Origin: Macrostomum hystrix
Lineage: Eukaryota; Animalia; Platyhelminthes
Direction of reading: 5' to 3'
Assembly (NCBI GenBank): GCA_950097015.1
Contig: CATNEN010000038.1
Location: 1,488,001 to 1,552,000, forward strand
Length of the DNA stretch: 64,000 bases
Numbering within the stretch: position 1 is the stretch's first letter; each line of letters opens with the position of its first letter. Under the pieces are notes generated by a model, which ran no database searches, had not been told where the DNA came from, and saw only the letters and a list, made by a program, of their open reading frames with translations. Of this stretch, positions 1 to 64,000 are shown piece after piece. The position numbers were made by a program, and so were the translations under genes.

Positions 1-309
1 GCCTCCCTTATTTTGGACTGTTCATCGGCTTCAGATTCACCATCATTCGCCTTTAGACTATAGATATATAGATCATTCCTTTCACTATGGAATATTATAA
101 TGCAGGGCCGAAAATTCGTAGAATGATATATTTACATACATTAGAATAATTACTGGATCACGATTATTAAGTCTTTCCTTCGTGCAGTGAATTATGCGTA
201 CGCTAGTTTAGTTCACGAAGGTAATTTTTTGAATTAGCGCGATTCTGAAAGACGCTTTATCACATAATAAGGCTATACTAATTAAGTTAAACAGAATTAA
301 AAAATACGG

Positions 310-425
310 AAACCCCGAACTCGAACACCCTACCCGAACCTCGAACCCGACCCGGACACCTACCCCCGAACCCCGAACCCGGTACCAAAACCCGACCCGA
401 CCCCGAACCCCGAACACCCCGAGTA
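310..425. repeat. Degenerate CCCGAA/CCCGA simple repeat
   Basis: Repeated ccccgaa/cccgac units. Confidence 0.7.
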
Positions 426-596
426 CCAGATCAATAACTAAACTAAACAACACAGAATTAGAATTTCCCATGACAGAATTTTACAATAACTTTACTGAGG
501 CATTTACTAAAGGGTCAGTCTGTCTTCTTTCTTCTGCACGTCTGAGAAATAGATTAAGATAACAGCATGCAAGCAAAAATAAATTATGCATTGCAG

Positions 597-2420
597 TACT
601 ACCAACAATCAGCGCAGTCTCCTGAGCAGGGAGCCGCTGACATTGGCGCAGGTCCCGGGGGTCAAAGTCTCCAGCAGCTGCCTCCCGGTTGGGAGCGGCG
701 AGTTGACCCGGCAACCAGGTGTCCATATTTTATCGATCACAACACCTGCACAACAACCTGGCGCGACCCGAGATTGCCACCTGGCCCTGCCCAGCAGCCG
801 CCGCAGACCGCCCAATCCGCATTTGGTCGCAGTGGTGCACCAATCAGAGAGATTCCAATACAGGTTGAGCCGGTGCCGGCATCAACAACTGCTCAGGCGG
901 GACCGAAGCCTGCTGTGGTAGTTGCCGCTGCGCCGCAGATGTACGACAGGAGTGCCTCTGATTCTGCAGCTGGGCAAGGTTCTTCTGCTGCTGCTTCAGG
1001 CACTGGCAGTAGAGAGTCTCGAAGTTATGGACTTAAGGTTAGTTTGATGCGAGGGCACCTGGCTTTCTTATGAAATCAATTATTGTTTTCAAAGCTACGG
1101 GGGAACCGTTTTGTTAACAAGCTTTGCGTCAAACAATAGATACGACCCGCTAAAAAATAGGGATGTTTCTTTGGGTGATTCCAGTTGGAATCTGCGGTGT
1201 TTCCAGAAAAAGAAACAGCCGAACGCTGGAAACATACCAATCGGATGATTCCATGCTTAGAATCTACCCAACTGGGCGTTTTCTCGGTGCTTCTTGGTGG
1301 CGAAATGGAATCACCCAAAGAATCCTCCAGTTCGGAAGATTCCATGCTCAGAAACCGCCGAGGAATCGCCCGTAAATAATTCTCTGGTTGTCCCATGGGC
1401 CACTGGTTCGGGTGATTCTACGGCGGTTTCCGCACAATTTACGGTTACATCGGCTGCTTCCTGGGTGGTTTCTCTAACTCTTGCGAGATAGGGGGATTTT
1501 GGTAGATTCCACTCCTATTTTGCACAAAAACCCGCCGAAGAAGCAGCCCAATTTTTTACAGGGGAGTTAAACATTTATTGAATTTACAGCTACAAAATCA
1601 AGCCAGCATGTACAGGGACTGGGGGACGCCACACCCACCCTCAATTACCCCAGCTGATGCTGGTACCCATTTAACAGCTGGGTGAACTGAATCAATGCAG
1701 AGTTAAGTGTCTTGTTAAAGGACACAAGTGGTTCTAGTGGAGTCGGGAATCGAACCCCCGACCTTGAAGTCGTTAGTCCGATGCTCTAACTACTTGGCTA
1801 CAACCTAATGAAACAGTGAAGAATAGAAGGTAAAATGACGAAAAGTGCTAAAAAATCTGAGTGGAAGCATGGAAGTTGAAATGTCTTTAAACGTTGTCGA
1901 AAAATTAGTTACCAATGTCAACAGCTATCAACAGTTCTCAGCAGCATTATCGTATATCCTAAAATATACTTGAGTTTGTTATAAATGTGTCATTTATTGA
2001 CAATCCTCACCCTGGCTTCAGCGGAGTGGGTATCTGGTAACTATCTTCCTCATTCTCCCGCAGGTTGACAGCCCATCTGTCGCTCGCAGCCGTTCTCCAT
2101 CGCCGATAGTTCAGAGCGCGTTAGAACGAATCCAAGCTGTGGAAGCCGAGAGCAGGCGCCTAGAGACAGACATCAAAGCCTACACTGGCCTGGCTAGCGA
2201 CAAGCAATATCGCCTACTGGAGGAGACGCTGACCAAGCTGATGATGCGGCTGGATGCCATCGAGTCGGCCGGAGAGTCGGACGTTCGCGACGCCAGGAAA
2301 GCCTGCGTCCAGTACATCCAGTCACTGCTGGACTATCTGGAGATGAAGGCGGCCGCCAATGCCTCCGCTGGAGATGAACAGCAACAGCAGCAGCATCAGG
2401 AACAGCAGCCAGCTAACTAA
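597..2420 (+). CDS. BAG3: BAG family co-chaperone with N-terminal WW domain (BAG3/starvin-like), 2 coding exons
   Basis: Exon 597-1037 (after ttgcag; alternative in-frame ATG at 567) encodes WW domain [31 protein letters not shown] and an IPIQVE (IPV-like) motif. Phase-0 GT-AG intron 1038-2063. Exon 2064-2420 encodes the BAG domain ([19 protein letters not shown]...[13 protein letters not shown]). Confidence 0.85.
1146..1563. mobile_element. Non-autonomous CMC/EnSpm-type MITE in the BAG gene intron
   Basis: Imperfect ~29-bp TIRs: cccgctaaaaaatagggatgtttctttgg versus reverse complement ccctgtaaaaaattgggctgcttcttcgg. CCC..GGG termini, 2-bp TSD GA. Confidence 0.65.
1590..1805 (-). mobile_element. 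tRNA-derived CORE-type SINE (family A), partial
   Basis: Minus strand shows a tRNA head (B box ggttcgattccc) followed by tgtgtcc..acaagacacttaactctgcattgattcagttcacccagctgttaaatgggtacc. Homologous copies at 9475, 20290, 23069, 24504, 42958. Confidence 0.8.
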
Positions 2421-3439
2421 GCAGAGCATTATTTCTCATTTATTCGGGCACACATAATTCTACTTGCTTAGATGGCAGACGATATTCTGTTCGATTTTTA
2501 TGCTCGATTTGGTCTGACGCTCGAACAGCTTCTTATAGATAATGAATATCAATAATCAGTTGGACTCTTGTCCAGATAGTTATCCATCCTATATGGAGCT
2601 CGTATTCCTTCATGTAAAATAGGCAGTGCTTCCCTCTCCACCAACTTCAACTGCATGCCTGCTGCTTTTATTTAACCATTGTTTGCTGTGCACCGTTAAC
2701 GAAATACCGTAATTCCCTCATTTTATTTAAACTCACCTTTCTCTTATTTACAGTCCCCTATCTCCCCTCTATTATTTCCCATTCTCCCATCCTCCTCCCT
2801 GTCTCCCATTGTTCTCCTTATTTCCTATTCTCCCATCCTCTTCTCCTATCCCTCATGCCTCATCGTACTCCCCCATATTTTCCCATTCCTTTACTTTCTG
2901 TAGCTTTGCATTCGCTAGAAACCGCCCACCTAACGCTGGACACCTTATTAAATTTCATTCAGTGTTGCATCAAGAGACCAAACAAATTTGTTTGATAATT
3001 CGACTCGATCTTCCCCTGAACAGCGCAGAGTCGATTTTTATAGGAACAAATTTATAGCTTTATGAAATGTTCTCGATATGCTACTTTAACTAACCAGTTT
3101 CGAGACTATCTGCAGTCATAAGTCTGCTTAAAGTATGTTTGTTCAGTTCTATTCTTAACTAATTTGCTTAATAAATCACAGAATGAATGTCAGCTTCCTC
3201 AGTCAAAAAAGTAGTAATTTCCCTTTTTGTTTTTTGTTGACACCATAATAGACTGTAGTACAGTTCCATAATTGCTGATCATGTTTAATTGCAACAGATG
3301 ATTCAGATCCGGATGTCAAAATCAGTTGTGATAGTTATAGAATGAGGTAGGAAAATCACAGGAATAGAGAACTAGCCTAGGTTAACGCGATAATCCTAGG
3401 ATTCGGAGATAAGCCTATGGTTATCGGAAAATCCAATGT

Positions 3440-4035
3440 TTATGAAATATTTCTTGTTTTATGGGATAATCCTAGGTTTATGGGATAATTCTAGGTTTGT
3501 GGGATAATCCTATGTTTATGGGATAATCCTATGTTTATGGGATAATCCTAGGTTTATGGTATAATCCTAGATTTAATGGATAATTCTACGTTTATGGGAT
3601 AATTTTAAGTTTATGGGATAATCCTAGGTTTATGGTATAATCCTAGGTTTATGGGGTAATCCTAGGTTTGTGGGATAATCCTATGTGTATGGGGTATTCC
3701 TAGGTTTGTGGGATAATCCTAGGTTTATGGGATAATCCTATGTTTATGGGGTAATCTTAGGTTTGTGGGATAATCCTAGGTTTATGGGATAATCCTATGT
3801 TTATGGGATAATCCTATGTTTATGGGGTAATCCTAGGTTTGTGGGATAATCCTATGTTTATGGGATAATCCTAGGTTTATGGGATAATCCTAGGTTTATG
3901 GTATAATCCTAGGTTTAATGGATAATTCTACGTTTATGGGATAATTTTAAGTTTATGGGATAATTTTAGGATTATGGGATAATGCTTGTCGTATGTATTT
4001 GGCAATAATCCTAGGTTTATGGGATAATCCTAGTG
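3440..4035. repeat. Minisatellite, 19-bp unit GGGATAATCCTAGGTTTAT
   Basis: About 30 tandem units with degenerate flanks, between BAG3 and RPS11. Confidence 0.95.
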
Positions 4036-4349
4036 TAAGCCTATAGTTATGCGATAATAAGAGTACTAGGTTTAAACAGTGATTATCGTAGGAATAGGGG
4101 ATTATCTCAAGACTATAGTATTTTAGAGTCTATTGTACAATCTCAGGATAATGGTGTAATCTCTGGATTAGGGATAACCCTATTGTTAGGAGATAATCGT
4201 CATCATGGCTTAGCCGCAGGTAATTCTCAGAGCTTGGTAGACTTTGTTATTGACGACGCGCATAACAGAAGTCACTTGGTAATTTTACAGCAATTTTCAA
4301 AGGCCTTTTTTCAAGCCGTAATAAGCGGACAACAAACTCAGCAGCAGCA

Positions 4350-4796
4350 ATGGCCGAACTGAACGAGCGAGCCTTCCAGAAGCAGGAGGTGCGCGGCAAG
4401 AAGGGCCGTCGCAATCACTACGTGAAGAACGTCGGCCTGGGCTTCAAGACGCCGCGCGAAGCCATCGAAGGCGGCTACGTTGACAAGAAGTGCCCATTCA
4501 CCGGCAATGTGCACATCCGCGGCCGCATCTTCACCGGAGTGGTCACCAAGATGAAGATGCAGCGAACCATTGTCATCAGGCGGGACTATCTGCACTTTGT
4601 GCAAAAATACCAGCGCTACGAGAAGCGGCACAAAAACATGTCCGTGCACCTGTCGCCCTGCTTTCGCGACGTCGAATTGGGCGACATTGTGACCGTCGGC
4701 GAGTGCCGTCCGCTGAGCAAGACGGTGTCGTTTAACGTTGTGAAAGTGAGCAAGGCTCGCGGCGGCAGCAAGAAGTCGTCATTTCAGAAGTTCTGA
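4350..4796 (+). CDS. RPS11: 40S ribosomal protein S11 (uS17), intronless CDS
   Basis: [91 protein letters not shown] at ~4869. Confidence 0.97.
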
Positions 4797-5104
4797 TGAT
4801 GATAAAATGAAACCGCTGATGTGCCTCACCTGGGCACCTGTTGGCTAGAACTAATTCGCAAAGGCTTAAATAAATTTATAGGCTCCGTTCTGCTGTTTGA
4901 AACTTGTTTGCGGCCTGGATTAACTGCCTGTCTTCCATTTTATTCATTTAGATTAGAAGGAGCCTCAGGGCACGTTTCAAAGATTCTAATACAAGGTTTT
5001 TGCCGTCCGAATTTCAAATTAGTGAGCTATGTACTCCAATATGTAGCGTTCGATAATTGATTGAATAATCGATTATTGATTGGTTGATTGTTGTCTCATT
5101 ATTT

Positions 5105-5445
5105 AATTAGTTCATGTCCTTCAGGTTCCATTCTATGATTAGTTCATGTCCTTCAGGTTCCATTCTTTGATTATTTCATGTCCTTCAGGTTCCATTCTTT
5201 GATTAGTTCATGTCCTTCAGGTTCCATTATTTGATTAGTTCATCTCCTTCAGGTTCCATTATTTGATTAGTTCATGTCCTTCAGATTCCATTCTTTGATT
5301 ATTTCATGTCCTTCAGGTTCCATTCTTTGATTAGTTCATGTCCTTCAGGTTCCATTCTTTGATTAGTTCATGTCCTTCAGGTTCCATTCTTTGATTAGTT
5401 CATGTCCTTCAGGTTCCATTCTTTGATTAGTTCATGTCCTTCAGC
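5105..5445. repeat. Minisatellite, 32-bp unit TTAGTTCATGTCCTTCAGGTTCCATTCTTTGA
   Basis: About 10-11 tandem units between RPS11 and RNF41. Confidence 0.95.
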
Positions 5446-5631
5446 TCTTTCTATTTACGACTCTTTTGTGTCAAGATCATAATTGCCATTGTTGTGTTGA
5501 TGCGGGTGATAATGTTACTGAAGCAGGACTCCAGTGTTGTACAGTGAACTGTGAAGTCCTGAGTTGTTTCAAGGCAAAGATTTTCCATCATTCCAGTAAC
5601 TAAATATGTCCCTTTGAAAATAGCAATCAAC

Positions 5632-7068
5632 ATGGGCTTCGAACTAGCTCGCTTCGACACCGAAGTGGACGAAGAGCTCATTTGTCCAATCTGCGGCGGT
5701 GTGCTGGACTGTCCAGTTCAGGCTCCCGACTGTGAGCACACATTCTGCTCCGACTGCATCGACCAGTGGCTGCGGCTGAATCCCACCTGCCCGATCGACC
5801 GCCAGCCGCTGAATCCGCTGCACCTGAAGCCCGCGCCAAGGATTCTTAGAAACCTGCTGGCCCGCCTGTCCGTGGCCTGCGAATTTGAGTCGCTCGGCTG
5901 CTCGGCTCGCCTGAAACTGTGCAATGCTGCTCAACACGCCAGCGAATGTGAGCACAACCCGCTTAGACCAGTGCTGTGCTCAAGCGGCTGCGGCCTGCTT
6001 GTGCCCAGGGACCAGCTGGCCGAGCATTGTTGCATCAGGGCCCTGCGCGATCTCATGGATGAGATGCAGGCGGTGAGCTGTGTGTGGCATGATGGTCGGT
6101 GTGGACGGGGTGAGTGGCAGAACGGTTAACGCGTTTGCTTCTAGCACCAAGGTCTCTGAGCTCGGAAGCTTTTCGTGCAACTTACGTCCTTGAGGGCCTG
6201 TGTGTGTGTGTGCTCATGAGTCAGCGAAATGGGCAGAATTGCCTCACCAAATGATGTGGCATTGCCTGCAGCCCTCATGCAAAGTATAACATTGTGGGAA
6301 CCTACCCGTTGGAGATTGTCTTGCATTTCCACCAATAGGCCGGCGTGGATGAGTCTCGGATGTGTTTAGGTATCAGATTAGCGACAACTGTCGACTGGGG
6401 AGGTTGATTCATCATTACAATAGTGTGAACAGCTACTTTTGTTTAAATGCGTTGCAATCTCAGAAAAATCAACAGATCGTGACCCAGCTGCGCTGCGAGC
6501 AGGCTCAACTACGCCATCTGGTTGAAGACCTTCGCCGACAACTGCTAGCCGCCGGCATGTCGTCTAGGCCGTCGACAGCGATGTCGCCTCGCTCCGGACT
6601 AGCAGCTTCGGCAATCGATGTCACTGGCTACGGCGACGACGACCTTGCGACCTGGGCGAGAAGCCTACCGCTCGCCCGCGTCGTTCGCTGGGGCGGAGTC
6701 ATCTCAACGCCTGACTTGGTGCTGCAGGCTGTGGTGCGCCGGTCACTGGCTGAGACAGGCTGCCCTAATAGGTGAGAATTTATTCCATCCGTAGGCTTGG
6801 CAGAGTAGTTTGCAAACGCAGTAGTTGGTTGTTCTTACACAGACTGCTCACGGAGCTGATGGAGCGGGCTCACGAGCGTGGCTGGCCTGAAGGCGTGGCT
6901 TCGCTGGAGCAGCGGCAGGCGAATCGGCGCCAATACGACAGCTACGTGATTCGCCGAGTGCCAGGCAAGCAGGCTGTGCTGCTGCTGGCCTGCGAGAATC
7001 GGCACATGCCCCCAGGACTCATGCTGGAGCCCGGCGTTGTCATGATCTTTGCTCATGGCGTGGACTGA
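5632..7068 (+). CDS. RNF41: E3 ubiquitin ligase NRDP1/RNF41, 3 exons
   Basis: Exons 5632-6072, 6464-6771, 6843-7068 join in frame. MGFELARFDTEVDEELICPICGGVL RING, TRAF-like Zn fingers, and C-terminal USP8-interacting domain (WGGVISTPDLVLQ...ACENRHM...EPGVVMIFAHGVD). Confidence 0.95.
6110..6280 (+). mobile_element. tRNA-derived SINE family B, internally deleted, in RNF41 intron 1
   Basis: tggcagaacggttaacgcg head plus gagtcagcgaaatgggcagaattgcctc and aaatgatgtggcattgcc, matching the full copy at 44193-44557. Confidence 0.75.
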
Positions 7069-8669
7069 GCAGCCGTCATTCAGCTGTACGTATCTAGAGA
7101 CTGGAATCCTATGAGCGTATTTTGCTAACTGCAATCATTTGAATGTGACTTTAGTGATACTATTAAGTAGACTACAGTCGTAACTCGGTCGTAGCTCGTA
7201 TCATTCGCACGTTTGTAAATATCTGTGATAGAAAAAAGTTATGAGTACTTCGTTATTTTTACATTCCGGAACTCTCAGTCATCCAACGAATTGTCGCAGT
7301 TGCTTTTTTAGCTAATATAAAAGTACATAAAACGCTTTCTGCTTTGAATGCAGAAGATTCAGCTAAAGCAAACAAATATCACACAAGGCATCCGGTCTTT
7401 ATTCAAAACTTTGTTTCTCATGAGATTTTTACAATGAGGCCAACAACTGGTCTTTTTGTGGACCATCAAAACAACTGGTCTATTTGGTATGTACTTTATT
7501 TGACCTTGAAAATTGACAAAATAGAAACGTTTAGACCAGCAATGAAAACATTAAGACGTAGAAACAAAGGACGAATTAAAGTAACAAAGAATTCTAAAGT
7601 CAAACGAATGCACGAAAGTCCTTTGAAGGAACGGACGGAGGAATGGAGGATACTTTCGTTTGAGAACAGACATATTTTCCTATAAATGTGGTAGGCCTAG
7701 CAAAAGAAACAAACAAGCGATGAAAAAGCGCTAGAAAAAAGAAATAATGTGTACAGAACAACAGGAATGTAAATACATGTTATGAGAGTTAACAAGCAAC
7801 AAATCAATAAGAAGCACGCCTAATAGCTTTGCATAAGTCTGCATAGCAATAAAGACAAAATAAAAAATAGGCATAGGCATAAAAAACTTACAGTAAACTT
7901 TTCTGCAATAAAAAGACCCCACTGTGGTATGGAGTTCCACTTACACAGAAATATTGTACGGACAGTATGAAGACGAGCCTGAAAGCTTTGACTAGTGAAA
8001 TAAAAAGCTACGAGAACTGCAGGGGAAAACCTGATTTTCTCTGATTGGCCAGAAAGGAAAACGGAATGCTAGAAGGTCAGCAAAACCGGCTGCTAGTTAA
8101 ACGTCTGTCCATAAACTGGCATTATATTATTGTTAACTTTAATCGTCTATTGGTCAACTAATAACGAGCCTGCTTTTATCTGATAGGTCATCCAGTCAAC
8201 TTCAATCGTCTGATGGTCAACTAATAAGCAGCCTGCTGCTTATTTAATCAGCCTAAGCATGAAATTTAATCAATCTTGGTTGGTTGCTTGATTGTTTTGT
8301 AATTGATTTTCTCACGTACAGTTTAAACGATGTTTACCACTTCTTCAACAAAACATGCACAATATTTTTAGAATCGATATACACGCATTTTTTTCTCGTC
8401 TTTTTCCATCAAAGGGGGAAACCAGTTGCTAGTCTACTATACTAATAATGAAATCTTAATATTTATAGGATTTCTTTTATAAATTAAAACAAAAATACAA
8501 AAAATATATACTTAGTGTCATCATTATCATATTATCTATAGATTCGTCTTTATAAAAGTGGTCTCTATAACCCACTTCGATTGGTCTCTATAAGAATAGT
8601 GATGAAAGTCAACGTCGAAGTTACCTAGCAAGGCAATTTTCATGGAACAATAGTAAAACCGGCCGCGTC

Positions 8670-9119
8670 CTACTGGATGCTGCAACCAGTGTTAGAATTT
8701 GAGCCCGCGCCGCTGCCGCGACCGCCGCCTCGAGCCACCAAGAACGCCGACATCCACATGTCCAAATCTTCGTCAGTTTCGGCGCTAAGCGCCACAGTTT
8801 GCCGGCCGTCACCAGTGACGATTTCGAATGCGCGCTCTCGGCCAGCCAGGGGGCGCAGGGTGCAGGCGCTCAGCTGCAGGATCTTGGCACCGCGCCGTTT
8901 AATCCAGTCATCGATGCTGGACTCGCCGTTTGGCGGCTCGGCGGCGTAGGCGAGGCGCCCGCCGTTCAGCAGGCGGCAGTACACCCGCTCCCAGCGGTGA
9001 AGAATACGGGACCGCTTCTGCAGGTAGCCTTCAGCAGCGGCCGCCGCTGCCGGGGCTACGGTGGCTGTAGCGGGAGCAGCCGGTGCATCATCTGCCGGGC
9101 TCGCTGCTTCCTGAGACAT
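8670..9119 (-). CDS. Small single-exon PH-domain protein with C-terminal CaaX motif (CSIQ)
   Basis: ATG at 9119 follows the acceptor tttctcctccag (9125). PH signature EGYLQKRSRILHRWERVYCRL...FEIVT...LSAETDEDLDMWMSAF. Ends GCSIQ-stop. Confidence 0.85.
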   Translation of the reverse strand: MSQEAASPADDAPAAPATATVAPAAAAAAEGYLQKRSRILHRWERVYCRLLNGGRLAYAAEPPNGESSIDDWIKRRGAKILQLSACTLRPLAGRERAFEIVTGDGRQTVALSAETDEDLDMWMSAFLVARGGGRGSGAGSNSNTGCSIQ

Positions 9120-9474
9120 CACGGCTGGAGGAGAAAGGTACCGCTTGGTGGGTTCAAAACAGTTTGTCCAGCTAGACAATGTAAACACCACTGACATACA
9201 GGAGATAACTAAACCAGTTAGGCATGTAGTGCTAAAGAACTAGAGAATTTTGAGTCTCGCTTAGAGCTTCGAACTCTCGATTTCCCGGTTATAAGTCCGA
9301 AGCTCTAACTACAGGGCTTAATAAGCTCACAGCACATCAAAGGTTTCAGATGGTATTTATGTACACCGCCACTACACGCAGAGCAGTGAATAACTATCTG
9401 TTTAATTTGTTTAGGGAATTTAGCTGCTATTAAATTAGAAATTTAATAAACTACATCTATTTTACTGACAGCAC

Positions 9475-9660
9475 AGACTATGGCTGCGTACGGCTGTACA
9501 GTCCATGGACTGGGTGACGTCACAAGCACCCCTAATTACGCCAGCAGTTAAAGCTATGCAGAGTAAAGTGCCTTGCTAGATGACATCAACTGTTTTAATG
9601 AAGTCTGCAATCGAACCTCCGACCTTGAAGTCGTGTGACCGTATGTCTAACCGCTAGGCT
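9475..9660 (-). mobile_element. SINE family A copy (degenerate)
   Basis: ggctgcgtac..cagtccatggactggg..gcagagtaaagtgccttgcta..atcgaacc..ccgaccttgaagtcg, homologous to 42958-43240. Confidence 0.75.
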
Positions 9661-9945
9661 GAAATCACTATTATAATATACCATCTAAGAGTATCAGACA
9701 CACAATATACCCATAGCTACTGAATACACTAGAAACTACCTATTTATAGGCAATAAAATGCCAACAAATTAAGTCGAAGTCACCAAAACATCGGCGAAAA
9801 AGTGCAGTTGAGTTTATTTCACCAGCAATGACTGGTAAAGACAGACAATAATTGTATATTCGGAATGTACTTTCGTGCGGCACATCAACCGCACACTATA
9901 TATTGGACGGAAATCAAAGTACACAGAATGAAAATGAGAACAATT

Positions 9946-12900
9946 TTACTGAGCAGACGGCCGCTTCACAAACAACAGATGAGCATCCTTGGCTGAGTCG
10001 TTACCTCTAGGAGAAGGCTGAGCGCCAATGTCCTTGGCGAAGGTGGTGATTCGGTCCGCAAACTGAGACACGTGCTCTGGCCGCAGCTCCAGCATGTAAC
10101 TGAGGTGAATGAAAAAGATTTCACTTCTACCTTCGTTTGTTAATGAAATAATCTAACACAGCTAAATACCTTAACTAAATTTTCAAATTCTAAATCCACA
10201 TGGATACAGTACACAGTACATACAGAACATCTGCCCTGACTTTCAGGCAGTGTACGCACTCACTGTGCCTTTAGGGTTGGCCACTTATGGGCGTAAATTG
10301 CACGACAAGCCTCCAAGCCTTCGCTCCGCGGCTGCGCCCCAAATGAATGCGGCCTCGCCGAGGAATCGAGCTCAGGGACGTTGGTGAAAGGGTCAAACCA
10401 ATGAGTCATAGAGCATGAACTCACAGCGCTGACTCCACAGTCAGGACAGCGTTGTCAGCCAGCAATTGTGCCACTCCCGGCTCGGCCAACAGGTGGGCGG
10501 TGCTGTTTGAGAAGCTGGCCAATTGAATTTGGCCGCGATATTTCGCTTTGTTGGCGAGGGTTGCCAGGCTGCCCAGGGGCAGGAATGTGACAGTGACGTC
10601 ATCGACGGACAGCAAGCCGGCTGAAGATTGGCGGTGTTATTGTTGCCAGGCATGAGATTGTCACTGAGATTTTGAATACGCCTGAACCAGACTAATAAGT
10701 TTATGTAGGACCTTAGCCACTACTGATGCTAACGCATAGGCGTCAACCAGTTCTGCTGATGATCCTTCATGGGGCCTGAACCTCTCATGATGATCCTTCA
10801 TGGGGCCTGAACCTCTCATGATGATCCTTCATGGGGCCTGAACCTCTCATGATGATCCTTCATGGGGCCTGAACCTCTCATGATGATCCTTCATGGGGCC
10901 TGAACCTCTCATGATGATCCTTCATGGGGCCTGAACCTCTCATGATGATCCTTCATGGGGCCTGAACCTCTCATGATGATCCTTCATGGGGCCTGAACCT
11001 CTCATGATGATCCTTCATGGGGCCTGAACCTCTCATGATGATCCTTCATGGGGCCTGAAACTCTCATGATGATCCTTCATGGGGCCTGAACCTCTCATGA
11101 TGATCCTTCATGGGGCCTGAAACTCTCATGATGATCCTTCATGGGGCCTGAATCTCTAATGATGATCCTTCATGGGGCCTGAACCTCTAATGAAGATCCT
11201 TCATGGGGCCTGAACCTCTCATGATGATCCTTCATGGGGCCTGAATCTCTAATGATGATCCTTCATGGGGCCTGAACCTCTAATGATGATCCTTCATGGG
11301 GCCTGAAACTCTCATGATGATCCTTCATGGGGCCTGAACCTCTCATGAAGATCCTTCATGGGGCCTGAATCTCTAATGATGATCCTTCATGGGGCCTGAA
11401 CCTCTCATGATGATCCTTCATGGGGCCTGAACCTCTCATGATGATCCTTCATGGGGCCTGAACCTCTAATGAAGATCCTTCATGGGGCCTGAACCTCTCA
11501 TGATGATCCTTCATGGGGCCTGAACCTCTCATGATGATCCTTCATGGGGCCTGAACCTCTCATGATGATCCTTCATGGGGCCTGAACCTCGCATGATGAT
11601 CCTTCATGGGGCCTGAACCTCTCATGATGATCCTTCATGGGGCCTGAACCTCTCATGATGATCCTTCATGGGGACTGAACCTCTAATGATACTTTATGGG
11701 GCCTGAACCGGTACTTAGGTTTCGGAACATGTCCTGAGCATCCTGCATCATGAAATCTGAACCTGTTCTCAGGTACCTTCAAATCCCGCTAGATATTATA
11801 GCAAACGACAAACCTAAGCTGTTGTCTCCATCTCCGCCTGTCTCTGCCACCGTCGGCGTGGCCGTTTCCAAACTAGAAGCTTCAGCTTCAGCCTCCGCCT
11901 CGTTGACCTCGGCAACCCTGTCTGCAACCGAGCCGGCTGTCACCTGCTGGTACCTGGTCCCAGTACGCATCTCGTGCATCACGCTGCAGACATTGAATTC
12001 GCACACGGAAGCCACAGTGTTCACCCGCTGGCCATTCGCTGTTCGATCAAAATCCGGCCATTCGGAGGCCAGGCCCCAGCCCAGGTAGGGGCTGCACACA
12101 ATGTCACCCCAGTAGCCTCGCCTGGCGTGCCGCTCGCCGCCCACGCTAAACACGGCGCCGCTGCACAATGTCCTATTTGAGGCATCGTAGGCGCCATCTC
12201 GCAGACGGTAGGCCACACCTTTGGAGCGCCAGTGCAGGTACTCGGGCCGGCTAATCATCTGACCGCCTGGCCGCTCGCACAGCCGCATCTGGTGATCCCA
12301 GTCGAACACGTTGGGAATGGCGTCGTATCTGCGATGGGCAGCGATGGATTTGGGATTTCTAATCCTCAGATTCTGATCCCAATACAACCCTACCTGATCC
12401 TCAGATTCTTCTACCTGATCATCAGATTCTTCTACCTGATCCTCAGATTCTTCTACCTGATCATCAGATTCTTCTACCTGATCCTCAGATTCTTCTACCT
12501 GATCCTCAGATTCTCCTACCTGATCCTCAGATTCTGATCCCAATACAACCCTACCTGATCCTCAGATTCTTCTACCTGATCATCAGATTCTTCTACCTGA
12601 TCCTCAGATTCTTCTACCTGATCATCAGATTCTTCTACCTGATCCTCAGATTCTTCTACCTGATCATCAGATTCTTCTACCTGATCATCAGATTCTTCTA
12701 CCTGATCCTCAGATTCTCCTACCTGATCATCAGATTCTTCTACCTGATCCTCAGATTCTCCTACCTGATCCTCAGATTCTTCTACCTGATCCTCAGATTC
12801 TTCTACCTGATCCTCAGATACTTCTACCTGATCCTCAGATACTTCTACCAGATCCTCAGATACTTTTACCAGATCCTCAGATACTTCTACCAGATCCTCA

Positions 12901-13699
12901 GATACTTCTACCAGATCCTCAGATACTTCTACCTGATCCCAAAATTATCCTACCTGATCCTCATTTTCTCCAACCCCCTAAGATTGTCTCAACTAATCTA
13001 GGATTATCTCAAAAGAACAGCTATACATTTCTCCACCAGATTTTTCTACTGAATCTCTAAACCGTCAAACACGTGACCCGTGAAGTCACGTGACCTCTGA
13101 CACCTCCCAGATCCTCACCTGACCCCCAGGTGCTGCCTGAGCCGCAGATCCCAGCACAGCTGAGCATCGAATCCCCTCCTATCAGTGAGGCCGAGTCGCC
13201 AGAACTTGAGCACGGCTTCCATGACGTCTCGCTCGCGAAATTTCAACTCCCCCAGCTGCAGCAGAGGCATTTCCCGCTGGCAGAACTCGGCATCAGTTAC
13301 TAGGCGAATGAGCAGCGGGCACAGACGGCTGACGTAATCCATAGTCTGTTCACGAACCAGCATGTTGCCGTGCAATTCCAGGAACAGTTCGGCCCGCTCC
13401 TGTACGCTAGCCTTCGAATCCAAGCACAGCACCAGTTGTAGCATGGCTCGGCAGTACAGGCTGCAGTCGGTTTCTAGGACAAAGATTTTCAAAGGTCGAT
13501 TCAACTGGTGCCGCCTCCTTCTGGCCAGGGTGGTGAGCAGGTGTCTTTGATCACCTGAGCCAACAATGAGCATGGTCTCAGCTGGTTGAGCAGCTGTGCC
13601 AGAGTTTGCATCCAGCCAGACCTGTTGCAGATCCAAAGCAGGACTGAAGCCCCACCAGGTGATGCTGCCTAAGCCGCTTTCAATACTTTGACTGTCCAT
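9946..13699 (-). CDS. DNAAF3: Dynein axonemal assembly factor 3 (PF22), 4 exons
   Basis: Exons 13699-13119, 12328-11814, 10620-10425, 10099-9946 join in frame. GLGSITWWGFSPALDL, LFLELHGN, LKFRERD, WDLRLRQHLGVRYD..DWD, RGYWGDIVCSPY, VTFLP. AATAAA (minus) near 9815. Confidence 0.93.
10225..10400 (-). mobile_element. SINE family B copy in DNAAF3 intron 3
   Basis: ggcgtaaattgcacgacaagcc..ccgcggctgcgccccaaat..ggcctcgccg..gaatcga, homologous to 44193-44557. Confidence 0.8.
10757..11710. repeat. Minisatellite, 31-bp unit GATGATCCTTCATGGGGCCTGAACCTCTCAT (DNAAF3 intron 2)
   Basis: About 30 near-identical tandem units. Confidence 0.97.
12350..12965. repeat. Minisatellite, 21-bp unit CCTGATCCTCAGATTCTTCTA (DNAAF3 intron 1)
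   Basis: About 28 tandem units. Produces the spurious ESEDQV ORF extension. Confidence 0.95.
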
Positions 13700-13964
13700 G
13701 GACAGGCTGTAATTTTTGTCAGCGTGCGAGTGCTAACTGGGAAAATTTCTAGGAACCTCCTTCTAATAATAGAGTTTAAATAAAAAAGCTGAACAGAAAC
13801 GGTTGGCAAAAAAAGAAACATTTTTTAATAAAAACGAATAAAAATGCTTTGTATTTAATAAACTTTAACTAGAAATGCAATTAATAAAAAAACTTAAAAT
13901 CTAAATCAACTAAGTAAACTCGCACTTTGCTGAAAATATTCCAACCCAACTGAGGCAATTTAAC

Positions 13965-14250
13965 CCCACATAGGTCACTCAGATCCTACTGAGGCCACTC
14001 AGATCCCACTGAGGTCACTCTGATCCTACTGAGGTCACTCTGATACCACTGAGGTCACTCTGATCCCACTGAGGTCACTCTGATCCCACTGAGGTCACTC
14101 TGATCCCACTGAGGTCACTCTGAACCCGGTTTCGGCGGCGCCACCCTGATCCCACTGAAAGCATTCAGACCCCACTGAGGCCACCGGCCTGATCCCACTG
14201 AGGCCACTCTGATCCCACTGAGGCCACTTGGATCCCACATAGGTCACTCT
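13965..14250. repeat. Minisatellite, 20-bp unit GATCCCACTGAGGTCACTCT
   Basis: About 13 units starting immediately after the stop codon of the Sam50-like gene. Confidence 0.9.
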
Positions 14251-14254
14251 AAAC

Positions 14255-17200
14255 CTAGTACTCAGCCAGCAGGGTCACAGAGAGTCCAGCCTGAGCAGCA
14301 TCCGTGGCAAACTTGGACAAAGGTGGCCAGCACAAATTCACTTCCAGACGCGCTGGTCCGATGTCCTCGGCTATCGAAGGTCCAGCAGCTGCGGGCAGGG
14401 GACAGGCCAGGCCGACGCCGCGACCGAGGCCGAGGCCGACGCCGGCATCATCGGAGTCGACAATGCCGGCGTCGACAAAGGCGCGCAGGCGAAGACTCGG
14501 CGGCAGGCAGCGAGCAAGCAGCATCGGCGGCGCCGCCGAAACCTCCAGGCCGACGGACAGCCGGGTGAAGCCGCCGAGGTAGCGCAGGCCAAAGAATTGG
14601 CGACAGTCGCCAGCGCCCCAGTCCGCTAGCGGGCCGGGATGGCTGGGGCCGGCTCGGTTGGGCGCGAAACCGCGAACGCCTGCGGTGGGAAGTTGACAGT
14701 TCACAGTTAACAAGAAACTGACAGGTGAGATTGACAGGTGAGATTTTGATACTGAGAGGTGACAGGTGACAGGTAAGAGTCTCAGTGACTCTGAACCTCA
14801 ACTCATTGGGTGGTGACTGAGTCCCACCAGTCTGACAGGTGACACTATGATACTCACAGGGAAAGTTATGAAACAGACAGGTGAGACTATGAGACTAACG
14901 GGTGAGATTATGAGTGACAGGTGGGACTATGAGACTGACACGTGAGATAATGATACTGACAGGTGAGATGACGAGAGTGACAGGTGACACTATAATACTG
15001 ACACGTGAGATAATGAGACTGACAGGTGAGATGACGAGAGTGACAGGTGAGACTATGATACTAACGGGTGAGATTATGAGAGTGACAGGTGGGACTATGA
15101 GACTGACACGTGAGATAATGAGACTGACAGGTGAGATGACGAGAGTGACAGGTGAGATGACGAGAGTGACAGGTGAGACTATAATACTGACACGTGAGAT
15201 AATGAGACTGACAGGTGAGATGACGAGAGTGACAGGTGAGACTATGATACTAACGGGTGAGATGACGAGAGTGACACGTGGGACTATGAGACTGACACGT
15301 GAGATAATGAGACTGACAGGTGAGATGACGAGAGTGACAGGTGAGACTACGATACTGACACGTGAGATGAGGAGACTGACAGGTAGACTATGAGAGTTAC
15401 AGATGAGACTATGAGACTACCCTTAACACGAAAGACGGTATCAGAAGTGTGTTAATACCCTAAATAATGATGAATATTTTACCAGCCACAGCTCCGCCGA
15501 ATGGAAACCGATCCTCAAACGGAGTCAAATGGTCGGCGCCGAAGCACTTGTTGAAGTCGAATCGAAGGCCAAGCGATGGCGAGCAATGGCCCAGTAGAGA
15601 CTGCAGTGGGAGGCGCCAAACTATCTAGAATGCAAATATGGAGCAGTTTGAGTCAATTGGTGGATCAACAGTAGGAATACCAAGCCATTTTGCAGCCTGT
15701 TTTTATACCTGGGGGGTGAGAGTCTCCCTTCCTGACAAATTTTAGACAATAATCAGGCCACCAACTCTTCAGACCGTCGAGATATTCAACGGTTCTAGCC
15801 GAAGGTCAGATTTTCCCCCAAAAGAGCAAGTGTATTTCAGTGCCTTGCCAGGCCTTCAAAATTGATCAGCATGTCACACGAACGTGCCTGCATCATCTCC
15901 GTCTTCGGTGGTCACCCGCCTTGATCTTGACGGAGCTGCTGTACATTCAACAAGTGACACCAGCCGACTATGGACACCCTGATGCAAATTTCTCTCTTTT
16001 CGGCTGATCAAGTCTCAATATGGGACGAAGCTTAACAACAGGACCTTCGCCTAGTCTGTCAACCAATCAGTCACCACCCCGAAGCCGTCAGCACCGTCAG
16101 CAGGGTGCCTCCAGCTGGCTACGGAGTCTCTATAGCTAATTTCTCTACTTTCGCTGATCAAGCCTCGATATTGGACTACACTTAACTACTGCTTCTTGAA
16201 GGTCCAGCAGCTCCGTCTAGATAAAGGTCGGTGAGCACAGAAGTCGGAGATGATGCAGGCGCTTGACGCTTGCTTTGAAGGCCTGGCATGGCCTTTGGGT
16301 GCAGCGCAATTAATTTTCAGGGGGCCCCTTTGTAGTTCGACTGTTGATTGATACCTTACAGTCAGTAAAGTAGGTATAGTCTGAACTCACAGGCCAACTC
16401 ACCTGAGCTGTAGTCCGATGACTCAGCACCAGGCCCAGCAGAAGCTGGCCATTGTTCTGACCTGGCCGAGCTTCAAAAGCGACAAGCTCGTTGCTGACTC
16501 GAATCAACCAGCCGAGACTGGGCACCGCAGGGCAGTCCCGGCTGTCCCACTCCGAGCTGTGACGCAGCGACAGGCGCCAGGCTTCGGGCAGTTCAACAAC
16601 TTCTTCTTCCGGATTCGAAGCTGCGACGATGGCAGCGACGGCTTCCTCGGGAGTCAATGCCAACCGGCGTAGAGAGCCGTCCAGCAGTAGGGAATGGCGG
16701 TGGCGGATGCGGCGGAGGTCGGAAGAGCGCGCCGCGGGAGTCGGGTCCGCATAGCGGAGGCCGCAGAAGCTGTGCCGGCTGCGGTTCTGGGAGGAATTTT
16801 CCGTGTGGGACATTTGAACTAATAAAATGACTGGCAAATAATCCTATCTGTTAGCAAGTTTGCAACTTATCTTTTTAAGTAATAAGGCAAGCAATTGGTT
16901 TATTAATTTTTATTTTAACTAGCAAATGATTTCCAGATTTTCCATAGAAGATGGCAGCATAAGCAGTCCAACTGAACCAATCTGAACCAAGAAAAGCGTT
17001 TGAGTAGTCATAGATATGCTTGAGTAGTCAGAAAAGCGTTTCAGTAGTCAGAGAAGCGCTTGAGTAGTCAGAGAAGGGCTTGAGTAGTCAGAGAAGGGCT
17101 TGAGTAGTCAGAGAAGTGCTTGAGTAGTCAGAGAAGTGCTTGAGTAGTCAGAGAAGTGCTTGAGTAGTCAGAGAAGGGCTTGAGTAGTCAGAGAAGGGCT

Positions 17201-18437
17201 TGAGTAGTCAGAGAAGCGTTTGAGTAGTCAGAAAAGCGTTTGAGCAGTCCGTGAAGCGTTTCAGTCATCAGAGAAGCGTTTGAGTAGTCAGAGAAGCGTT
17301 TGAGCTGTCAGAGAAGTGCTTGAGTAGTCAGAGAAGTGCTTGAGTAGTCAGAGAAGCGTATGAGCAGTCAGAGAAGCGTTTTAGTCAATAGAGAAGCGTA
17401 TGAGCAGTCAGAGAAGCGTTTTAGTCATCAGAGAAGCGTTTGAGCAGTCAGAGAAGCGTTTTAGTCATCAGAGAAGCGTTTGAGCAGTCAGAATAAGTGC
17501 TTGAGTAGTCAGAGAAGTGCTTGAGTAGTCAGAGAAGTTCTTGAGTAGTCAGAGAAGTTCTTGAGTAGTCAGAGAAGTGCTTGAGTTTTCAGAGAAGTGC
17601 TTGAGTTGTCAGAGAAGTGCTTGAGTAGTCAGAGAAGTTCTTGAGTAGTCAGAGAAGTGCTTGAGTAGTCAGAGAAGTTCTTGAGTAGTCAGAGAAGTGC
17701 TTGAGTAGTCAGAGAAGTGCTTGAGTTGTCAGAGAAGTGCTTGAGTAGTCAGAGAAGTTCTTGAGTAGTCAGAGAAGTGCTTGAGTTGTCAGAGATGTGC
17801 TTGAGTAGACAGAGAAGTGCTTGAGTTGTCAGAGAAGTGCTTGAGTTGTCAGAGATGTGCTTGAGTAGTCAGAGAAGTGCTTGAGTTGTCAGAGAAGTTC
17901 TTGAGTAGTCAGAGAAGTGCTTGAGTTGTCAGAGAAGTGCTTGAGTTGTCAGAGAAGTGCTTGAGTAGTCAGAGAAGTGCTTGAGTTGTCAGAGAAGTGC
18001 TTGAGTAGACAGAGAATCGTTTTCGTAGCCAGAGAAGCATCATTTTAGTAGTCTATTGCCTTGGACTGCAGGTGATAAAAGAGGCTGAGTCTACTTACCA
18101 GAACAGCAGCATAGTCTAACACTGTCCGATCCAGCCCTAGGCCAGCAACAAATCGCCAGTTAGCCAGCCAGCCAGGCCAGTTCCGAGCCTCCTGATTGGC
18201 CAGGTTGTAGATCAGAGGCGACTCGAGCCACACCCTGCCAGCCAGACTGTCCTGCTGACCAATCAGGGCGGTGGTCCACAGGCGCCACGGCCGATTCAGC
18301 TGCAGCCATCTGGACAGAGCAACGCCAGCAGCCAATTCAACAGTGGCTGCGCCGCCAGTTCCGCTGGCAGCAACTGCACCGCTGCGACAGGTCAAAGGCG
18401 GCGGTGGCTGCTGCTGCTGCTCCTGCTTCCGCTGCTG
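14255..18437 (-). CDS. Divergent Omp85/Sam50 (SAMM50-like) outer-membrane beta-barrel protein, 4 exons, no own ATG
   Basis: Exons 18437-18099, 16786-16403, 15600-15483, 14679-14255 splice (phases 0,0,1) into 421 codons plus stop. Motifs LSLRHSSEWDSRD..PSLG.LIRVSNEL, DRFPFGG..GVRGF, YLGG, FVDAG, GVGL, ARLEVNLC.P and a terminal aromatic residue match the order of Sam50/BamA barrel motifs. Confidence 0.8.
14830..15415. repeat. Minisatellite, 21-bp unit GAGACTGACAGGTGAGATGAC-like (Sam50-like intron 3)
   Basis: About 27 degenerate tandem units. Confidence 0.9.
15669..16265. mobile_element. Unclassified dispersed repeat with internal inverted repeat (Sam50-like intron 2)
   Basis: The start cagtagga.tac.aagccat.ttgc.gcc.gtttttatacc is shared with ~42510. 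15865-15950 is an inverted copy of 16195-16262, and both match 42758-42845. Confidence 0.6.
16990..18035. repeat. Minisatellite, 20-bp unit TTGAGTAGTCAGAGAAGTGC (Sam50-like intron 1)
   Basis: About 50 tandem units. Confidence 0.97.
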
Positions 18438-18509
18438 CTGGAATTCAAAAAATAAATAAATACGACTTGATTATGTATGTTGGGATTTAAACTGGTGGGA
18501 TTAGGAATA

Positions 18510-18960
18510 TAAATGATAAGATTGGGATTGGAACGGATAGGATTGGTAATGGAACTAATGGGATTTGGAATGGAGCTGATGGGATTAGGATTGGAGCTCA
18601 TGAGATTGGGATTGGAGCTGATGGGATTGGGAATGGAACTAATGGGATTTGGATTGGAGCTGATGGGATTGGGAATGGAACTAATGGGATTTGGATTGGA
18701 GCTGATGGGATTAGGATTGGAGCTCATGAGATTGGGATTGGAGCTGATGGGATTGGGATTGGAGCTGATGGGATTGAAAATGGAGCTCATGGGATTGGGA
18801 TTGGAACTGATGGGATTGGGATTGGAGCTGATGGGATTGGGATTGGAGCTGATGGGATTGAAAATGGAGCTCATTGGATTGGGATGGGAACTGATGGGAT
18901 TGGGATTAAAAATGATCTCATTGTGATTTTAACTGATGGATTGGGATCAAAATGATGAGA
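18510..18960. repeat. Minisatellite, 21-bp unit GGGATTGGAGCTGATGGGATT
   Basis: About 20 units between TRMT10A and the Sam50-like gene. Confidence 0.93.
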
Positions 18961-19217
18961 TTTATTTGAGAACACTCATAAATATTATATCTGTATGAGA
19001 ACTAATAAGACTATGCACCTTGACTTGGAATATCACAAATAGAACTAAAAACTCGCAACAAATGCCTATAAAATTCCATTAGCAAATCCAACAAGGACTA
19101 AGAATGTATGTTTTGCAGTAATATACTTAATAAAAAGCTGCACAATTGATTACTAACAGCCGGTCAAATCAGTTTATTTAGTTCCGTGAAAGTTGTCGAT
19201 AACTTTTCCAAACTTAA

Positions 19218-20057
19218 TCACGCATTGTCAGTGCTAGACACTTCAGGCTTTACTTCAGCAGCAGCAGGTGCATCACCGTCATCATCTTGCACAATCTTTC
19301 GCTTGGGCACAACCGTGCGCAGCGCTTCACCCCAATCCCCGCAATTGGAATAGGTGAGCAGCAGATTAAACACCTGGTCTACTGTAAGCACTCTGCGGGA
19401 GTTCAGACGAATGTGTTGCGCGATGGGCAGCTGAGCGGTGCGCAAGCCAAGGGTTTTGGCCAGCTGGTAGCAATGACTGGGATAATGGTTGTGATCGACC
19501 AGGCCGCCAATAATGTACACGCAGTCGTCACTCAGAGTATCCAAAATAGTTTCAGATTCGCTGCACAGATAAACTAATTGTTCGCGCGGAAACAAACTCA
19601 GGTAAGACTCTTCGCGCCAATGCAAATCCCAATTTAGATAATCGTTGGAGCCGATGCCTTTCAGTTTTTCTAACAGTTTTCCGCCCAAGTCTGTGACATA
19701 GAGCTGCATGGGAGACGAGCTGCGCCTATTGTAACCATAGCAATGCTGCAGCTGGTTGAACAGCTTGCAAACATCTCCAATAGGCATGAGCGAGTCGAAT
19801 GAGCAGTCAATGACAACCCTAACACGGCAGGCACTGTCGCTCATACTATTGGCTGCAGCTTTCGTCAGCCGTTTGCCTTTCCGCTGCGGTTTCTGGCCAG
19901 ATTCCTTCAGCTGCTGCCTCTTGGCTTTACGGAGGGCCTTGACTATCTCACGCTTCTTGAGCTTCTTCTGAGCTCGCTTTGACAACGGCTTAGCCTGCTC
20001 TGCGAGCTCTGAGCTAGGGTCTGACTGTGCCATGGCACTGTCTGATTGGTCTGACAT
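19218..20057 (-). CDS. TRMT10A: tRNA (guanine-N1)-methyltransferase Trm10, intronless CDS
   Basis: VIDCSFDSLM, QLQHCYGYNRR, LVYLCSES, YIIGGLVDHN, AQLPI, RRVLTVDQVF, W.EAL..VVPKRK. AATAAA (minus) near 19175. Confidence 0.93.
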   Translation of the reverse strand: MSDQSDSAMAQSDPSSELAEQAKPLSKRAQKKLKKREIVKALRKAKRQQLKESGQKPQRKGKRLTKAAANSMSDSACRVRVVIDCSFDSLMPIGDVCKLFNQLQHCYGYNRRSSSPMQLYVTDLGGKLLEKLKGIGSNDYLNWDLHWREESYLSLFPREQLVYLCSESETILDTLSDDCVYIIGGLVDHNHYPSHCYQLAKTLGLRTAQLPIAQHIRLNSRRVLTVDQVFNLLLTYSNCGDWGEALRTVVPKRKIVQDDDGDAPAAAEVKPEVSSTDNA

Positions 20058-20289
20058 TGTTTGGCAATGGCTGCAAATTGATCATTGGTTGATATGCATC
20101 GTGATTGGCTGATAAGGTAGGGAAGATAGGAAGTAAACTTGTGATTTACTCAGAATACAAGTATCTGTATGAAATACAAATATGACATATATGACAAATA
20201 TGACATAAGCCTAGTCCTCTGGTGACACCCAAAATAAGTCAATTGAGCAGAGTAACTAGATACAACTGTCACTAATAGCATTGAATAAA

Positions 20290-20565
20290 ATAAATAATAA
20301 TTATAACTGATTACACCTGCCCCAATAGGGCCAGATGTGCAGCCAACAACACAGGTGCAACTTTTGTGCAGGGCATGTGAAGACTATGTACAGCTGTTCA
20401 GACTATGAACTGGGGGATGCCACACCCACCCTCAATTACCCCAGCTAATGCTGGTACCTATTCAACAGCTGGGTGAACTCAATTAATGTTGAGTTAAGTG
20501 TTTTGCTAGCAGGACACATTCTTCAAGTTTGAGTTGGGAATCAAAAACACAACTTTCAAGCCATG
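20290..20565 (-). mobile_element. SINE family A copy with (ATT)n-like tail
   Basis: ttacacc..cccaat.ggg.cagatgtgcagcc..gggggatgccacacccaccctcaattaccccagct..cagctgggtgaact, homologous to 42958-43240. Confidence 0.8.
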
Positions 20566-20634
20566 AGTATCAGACAACTTGCCAGAGATATAGCTAGAGG
20601 TTCTATATAATCTAGAAAATTATTTTAAAAGCTG

Positions 20635-21817
20635 CAGTGTTGGGCAACCTTCCGGCACTTCCGGCACTTTTTGTGCCGGAAGTTACTGTTTTTTAAAGCG
20701 GCACTTTTTTCCAGTTCTTTTTTTTGTAGTGCCGGACTAGGGTATCGGAAGTTACTTTTTGTTAAGCCCGGTACTTCCGGCACTTTTTTAAATGCAGAGA
20801 AAAAAAGAGAAAGAAAGTAAAGAAAACATACAAATTGAAAGAATTCGAGCAAAGCGAGCACCTCTTGCCAACGCGACACTAAACCGCCTTGTACTACTTC
20901 GCGGCAACAAGCATTTGATGTGAATTGTGACAACATGACTGTCTATATCTAGCTTTTACACTAGTGCTAAAGCTTTCAAGTTTAAATTACGGGGGTTCCT
21001 TTTAAGAAGCATGCAAACTTTTTTTCTCAGCTGTTAACCTAGGCTAAATTGTCTAAATGTCAAAGTAGTTTTTTCAGGGCTTAAAATGTTATTGAATTAA
21101 TAAAGTTAATTATCAGCAGGGCAGCAGCGCCACTAGAGCTACTCTTTCCACTTTTTTAGAGTTGTCACTTTATGTCATTAGTTTGTAAGACTTGTGTTGT
21201 TAGTTATTCAGTGGTGTGATTGAGGCGCGAATATGCGATTTCTGAGGGCAGGCGCGAATTATCGTCAAACAGAGGCGCGATTTTTCAATTTTCGAATTTT
21301 CATTTTTTTACTGATCACGTTTAGTCTATTTGCGCACGCTTTATTCAAATTTAAACTTAATGTAATGTTATGGTGTAAAATACATGCAAATCTAATTTTT
21401 TTTTCAGCTTTTTTAGTTGCGCAGGCCAAACTTTTGAGTGGTAATTGGTAAAGTACTGCCACAGCAAGGATTGAACCTTAGTGCTGGAAAAAGAAGCAAA
21501 AACCATAAAAATATAGGTTTTCAGGAATTCATTTTTCGTTTTCAATAATTTCATTTAATCATTTTCCACTTGGTTTTACTCTAGACAAGTTGGCAGTTGC
21601 AAAGGCATGTTATTATTAGTTTTTTAATAATAAAAACATAATTAAGCCCTTCTTTAACACGCGATTTTTCAACAGTAGAAAGTACCGGTGCCGAAGAACC
21701 GGAAGTTACTTTTTTTTTCGAGTGCCGGTACCGGAACTACTACCGGAAGTTACTTTCTTTAGAACCGGAAGTTACTTGACCGGAAGTTACTTTTTTAAAG
21801 TAACTTGCCCAACACTG
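20635..21817. mobile_element. Non-autonomous hAT DNA transposon
   Basis: TIRs CAGTGTTGGGCAA / TTGCCCAACACTG, perfect 8-bp TSD AAAAGCTG (20627-20634, 21818-21825), subterminal CCGGAAGTTACT repeats. Confidence 0.92.
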
Positions 21818-23215
21818 AAAAGCTGCCAAAGAATACTTGAATTAACTAGGCCTAGAATACTTCATAAAAATTAAAAAAAGTTAAATATAAAAAGATCATC
21901 AGGTCAAAAATTTGGTTACATTTGTCTAACTATTATTTAACTATTAGTATTAAAAGCATAATTTGCAGTACAATTTGATTTAATTGAATGCTTCGTATAG
22001 CTAAAGTAAACTCTGATCTGAGTCCAAGTGTGAGGAAACATTAAATTTGTGACTAAAATTACATGTTCCTTAATATGAATAAAGCATATTGTATTATATC
22101 AAATATAAAAGCAACCCAGCTATTTCTCTGTATATAAGTAGTTCAAATTGGGTTAAGTAATATCTATCGGCACCAGAGTAGTTTTACTATGCTAAAAAAA
22201 CTAAAAGGGTTAGCATTCAAATCCAATCAAAGATTTTTTAGAGTGCATAAAAAATCAAAGCCTAAAAACACTGGCCTTGGTCCTAATCAGTTAAAAGCCA
22301 AGATATTAATTAATCTCTTTTAAGTTCTAGCTGCTAACAAAAGACTGACATTCAGAAAAATTTTATATCCTGAGTTGCATACAATAGGCCTATGGATGGT
22401 TAGGTCTAGTCTAATTAGTTAAGTACCAAATTATCTACAACTAATTACAATTGCAACAAAGTGCAATTGGCTTTTATGCAATTTAAGTTTTGTGGGCTGG
22501 GCAAGCAATCGTTTCAGGTGTAGGCCCTAGTGAGAATGAGAACGTTAAAAACGAGTGCTACAAGTGCTACAACTGGGACAAACATAGGTCATTCCATAGA
22601 CGGTGATAGATGTAGGGACTATGGTGCATAGTATTAAAATTAATATTTGATATCACGAATAAGAACAGTTCACGTGATACGAACACATTTAACTTACGAG
22701 TCGTGTATATTAATCAATAAGCTGCATATACATTTGCTTTAGAATTTGGAATGACATTTAAATTCGCGCTATATATATTCGGTTTCTTAGAAATTAAAGA
22801 GCAAAGGGACCAGCATGCTGTTCTATCATGATGCATAATATAAAAAGTACACAATATCACAGAATTGCGTCTGAGCTCTTTAGCTAGTCAAGCTAGAATA
22901 GGGCTCTGGGCTCTGTCTAATATTCATAAAATATATATTCGATAAGGTTTACTATCGGTTAACTGGACATTCTGCATTCGATTCGATTCGATGACAACAA
23001 AGGCAGATAAGGATACGTTCTACTTGTAAAGAATGAAATAAAGAAACGAAAATTTAATTATACGATAATGGTGTTGTAGCCTAGTGGTTAGAGAGTCAGA
23101 AACACGACTTGGAAGGTCGGGGTTCGATTCCCGACTGCACTCGAACAATTTGTGTCCTATAGCAAGACACTTAACGATCTGCATTGCTTCAGTTCACCCA
23201 GCTGTGAAATGGGTA

Positions 23216-24503
23216 TGTGACGATAACTTGATGAAGACAGTAAGTCCGTAGCGGCGACAGTTAAAGTTCACTTTCAGTCTTAGAGTCAGTTCCGAATATG
23301 TTGTAATATCTTATATATATATAAGACGACATCCGGCGGCGCAGAGGACTCGCATGGGCGGCCTACCGTTCGATCCGGGCCGTCCTCCAGTCCACAGCGC
23401 TGCCTGACCGCCAGAGGGCTCGGCTGTGGCAGGCGGTGATCGAGACCGTCCTGCTGTACAACGCCGAGTCGTGGACGCTGACGGCTACGCTGGAGCGGCA
23501 GCTGGACTCGGCGCACTCGGGGCTGCTCCGTGCGGCCTTTCAAGCTGACGAGAGCGTCGGGACGGAGGCTCTGTACGAGAGAGCTCAGCTGCAACGCCCG
23601 TCCACCATCCTGCGCCAGCGACGACTTCGACTAGCGGGCCACGTCATTCGGGCCGAAAGCTACTGCCGCCAGCCCGCCCAGGACGTCCTTCTGCTCACCC
23701 TGCAGGGCCCGTTCAGGCGCGGCCAGGCTCGGACCCGCCGCTACGTCGACTGCCTGCTGAGCGACGCCAGGGCGCCCGACACTGCCTCCGGCGCGGACCA
23801 TGTTCGCGCGCTGGCTCTGCGGCGCATCATTTGACGCCGCCCCCCTAACGTTTGGGGCTTGCGTATTTTGTTGTTTGTTGTTGTTCGAATATGTGGTGTA
23901 GCGGTAGCACTTTATTCTCGTTATACACTGGGATGCACGACAAGCAGAGAGTAAGAAAAGTAAAGGTGCAGGAGCTCAACAATGGCAATAGTAATATCGG
24001 CACGGCGAGGCAAAGAACGGAAATAGTACGCGAAGCTAGGACAGACACGAGAGAGCAGACGAAAAGCAGTGACGGTGGAGAGGCAGACCGAGCAGTGGGC
24101 AGGAACGAACAGGCAGAACAGGCAGAACAGGCAGAACAGGCAGAACAGGCAGAACAGGCAGAACAGGCCCAAAGCCCTTAGTTAAATAAACTTAATAAAC
24201 TGCAGAACAGGGCGATCGATAAATCTAGAAACTGGCCCCAGCCAATGAGCATGTAAGTACACTGGTCTGGGCAGGCGACAATTAGACACTAGCAAAAACA
24301 AGCTGGGGGCAGCGCGATGTGCACTAACGCCTACTAATAGTAACACCCTAAGAATTACAGCTTAACCATACGAAACTGAAAAATGAATGATAGCCAGATG
24401 ACATCAGTAAAACGGCCCTAGTTAGTACGCACGCAAATTAGCTATGTAAATTAACACGTAAATTAAATTGCTAGGGGTGCTTACAACAAGTGACAACGTC
24501 ACA
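23216..24503. mobile_element. Solo LTR (Gypsy-like), itself interrupted by an RTE fragment
   Basis: TG...CA ends with inverted termini TGTGACG/CGTCACA and 4-bp TSD GGTA (23212-23215, 24504-24507). Contains AATAAA signals and a 9-bp GAACAGGCA repeat. Confidence 0.8.
23323..23886 (+). mobile_element. 5'-truncated RTE-like non-LTR retrotransposon (C-terminal ORF fragment, (TTG)n tail)
   Basis: LLYNAESWTLT...RRLRLAGHVIR..GPFRRGQARTRRYVD is typical of the post-RT region. Very short 3' UTR. Flanking cgaatatgt repeats are a candidate TSD. Confidence 0.85.
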
Positions 24504-25006
24504 GGTACCAGCACCAGTTGGGGGGTAATTAAGGGTGAGTGCGGCGTCCCCCAAGCCGCATGGACTGAACAGTACGCAGCCTTCAATTCAGAGGCGCCGC
24601 GCAATAGCTGCGGCTGTGATGTCGGCTCCACATCTGACCCTATTGAGGCAGGTATAGTCTGTTATTTTCATTATATATAGTAAGTTAGTATAAAAATGTT
24701 CTTATTGTACTAGCGCTATGAGTAAAATAAATTTAAGATTATTTCAAGGCTATGCACATTGAGAAAAGTTTGAGAAAATAATTTGTGAAGGACCATCGAT
24801 AGCATCTGCATGCTGAACTAGTCAGTCAACAGGATCAGTCAAATTACAGTGATTTCTGGAACTTCACGGGCTCCGTTTTTTGTTTTTGAGTATAAAAAGA
24901 ACTTTCTGGGCTAGTTTAAACCATGCAGCTCCGATACGCATTTCAGCTGTGCTATCCTTCGATTCTTTAATACTCCAGCTATTCCTCTACATTCTTTACT
25001 CTACAT

Positions 25007-25946
25007 CAGGGGTCGGCAAACTTATTAGCTGGCGGGCCAAAGAGAGAATCTAAAAGAGGACAGCGGGCCGCTTTGATTATAGATATAAGGGCGAGATAAG
25101 ACACGGGAGAGATGAGACACGGGAGAGATTAGACACGGGAGAGATGAGACACGGGAGAGATGAGACACGGGAGAGATGAGACACGGGAGAGATGAGACAC
25201 GGGAGAGAGATGAGACACGGGAGAGATGAGACACGGGAGAGAGATGAGACACGGGAGAGATGAGACACGGGAGAGATGAGACACGGGAGAGATGAGACAC
25301 GGGAGAGATGAGACACGGGAGAGATGAGACACGGGAGAGATGAGACACGGGCGAGATGAGACACGGGAGAGATGAGACACGGGAGAGAGATGAGACACGG
25401 GAGAGATGAGACACGGGAGAGAGATGAGACACGGGAGAGATGAGACACGGGAGAGAGATGAGACACGGGAGAGATGAGACACGGGAGAGATGAGACACGG
25501 GAGAGAGATGAGACACGGGAGAGATGAGACACGGGAGAGATGAGACACGGGAGAGATGAGACACGGGAGAGATGAGACACGGGAGAGATGAGACACGGGA
25601 GAGAGATGAGACACGGGAGAGATGAGACACGGGAGAGATGAGACACGGGAGAGATGAGACACGGGAGAGATGAGACACGGGCGAGATGAGACACGGGAGA
25701 GATGAGACACGGGAGAGATGAGACACGGGAGAGATGAGACACGGGAGAGATGAGACACGGGCGAGATGAGACACGGGAGAGATGAGACACGGGAGAGAGA
25801 TGAGACACGGGATAGATGAGACACGGGAGAGATGAGACACGGGAGAGATGAGACAGGATACTATTGGTGTTGGAAGGGGCAACGGGCCGGATTTGGGAGC
25901 TTCGAGGGCCGCATCTGGCCCGCGGGCCGGAGTTTGCCGACCCCTG
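25007..25946. mobile_element. Non-autonomous hAT (Charlie-like) MITE carrying an internal 16/18-bp minisatellite
   Basis: TIRs CAGGGGTCGGCAAAC / GTTTGCCGACCCCTG, perfect 8-bp TSD CTCTACAT. Internal array GAGATGAGACACGGGA at ~25100-25855. Confidence 0.93.
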
Positions 25947-25977
25947 CTCTACATAATGCTTTACGGTAATGCATGCG

Positions 25978-26125
25978 TTTGCATAGCCAGTTCCCCTTTT
26001 GCATAGCCAGTTCCCCTTTTGCATAGCCAGTTCCCCTTTTGCATAGCCAGTTCCCCTTTTGCATAGCCAGTTCCCCTTTTGCATAGCCAGTTCCCCTTTT
26101 GCATAGCCAGTTCCCCTTTTGCATA
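25978..26125. repeat. Minisatellite, 20-bp unit GCATAGCCAGTTCCCCTTTT
   Basis: 7 perfect units. Confidence 0.95.
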
Positions 26126-26830
26126 TATTTCTCTCAGACGCGGGGGCAGCGAGATTGAACGGCAGGACAGACAGAGGGGGCGGCTTAAAAACCCCGCGCG
26201 CGCGCACAGGCGGAGGAAGGGGTGGGGGTTAACACACTTTACCCAGAGAGCCCGCAGAGCAGGCCCTGAGTAAACACAGTAAACTATTTTCATAGTTTCC
26301 ATTGAACAGCTAAATACTGACCTCTGTGTATATGAGGAAATAAACTTAAAGTGCCAGCTATTCAAATAGAATTCCTGTTTTTTAAAGAGCACAATTTAAA
26401 CTGTCCCTGACCACAAGAACAGTATAGGTGAATTCTATTAGAGCGTTTCTGCATTAGAACGCTGCTGATCTGCAAAGTCAGCTATTAAAAAATATCTTCA
26501 AAGCAGCATCGAAATAGGAGCGAATAGCCAATGTATTCCGTGCAATATCCTCGTGCTTATATGTGCTGGGCAGAGGGCAGACAGTGCAGGAAGGGAATTC
26601 TGAATGGCATTGCAAGTACAGTTAGATCGCGAACACAGCTACATGGTTGCCCCTCAACATTTCTAACCCTTCGTCTACCGGCCTGTCCAATGGTGTACAA
26701 AGCAGATATAAGTTACGGAACTTCCTCGCTCCTCAAACCCTGAGGCTAAAGGGACATCAGAATCCTCTTTTTATTTTCTCCTGGGCTCCCATTTTTTACT
26801 ACGCAAGATTCGAGATTGAAAAAAGGCACA

Positions 26831-29800
26831 ATGTCTGAGAAACAGGATCAGGACGGCCAGCAGAAGCAGCAGCCTCTCACTCGTCAGGAGCGCGACTTGT
26901 GCATGAAGAAACGACGCGAACTGAGCCTCATCAGCAGGAGACTCGACTGTTCGGTTGAGCTCAAGATTAAAATTATTCTGGTAGGTAATTCTTCAGTTGG
27001 TAAAACTAGTCTGATCCACAAGTTTGTGGACGACAAAGCAGACATTAGAACTACAGAAGTAACTATGCTTTGCGACTTCCATCACTGCCTGGTGCCTCTA
27101 ACAGGCCGGGCGGTCCACATCCGCATCTGGGACACAGGTGGCATGGTGAGAAACGAACCAGACTGTGCTCGATCTGACCATTGTTGAAGTGACTGACTGT
27201 GCTCTGACCATTATTTTGGTGACTGACTCTGCTCTGACCATTCTTGTGGTGGCTGACTGTGCTCTGACCATTCTTGTGGTGACTGACTGTGCTCTGACCA
27301 TTCTTGTGGTGACTGACTCTGCTCTGACCATTCTTGTGGTGACTGACTGTGCTCTGACCATTCTTGTGGTGACTGACTGTGCTCTGACCATTCTTGTGGT
27401 GACTGACTGTGCTCTGACCATTCTTGTGGTGACTGACTGTGCTCTGACCATTCTTGTGGTGACTGACTGTGCTCTGACCATTCTTTTGGTGACTGACTGT
27501 GCTCTGACCATTCTTGTGGTGACTGACTGTGCTCTGACCATTCTTGTGGTGACTGACTCTGCTCTGACCATTCTTGTAGTGACTGACTGTGCTCTGACCA
27601 TTCTTGTAGTGACTGACTGTGCTCTGACCATTCTTGTAGTGACTGACTGTGCTCTGACCATTCTTGTAGTGACTGACTGTGCTCTGACCATTCTTGTAGT
27701 GACTGACTGTGCTCTGACCATTCTTGTAGTGACTGACTGTGCTCTGACCATTCTTTTGGTGACTGACTCTGCTCTGACCATTCTTTTGGTGACTGACTGT
27801 GCTCTGACCATTCTTTTGGTGACTGACTGTGCTCTGACCATTCTTGTAGTGACTGACTCTGCTCTGACCATTCTTGTAGTGACTGACTCTGCTCTGACCA
27901 TTCTTGTAGTGACTGACTGTGCTCTGACCATTCTTGTAGTGACTGACTGTGCTCTGACCATTCTTGTAGTGACTGACTGTGCTCTGACCATTCTTGTAGT
28001 GACTGACTCTGCTCTGACCATTCTTGTAGTGACTGACTGTGCTCTGACCATTCTTGTAGTGACTGACTCTGCTCTGACCATTCTTGTAGTGACTGACTGT
28101 GCTCTGACCATTCTTGAAGTGACTGACTGTGCTCTGACCATTCTTTTGGTGACTGACTGTGCTCTGACCATTCTTGTAGTGACTGACTCTGCTCTGACCA
28201 TTCTTGTAGTGACTGACTCTGCTCTGACCATTCTTGTAGTGACTGACTGTGCTCTGACCATTCTTGTAGTGACTGACTGTGCTCTGACCATTCTTGTAGT
28301 GACTGACTCTGCTCTGACCATTCTTGTAGTGACTGACTCTGCTCTGACCATTCTTGTAGTGACTGACTGTGCTCTGACCATTCTTGTAGTGACTGACTCT
28401 GCTCTGACCATTCTTGTAGTGACTGACTGTGCTCTGACCATTCTTGTAGTGACTGACTGTGCTCTGACCATTCTTGTGGTGACTGACTCTGCTCTGACCA
28501 TACTTGTAGTGACTGACTGTGCTCTGAACATTCTTGTGGTGACTGACTCTGCTCTGACCATTCTTGTAGTGACTGACTCTGCTCTGACCATTCTTGTGGT
28601 GACTGACTCTGCTCTGACCATTCTTTTGGTGACTGACTCTGCTCTGACCATTCTTGTAGTGACTGACTCTGCTCTGACCATTCTTGTGGTGACTGACTGT
28701 GCTCTGACCATTCTTGTAGTGACTGACTGTGCTCTGACCATTCTTGTAGTGACTGACTCTGCTCTGACCATTCTTGTGGTGACTGACTGTGCTCTGACCA
28801 TTCTTTTGGTGACTGACTGTGCTCTGACCATTCTTTTGGTGACTGACTGTGCTCTGACCGTTCTTGTGGTGACTGACTCTGCTGTGACCATTCTTGTAGT
28901 GACTGACTGTGCTCTGACCATTCTTGTAGTGACTGACTGTGCTCTGACCATTCTTGTGGTGACTGACTGTGCTCTGACCATTCTTGTAGTGACTGACTCT
29001 GCTCTGACCATTCTTGTAGTGACTGACTCTGCTCTGACCATTCTTGTGGTGACTGACTCTGCTCTGACCATTCTTGTGGTGACTGACTGTGCTCTGACCA
29101 TTCTTTTGGTGACTGACTGCTCTGACCATTCTTTTGGTGACTGACTGTGCTCTGACCGTTCTTGTGGTGACTGACTCTGCTCTGACCATTCTTGTAGTGA
29201 CTGACTGTGCTCTGACCATTCTTGCGGTGACTGACTGTACTCTGACCATTCTTGTGGTGACTGACTGTACTCTGACCATTCTTGTAGTGCCTGACTGTGC
29301 TCTGACCATTCTTGTGGTGACTGACTCTGCTCTGACCATTCTTGTAGTGACTGACTGTGCTCTGACCATTCTAATGGTGACTGACTGTGCTCTGACCATT
29401 CTTGTAGTGACTGACTGTGCTCTGACCATTCTTTTGGTGACTGACTGTGCTCTGACCATTCTTTTGGTGACTGACTGTGCTCTGACCGTTCTTGTGGTGA
29501 CTGACTGTGCTCTGACCATTCTTGTAGTGACTGACTTTCGGAAATATGATCATGCCATTTCTCTCACACAGGAGCGATTTCACGACACAAACCTGACATC
29601 GAGCTTCTACCGCAACTCAGATGGTGTTTTGTTGGTGTTCGCCGTGAACGATCAGGACTCGTTCCTGAGCTTGCCGAGATGGCTAGACAAGGTGAAGCTA
29701 CTTCACTAAAATTACTATTTATCAGTGATTTTGCATGCAGATATATCAAACTGTTTTTTATAAATGCTTTACAATGAGCAGGTTCGTCAGAACATTGGTC

Positions 29801-30105
29801 CGAACAGCCAGTTCGACTGCAGCATTGTTGGCAACAAGTCCGACCTGGACATCAAGCGAGTGATTTCTCGGAATGAAGCTGAGAGATTCGCTTACCAGCA
29901 GGGCTTCACCTACATTGAGACCTCAGCACTGGATGTTGTCAACGTGCAGAAGGCCTTCATGGATCTCGCCCTGGCCATCATCAAGCGCAACCAGATTCTT
30001 AAACAGTTCTCAGATGCCCAGCAGCCGACTGAGAAGCCATTCAGATTGTTGAGGAGAGCCAACAGTACTGCTGGCAGTGGCAAGAGCAGCTGCCCCTGCG
30101 GTTGA
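26831..30105 (+). CDS. Divergent Rab-family small GTPase, paralog 1, 3 exons
   Basis: Exons 26831-27145, 29572-29691, 29782-30105. G1 GNSSVGKT, G3 WDTGGMERF, FYRNSDG, G4 GNKSD, G5 ETSA, C-terminal CPCG. Confidence 0.9.
27160..29536. repeat. Minisatellite, 30-bp unit GTGACTGACTGTGCTCTGACCATTCTTGTA filling Rab intron 1
   Basis: About 79 tandem units with recurring SNP variants, occupying nearly all of the 2.4-kb intron. Confidence 0.98.
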
Positions 30106-30852
30106 GCTGCTGTTGCACTTGAGCATTAAAATCATGCGCCTCTGACCAAGTTATCGCCCACAAAGTCATTTTCACTTGAAAACACAAAGGTTTTGCTTCC
30201 ATAGAGCCAGTTCCTTGACTTTCGTGTTTTAAATGATGCTTTTATAGTAGCTACGAGTATAAAGTTACTTGAGTATAAATCTCATCTTTTTGGTTCTAAC
30301 TTCCACGCAACTTATTTTTTTGCTAATTATTTACTAACACATCAAACCACTGCTTGGTCAATATTGCTTCCCAATCTCAACTATATTCTGCATAATTATG
30401 CCTCTGTGAAAAACATTTTACCGCTTTTTACCTGGGTTTTCGGAGCCTGCAATGGATAGACACAATATTATATACGCAGCACAAAATCTACTATATTTTT
30501 TGTCTTGGTTAAATCGCCTACCTAACGACTGCACTAATTGACCAAAATTGCGTCAAATTATTAAATATTACTTCCTAAATTATGTAATTATTATCACTTT
30601 ATTACAATTTATTGTTCGGTAACATATTGCAATAAATGCAATTTCGCAAGAAAGTGTAATTAATTACATGCCAATATAATGCTTTGCTGGCAATATAGTT
30701 TTAGTCAACTACATTAATATGGTAAACTCTCCTGATCTGATATAAAATATATTTAACACAATGAGATAAGCAAGCAAATGAAATATTTTCCCTTGATTCA
30801 TTCAGATGTAAAATTGTAAGGAAACATCAATCATCAATTTATTGAAATATAT

Positions 30853-32224
30853 ATGCCGGGTGTCCGGAAAGTCATGAGAAAACTACAAAATGTTAATTAT
30901 AAAAACGCGCAGAACAGTGAAACTTTACTAATCAGTAATGTAATTTCCCCTGAAGTCAATCACAGCTTGGCAGTGCTCCACGAGCCGTAGAACCTCGCGT
31001 TTCAAGCAGTTTGCATCCAGACCCCTCGCCCACTGCAACGCGGCCTCGCGGACCTCATCGTGGCTGCTGAACTCCCGCTTCGAGAAGTCCGATTTCAGCC
31101 AATTGAAGAAAAAACGGTCGCATAAATTGAAATCAGGGCTGTAGGGACTCTGAAAAAGCAGTTGAACTCCACGAGTCTCCATGAACTGCTGCACAGGCTG
31201 GGCCACGAGGTCGTGCGTTGTCCCACTGCCACAAGACTTCGGACAAATGAATTGGCTGTGATCTGAGGCTCCGCCATAGGTCACCTGTGTGTCGAACGAA
31301 TTCAACGATGCGATTGGCATCAACAGTCTGCTTTGGCGCCGTTGACATGATAGAGAATCGCTTGCTTGGGGTGAAAGCGACTACCAGCATTGTCTTTGGG
31401 TCCCCGACTGAGTGTCTCACAACTTGAGGTCGATGGTCGCCTTGACCCAGCCAGCACCGGTTGTTCTGCCGTTTACCAGTGTTTTTAAGGTACACCCACG
31501 TCTCGTCCTCCACCACGTACTTGTTGCAGAAGCTGGTCATGCCCTCGGTATGAAAAATCCGACGTATTTGCTTGGCACAATTGACGCGAGCAACCTTGTT
31601 CTCCTCGGAGAGAACACGCGGGACCCACACGGCAGACACATTGCGAAGTTGCAGGTCTTCAGTCAATATTTCATGCACTGTTGATTTCCCAACCTCCATG
31701 AAGTCAGCAAGATCTCTGACACTCACTTTTGGGTCTTCTTTCACGAGATTTCTGCAGGTCTCGATCAGCTCTGGTGTTCTCGTCGATCTCGGCCGGCCAG
31801 TACGGGCAGCTTGGGCCAGTGGGTACGACTCGTCACGGAACCTTGTGTACCATCGGTACACTTACGACAGACCAGGCGCCACATCTCCATGCACTTTCAG
31901 CAGTTCTCCATGGCAATCAGGAGCAGATATACCAAGCTTATACCTGGTATAAGCATAAGCTTGAAACTCGTCCATCTCAAAGCAGCAGCATTGCAGCAAG
32001 GATCAATGAAGAAAAAAGTAACGATAGATGCTTGCTTTGCCTCTGCGTTGCAACTTCTAAGTTATAACCATCAGCCTTACCCCCAAATTTGAAGCTAGAA
32101 TCTAGCTCTTTCAGCCATAGACATATATTAAGTCAAGTGTTAGAATGGTACAGTATCTTGTTAATAGCTTGTGTCTAAGTAGTTAGAATAACACATTCTC
32201 ATGACTTTCCGGACACCTGAAGTA
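30853..32224 (-). mobile_element. Mariner (DD34D) element, full length, with inactivated transposase (31975-30928)
   Basis: TIRs containing ggtgtccggaaagtcatgagaa at both ends within TA runs. WVPRVL, DETW, DNARP and YSPDFNLCD motifs with DD34D spacing after repair. In-frame TAA at ~31863 and a frameshift at ~31209. Confidence 0.93.
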
Positions 32225-33059
32225 TATGCATTACAAATAGATGATTGTTAGAAAAGTTTGACAAAATTATTAAAAATGCATATGCAGATGAGTAAAAATG
32301 CATTAACAGATATAGTTCCCGGAGACTCGAAATCATACAGGTCGGATACACAAGTGTATCGTCATAAATAAGTTTCTAATTTTAAAAGGAACTGTCATAG
32401 ACAATGTAAAAATAGTGAGCGCTGGACAGCATAGCAACCACTGGTAAGCTTAAGATTGAACAACAAATGAAGATTAATTTAACCCAGACTGCTACTATTA
32501 ATGAAAATCCATGATAAAATCAACTGGAGAGAGAATCGTGCGCATCTTCTTGATAGGTATGCTTAAAACTACACAGGAGCAAAGAAAATTAGAAACATCA
32601 ACTTCAATTACATCATGGGACAATTTTACTAGAACAAAATCATTATCAAGCAGATTGCATATATAGTATTGTGAATAGATTTAGTAAAATTCAAAAACAA
32701 TGAACGCGCAAGCGACTTATCGCGAATATTATAAACTTGAAGATTGGCCAGTACTGAAGAATTGTGTTGGAAAAATGACAGAACTACACCAAATCCTCGA
32801 GAACCATTCGGATAGCGGAAACAAGCGACACAGCTCTCACTTTCTCCTAATCTTGGATGGGCCATGCTAACTTTACCCAACTTTACCCCCAATGTGCACA
32901 CGACCAGGAGATAAGAAAGAAACAGCTGGGTTAATAACAAAATTATGATCAGTAGAGAGATTCAGCAACCGACAAATCGTGAACCTTTTCTGGATAGTCT
33001 GACGTGAGCAAAAATGTTTTACACAATTTAGTCAGAAGCAACTTGCGAGAAATTTGCGA

Positions 33060-34546
33060 CAGGTGACCTTGGGTACCTTGAATTAAATTTTTGAAGTTAA
33101 GAAACCGATTCTCAAAGCAAAACATAGAGCAGCATTACAAGGCGCCATGACGCTGTACTTATTCTGCAAGATGAGTGAGCAAATGAACATTAATTGCGTA
33201 CAATTGGGGATTATTAAAAATCTACAAGTGTTTTACAAAATAGCCTAGTAGTGAACCGATAAGAAGCGAGTTAACTCGCGCAGTTTTCTTATTGAGTAAA
33301 CGAGCAGAAACTTCAAATGCTGATAAAAGAAAAGCTACATTAACTTGATACTTCTTTATTAGAATGGGTGCAATGACGGGGTACAGCGCAAATAGCAAAA
33401 ATTGTTTTGCATCAGAGGCGGTCCAAAATTTACGGTCAGAAAGAGAACGCAAAGAAGAGAACATAAAAGGAAGTTTTACAGTTGCATTAAGGAATCAATG
33501 TACTTTAACTGTCTTTCACTTCCTTGGTAGAAAGGATGCCTCCAATTTTGAGGTTCGAGAATTGGCTTAAGGATGACACGAAAAACATTCTCGTATAGCA
33601 GGTGCAAAGAGTCAAGCAAGACATGACTGGGAATAGAAATGTAACTGTGAATTGTAGATACACCCTCTATTCCAAACAAAGTTGTCTGAGCTCTTTCTGC
33701 AAGCATCGCACACTGAGAAAATTCAGCATCGGAAATGCGTGATGATGTCCGTGGATAAACTCTAGCTCTGTTATGAACGACACCCGGCTCGCGACAATAC
33801 AGGCAGCCAAATTCACCATTAAATTGCTTAACGTTAAAAATGCTGCTTTGAGCTGGGAGGTCAAAGACGCAAGCATGCAGTCTCAATAAAACACGAACGT
33901 CCAGTCCATTGACGGTTGGTTTGTGTCTTCCAGCCGATATAGCAAACGTCAGTGTATTCTCTAATTTGTTACGAATGTGGAGAGGGAGATCAAGAACGAT
34001 TCCTTGGAATGGCCAAAATGAAAAGTTCTGGTTTGAATAGAAATTTCCGCCATCAGTAGAAACTAGTAAATTCAGCTCAATATAGTCAGAGGAGAACTCT
34101 CTTCCACACAGAACATCGCCATTATCATTTGATGACAGGAAAGCTTGATATTGCACTATGCTATTTAGATGCAATGATAAAAGCAGTTTAATCTGTTCAA
34201 GTAAGAGAAAGTAAGCCACTTGATCAGTTTTTCTACCGCAGCACTTTGCCTTCAGAGAAGTGTACACAGCATTGCACTCTTCATTTGTGCAGAAATAGCG
34301 AAGCGTAAACATAGCTTCGTAGTTTCCTACCGTGCGCCGAACGATGGATTTCAGGCGCTTTAGTGAGCTAGAATTGTTAAGCAAGTGAAGAGAAGAGAGA
34401 ACCTGTAGCAATACAGAAGTGGGAGACTCCGGTAAACCTGAACTAATTACCTGTAGAATTGCAGCCGCAGCATAGATGACTTGCATTCTAACACATGCAA
34501 CTGGAACAGTTAAACATGGTTGTTGTTGGTCAATAAAACTGATCAA
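33060..34546 (-). mobile_element. Degenerate CMC/EnSpm(CACTA/Mirage)-like transposase
   Basis: LNLLVSTDG..SFWP..LP..IR, CVFDLPA..KQFNG.FGCLYC, LDSLHLL, WTASD..QFLLF, NVHLLTHL..HGAL..SMFCFENR. Frameshifts and stops present. Confidence 0.8.
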
Positions 34547-34849
34547 GTGGCAATTCCTTTCGAAAAGATAACGACAATCTAGTTATTATAATATCCTTAG
34601 AATTGTAGTATTGTACGATATTTTGAAGTCCCAAATAAAGAATTTGGATGTGTTTTCACTACAAAAGACCTATATTAAAATATTATAGATAAGCATAAAG
34701 GTTATAAAGCGAAAAGGTTGAATACAAGAGCATTTTGGCATATAAAAGTTGGATTCGAAAAAAGCAATTACAACTCATTGAGAAAAGGTTAGCTATGGCC
34801 AGCAGCATTGCAGGACGCAGGTCACACGACTACTTTAAGTCACGAAACA

Positions 34850-35287
34850 TCAGGTTGAGTGCTTCTTGACCAGATTCCAGCTGTAATTGGAGCCCCAGAA
34901 ATTATCGAGCGCAGCAATTACTTCTCCTCGTGCCTCCTCAGCCAGCCTCTGACGCTTGGAGTTCTTGTCCGGGTCAATAATTTTGTCTTGAAGGTAAGAT
35001 GTTCCAAACCGCTGACGCAGAAAGTCCCGAGCGAAGTGGTTCGGGCAGGACTGATTGAGGTTCGATAACCAGAACTGATTACCCTCATAGTTACTAAAGG
35101 AAGCATCAACTCGATCCGGGTTTAGGCCTTCAGCTCGATTGGCACCAAGGTTGCGAAGCAGCTGGTTTGTTTCATCAATACTTTTGTGTATCTTCTTCAG
35201 AAGGCTACTGTGAAGCCGGAGCTCTTGCAGGTTGGAATGCTCTAGAACATCAGACTTGCTTCGCACAAGCGTCATCGGCGATGGCAT
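34850..35287 (-). CDS. Probable BEN-domain-like accessory ORF of the CMC element
   Basis: Predicted coiled coil followed by FARDFLRQRFG..KRQRL..W, directly upstream of the transposase on the same strand. Confidence 0.45.
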   Translation of the reverse strand: MPSPMTLVRSKSDVLEHSNLQELRLHSSLLKKIHKSIDETNQLLRNLGANRAEGLNPDRVDASFSNYEGNQFWLSNLNQSCPNHFARDFLRQRFGTSYLQDKIIDPDKNSKRQRLAEEARGEVIAALDNFWGSNYSWNLVKKHST

Positions 35288-36206
35288 TCCACTAGAACAA
35301 GAGCTGTCCAGCTTTCTCTTCTTGGAAGCTTGGCAAAGGCCAGATGGACCAGCCTGAGATCCGAAAGCCTATAGTCTATATAGATTCAAGACACTATATT
35401 AAAATAATACTTTTATAAACAAAGCTATATAAAAACAATGGAGCTTAATGTTGGGCATGCTGTACTAAGATAAACGGATTTGTACTTGCTCCAGATCAAA
35501 AGCGATAGTTGATTATGTGCTGAAAAAATGACTTTTTTCCTATCTCCGCAGTGTATTTTTTCCAGGAAACCGGCCTTCTAAAAATTTACACGATCTTTGA
35601 GTTTCCCGTCCTGTCATACTACAGTGGTCCTTGCGTTGGAAACCTGTCAAGACGTTGCACAGTTAAATGTAAAAAAGTAGAGTGCTCAAGGTTATCACTA
35701 ACAGGATATGAAGGAAGCAGTAAAAAACGAGCTAGCTGGTCGATAAATGAGCTTCATGCATTCGCCTATTTGAAATATCACATAATATCACACAGTAAAT
35801 ATCACATAAATAGCGTTGACAATCAAATGGACTTCTGTCAGGTGGTTCCTTCCTACAGGTCTCAAAGCCAAACGAGCCAACAGCAGATGGACAGTGCTAT
35901 AGTACATGGTCGTGCACAGCCTCTGCGTACAAAGCTTGCAAGGGATAAAGGGAAGATCGCCCTGACGAGGAAGCATCCTAAAAGAGAAGAATGCAGAGCC
36001 TCTCCACAGACGGCTGCAAGCGTACAGCTGGGCAGACTGTCATTCCCTCCCTCTCGATACTGCAAGACACTGCTGATGTAAGTTCTATTTTTGCCCAAAC
36101 ATCTCCTATAATGTCCAGCATCGGAGCAAACTGGGCACATGAGACTGTTCTCCTATATCAACCATACCTGAGCTGCTGTAGAGAATCTGTCAACTGCGGG
36201 TCAGCC

Positions 36207-37449
36207 ATGCTCTCAGCAACTGTAGAAACAGCAGGCTGCAGCAAACCAGCACAAAGTCTTCAGTTGACCAGAAAGGAGAGATCGGAGTGCCGTCAAAAGT
36301 GCCGCGACTTGGAGCGGCTCACCGCTGAACGTCAAGATGCCGAGCAGAACTTTAAAATCATCATGCTCGGCGAGTCGGGGGTCGGTAAGACTAGTCTCAT
36401 TTCCAAATTCATCAACAGTACAGCCAACGTGCGAAAAACCGAAACTACCGTATTCTTCGACTACCACCACAAGACTGTGCGTCTAATGGAGAAAGATGTG
36501 AGAATCGGTGTCTGGGACACCTCTGGAATGGTGAGTATTTCTCTAAAAGTTGCTTTTAGCAGTCGGTACTTTTTTAATATACATGCATGATGCCTTATTA
36601 ACGTCCCAGGAGCGATTTCACAATGGAAACCTGACGCAGACGTTCTATCGTGACTCCGACGGTATTCTGCTGGTGTACTCGGTGATGAACAGGGAGTCCT
36701 ACTTAAGTTTGCCGGCTTGGCTCAATAGGGTGAATGAGCTTGAGACTGCATGCCTTTGCTTTTCTGTAGTTTCTGTGGATACATTGGCATTACCTCTAAC
36801 CCATGTAAGACCAGATGTACAGACAGTGGCACAGCCACGACTATTGTGCGGCGCTTCCAAAGGCTGTTTAGAGCTGTTGAGTTCATGGACAGTAGGGCTT
36901 TCACATCTCCTATATCTGGGTGCATTGAAGTACCAGGGAATCATGCCTAAAGACAGAAAGACAAGCTCCAATTACTGGGACTAAAACCCCCCTAAATTAC
37001 TATTATTATAAATAGTAAATAAAAGTAAAAAATTAAAAGCCAAAAATTACTTTAACAAACTCGAAGTACAAAATGGCTCTGATTATCCCTGACCACCGTG
37101 CACGCAGGCCAGAAATAAACTCGGCCCAGAAAATCTGTTTGACTGCTGCGTCGTTGGCAACAAGTCTGATTTGTCTGATGGTCCTCGCGTTGTCTCCCTG
37201 AGGAAGGCACAGAGCTTCGCTCACCAGCACGGCTTCACCTACATTGAGACATCCGCCATCGACGTTCTGAACGTCCAGAAGGCGTTCAACGATCTCGCCC
37301 TGGCCGTGGTGAAGCGCAAGCAGATTACCGAGCAGTTTCGCCGTTCAGCATCGGTGTCTCACTTCCCGTCTCGGGCGTCATCATTTCGGCTGTTTCGACG
37401 CGACAGCGGTAGTGAAAATAGCAAATCCAACAGCTGCGGCTGCGTGTGA
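36207..37449 (+). CDS. Divergent Rab-family small GTPase, paralog 2, 3 exons
   Basis: Exons 36207-36530, 36610-36729, 37108-37449, with the same intron positions as paralog 1. GESGVGKT, WDTSGMERF, GNKSD, ETSA, C-terminal CGCV. Start codon uncertain. Confidence 0.88.
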
Positions 37450-38819
37450 CTGCGGCTGCAGAGGCTTCACAACAAACAGTGAAAATGTTTAGTGGATTTG
37501 AATATCCACCTCTGCGCATTCTAAAATTGTTTCTAAATTCTGTTTTTGTCGACCGAAAGAATTTTCGTCAGCTCGTATTCAGAACTCCAATAATATTGCA
37601 CTCAAACGCTCCGCTTGAACTGGGAGATGTTTTAGCATTCACAGTTTGCGTTTCTCTGCAATATTCTTGGCCACTTCAAATAGAGGTTATGGCAGACAGT
37701 CCAGACACGATTCGTGTTAAGCAGCCGCAGCACTTTGTCTTTCGAACGCGTCGGGCAAGCGAAAAGTTAATGGAGACTACGAGCGTATAGGCAACGCTCG
37801 CATGCAACAAACGAGGATGAATTAGCAGATGACCAATCACGAAGCCGTGAAATGCGCAGGGGAGAGGGAAAATGTTTCACTCAGTGACGTCACAAGGTGT
37901 CAAATCTTCAAGTTTCGGAGCATTCTTTCGTTTTTACTGTTTCGAGTTTTACTATTTATATTGCAGCGCAAACCTTTTATTGTTTGAGCTTCCTACTTGT
38001 CAAACAATACAATATCGATACACAATAACGATAACAATATTTTGTATCGTTAGGCTGCGTGAACGAGCCCTAACCCTAAAAAATGAGTATTTTAACATGT
38101 CAAAAAAACATGTGTTATAGTTAAACACACTGCAAAGGCACATCATAAATATATATTATATTATTATATTATATTATATTATTTCTTAGATTATATTATT
38201 AAATCGAATAATCAGGTATTAGTATCATACGTAGCTGTCTTATGGATATATACTCGTAGCTTAAAATGAATCGCTAAAGAGGAATTTTTACTAGAGTTGT
38301 CTTTCTAAAAATTTTTACGTTAATGATCGCGTCTTTTATAGCGGTTTTCCAACACAAGCATATCAGCTACTTGTAGTAGATCCTTACGTAGCTGCTAAAA
38401 TCTCAGCATTTAATTTGAAAATGCTTAATAAAGTGATTCTCGTGTAAATGAAAATAACCAAATGGGCATGAGAATGAGCAGTGTAAATGAACAATGAGGT
38501 ATCGACTGCAAACACTTAGAGAGAACTTTTATTCGAGTCTTTATCAAAGGAGCGAATCGCTTGCTGCTCTTATTCTTTTCGCACATGTATACATGTAGTT
38601 CCCGTCGGGGCAGCTGGAGGCGGTCACTAAGCGCGATTCGGTTCGTCACTACACGTGAGAACAGAAACACCGATGCACTGGTTGACTTTTCAGGACGACA
38701 CGATCTGGTATCGGAGAAGACAATGTTCCGAAAGCTGAAACAGCTAGACCGGTGACTTTTGCAGGATGCAAACGACCACGCCAAAGCGCTTATATGGTAA
38801 ATTCGCCATGAGGAGACTC

Positions 38820-39080
38820 ACTCAGCTCGGCTCAGCTGAATGCCGGCCACGTCATTCGAGCGGAGTAGCGCTGCCCAGAGCCCCTGCAAGACGTGCTGCT
38901 GCTTTCACTGCAAGGACCACAGCGGCGTGGCCAGTCGAGGACATTGCGCTACGTCGACCTGCTTCTGTCGGACACCGGCATCTCCAACCCTCGTGAACTG
39001 GCAATCCTGCGAAACTCTGCGCTTGCGCGCGCATTTAAAAAACTCTCGGCCTTGGCCAGGGTAGTTGTAGTTTGCTGTTA
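38820..39080 (+). mobile_element. Short 3' fragment of an RTE-like LINE
   Basis: AGHVIRAE*RCPEPLQDVLLLSLQGPQRRGQSRTLRYVDLL, homologous to the copies at 23323 and 49231. Confidence 0.8.
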
Positions 39081-39493
39081 TTCTCGTTGTACTCATAGTT
39101 TACAGATTGCCAATGCAGGAGCGAATACGAAATTTTCTGACGAAATTCGACGAGATGCAGCGAGTAGCAGATTTTCAGCAACTGCGCATCGAACGTAGAA
39201 CAGATTACAGAAAAAAAATAAAATATGCATTTTTCTGCCTTGTTACTAAAGTTTGCTACTGTCGGCACTGTTGGCTAACAATGACCTCACGATGCGAGTC
39301 GGAGAAGAACACAATGAGTAGTGCGCACTCGTGAGCAGCTTTAAATAGCTTCACAACAAGCGCATCTTCACTGTGGAAGCCTCTGCATTGGGGTGGCTCG
39401 AAGAACCTTGACTAAGACAAGAGGGTCTCTAATTTTTAAGGTATAATGCGAAGAGCCAGCTTTTGTTTTGGCAACATAATTGTGTGCTCTCGA

Positions 39494-39578
39494 CTAGCGC
39501 TGTGAGTAGCGCTGTGAGTAGCGCTGTGAGTAGCGCTGTGAGTAGCGCTGTGAGTAGCGCTGTGAGTAGCGCTGTGAG
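39494..39578. repeat. 12-bp tandem repeat TAGCGCTGTGAG
   Basis: 7 perfect units. Confidence 0.95.
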
Positions 39579-40086
39579 CCTCTCTAATGTGAGCCGCTCT
39601 GTTTAACAACTGAATATATTAACGCAAATGCCTGTTCGGGTTGTCATTGCGAAGCATTATTTTATTTTATTTTAGTAAAAATAAAATATTCGTTACCATT
39701 TAAGCTACCCTGGTAAGTAAGTAGCATAGCAAAGTCACTTGTTTAAAGGCCAAATAAAATTAGATCCAAGCACAACTATCGGCAAACATCCGGCAGCTCA
39801 GCTAGCACGAATCAGTTGATAAGTGCGATTGCGTTGAACAGTTTCAATTGTTTTTCCTTCTTACTGTGTACCTTAGCGACGTGCAAACCTAAAGACTTAC
39901 CTTTAACAAGACAGCCGCACGCTAAACTATATACGAGAACTCAAATTTTCTTGCACTTAGAAAAAGCAGTCAGGTATTGAAATTATAAAAATTTAAAGCT
40001 TAAAGTCTTCTAATCAAAGAAAAATTATGGAATCAAAACTTAAGTTTCATTCAAAAGATTATTTCCTAACAGTTGTAGTTTTTAGC

Positions 40087-41070
40087 TCAGCCTCGTGAGT
40101 AGACGAGAACCTCGCACAAGGTGAGTGGCGTGGCAGCCAGTCGGTTGGTCACGCGGATCACTGAGCCATGCAGCTCGCACAGAAACGCTCTCACGGCAAA
40201 CGTGACGTTTGAATTGTACTGAGCACAGGTGATGCCACTCACTTCGATGGTAAACTTTGTGAGTCGCTCACGACAGCAGTCGACTCGATTGTACAGGACC
40301 ACGTGTGAGATATTGGTAGAAGCGGTTAGGAAGCCTTGCCAACATGAGTAGCTTTGTGAGTTAGTGTGAGTGCACGAGGCGGCTGTAGAAAAAAAGTCGA
40401 AGGCAATAGAACCATCGTAAGCCCTATCACAATGGCCGCGAACCGAGAAGTAGTTTGAGCTCTGCTGACAGCTGGTGAAATTGCTCCTCACTATAACGCC
40501 TGCAAGTTGTATTTAAAAAACGAGTCTCAAAATGTTTCGCCAACATTAGGATATTAGGTCACAATCGCTAAAAGCATCAGCAGCCAAATATTTCTGAGCA
40601 GCATCAAATGAAGCAACATAGAAGCTTTGGCCTCCTGCTCATCGACGAGATTCCCAAAGATAATGAATCACATTTCTGAATCATAACAAAAAGTACCTGT
40701 CAAACTCACCTGGAAAGTCGGCCCTAGCAACGTAGGTTCGTCCGCGGCACGTCGAGTCGCTGGTCCAGTTGAGCACGTAGGCTGTCAGATCGAAGGCCAT
40801 ACAACTGCGGGCCTCAGCGACCCAGTGAACTCCGAAGCAGTCCGCGAACTTGGCGCACTCAATGAGGCAACTGAGCAGGCTGCTCACGGACACTGTGCGA
40901 ACAGCTGCATCAGCCAATGCTGATGAGGCGTTGGCGAGGTTCCCGGACGGTGGGCAGTTGAGGGTGGCGGGGTGGAGGATCAGGCGGAAGTCTGGATTAT
41001 CGCAGGAGTTAGCGAGGCCGCAAGGAATGAGCAGGATGATGAGTAGATACAGCGGCATTGTTGATGGCAT
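40087..41070 (-). CDS. Secreted PAN/apple + F-type lectin (fucolectin) protein, copy 1
   Basis: Exon 41070-40710 has signal peptide MPLYLLIILLIPCGLA and a PAN-like C-x3-C..C..C pattern. Exon 40499-40087 has AYDG, HX26RVDCCRER and LTLCEVLVY. Confidence 0.88.
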
Positions 41071-42509
41071 GTGGAGTTCAGGCTTTGACTGAAAATTTCC
41101 TTTTTAATTTAACGAGCATTGAGTTGCAACTGAGATCCAATCAGGAGTCAGCAAAGCTAGCCTAACAGAAACAGTCTGTTGGTGAACCCAGACTTTTTGG
41201 TTCGTTTTTAACCTGTTTTGTTGGCAAGTTTTTCAATTGAAAGTATTTGAAAGTAATTTTTTTACTTTTTAGTCACCAAAGTTTACACCACGCATTCTAG
41301 TTACGTATTCAATGTGTATCTTGCCCTACTTGATGTTTTGCAGTTGTTTGATTGTGCTTGATTTCATAGGGTGTTTTGATGTTATAGTGCTGGAACAGAC
41401 CCCTGCAGTTCCGATTCCGTCCAGCCCAGCAACAACAGTGTTTTGACCAGTATTTACGCTAGTCGCAAGTAGAAGTGTATTTTAGGAGAGTAATTAGAAC
41501 ACGAGAACCCTTAAGAGAACTGCTTTGACATAGCTTTCGTCTTTGCCTGTATGCCAGCTGCTAAATTCAGCAAGACAAGCGACTCACTTCGTAGAATGTC
41601 ACTTGCGAAAGACAAATAGATGAAGATTAGATTGACTCTGCTAAATCTACAATTTTATGAGCTTTAGTGGAAGTAATATTTCAGCAAGTAATGGTGGAGA
41701 CTCAATTTAATTGAGTGAAACTGGAAAACATGCAGTTTTCATATCTGGTTACCATAGCAACTTAATTTCCGAGAGTAGGAGTGTAGAAAGCATGTGTACA
41801 CAATAGTGTATAGTAATGTACGCTCGTACATTCTAACTATGGTGAATTACGCGTTTTTAATGAATTTTCGTACTGATCGGGCAATCTGAACCGACCACCA
41901 ATACGTTCCCTTGCTCTTTCATTGCACTAAAATATAAAATAATAATTTACTACCATGGTGCCTGAGCAACATCCTTTGCATCCTTAATATAACACCCTTC
42001 AGCAACTAACTCGAGTATAAACAGCGCGTATAGTGCCTAAAATTGGTGGCACAGAAACCAGCACATACTACTAGAAAATGAATTTCTAGAAGCCTGCTCA
42101 GTATTAACGAATGGTTTACACCACGCAGCGCGAAAGCTGGGCACAAGTGGGTACCCGCTGATATAAACCCAGCACAAGGCGGCGGGGTGGGTGTCTGGGG
42201 TGGGTGTTTGCACCCAATCAGCGAGCGCCTACACACCACACCCCCAGGAACGAAAGCGGACACAGAAATTGCGATACGGCAGAAAACGAGCACGAAATCG
42301 GGACTGTCTATGGCTCAGACAGGATTTTGAATTTGCATCAAATATTGCAAATTTTTTGTTTGATGAATGAGAAAGTGAGAAAGCAAGTATAAAAGCTGCA
42401 AGAAATGGAAGCGTACTTTAAAAAAAGAAATACGTTATGTAATGAACAAATATTTTTTTCGGGACATTTCAAGGCAAGTTTATTACATGGCCAAGTGTAT
42501 TACATGTAG

Positions 42510-42850
42510 CAGTAGGACTACTAAGCCATCTTGCCGCCCGTTTTTATACCAAAGGGGGGAATTTACCCCCCAGAATTTTTTTGCAGCGCCTGAATGCTAA
42601 CAGCGTTGGGTTGTGACTGATTGGTTGACAGACTAGTACTGTGGTGTACTGTGGTGTTCTGTGGTAAAGCTGGACCTAGTATTTAGGCTTGATCGGTGAA
42701 ATCGGAGATATTCACGTCAAGGGTGTCCAAGTGGCCTATTACCACCTGTTGTAGCCCTTAAATGTCCAGCAAATCCGTCCAGATAAAGGTAGGTGACCAC
42801 CGAAGACGGAGATGATGCAGGCATATTCGGGTGACATGCTGGCACTGAGT
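42510..42850. mobile_element. Second copy of the unclassified dispersed repeat seen at 15669
   Basis: Shared terminus and the shared tgtccagc..ccgtc.agataaaggt.ggtga.cac.gaag.cggagatgatgcaggc block. Confidence 0.6.
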
Positions 42851-42957
42851 GAAAACTATAAGAGGGGAAAAACTTCACACTACAATGAGCTGAAAAGCCT
42901 TTGAATATAAAAATAAAATGAATTTCCTCATTTTCTACTTCCTCTCTGCACGTTGGC

Positions 42958-43240
42958 AATAATAGTAATAATAATAATAATAATAATAATTGGTTACACC
43001 AGCCCAATTGGGTCAGATGTGCAGCCGACAGCACAGCCGCAGCTATTGCGCGGCGCATCTGAAGGCTGCGTACCGCTGTTCAGTCCATGGACTGGGGGAC
43101 GCCACACCCACCCTCAATCACCCCAGCTAATGCAGGTACCCATTTCACAGCTGGGTGAACTGCAGCAATGCAGAGTCAAGTGTCTTGCTAAATAACCCAA
43201 ATTCTTCCAGTTGAGTCAGGAATCGAAACCCGACCTTGGG
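42958..43240 (-). mobile_element. SINE family A, near full length, with (ATT)n tail
   Basis: Sense strand: tRNA B box, CORE-like block, GC-rich 3' part, ending gtgtaaccaattattattatt. Confidence 0.88.
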
Positions 43241-44192
43241 TCTTGCAACGTGGCAACGTCTTAACTTCTCGAGTTTATTGTTTCCGAGTCGAATGGTTCA
43301 CATGGTTCTTCGGAACTCTGAGTCTGTGATTTCCGTAAGGTATCATTCTCGTACCTATACAGCTATACTAATAACAGCATTCCTTTGATGCTACTCACCG
43401 TACATGCCAGTAGTCGTGTTAGACTAGCACATCACTCGTCTACAAAGTGCTGGATTGTGCCTATAAGCCTTGCTTAAACTCATCAATGATAGTAAGAATT
43501 CGATCTTACTTAGATGCCTACAAGACACAAAAGTACAAGAGAAGTATGAAGACTCTGTGCCTACGTTGAGCTGAATACGAGAGAGACAAAGCATAAAACT
43601 GGCAAATAATAGCTACTAGCTCCTCTACTAAATATTAGCTCCTCTACTCTAGAACACAATGCTAAGTTTTGCCAGCCGGAATTGACCTTGAACGAAGGAC
43701 GTCGTCATTCGTCTTCGTCGAACGTCCAGAAGCTGTAAAAAGTCTGAAGACTGCAACAGCATCACTAATACCTCGGCTCACGTGCTCAATGTGCTCCCGC
43801 GTGCTCAAACCGGATTCCATGGTCTCCGACAGGAGGTGTCCAGCGTCTCTTCTACCCTGCCCTGGAGCCGATCCCTCCAGTGCGGTATGAAGGCAGTTCC
43901 TATGATCAGCGAGGTGAGAGGAGGCCACACCATACATCCCTCATGCCCTTTCAGTCACTATGTATCTGAAATGCTGTGGGCCGCTGGTCGCACAAACTTT
44001 GAAGACCCGACGGATCAACCCGTGGCGTCTTCTCATTATCAGTAGAACAACCACGGGAATATTTGAAATATCCACATTTTTTTCTTTTTCTTGATCTCGT
44101 AAGTTAGTCAACCAATGGCTATAAAGTCAAATGTAACATTTTTAATCCAACTCGTAATGATTCGCAATAGCGGCTTATACAGAACAATGTTA

Positions 44193-44557
44193 ATAATACT
44201 AATAATAATTGGAGGAGGGCTGCGGGCAATGGCACATCATTTAGTGGCACTAGACCCGCAGCCAGCAAGGAGGCAATTCTGCCCATTTCGCTGACTCCTG
44301 AGCACACACGCACACAGATACCGTACGCAGGCACACGCTCACACAGGTTTACATCTGCCCTAACTTTCTCATCGTCAGGCGGTGTACACTTCACTGTGGC
44401 TTTGGAGGTTGGCCCTCAAGGGCGTAAATTGCACGACAAGCCCCCAAGCCTTCTCTCCGCGGCTGCGCCCCAAATAAATGTGGCCTCGCCGTGGAATCGA
44501 ACTTAGGGACCTTGGAGCGAGAGGCAAACGCGATAACCGCTCTGCCACCGACCCCCT
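44193..44557 (-). mobile_element. tRNA-derived SINE family B, full length
   Basis: A box tggcagagcgg, B box gttcgattcc, 3' hairpin ggctgcggg/cccgcagcc, (ATT)n tail, perfect 15-bp TSD TACAGAACAATGTTA. Confidence 0.92.
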
Positions 44558-44804
44558 TACAGAACAATGTTAGTTGTCATTGTCACCAGGGTCTTCGACA
44601 GGATTAGCTGATAATGTCTCGACGATGCTGACGTCGGACGGCTTAGAAAGTTTGTTCATCGCAAGGGTGAAGTAAATTGCTCAAAGGGTGGTCCTTCACG
44701 AAAATCGGTATTTTGATTAATGTTTTGTATTATTTCGTATATTCCACATCAAATCACGATGATTTCGTGATTCTGAAATTGCCGTTAGAAGTACATTCTT
44801 GCAC

Positions 44805-45000
44805 AGAAGTGCCACAATGAGTAGCTTTCAAATTGAGTGTGAGTGCAAGACGCAGACACCGCAGTGGAATAAAAGTCCGAGGCAATAGAACCATCGTAAG
44901 CCCTATCACAATGGCCGCGAACCGAGAAGTAGTTTGAGCTCGCTGACAGCTGGTGAAATTGCTCCTCGCTGTAACGCCCCAAAGTTACATAAAAAACAAG
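44805..45000 (-). pseudogene. Fragment of the F-type lectin exon
   Basis: Homologous to 40335-40540 (SNYFSVRGHCDRAYDGSIA..SCTHT). Truncated and frameshifted, with the acceptor lost. Confidence 0.8.
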
Positions 45001-45064
45001 TCTCAAAAATGTTTAGCCAAAAAAATAAATTAGATCACAATCACGACAGTATTTGTGTCGTCGC

Positions 45065-45215
45065 TTGCGTACTGCCTGCGTACAGTATTTGTGTGCGAGT
45101 GTGCTCAGGAGTCAGCGAAATGGGCAGAATTGCCTCCTCGCTGGCTGCGGGTCTAGTGTCACTAAATGATGTGCCATTGCCCGCAGCCCTCCTGCAATTA
45201 TTATTTTTATTATTA
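45065..45215 (+). mobile_element. SINE family B, 3' fragment
   Basis: Matches the 3' half of 44193-44557 in the opposite orientation. Confidence 0.8.
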
Positions 45216-46809
45216 AAGCGACGACATGAACTAAAAAACCACCTTAAAAATTTCTGTCTTGATGCTACATTATATATGTTTAAGTAGTGTCAGACGGCAT
45301 GTACAATTGAAGCGTAAAATACATAAAACGTTCAATTTGGATCCCCATCTCGTGCATAATCAAACTATAGCTCATACTCAAGATGCATGAAAAGACTGAA
45401 AGTGTTTTACTTGAGCATACGCGTGAAACGAGCTTTTTCACGAATCATAAAACGTGGCGTATTCATAGTGAGTCACAATGTGAACTTGCAATGCTTTCGT
45501 ATTCGCCTAGCCGTGATGTCTGGAAGCGCGGTTGCGAGCGAGGAAATCGTACCTGAGCCAGTCCACTTTCGTCACGCTTGAATTTCAGAAAAGTTAATGG
45601 CAGAGTCCAAATTAAAATGCATCCTGCTTCGACTTTCAAAAATAATAAGTCCGTCAAGTGAAAGAGAAAAATATCAATAGCACAGTTTGAAGCCGAAAGT
45701 CAAAATATTTTGCTAAAGCGAGGGATATGGAGGGGTAAAGAGGAGTGGATGAGGAAGGGACAGATAATTTGAGATGAAAAGGAGGGGGAGGAAAGCGAGA
45801 CGAAGAGTGAGCCAATCAGAGACGGGGTAAAGAAGAGAGAAATGTATAAGTGTTTAAGTAAGAAGCTAAACCGAGAGAGAGGGAGAGAAGAGACGAAAAG
45901 GAGATGGAGAAAAGATTGACAAAGAGTTAGCCAATCAGAAACAAGGTTGAAAAGAGTTAGCTTAGAGTAAGCTAAAGGTTAGCTTAGAGTTTAGCAGACA
46001 GAGTGAGAGTGGGGAGAGTATACTAAGAGGGAACACGACGAGTAGTAAAACCTGAGTCACTCCGTAAACTGCTTTCCTTGCCTGTGACTTCCAGACTTTA
46101 GTCCCAGGATTTTAATCTAGATTTTGCAGTTCACAATTAATACTCATTTTAATCTTCTCGGTGAACTTAACAAAACGTTCAGATGTTGCATATGTTTCGG
46201 AGGCCGACAGAATGAAGGAGTTCTAGGACACAAGCGGTGGCGGTGGGCAACGGCTAGGAGACAAAGAGCTTCTGGCTTACTCAACTGTGTTTGATTATAA
46301 GACACAAGCTCATTAATAGAACTGTAGGCATCACGCAAAACTGTTTCACTGTCAGGATGCTTGTTCCTGAAAAAGTCCCACAAGAGTTCTGTCAATAATG
46401 GCAAGCCAGCCATCATCGGAACAGACAGGGTAATGTGTAGAACAACGATTCCGTACTAAGTAGAAATGCTTGAGGACTACTTTTTACATATTGTCTATTG
46501 TATATTGTATATTGGCAAAAATAATTGCTTTCCTTCCCGAGTTGCAAAATAGAGTGCATTACTGTATGGCGCCTTGACAATAAAACGTATCACCTTCAAT
46601 CGACTGCTGTAACAGTAACTGCTGTAATAGGCCCAAGATATGATTCAACACTTTCAAACACTTCACTTCGCACTTTAGACTCGAGAGAACACAAGAAGAC
46701 AGGTGTCTAATAATTCACAAAAAATTGTCGGCTAATCTGACAGAACTTTTTAATTTGAAAATTCCACATCGAATTACTAAAATCGATGGTTATCATAATT
46801 CGTACAAAA

Positions 46810-47681
46810 TCAGCCTCGTGAGTAGACGAGAACCTCGCACAAGGTGAGTGGGGTGGCAGCAAGCCGGTTGGTCACGCGGATCACTGAGCCATGCAGCTCG
46901 CACAGAAACGCTCTCACGGCAAATGTGACGTTTGAATTGTACTGAGCACAGGTGATGCCACTCACTTCGATGGTAAACTTTGTGAGTCGCTCGTGACAAC
47001 AGTCGACTCGATTGTACAGGACCATGTGAGACAGGTCAGTAGAAGCGGTTAGGAAGGCCTGCCACCATGAGTCGCTTTGTAAGTTAGTGTGAGTGCACGA
47101 GGAGGCAGTTGAGCCAAAGCCAATCGCAATAGAACCATCGTAAGCCCTATCACAATGGCCGCGATCCGAGAAACGGTTTGAGCTCTGCTGACAGCTGGTG
47201 AAATTGCTTCGTGTTGTTACGCCTGTAATTTTTTCGATGCTGTGCTCAGTGTCATTAGAAAACAATCGAATCTAAAACGAAAAACAACGAAGATTTTACT
47301 TTCTCATAAAATATTAATCTATTTCTGCTCACATGCAAAGTCGGCCCTAGCAACGTAGGTTCGTCCGCGGCACGTCGAGTCGCTGGTCCAGTTGAGCACG
47401 TAGGCTGTCAGATCGAAGGCCGTGCAGCTGCGGGCCTCAGCGACCCAGTGAACTCCGAAGCAGTCCGCGAACTTGGCGCACTCAAAGAGGCAACTGAGCA
47501 GGCTGCTCACGGACACCGTGCGAACAGCTGCATCAGCCAATGCTGATGATACGTTGGCGAGGCTCCCGGACGGTGGGCAGTTGAGGTTGGCGGGGTGGAG
47601 GATCAGGCGGAAGTCTGGATTATGGCAGGAGTTAGCGAGGCCGCAAGGAATGAGCAGGATGATGAGTAGATACAGCGGCAT
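46810..47681 (-). CDS. Secreted PAN/apple + F-type lectin protein, copy 2
   Basis: Exons 47681-47333 and 47222-46810, intact frame, HX26RVDCCHER. Confidence 0.88.
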
Positions 47682-49230
47682 TGTTTTCTGATACAGGTGG
47701 GCGAGCTTGTCGGTTAAAATTTTAAACCCATTGTCAGTCTATGCGACGTAAATATCAACTGGAAGTCGGCTTCTCAGCCAATCAAAATGGCAGAGCTTCA
47801 TTTTTACTCTCACCGTAGATCGCAAATTTCAAACAATTGGCTTTTTAAGAATGACTATAGCAAACTGTCTAAATTATTTTTTTGCTTCATGGAACCTCGG
47901 ACCGTGCTATATGAAGGCCTTCATAAAATTATTCACGGTTAGTAATATACATCATGCCATTTTAATGTATACTATGCATTAAGCAAAAGAATGCACATTA
48001 CTAATATACATTATATATTATACATTACACAGTTTTTGGAGCAGTAATACATTGTCACAGTCATAAAATATTTTAGTAGCTCTGGGGCACGTGCGGTAGA
48101 AGGCAAGTTAATATTTTTTTGTGCAAAATCTGCAACAAAAGTCTTTGTGTTGGTCTTTTACCTGCTGTGACAAAGCAGTCAGACTTAAAGACTCGATTGA
48201 AATTTGTTTAAGACGACAGACTTTGCCAAGCATTTCAAGTAAAATTGGAAAGTAAATGTGCGGTGCCTCCCCTGAGTTATTACACAGGTGGTAAGCGGAA
48301 ACCGAAGTAAAAGTGCTGATGTTAAGTGTGAGGTTCGAATTTGGAGAAAGAGGCGAAGACTTCTCTAATCTGAAGACAAGCTCCTGAAATAAACACTGAA
48401 ATAAACGCCTAAAACGGAAGGGTTGCCGCGACCTTGGTCGATTGTCCCGTAAGACTTCTCTCTCGCCTTAGACCTATTAGAAAATAATTAACGCCAGAAA
48501 CTCGACACTCAGAGACAAATGTCTGTGGACAACTTTTCACACTGAAGTGAATTGGACGCTGCTGAACGGTGATGCCTGAAACTTTCTAAGAAGGCCTTAT
48601 GGGTGTCTCGTATTTATGGACGGTTCGGACCCCTTCCTGCTCTGCCATTGGCTGGAGCCTTTCAAGCGCTCTCATTGGCTGGAAAGATTGGGCAGGCTGA
48701 AATTCCATGGGCGTTCCGAAAGTGCCATGGAAAAAACCGTGGAAATACCGGCCACAGTTCTCCTATACTGACACCCTAAGACTCAAACTAGTCTCTAACT
48801 AATTAAGACGAGACTGAGCTAGACCAACAGCGCAATGGCTAACGCGTCAAAGGAGTGGGAACTATAGTTACTAATTCCCATTCTCTGGAATGAGAATGAG
48901 AATCTCATTTGATCACTTATTTTAAATTAAGTTTATGAAATTCATCAAAATTCTATTAACTTGAACAGTCAAATATTTAACGACCAATGCAGCCTTAGCT
49001 TCGAATTTGAGCTTAAATTTGTACTCAAAGGCGGTGAGAACTATTGTTTTTTCTTGGATATATAGTTACATGAATAAAATTTGAACAAACAAACGCAAAT
49101 TTCAATTTCGGGGTTTGATTGATCAGTAGAAGTGGTTTTAGAGGCCTACCAGTAAACAGAAGAATTGGCGATGGTGCAGCTATCCTAAATGTCATCGCTA
49201 CTTGAATTTTTAAGATCTCCTTTTAAGCTA

Positions 49231-49937
49231 TCAACGCCATGAAGACCGAGGTGCTGACGGTGCCGCAAAACCTACCTGCCGAGATTCGACTAAGAGACGG
49301 TGACGGCCCCGGGACCGTGCTCCCGAAGTGCCGTCAGTTCGTCTACCTCGGCGGACTGGTGCCTGACGTGGGCGACGACCTGGCGAGACGACGCGGCAAG
49401 GCCTGGGCCGCCTACCGTTCTGTGCGGGCGGTGCTACTCTCCGAGGCCCTGTCGAACGGCGCCAGGTCCCAGCTGTTCCAGGCGGTTGTCGAGACCGCCC
49501 TCTTGTACAATGCTGAGACCTGGACGATGACCGGGGCGCTCGAGGCGCAGCTCGACGCAGCGCATGCGGCCCTAGTTCGCGCCGCTTTCGGCGCCCGCCG
49601 CGGCCCTGGCAGCGAGACAACCGAGTCCCTGTACCAGCGTGCGCGCCTAACGCGGCCTTCTGTCCTGCTGAGTCAGCGGCGACTGCGGCTGGCCGGGCAT
49701 GTCATCCGCGCCGAAGCCTACTGCCCAGAGCCGCTGCAGGATGTCCTGCTGTGGACCTCGCAGGGACCGCGCAGGCGCGGCCAGGGACGAACAGCCCGCT
49801 ATATTGACCGCCTTTTTGAAGACGCCCGAGCACCCAGCCAGGCGGCAGGCGTGAAGCACGTCAGAGACCTGGCACTGAAACGCGCGTTTTGACGCTCCCC
49901 CCTCTTGGCCACTTCTGTGGTCGGCGTGGAGTGTAAC

Positions 49938-49968
<31 letters not shown>
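49231..49968 (+). mobile_element. 5'-truncated RTE-like LINE with (ATT)n tail
   Basis: ORF 49239-49892 with FVYLGG, LLYNAETWT, RRLRLAGHVIR. Short hairpin 3' UTR, ~10 ATT units, decayed TSD taagatctcc..gctatc on both sides. Confidence 0.9.
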
Positions 49969-49970
<2 letters not shown>

Positions 49971-50707
49971 GATCTCCCTATTTCGCTATCTGGATACTGA
50001 AAGTATGTGTCGGATGTATTTTAGTGCCTTTGGTGTGCCTTTACAATGAAGACTAGTTTACAAGAGCAAGGTGTGAGTATTGCAGACATTTTATAAAAAA
50101 CAGCGGATCCAACATGACCGAGGCACAATGTGAACAAGTTGCAGACTCCTCAATTTCACTCTCGCAAAGCGAAATTCGCTTTTGTTGAAAAGTCTTTTTC
50201 GCTCTGCCAGTCAGGAAGTGACATTGTAATGCAGCTCCTAAGATCGCCCATTCTGCGACTCTTTTATACCGCCAAACCGAGTCAGACCCATGCAGCTCAT
50301 TGTTCTCAGCTTGTGCGACTGCGGAAAAAATCACTTGGTACCAGTCCTCACAAAAAGATACAGTTTTGCGTCCGTTGAATTGATGCATAGGTAAGCGATG
50401 GTTCAGGTCAGAACGCTGCCTTGGACTGCATGCAGAGAGCCAAGGCTCTAGGAAGATTAAAAAAAGTTGGCGCGATTGAAAATTACTTGCTTGCTTTCCC
50501 AAGTAGCCTTTGAAACAGATTGGAGCACGCATCCCAATGGCTTCGTGTTTTATTTTGAGCAGCATTCTCGTCTTAAGCAAAGTAGAAAACTTCTGCTTGA
50601 CGTCTACATTCTATAGCAGCGTCTCAAAAAGGCTCAAAATTTGCATGTGTTCTGTGTTCAGTAAAATGACTGAAATCTGCACACAAGGAAACATCAGGAG
50701 TTTATGC

Positions 50708-51538
50708 TCAGCCTCGTGAGTAGACGAGAACCTCGCACAAGGTGAGTGGCGTGGCAGCAAGCCGGTTGGTCACGCGGATCACTGAGCCATGCAGCTCGCA
50801 CAGAAACGCTCTCACGGCAAACGTGACGTTTGAATTGTACTGAGCACAGGTGATGCCACTCACTTCGATGGTGAACCGAGTGAGTCGCTCGTGACAACAG
50901 TCGACTCGATTGTACAGGACCACGTGAGACAGGTCAGTAGAAGCGGTTAGGAAGGCCTGCCACCATGAGTAGCTTTGTAAGTTAGTGTGAGTGCACGAGG
51001 AGGCAGTTGAGCCAAAGCCAATCGCAATAGAACCATCGTAAGCCCTATCACAATGGCCGCGATCCGAGAAACGGTTTGAGCTCTGCTGACAGCTGGTGAA
51101 ATTGCTTCGTGTTGTTACGCCTGTAATTTTTTCGATGCTGTGCTCAGTGTCATTAAAAAACAATCGAATCTAAAACGAAAAACAACGAAGATTTTACTTT
51201 CTCATAAAATATTTATCTATTTCTGCTCACATGCAAAGTCGGCCCTAGCAACGTAGGTTCGTCCGCGGCACGTCGAGTCGCTGGTCCAGTTGAGCACGTA
51301 GGCTGTCAGATCGAAGGCCGTGCAGCCGCGGGCTTCAGCGACCCAGTGAACTCCGAAGCAGCGAACTCCGAATACAGCGAACAGCTGTATCAGCCAATGC
51401 TGATGATACGTTGGCGAGGCTCCCGGACGGTGGGCAGTTGAGGTTGGCGGGGTGGAGGATCAGGCGGAAGTCTGGATTATCGCAGGAGTTAGCGAGGCCG
51501 CAAGGAATGAGCAGGATGATGAGTAGATACAGCGGCAT
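50708..51538 (-). pseudogene. PAN/apple + F-type lectin copy 3, frameshifted in exon 1
   Basis: Near-identical to copy 2 including the intron. In exon 1, 56 bp are replaced by 15 bp (net -41), giving a premature stop at 51335. Confidence 0.85.
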
Positions 51539-52293
51539 TGTTTTCTGATACAGGTGCACTGATCTTCTCGATTACAATTAAAACCTTTTGTCAGAGTCTA
51601 TAAATATCAGTTGGAAGTCGGCTTCATAACCAATCACAGTCAAGAGTCAGCTTTGTTGAGAACGGGGAGAATTAAAGCTCTTTTGCCCAGTGGTATAATT
51701 GTCAGGATTTAAATTTTCGACTTTTTAGGGTACAATTTATTTCGCAAAATACGTATGATTTGCAACAAGTCTTTGTACGAAGATAAAGAAAAGTTAACGA
51801 AGACTTGTTTTTACTTTTTAACATTTTAGAAGTAGAAATTAAATTGTTAGATCTCAAGAAGCGAGATGATTTTTTATATTTAATTTTTGTAGCCGCTTTT
51901 TTGTCAGCTACATTGTACAAGGGAGCCTAGTAACTGTGGTTTTAATTCGGAGCTTAGTAGTCATAAAAGCTTGAGAATATTATGTAGCTCAAAAGAATCC
52001 TAAAGTCGAGATTGACATGAGCTGAAATACCTCGTAAATGTGAATATGGCGCCATTTATTTTTGTTTTAATCACTACGCAATACCGGCAGATACAGTAGG
52101 GGCATAAATCTACCGGAAAAGTTCATTTTGCTTGTTATCCGTGATCTAATTAGAAAAAAATGGACCACACTTTTTTGAACTATATCCGTCGTTGGTAACA
52201 AGCAAGAGTTTTGCAAGCAAGTCAGACACAATGACAGGGATTGGAATCCATTATTAATGACTGAATACAGGCGGTAATACTCATTTTCGTCTG

Positions 52294-55200
52294 TCAGGGC
52301 TGTCGCTGCCTCACGGACTCCTCTAGTCGGCGAATTCTTGAGTAGACCTCATCCCAGCGCAGGTAGGCGCCTTCCAGGTGTCTCTCAGCGGTGCCGCGCA
52401 CTGTGTACGCATTCCTGCCGTGCAGGACGCGTCGATTGTCGAAGGTCACGATGTCGCCTGAATGGGTGTCGGGCAAGGCAGTGTTGCACTTTTAGTACAA
52501 TCGAGTTAATTCTGCCTTACTTCACGCACAGAACAACAGACATAAAATAAGCGCTATCTACTGCTTTGTTCCTATCTCTGTAAGTAGTGTCCAGCGAAGC
52601 TAGTTTTGTGCTTACCCTCTTTCAGCTTGGTGTAGACGGCGCATTGGTTGCTGTGCAGCAGAGTGTCAAACATTTTCAGCGCGTCGTAGAATTGCTGAAC
52701 CTCCTCGGCCGGCAGGTTCAGGTAGGTGTCCCTCACCTGGTTGTTGTAGCAAATCATCTCGTAGTCACCGTCCTTTGTCAGACTGTAAGTGGAAGAATAT
52801 GGTCAATCGACGGGGACGGGAATTGATGGGGAACAGAACGAGCTCTACCTGATGACTCTCTGCCTGCTCAGCATGTGGAAGTCGGCCAGGTGATCCGTGC
52901 CATAGTCGTAGAAGTCCACCAGCTGGGTGGTCAGGGCCCGGAAGCCGTCAGGATCGGCCGCCTTCAGCAGGTTGGCCACGTGGAAGCCGTCGGAGAAGAA
53001 ATTCTCACCGCCGCTGATGTTGTCGGACTGCGCCAGGCAGTGCAGCAGCTGGATCTGGCGAGGGCAGAGTGACAGGAAAAGTGACAGTTTGACATTCGAG
53101 ATGACAGTCTGACAGATAGAGTGATAGTGAAGCATGGAGTGACACTGAAAAGATGGAATGGCAGTGGAACAGGTGGGGTGGCAGTGGGGCAAGTGGAGTG
53201 GCAGTGGTACAGGTGGAGTGGCAGTGGGACAGGTGGAGTGGCAGTGGGACAGGTGGCAGTGGCAGTGGGACAGGTGGAGTGGCAGTGGGGCAGTTGGAGT
53301 GGCAGTGGGGCAAGTGGAGTGGTAGTGAGACAGGTGGAGTGGCAGTGGGACAGGTGGAGTGGCAGTGGGACAGGTGGAGTGGCAGTGGGACAGGTGGAGT
53401 GGCAGTGGGGCAAGTGGAGTGGTAGTGAGACAGGTGGAGTGGCAGTGGGACAGGTGGAGTGGCAGTGGGGCAGTTGGAGTGGCAGTGGGACAGGTGGAGT
53501 GGCAGTGGGACAGGTGGAGTGGCAGTGGGACAGGTGGAGTGGCAGTGGGGCAAGTGAAGTGGCAGTGGCACAGGTGGAGTGGCAGTGGGACAGGTGGAGT
53601 GGTAGTGGGACAGGTGGCAGTGGCAGTGGGACAGGTGGAGTGGCAGTGGGACAGGTGGAGTGGCAGTGGGACAGGTGGAGTGGTAGTGGGACAGGTGGCA
53701 GTGGCAGTGGGACAGGTGGCAGTGGCAGTGGGACAGGTGGAGTGGCAGTGGGACAGGTGGAGTGGCAGTGGGGCAGTTGGAGTGGCAGTGGGACAGGTGG
53801 AGTGGCAGTGGGACAGGTGGAGTGGCAGTGGGGCAAGTGGAGTGGCAGTGGGACAGGTGGAGTTTCATTGTGACATTTATGAGTGTCAGCATCACAGACG
53901 GAGCTGCAGTGATAGAATAATTGACACTGTTACAAAGGAATAGAGAACAGTGAGAGTGATATATAGTGCTATTGCGCTATCGAGAGGTAGGGCACACATG
54001 CATTGCTGGTCGATTAGACTAATTGTGCCTAATTAAGGCAAAACAATTCGCTCACTCCTGGTGGGTCCTTGTAGAACGGCAGGTCCACATGAAGTCCCAG
54101 TCTGGCTGGAGTGTACGCCAGGTTGCTAGGATTAATCTTGCTCTTCACCGTGAAAGTCTTCCCATAGTTTGTTTCCATGGGAAAAGCGACTCGGTTGCAA
54201 AGGTCGACGACCGCCTGGAGACCCGCCTGGCCGGTGACTGGGGCGCCTTCTACCACAGTCAGGCCGAAGGCTTCCATGTCGTTGAGAAATTCGAGCAAAG
54301 TCAAGTCTGACTGTAGGATCTGAAATGACGAGCAGGAAATTTAGGACTAGGACTGGGAATGTAGGGTGCAGGACTGGGAATGTAGGGTGCAGGACTGGGA
54401 ATGTAGGGTGCAGGACTGGGAATGTAGGGTGTAGGACTGGGAATGTAGGGTGTAGGACTGGGAATGTAGGGTGCAGGACTGGGAATGTAGGGTGCAGGGC
54501 TGGGAATGTAGGGTGCAGGACTGGGAATGTAGGGTGCAGGACTGGGAATGTAGGGTGCAGGACTGGGAATGTAGGGTGCAGGACTGGGAATTTGTTGGAC
54601 TGGGAATTTAGGGTGTAGGACTGGGAAATAGACAAAATAGTCTATGGTTAACATCGGATTCATCAATAGGGGTGAATGGCAAAGCGGATAACGCGTTGCC
54701 ACTCGCACCAAGGTCCCTGAGCTGGATTCTGCGGCGAGGCCACATTCATTTGGGGCGCAGCCGCGGAGAGAAGGCTTTGGGGGCTTGACGTGCAATTTAC
54801 GCCTTAAAGGGCCAACCTCCAAGGCACAGTGACAGTGTACACTGCCTGACGATGAGAAAGGCAGGACAGATGTACACACCTGTGTGCGCCTGCAAAATCA
54901 CCAAATTTAGTTTGCAAAAACTAACTAAGCACTAGGCTTCAAGGTCCTTGATAATGATTGGCTACTTGATTCGCTCACTGGTTGATTCAATAGAACTTTT
55001 ATGAACTTTTTTAGAATGCAGCAAGGTAATATAAAAAACAAAATGTGATTGGGTGATGAGGCACAGAAAATTGCAAAGGGGCAAGTTTAGCGAAAAAATA
55101 GTGGAAAAAGGCCCTGAAAGACAGACGAATCTGCTTATGGCACATTTTTTCTTGTGGGTCAGACAGTTAGGCGTGTCTGAGCAAGAAGACATTGCTAAGT

Positions 55201-57180
55201 CCTTAACAGCGCCCTGCATCTGAGGTTTCTGAAGGGCGGCCGCTGCTTTCGGTGCAACTCCCCGCCAAAAAAGGTTCAAATTCGTTTTCTCTTTTTTCCG
55301 GTACTTTTGAGATGATTGAGAGCAAGGGAGGAGGCAAAGAGGATCAGGAGAGGAAACACTAGCGTCCGAAGTAGCTGAAATTAAATTTCCCGCGCAGGCC
55401 AGCGGGACATTGCCAAGCGATTTATATTCAGCCGATTGCACTTTTATCTCTGCTGTCTGCCCGCACTCCGGCTCATTGGGAAGATGAACTGGCCGTGTGG
55501 CTCTCTAGGGAAATGACCAGAGCGAGTCAAGTAGTGGTAAAACAGCATATTGCTGACGGGCTTCAAGTGGCCAACTTGAAGTTTTCACTTTTAAAAAACT
55601 GAATTTAATAGACAGCTTCCTACCTGCTGAAATTTGTGCCTCCTGATGATGTACTCGGAGCCCCACAGCTTGTGCTTGCCGCTGTACCACTGGCTGCGCT
55701 CTCGCTGCGATTCTGCATCGAAGCTGCGCCGCTGGAGCCAATCGTATTGGTAGCTGCTCACGTGACCGTCCGCCCAGGTCAGGCTGCAGGTCTTGCCTTC
55801 GTCGTCCAACTAATGACAGGTTCGGCAACAGAAGCGCAGAGTTAATTGCTTTGATTTTCAAATGTACTTCTTAGTGAATACGTTTTATCGTGGTGGTCGA
55901 GGCCCACGTCAAAATACAGAATGCAGACGAGGAGAAATTGGCTTGTGGCTCGGTTTGCTAAAAGCCACAAATTGTTCAAGTGGAGTTTGAATACGAACCC
56001 TCGACCTTCAACGCATGAGGCCGACACTCTTGCCGCTAGGCCGAATCTCCTCTTTCGCTAGAAGTCTAAAGGTCATTTCAAGGTCATCTATAAATAAAAC
56101 AGAATTCCTAACTTTTTTAAAGTGTACTGTTAGAAAAAATGTTACTGATGCAATTATGCCAGTTACTCGTACAAGCCTGGCTAGAACGCGGTTGCTGTTA
56201 TTAACTGATACGGCACTGCGATGTGCGTTTCTCACAAATGATCGAACCAGAATAAACCTGGCTTTGATAAGGCGACCGAAATTCTGCTTTTGCACCTGTT
56301 TTCTTCTGGTTCAAACTCAAGATCAGTGCTAGCTATTGAACATTCAGGCCATTCAGTAGAACTCAAACTATCTAATTGGCATTATTGCTTAACAGTCTCT
56401 TCCCGATGCACTCAGGCGTGCAAGCATCCCATGCAATATTTATTTGAAACCTATAAATATATACCTATAGTATTCTAATGTCTGAATGTGGCCAGTGGGA
56501 ATGTTACAACTGCTGCAGTTAAGTGAGTACGGCACTGTACTTGTAAATGCATGTTATAGAGTGCAGTGACAATTGTCTATACAAGCGATTGTACAGGTGA
56601 TTTGGACTCAAAACTATATGCACTATGCAATATTGTTAATTGGCTTGCTAATTACAAACTTAAGAGATGAAAAGACAATAGCTTATTCGACTTCATACTT
56701 GTATAGTTTGGTTGTTCTTCAAATGAAGCGTGCTTCTATCAACTTTTGTTGTTCGGCCCCCACTTTTAGTGTTCCTGATGTCATTTTCTTGATTTAAACA
56801 ATTGTAATTTTTTTGCAAATGACATGCACACAATTTTTACATTTTTAAGATTCGCGTGCTTTCAGGTTGAAGGCCTCATTTAGGTTTACCTGGACGCCGT
56901 CAACCCCCACCCTGGGGTCGAAGTTCTCCATTAGCTGCAGTCTGGACAGGGTTGTCGGGTGGAAGCACGCGCTGCACTGGCAATTGTCCCGCAGCCAAGC
57001 AAGCGGCAGCACTGCCTTGCTGCGCCGTCCTCTGTCCGACCACTGCAGCGTGAGCAGGCGCTGAGTCTCATCAACGGAGCTTGACGCAGTTGAAGACAGA
57101 GCTCGCCTCAGAGCTGTTGAAATCCGAGTGCAGGTTGGTCCGAGGACAACGGCCCGGCCAAGCAATCGCATTGTCGCCAT
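52294..57180 (-). CDS. BBOX1: Gamma-butyrobetaine dioxygenase, 6 exons
   Basis: Exons 57180-56890, 55809-55624, 54319-54056, 53054-52849, 52782-52616, 52457-52294 join in frame. WLRDNCQCSAC Zn motif, W.DGH.S.Y..DWL, NLAYT..LGLHVDLP (HxD), QLLHC, DGF, FDNRRVLHGR, RHLEGAY. Confidence 0.92.
53155..53865. repeat. Minisatellite, 20-bp unit GTGGCAGTGGGACAGGTGGA (BBOX1 intron 3)
   Basis: About 35 units. Confidence 0.95.
54343..54625. repeat. Minisatellite, 21-bp unit GGACTGGGAATGTAGGGTGCA (BBOX1 intron 2)
   Basis: About 13 units. Confidence 0.95.
54668..54893 (+). mobile_element. SINE family B, 3'-truncated
   Basis: tggcaaagcgg..ggcgaggccacatt.atttggggcgcagccgcggagagaaggct..gtgtacactgcctgacgatgagaaag. 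Confidence 0.85.
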
Positions 57181-58622
57181 TCACCTGCCGCGCTGCTTCA
57201 CTTTGGAAGGCCACAGAAAGCTGGGAGAAATTGCTGCTTGAGTCCTCTGTAATCCGCTCAACTCTCAGTGCACCTGCTTCTTTATAGCAAGCCTCGAGGT
57301 TAATAATATTGATTACAAACCTGAGCAGGTAGGACTAGCTAGCGAGAAAGAGCAAAGCAAAGCAAACTATATCAGTGTAGTGTGCGCTTTTTTGTGACGC
57401 AGAAATCTTTGCTCTTTACGTCTTCTCTCTCTCTATTTTATAAAGCTCCCTGTGTGACCGCCCCACCCCAATCTCATAGTACAATTAGCGCGGGACAAGG
57501 CCTCACAAACAAGCGGAGGGCTGGCAACGCCCAGCCAGTCACTGTAAATTGTGGCGCAGCGTATGAACTTGACAGTTGGCGCTTTACAATCTTCTAAAAG
57601 AGGAGCTGGAACAGAAGGGGAGTGAAATGCAGTTGGGGGGATTGTTTGACCGGAGCTGAATCTAACGTGACAATGCGCCAAGCCGCCAAGCCGCAGCTTA
57701 CAGAGTGCGACATTTGGAACCCCTTCCTGCCTGCGCCTCTGCGTGCACTGTACACGGGCAAGGTCCAGTGAGTGATTAAAAATAAACACACTGCGAACAG
57801 CTTGGCATTCTGTCTGTTTTACTGCGTGCTAATGTGTAAATCTTCTGATGTCAATCTACTCGTAGCTGGCCACGACCTTCACGAGAAAGCTTTAATTTAT
57901 TGGCAGATAAGTTTAAAATTACTTAAACATACCCAGTAGTAATATACAGTACATCACATAACAAATGCAGAGAGGACGAGAGTTCATAGGCAAGACACTG
58001 AAACTGGGGGAGAAGTTTGGGTGGTCGTTGGCGGTCTTCGCTGTCCATGGACTTCACCGACTGTACAAAGCGCACAAATTGTACAAAGGTTTGATATCGC
58101 GCAAATCTTTGATATTCAGTTAGATATTGTTGACTCGTTTCAGGAAAATTATTTGATTTTACTGCGATAAAAAAATTACGATTGTTAATCATTTAGAATT
58201 ATTTTGTAGTACTCGTACTTGACAAAGAAAAAATCATCAAAGATAATTATTTGAGCTGTTTTGAAAACTTACAAAGTCCTGTCAAAGTTAGACGAAGCAG
58301 GGACCTGTCAGACAATACTTACATTTTTATTTACTAGTACACCTGTGGTGTACGAGAATTACTGTTTTTGAAATAAAGATGACATTTTAGAGTTGAATAG
58401 CGGAACTGGAACTCATTACAAATAACTTTACTTGCCGGATGTACTACTCGGCAAATTCGTTCGGAAGTAGTAAAAATAGTTATTCATTCTAAAAGAAAAT
58501 ACATTTTTAAAGAATACTAAAAGTACAATAGTGATTTTTTGCTAGTTTTGAGAATTTTCTGAAAAAGTTAAAAATCAAAGAACATAATCAACGTATTAAT
58601 TCACCAAATAAAATGTGTAATT

Positions 58623-59462
58623 TCATTGCATCCTCCTTTGCATTTGTTGAATATCACGGAGCTCCTGAATTCGACTGGCCGAATTCACCAGCTCTTCTTT
58701 AACTATGCTCGGCGGCTGCTGCTGCTGCTCCTGGTTTTTCTGCCTTAGCCGCTGAAATATTGGATTGTTCTTCAACTCGTCTTCTGCAAGATGTAAACAA
58801 AAAATGTTTACACTTCTTGGCTCTGAGTCCATAACAGACGTACGACAGAAGCAATTGCAGATTAAACATTATTACTCACCACTGGCTGTCTCATCACAGT
58901 CCAAACGTTGACACCTGGACTGCCAGTGAATCATGTTCGTTTCGATGACCGATGTCGGTTCCCTTGAGGCTGATGTCAGTGCCGCTCCCTGATCATTGTG
59001 AACATCATTAACGTCACGATCAAGGTCATGGCCGTGGCTATGGTCGCCATCGTCGACTTTAACATCGCTTTGCTCTTCGTGAGCGACGTTGCAATCCCCG
59101 GGGCTAGAGCTAGTTGACGCTTCGGCTGCAGCTTCGGCAAGTCGTAGCAGGGCTCGAGCGCGTGACCTTGGCATCCGAAGCGGCTGCATCGCTGCGGCCT
59201 GACCAGGCACAGCGTTGCACAGCATGCGAAACGTCTTCGACGGTATGCTGTCGCCCGAATACCTGATGGACTTTGGCCGTTGGAGAGACGCCGAGGCTGG
59301 GGAGTAATGCTCGAAGCTGTCGGCTCCTCCAGCCGCTAAACTCGCTGTTTGCTGCCAATCCATGGCTGCGTCCGATCGTCTGATAACTTTCTGGGATCGC
59401 CAGGCTCGCTTTAAATAGACGGACGCGTTGGCCATCCAAGCCGTTCTGTTCGATCCCTGCAT
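58623..59462 (-). CDS. Uncharacterised two-exon protein, possible Zasp-like motif
   Basis: Exons 59462-58880 and 58783-58623 join in frame (phase 1). YSGDSIPSKTFRML resembles the Zasp-like motif consensus (IPSRSFRML), and the C-terminus is a predicted coiled coil. Confidence 0.55.
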
Positions 59463-60106
59463 TAGTCAGACGAAAGGAATGTTGCTAAAAATAGCTTGCA
59501 ACAGGAGGCCCGCTACAGACACCAGGTATGGAATCTGAATGGGAACTCTGTGGAGCCATTCGGAGCTAAAATTGGTGGGAACCATCAGTAAACAGTGACT
59601 AAAGCCTCACGATTCGACTACGGTATTAGGAAAGGAAAATGGACTTGTAAGGAGATTTCCCAGTACAGAAGCGACCTGCCCGTCAGTCTGACGGTCCAAT
59701 TGGTTGCCTCCCAGCAGAAGACCTTATCTTTGCGGTCTGCACTAATTAACCTTTTTGGGCTGCTTTAAGCTGAAAGGAAAGCTTGGTTTATTGTTCCCGA
59801 TAAAACGTTGAAGCTTTGGTCCTAGTTTTTGATTCCCCCTTTGGGGAGTAGAGTAATTAAATACATAATAAAACAAACCCTTTTTGTTTTTTTACTCGAG
59901 CTTTTACTTTTCTGAGCTCTGTGACACACATTGCCGAAGGATCAGACCTTCGCGACCCGATACGCCTAGCACGTGTTAGTATGTCTAGTATATCGTCTTT
60001 GGTCTGCTGATTGTCAAGGCAACGTACGTTAGACGTGGAAGTGGATAGTTGGCAGCACTGAAAGCCTACACTGGCAGATAATCGTCTTAAGCTTCACTAG
60101 CTTCAT

Positions 60107-60158
60107 CCACAGATTCTATATTCTATATTATATTTTATAGGTAATATAGAATCTGTGG
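60107..60158. mobile_element. 52-bp micro-MITE
   Basis: 16-bp perfect TIR CCACAGATTCTATATT / AATATAGAATCTGTGG with 6-bp TSD CTTCAT. Confidence 0.8.
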
Positions 60159-60353
60159 CTTCATCAGTGCTGGCCTGTCTTTGCTTCAGGCTTGGCCATA
60201 AACTAAAGTTAGTTACACACATTACATATATAAAATATTGAACAAAGTTACGAAGCCGACTGACCTTAGCATAAAGAACTGAAAGAAATCTTACTTAGAA
60301 ACAAGCAGAAAACCTGACTGAAGAAATTTTAATTCGTTCAAAAAATTGGACAC

Positions 60354-63300
60354 ATGATATCAACAGTGGCAGCAATTCTGTGGCTCCTGGCCATGCAACT
60401 GAGCGCGGTTCATTTGACGGAGCCGTTGGGCCAGGGCACAAGAAACAGCAGAATCCAGGATTCTTTCGGCAGAATCCAGGCCGCCATTCAGTTGAGGCAC
60501 TCGGCAAACATCACGGATGTGCTGGAGAGACGGATCCTTTACCAGCTATCTGACAATGGGTGCGCTAATTCTGATCATGAACAGTCTCACTCTCACCAAA
60601 TCACTATCTCTACCTTTTATCTTCTACATATTCAGAGTTCTCAGTTCTTTCATCCTAATTGGACTTCACAGTATTAAAATGAATATAGATTTTTAGTTTA
60701 CACTTTTGTGTATAATTTCGTTCACACATGGAACATTTGACCGTAAATAGTAATATCAAGGACCACTAGAAGAAAGGGGACACTTCGTTTCTTGGAAAAT
60801 TTAAATAATGACAGATTTTCCCTATTGATTATGAAACACAATAGCCAATCAATAGCTATCTCGTCACTAACTCAATCTTACAGTCATTTTCTAATCAATG
60901 AATGAAGCTTTCTAAAATTCATTGAAGCAGCATGTTTAGCAAGATAAATTAAAACAACAGCATTGGATATGCTTCCAATAAAAAGACGGACATCAACATT
61001 TTAATTTGAAAAACGTGAAAAGTTTTTATCTCGCTGGTGCATTTTCTTCAGTGGTCCTTGAGTAATATTTTGTATCTAGACTAGCAAAATAACCCCCCAA
61101 CAGTTGCATATCTCTTTGATTCGACTGACTGTAGATATAAAAACTTTTGTAACTAGGTAAAAAAGAATAATCAGTTAATCAATAATTTCTTCGAATTGTA
61201 GCTCTCGTTTTGGCTCCCCTATCCAGATAATATTTTTAAATCAGGTTAACTTAATTACGTTGCTAATTTAAGAAAATTCTACTTTTACTGGTAAGACACA
61301 ACCGGTGCATTTTGTCCGTTGGGCTAGCTTGAACTAACTTGTCAGTTGTTTAAATACGAGCTACCCTGTCCTCATGCACCCCAAAGAAAGCAAAGCCTGC
61401 GGTTTCACAAAAATTCTGGCTTGCGTCTGGCTGCGCAACTATTTGCCACTGTGACACCCTGCACTGGACCACTGAGCGCAAACTTCAGTGCTACATGGAC
61501 CGACACTGACATTGCTAGAAGCATCAAGGCAGAAATAATTAACGACAACTTGGCAACGTCAAGCAAAGGTAAGTAAGTCTATGGTACAAAGTGCTCAATG
61601 TACGAGTCACTAACAAAACTTTAACTAAAACAGGCAAACGGGACTGGAACATCATGCGGCATGTGAGCAGTCGGAGTGCCACTTACAAACTCACAGACAC
61701 GACGAATCTTGAAGAATTGATTCTGAGACTGAGTAAGCTAGCTGAAGCTGCTGCTAACTCAACACCTACCGATGTGAGAGCCATAATCGGCTTGTCAACT
61801 CGATATCCAAGCATTGAACTCGGAGATGCAAAGTACAATCTACATGTCTGCACCCAGGATCCGGTGAGGCTGCAGTCAATGCTGAGTGTGAAACTGGAAC
61901 CGCTGCTGGGCGCCCCAAGCCTTTTCCAGCGGCAGTTCTGCCTGGTCGTCAATCGAGTGCGGCCGCTGCCCGAGTACTGCGCTGCTCAGGTGGCCCTCGG
62001 AAACCGGCTGCCGTTCGGGCAATACAGCCTACTGAAGGGCACTGAGAGCCTGCGACTGAAGGACGGCGACTTCGTGTTCAACTGTGTCAGCATCACGGAT
62101 GCCGACGAGCTGATGAGATCGCCACCGACTGTCAATATCTCGATTCTAAGATCGACGCTTTCTTCTATACTGTTTGTGAACGCCTTTCTTCTGAAGCCTC
62201 CGACCGGTGAGTTTGCAGGGAATCGAGACAACATTGCGATTCAGACTTTGTAATTTCCATTGGAACATATCACCATCCGTAGAGCGTGGCGCCCACCCGG
62301 AGGCCACAGCCTGGGAGACAGTTCGCCATTATCAGCGCGTCCCGACTGGCACCAAGAAGGCCAACAGTAGAGCTGGCAGCTTCTTAGGCCTTGTCGACTG
62401 TAACGAAAAACGCCTGCCGATTGACGGAGGACGCGTCACTCTGCAAGAGAAGACACCGTTTTTTAAAAAGCGGTTTTTAGTCCAACTGCCTCCAGGTGCC
62501 TCCCTTCTGCTGCGACCCTCTCGACTGAATCTGCTTGGCAATGCCTTCAATGTGCAGATTGAGCCCTACAGCGGTCAGTCCGAGACGTTTCACGAGCTGG
62601 CAGAGTCAGGAAATTTGAGCTGCTCGGATGCTCTTTGGGGCTACGGGGGCATTGTGTGCCGGTCCAGTTTTCAACATTACTGTCTGCCGGGCGATGAAGA
62701 GGCGTGTAGGTTCGACCGTGTGCTAGTCAATGTCGACCTGGGGAGCAAGCGAAAAGACAGCAGCGCTCTGGCCTGGCACACTTACTCGGAAACAGGTGAG
62801 TGAAGATGAAGATTAGCACTTTCATATAATGGACAGATAAATTACTGAAGATTAACAGGGATAGGCAATATTTCGCCGGCGTGCCTGATGCGGCTGTCGC
62901 AGTTCCCACATCCAGCCTCCTGACCTCTTCTAGCACCTGTTAGCCCTTCGGCTGAACATACGATCATCGAAGATGTAGGAGATTTGGTGATTATATTAGG
63001 AGATACAATCGTCACCTAGCACTCGCATTCGAGTATATTTCCTCAGAGCCGTTTTGCCCCTTCTCTCTAGGTCTCTCACTCGCTGAGCAAGCCTGCAGGT
63101 GTTTTGGCCCATGGATAAAGCAATATTAATGTGTGCATAGTACATGAACCATCTCACAATACGTAATTTACATATCATTTCTCCCCGTATCATCTCTTCC
63201 CTGTCTTATTTCCCTATATTTTAATTCGTATCTATCCCTATCTTAACTGTCCCCTGTCTCATCTCCCCTGTCTCATCTCCCCTGTCTCATCTCCCCTGTC

Positions 63301-64000
63301 TCATCTCCCCTGTCTCATCTCCCCTGTCTCATCTCCCCTGTCTCATCTCCCCTGTCTCATCTCCCCTGTCTCATCTCCCCTGTCTCATCTCCCCTGTCTC
63401 ATCTCTCCCGTGTCTCAACTCTCCCGTGTCTCAACTCTCCCGTGTCTCAACTCTCCCCTGTCTCATCTCCCCTGTCTCATCTCCCCTGTCTCATCTCCCC
63501 TGTCTCATCTCCCCTGTCTCATCTCCCCTGTCTCATCTCCCCTGTCTCATCTCCCCTGTCTCATCTCCCCTGTCTCATCTCCCCTGTCTCATCTCCCCTG
63601 TCTCATCTCCCCTGTCTCATCTCCCCTGTCTCATCTCCCCTGTCTCATCTCCCCTGTCTCATCTCCCCTGTCTCATCTCCCCTGTCTCATCTCCCCTGTC
63701 TCATCTCCCCTGTCTCATCTCCCCTGTCTCATCTCCCCTGTCTCACCTCCACCTGTTTCATCTCTTCGCAGCCATAGCAGTCCTCTGACGTCTGTGGCTC
63801 GCGAGATTAATTTGCGACCCCTGCAATTGTACTAGTAGAGGTCATTTCATAATCATTATTATAGCTTTCATACTAGGCCAAAATTTTAATTTAGCGAAAC
63901 AGCAAGCAACAAGAAGCTTAATATTTGTCTGTTGAATTCTAACTATTTCTTGCAGAGAAGAAGCTAGTTTTGCCAATAACAGTCTTTGTGCAGGCAGTTT
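60354..64000 (+). CDS. 5' part of a multi-exon secreted/extracellular protein gene (runs off the window)
   Basis: Signal peptide MISTVAAILWLLAMQLSA. Coding-like exons ~61346-61568, 61634-62206, 62283-62795 and from ~63956 with GT-AG borders. The exon 1-2 junction is unresolved. Confidence 0.6.
63250..63745. repeat. Minisatellite, 14-bp unit CCCCTGTCTCATCT, with 16-bp variants
   Basis: About 35 units. Related to the array inside the hAT MITE at 25007-25946, and followed by a hAT-like terminus TTGCGACCCCTG ending at ~63823. Confidence 0.93.

What the first reader, a model, noticed from the sequence alone, without database searches (positions are those of the whole stretch)
14255..18437. Hidden, POTRA-less, highly divergent Omp85/Sam50 barrel gene with a BamA-like FVDAG motif
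Seen: four minus-strand exons, separated by minisatellite- or repeat-filled introns, splice into one 421-codon ORF. It carries the Omp85 hallmarks in the correct order: DSRD..P..G, DRF..GG..VRGF, YLGG, FVDAG, G.GL, ARLE.N..P and a terminal aromatic residue. Known: animal Sam50 has one N-terminal POTRA domain and usually F-x-N-x-G at the position where BamA/TamA have F-x-D-x-G. Inferred: the barrel seems to start right after a 14-residue Q/P leader, so POTRA appears absent. This could be a second, specialised mitochondrial Omp85 paralog in an animal, a family normally single-copy in metazoans.
Basis: partly seen in the sequence, partly recalled or inferred. Interest (0 to 1): 0.85.

Follow-up and report, generated by a model that had tools for sequence, protein, structure and literature searches.

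The report
POTRA-less second Sam50 barrel in flatworm
The flatworm Macrostomum hystrix has, besides its normal mitochondrial Sam50, a second, very divergent copy that lacks the POTRA-coding first exon and any start codon of its own, so it most likely takes its AUG from the trans-spliced leader.

Summary
Four minus-strand exons (18437-18099, 16786-16403, 15624-15483, 14679-14255) with GT-AG introns give one open frame of 429 codons.

The genome is Macrostomum hystrix. The only relative found in about 15 billion proteins is an unnamed "hypothetical, partial" protein of M. lignano, 52-71% identical exon by exon. That full-length protein passes Pfam Omp85 (46 bits). Its ESM Atlas model matches Sam50 barrels (TM 0.75) over nearly its whole length.

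A canonical Sam50 with a POTRA exon and F-A-N-A-G lies on another contig, so the window gene is a true second copy. Its first exon aligns end to end with canonical exon 2 and shares the following intron position. It is therefore a DNA-level Sam50 duplicate that lacks exon 1.

The frame has no N-terminal Met in either species. It starts at a TTCCAG acceptor. The leader ends in ATG.

AlphaFold failed. The M. hystrix exons were never joined; the M. lignano protein served as full-length proxy. The scan had noted the missing start codon on this window, but not the Omp85 gene.

The parts
18438..18443 (-). 5' splice acceptor TTCCAG, followed by two further in-frame CAGs. Proposed spliced-leader trans-splice site.
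   Evidence: Sequence. It fits the [T/C]TNCAG motif that PMC8629364 found enriched at M. lignano trans-splice sites. No in-frame ATG lies between it and the upstream TAA at 18473-18471.
18099..18437 (-). Exon A, 113 codons: a Q/P-rich leader (14 aa), then the first barrel strands. It contains no Met.
   Evidence: 52% identical to P0002 residues 12-98. Aligns end to end with canonical Sam50 exon 2 (BLASTP E 0.034). No alignment to the canonical POTRA exon.
16787..18098 (-). Intron 1 (GTAAGT...CCCAG) with a 20-nt x 51 minisatellite at 17000-18016. Same position and phase as intron 2 of the canonical Sam50 gene.
   Evidence: The M. lignano fragment model P0004 starts exactly at the exon B equivalent.
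16403..16786 (-). Exon B, 128 codons, with WDSRDCPAVPSLG at 16549-16511.
   Evidence: Pfam Omp85 E 0.006, profile positions 70-145. Match to P0002 at E 3e-39.
15625..16402 (-). Intron 2 (GTGAGT...TCTAG), carrying a foldback-like repeat. The canonical gene has no intron at this position.
15483..15624 (-). Exon C, 47 codons plus 1 nt, with EDRFPFGG at 15516-15493.
   Evidence: 70% identical to P0002 in the alignment; match to P0002 at E 5.9e-16, 71% identity.
14680..15482 (-). Intron 3 (GTAAAA...CGCAG, phase 1) with a 21-nt x 28 minisatellite. The canonical gene has no intron at this position.
14255..14679 (-). Exon D: VRGF (14677-14666), RYLGG, FVDAG (14479-14465), ARLEVNLCWPP, a beta-signal-like QAGLSVTL (14293-14270), terminal Y and the TAG stop.
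   Evidence: Pfam Omp85 E 0.0044, profile positions 207-294. phmmer against 1.84e9 representatives gave one hit, P0001, at 1.3e-29. Coordinates.

Best explanation
This is a real, conserved, intron-containing gene of the flatworm Macrostomum hystrix. It encodes a very divergent, POTRA-less paralog of the mitochondrial beta-barrel insertase Sam50 (Omp85 superfamily).

Origin (inferred from gene structure): it arose as a DNA-level duplicate of the Sam50 gene that lacks exon 1, which codes for the leader and the POTRA domain. The former phase-0 acceptor of exon 2 has no upstream donor in cis, so it is used for spliced-leader trans-splicing. The leader ends in AUG, and that AUG supplies the only available start codon. 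The product would be Met plus 429 residues, and nearly all of it is barrel.

Protein features (shown): it keeps the loop-6 VRGF motif, the F-x-D-x-G strand motif, a C-terminal Q-x-G-x-x-V-x-L segment and a terminal aromatic residue.

Likely function (inferred, not shown): the protein is imported and inserted into the mitochondrial outer membrane like other beta-barrels. There it works in or beside the SAM complex as a second Omp85 barrel, much as fungal Sam51 does.
For: Gene model. Every exon matches M. lignano P0002, and the matches break at the junctions.

Organism. G000 has 220,453,370 bases in 42 contigs, which is exactly the M. hystrix assembly in Table 1 of PMC10468722.

Family. The ortholog scores 46.2 bits on PF01103, E 5.6e-12. 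Its ESM Atlas model (pTM 0.71) has Sam50 clusters as nearest structural neighbours (TM 0.75 and 0.73), then BamA and TamA, with 331 of 386 residues aligned. Its first 120 residues resemble barrel walls rather than a POTRA fold.

Paralogy. The only other locus in the genome that matches either PF01103 or P0002 is the canonical Sam50 on C29. Identity to it is 36% over 121 aa, E 2e-13.

Shared intron. The exons end ..LDYAAVL|NRSRHSFCG in the paralog and ..VDYTWAAVK|ESHSSCFAS in the canonical gene, both in phase 0.

POTRA. Canonical exon 1 hits PF07244 (E 0.017). The paralog gives no POTRA hit. It is 83 residues shorter before the conserved IG..DS block.

Start codon. Exons A-C contain no Met, and the one Met in exon D is at a different position from the M. 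lignano Met. Three M. lignano models start at the same spot without a Met. The acceptor TTCCAG fits the trans-splice motif. The leader ends in ATG. The genome holds 19 exact copies of the leader's 3' end plus its donor. Flatworm leader AUGs are known to act as initiators (PMC9851317).

Constraint. The frame is intact and the motifs are kept in two Macrostomum species and in both M. lignano copies.
Against:
- The M. hystrix exons taken singly stay below the Pfam cut-off (16.6 and 17.0 bits against 24). The joined protein was not searched.
- Both AlphaFold2 runs gave unusable models (pLDDT 31 and 34). The fold therefore rests on the Atlas ESMFold model, which is a lead and not a test, and the strands were not counted.
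- No phylogeny could be built, because no Sam50 sequences with usable ids were obtained.
- Location, partners and activity are untested.
- The alignment of exon A with canonical exon 2 is weak on its own (E 0.034).
Confidence: 0.8

Rival explanations
1. The gene model is incomplete at its 5' end. One or more cis-spliced upstream exons supply the ATG and perhaps a POTRA domain, which would make this an ordinary-architecture second Sam50.
For: Exon A has no ATG and starts at an acceptor. The M. lignano models are flagged 'partial'. There is no RNA evidence for M. hystrix.
Against: Only 780 nt separate the acceptor from the stop of the co-oriented TRMT10-like gene, and 438 nt of those are minisatellite. 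Reading those 780 nt, I saw no exon-like ATG-to-donor stretch. Three M. lignano models begin at the same residue. Exon A already covers the whole of canonical exon 2. The 386-residue ortholog aligns 331 residues to the barrel alone, which leaves no room for about 80 POTRA residues.
Confidence: 0.08
2. It is an ancient opisthokont Omp85 paralog, orthologous to fungal Sam51, that most animals lost. On this reading it is not a flatworm-specific duplicate of Sam50.
For: C. albicans has a second SAM-complex member, Sam51 (PMC5955198; listed among functionally distinct homologs in PMC4104836). The top Atlas hit by features is a 388-aa, Omp85-only cluster from Ascomycota.
Against: The paralog is more similar to the Sam50 of its own genome (54 bits) than that Sam50 is to a fungal Sam50 (40 bits). 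It shares an intron position with the canonical gene. No relative outside Macrostomum was found. These bit scores come from different programs, and evolutionary rates are unequal, so this argument is suggestive only.
Confidence: 0.05
3. It is a decaying, functionless duplicate (a transcribed pseudogene) whose frame is still open by chance.
For: Extreme divergence: no PDB Omp85 is detectable by sequence. It has lost a domain, has no start codon of its own, and its introns are full of repeats.
Against: The 429-codon frame is open in M. hystrix, and 385-386 codon frames are open in two M. lignano copies. Identity is 52-71% per exon, and VRGF, FVDAG and ARLE.N are kept. Splice sites are intact. 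The Met-less frame is conserved between species, which makes sense only if it is translated from an outside AUG.
Confidence: 0.05
4. It is a bacterial 'noNterm' Omp85 acquired by horizontal transfer, which would explain the BamA-like F-x-D-x-G.
For: FVDAG carries the D that I recall as typical of BamA (not tested here). POTRA-less Omp85 proteins exist in bacteria (PMC4104836).
Against: It has three spliceosomal introns, one of them shared with Sam50. No bacterial protein reached E 0.001 among 1.84e9 representatives. No relative was found in 185,579 prokaryotic genomes. The BamA model scores 27.7 bits on the paralog against 46.3 bits on a single canonical exon. The best non-self match in the genome is Sam50.
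Confidence: 0.02

Closest known systems
Canonical metazoan Sam50 (SAMM50), including the M. hystrix gene on contig C29 (L001)
   Same: Both belong to Omp85 (PF01103). The motifs come in the same order: DSRD..P..G, DRF..GG..(V/L)RGF, YLGG, F-x-(D/N)-x-G, AR(L/F)E.N, terminal aromatic. Identity is 36% over 121 aa. One intron position is shared. Sam50 clusters are the nearest structural neighbours of the ortholog's Atlas model.
   Different: The paralog has no exon 1, so it lacks POTRA and is about 83 residues shorter at the N-terminus. It has D instead of N in the F-x-N-x-G motif. It has two introns the canonical gene lacks, and it lacks one intron the canonical gene has. It has no start codon of its own. 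It is so divergent that fungal Sam50 structures are not detectable by sequence, whereas the canonical copy finds them at E 2.8e-9.
Fungal Sam51, the second Omp85-family member of the SAM complex in Candida albicans (Hewitt et al. 2012, as cited in PMC5955198)
   Same: It is a second mitochondrial Omp85 paralog that exists alongside Sam50 in a eukaryote. This is the closest functional precedent.
   Different: It occurs in fungi, not animals. The similarity argument and the shared intron favour an independent origin within flatworms.
POTRA-less Omp85 proteins: bacterial 'noNterm' Omp85 (PMC4104836; Leptospira, PMC11358297), plant Toc75-IV/P36/P39 (from my own knowledge), and engineered POTRA-deleted yeast Sam50 (Stroud 2011 as cited in PMC4104836; the 363-aa chain of PDB 7BTW)
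   Same: All are barrel-only. According to PMC4104836, yeast Sam50 without POTRA still binds and assembles substrates, so a barrel-only Sam50 can be active.
   Different: Those are bacterial, plastid or laboratory constructs. This one is a natural mitochondrial-type copy in an animal, and it was made by loss of an exon.
Flatworm 'slORFs': open reading frames started by the 3'-terminal AUG of the spliced leader (Cheng et al. 2006 as cited in PMC9851317)
   Same: The frame opens in phase directly after a trans-splice-type acceptor and has no AUG of its own.
   Different: Here the leader AUG would do more than start a gene. It would be what lets a 5'-truncated duplicate that has lost a whole domain be translated at all.

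Membership tests
Omp85 superfamily (Pfam PF01103) | Profile match above the curated cut-off (24 bits) | tested here: met
   The M. lignano ortholog P0001 scores 46.2 bits (E 5.6e-12, profile positions 74-304 of 325) and P0002 scores 45.4 bits. For the window itself only single exons were searched. Exon B scores 16.6 bits (profile 70-145) and exon D 17.0 bits (profile 207-294); the two hits are collinear but each is below the cut-off. The joined M. hystrix protein was not searched, by instruction.
Omp85 superfamily (Pfam PF01103) | Loop-6 (V/I)RG(F/Y) motif and the F/G-x-D/N-x-G strand motif, in that order | tested here: met
   GVRGF lies at 14677-14666 and AFVDAG at 14479-14465. Both are conserved in P0001 and P0002.
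Omp85 superfamily (Pfam PF01103) | 16-stranded beta-barrel fold | tested here: inconclusive
   The ESM Atlas model of P0002 (pTM 0.71) matches Sam50 clusters at TM 0.75 and 0.73, BamA at 0.71 and TamA at 0.69, with 331 residues aligned. My two AlphaFold2 runs failed (pLDDT 31 and 34), so there was no fold search against the PDB and the strands were not counted.
Mitochondrial Sam50 (canonical architecture) | One N-terminal POTRA domain | tested here: not met
   No POTRA family was found at E up to 10 on exon A or up to 1 on P0001 and P0002. Canonical exon 1, used as positive control, gives PF07244 at E 0.017. Exon A aligns to canonical exon 2 and not to exon 1. There are 51 residues, against 134 in the canonical gene, before the IG..DS block.
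Mitochondrial Sam50 (canonical architecture) | Descent from Sam50: nearest relative is Sam50, with shared gene structure | tested here: met
   The only other locus in the genome matching P0002 is canonical Sam50 (E 2.4e-6; BLASTP E 2e-13). One intron position and phase are shared. No formal phylogeny was possible.
Mitochondrial Sam50 (canonical architecture) | F-x-N-x-G at the strand motif | tested here: not met
   The paralog has FVDAG in both species. The canonical M. hystrix gene has AFANAG and yeast Sam50 has WFFNGG.
Mitochondrial Sam50 (canonical architecture) | [quoted passage not shown] | not testable with these tools
   The only indirect sign is a beta-signal-like QAGLSVTL plus a terminal Y. 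In M. lignano the polar position of that segment is V. Four Tom37/metaxin-like loci exist in the genome, which by itself tells nothing.
Bacterial BamA/TamA | Match to the BamA equivalog model (TIGR03303, cut-off 297 bits), several POTRA domains, intron-less bacterial gene | tested here: not met
   The score is 27.7 bits. There is no POTRA and there are three spliceosomal introns. No prokaryotic relative was found.
Fungal Sam51 | Orthology to the second SAM-complex Omp85 of Candida | not tested
   No Sam51 sequence or paper text could be obtained. The indirect similarity argument speaks against orthology.

The most novel reading that the evidence does not exclude
Spliced-leader trans-splicing with a terminal AUG rescued a 5'-truncated Sam50 duplicate. 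This created a natural barrel-only Sam50, which Macrostomum retains as a dedicated second barrel of the SAM complex. It could be a built-in partner or 'placeholder' barrel of the kind proposed for Sam50b and Mdm10 in yeast. If so, it would be the first animal with two functionally different mitochondrial Omp85 proteins, and a general route by which leader AUGs turn truncated duplicates into new domain architectures.
Probability: 0.2. Interest if true: 0.8.

Novelty: new variant of a known kind. Interest (0 to 1): 0.6.

Why it matters
A survey of eukaryotes found Sam50 to be single-copy in most genomes, with only lineage-specific exceptions in plants and fishes (PMC3273162). The role of its POTRA domain is still debated.

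This gene is a conserved, naturally POTRA-less Sam50 relative that coexists with the normal gene. It occurs in a genus that includes a tractable laboratory model, M. lignano, which from my own knowledge has transgenesis and RNAi. That offers a natural experiment on two questions: what an Omp85 barrel can do without POTRA, and whether animal mitochondria can use two different Omp85 barrels.

It is also a clean case of a gene that cannot be translated without the leader's AUG. It suggests a mechanism for how trans-splicing can keep 5'-truncated duplicates alive. In the databases the protein is only 'hypothetical, partial', or carries plainly wrong automatic names.

Tried and rejected
No run ids were available.
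Synteny and dN/dS could not be examined.
- Structure: two AlphaFold2 jobs gave pLDDT 31.0 and 34.2. The first used A2 (5 rows). The second used A3 (9 rows, including canonical Sam50 exons). Neither model is usable, so no fold search was run.
- Homolog collection for an alignment or tree: three homologous-protein searches returned only P0001. The queries were P0002, the A2 profile at E up to 10, and P0002 residues 155-386. No Sam50, Sam51 or BamA ids were obtained, so no phylogeny was built.
- PDB by sequence: neither P0001 nor the A2 profile finds any Omp85 chain.
- Prokaryotic genomes: the search for related loci could not use A2 and found no relative with P0002.
- Literature: no paper mentions Macrostomum together with Sam50, or the gene ids Mlig033198 and Mlig017139. 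No supplements are held for PMC8629364. The Sam51 paper is not held.
- Metaxin count: four Tom37-like loci. This is uninformative without further work.
- The bacterial promoter/terminator scan of the upstream spacer is irrelevant for a eukaryote.
All full-length analyses used the M. lignano proteins P0001 and P0002.
Full report
**The observation.** On the minus strand of 14255-18437 there are four exons: A 18437-18099, B 16786-16403, C 15624-15483 and D 14679-14255. The three introns are 1312, 778 and 803 nt long and have canonical GT...AG ends. Intron 1 carries a 20-nt x 51 minisatellite and intron 3 a 21-nt x 28 minisatellite. Intron 2 carries a diverged direct repeat between 69-nt inverted arms. 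The frame begins directly behind ...TTTTGAATTCCAG with 14 Q/P-rich codons. There is no ATG, and an in-frame TAA lies 12 codons further upstream.

**A note on method.** Wherever a full-length protein was needed I used the M. lignano ortholog returned by a search.

**The organism.** The window's assembly has 220,453,370 bases in 42 contigs. That is exactly the Macrostomum hystrix assembly in Table 1 of PMC10468722. Earlier notes of this scan name the same species.

**The gene is real and conserved.**
- phmmer of exon D against 1.84 billion representative proteins found a single protein, P0001 (E 1.3e-29, 67% identity).
- P0001 is PAA75954.1, 'hypothetical protein BOX15_Mlig033198g1, partial' of M. 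lignano. A second copy, P0002 (PAA90016.1), is 96% identical.
- Searching the M. hystrix genome with P0002 finds the four window exons (E 3e-22, 3e-39, 6e-16, 4e-35) and only one other place.
- The alignments break exactly at the proposed junctions.
- A fragmentary UniProt model, P0004, starts at the first residue of the exon B equivalent.
- Per-exon identity between the two species is 52-71%. The VRGF, FVDAG and ARLE.N blocks are conserved.
- An open frame that is kept in two species and in both M. lignano copies, with intact splice sites, argues for purifying selection.

**It is an Omp85 protein.**
- Taken singly, exons B and D give weak but collinear PF01103 hits: E 0.006 at profile 70-145 and E 0.0044 at profile 207-294.
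- The full-length ortholog passes the curated cut-off: 46.2 bits against 24, E 5.6e-12, profile 74-304 of 325.
- The ESM Atlas holds P0002 with an ESMFold model (pTM 0.71). Its nearest structural neighbours are an arthropod Sam50 cluster (TM 0.75, 331 residues aligned across 1-386), a fungal Sam50 cluster (0.73), BamA (0.71) and TamA (0.69).
- My own two AlphaFold2 runs on the very shallow alignments failed (pLDDT 31 and 34). The fold therefore rests on the Atlas model plus the profile match, and I could not count strands.

**It is a second copy, derived from Sam50.**
- The genome holds a canonical Sam50 on contig C29. Exon 1 has 99 codons with a POTRA-like match (PF07244, E 0.017). Exon 2 has 84 codons. 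Exon 3 scores 51.6 bits on Omp85. The last exon has YLGG, AFANAG, ARFELN and a terminal F.
- This is the only locus besides the window that matches either PF01103 or P0002.
- The paralog is 36% identical to canonical exon 3 over 121 residues (E 2e-13) and 30% identical to the last exon (E 6e-4).
- Paralog exon A aligns end to end with canonical exon 2. Both exons stop at the same place in phase 0 (..LDYAAVL| and ..VDYTWAAVK|), and the next exons start alike (NRSRHSFCG and ESHSSCFAS). A shared intron position rules out both a retrocopy and a bacterial import.
- The other introns differ. The paralog has two that the canonical gene lacks, and the canonical gene has one that the paralog lacks. The duplication is therefore not very recent.
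- The paralog is far more diverged than the canonical copy. Canonical exon 3 finds Thermothelomyces Sam50 in the PDB at E 2.8e-9. Neither the whole paralog nor its profile finds any Omp85 chain there.
- The BamA model TIGR03303 scores 27.7 bits on the paralog and 46.3 bits on a single canonical exon. The D of FVDAG is therefore no sign of bacterial affinity. Because the canonical copy (AFANAG) and yeast Sam50 (WFFNGG) carry N, the D is most simply a change that happened after the duplication.

**POTRA is absent.**
- No POTRA family appears on exon A at E up to 10, or on P0001 and P0002 at E up to 1.
- Exon A has no alignment to canonical exon 1.
- Before the conserved IG..DS block the paralog has 51 residues, while the canonical protein has 134 (99 plus 35). 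The 83-residue difference is the size of a POTRA domain, whose Pfam model has 79 positions.
- The first 120 residues of P0002 resemble outer-membrane barrel walls in the Atlas. This is a soft lead only.

**How it gets a start codon.**
- Exons A, B and C contain no Met at all. The single Met in exon D and the single Met in the M. lignano proteins lie at different positions. Neither species can therefore start translation of the barrel from within the gene.
- Three M. lignano models (P0001, P0002, P0003) begin at the same Q/P-rich residues without a Met.
- The M. lignano spliced leader ends in ATG (PMC8629364), and the M. hystrix paper says the same of its leader.
- The leader's 3' end with its GTAAG donor occurs 19 times exactly in this genome.
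- The acceptor TTCCAG fits the [T/C]TNCAG motif enriched at M. lignano trans-splice sites.
- Joining ...ATG to CAG CAG CGG is in frame, and so are the two following CAG acceptors.
- Flatworm leader AUGs are documented initiators (PMC9851317, citing Cheng et al. 2006).
- The co-oriented upstream gene, a TRMT10-type tRNA m1G methyltransferase, ends 780 nt away, or about 340 nt once the minisatellite is subtracted. That is within the 1-kb operon criterion of PMC8629364.

**Most likely history and working.** Inferred: a Sam50 duplicate without exon 1 kept the phase-0 acceptor of exon 2. With no donor upstream in cis, such an acceptor is taken by the trans-splicing machinery (the principle is cited in PMC8629364). 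The leader's AUG then restored a translatable frame. Shown: the product keeps the loop-6 VRGF motif, the F-x-D-x-G motif, a C-terminal Q-x-G-x-x-V-x-L segment resembling the mitochondrial beta-signal (from my own knowledge of that signal), and a terminal Tyr. Inferred, not shown: it is inserted into the mitochondrial outer membrane and acts in or beside the SAM complex. A barrel-only Sam50 can be active. Yeast Sam50 without POTRA still assembles substrates (Stroud 2011 as cited in PMC4104836), and a 363-residue Sam50 chain was solved within SAM complexes (7BTW).

**Comparison with what is known.** A survey of eukaryotes found Sam50 single-copy in most genomes, with lineage-specific exceptions in plants and fishes (PMC3273162). 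The closest precedent is Sam51, an additional SAM-complex member of Candida albicans (PMC5955198). Barrel-only 'noNterm' Omp85 proteins are known in bacteria (PMC4104836). I found no paper on a second or POTRA-less Sam50 in flatworms. The protein fails the canonical Sam50 architecture test, since it has no POTRA and has D in place of N. It meets the Omp85 tests and shows descent from Sam50. I file it as a new variant of a known kind.

**Limits.** There is no transcript evidence in M. hystrix, no phylogeny, no usable structure model of my own, no dN/dS, and no data on location or function. The absence of orthologs outside Macrostomum rests on searches that also failed to reach ordinary Sam50 proteins. 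A similarly diverged copy in other flatworms cannot be excluded.

Noticed in passing
G000 C1, C15, C17, C42 (loci L008-L015) and C39:12.667-12.753 Mb: The 3' end of the spliced leader with its donor (GACTCAATTTATTGCATG|GTAAG) occurs 19 times exactly, in arrays spaced about 11.6 kb. A 3-mismatch variant (GACTCTCTTTTTTGCATG|GTAAG) forms a tandem array of more than 70 copies with a period of about 927 nt on C39. This may be a second leader class that also ends in ATG. Earlier notes of this scan describe leader genes in the rDNA spacer and in a 5S/SL array.
   Followed up: no
window 18400-18422 (-) and L001:3025-3047: The Q/P-rich start of paralog exon A and the proposed start of the last canonical Sam50 exon share an identical 23-nt word, GAGCAGCAGCAGCAGCCACCGCC. 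This could be chance in CAG-rich sequence or a trace of common origin. The word occurs only once in the window.
   Followed up: partly
window 19218-20057 (-) and 13115-13699 (-): The neighbours on the same strand are a single-exon TRMT10-type tRNA m1G methyltransferase (PF01746, E 9e-28) upstream and the first exon of a DUF4470/DUF4471 (DNAAF3-like) gene downstream. The spacers are 780 and 555 nt, and about half of each is minisatellite. This is an operon-like arrangement by the criteria used for M. lignano.
   Followed up: partly
proteins P0003 and P0004 (UniProt A0A1I8H615, A0A1I8ITC6): Two fragmentary M. lignano models in the same 90% cluster carry the automatic names 'Ricin B-type lectin domain-containing protein' and 'Calpain catalytic domain-containing protein'. 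Those names do not fit an Omp85 barrel. They are probably mis-named or chimeric models.
   Followed up: no
window 15886-15954 / 16192-16260 (intron 2): 69-nt inverted arms, 86% complementary, enclose a twice-repeated unit of about 86 nt. This is a foldback or MITE-like insertion in an intron that the canonical Sam50 gene does not have.
   Followed up: no
window 13972-14250, 14832-15418, 17000-18016, 18520-18957; L001 about 1085-1200: Minisatellites with 20-21-nt units fill the introns and spacers of this gene. A similar one sits in intron 2 of the canonical Sam50 gene. This seems to be a general habit of the genome.
   Followed up: no
G000 C11:1516889-1517275, C38:17375501-17375827, C34:374288-374530, C30:3072227-3072481: Four loci match the Tom37/metaxin N-terminal family PF10568. 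I did not work out whether this number includes an extra metaxin that might partner the second Omp85.
   Followed up: no
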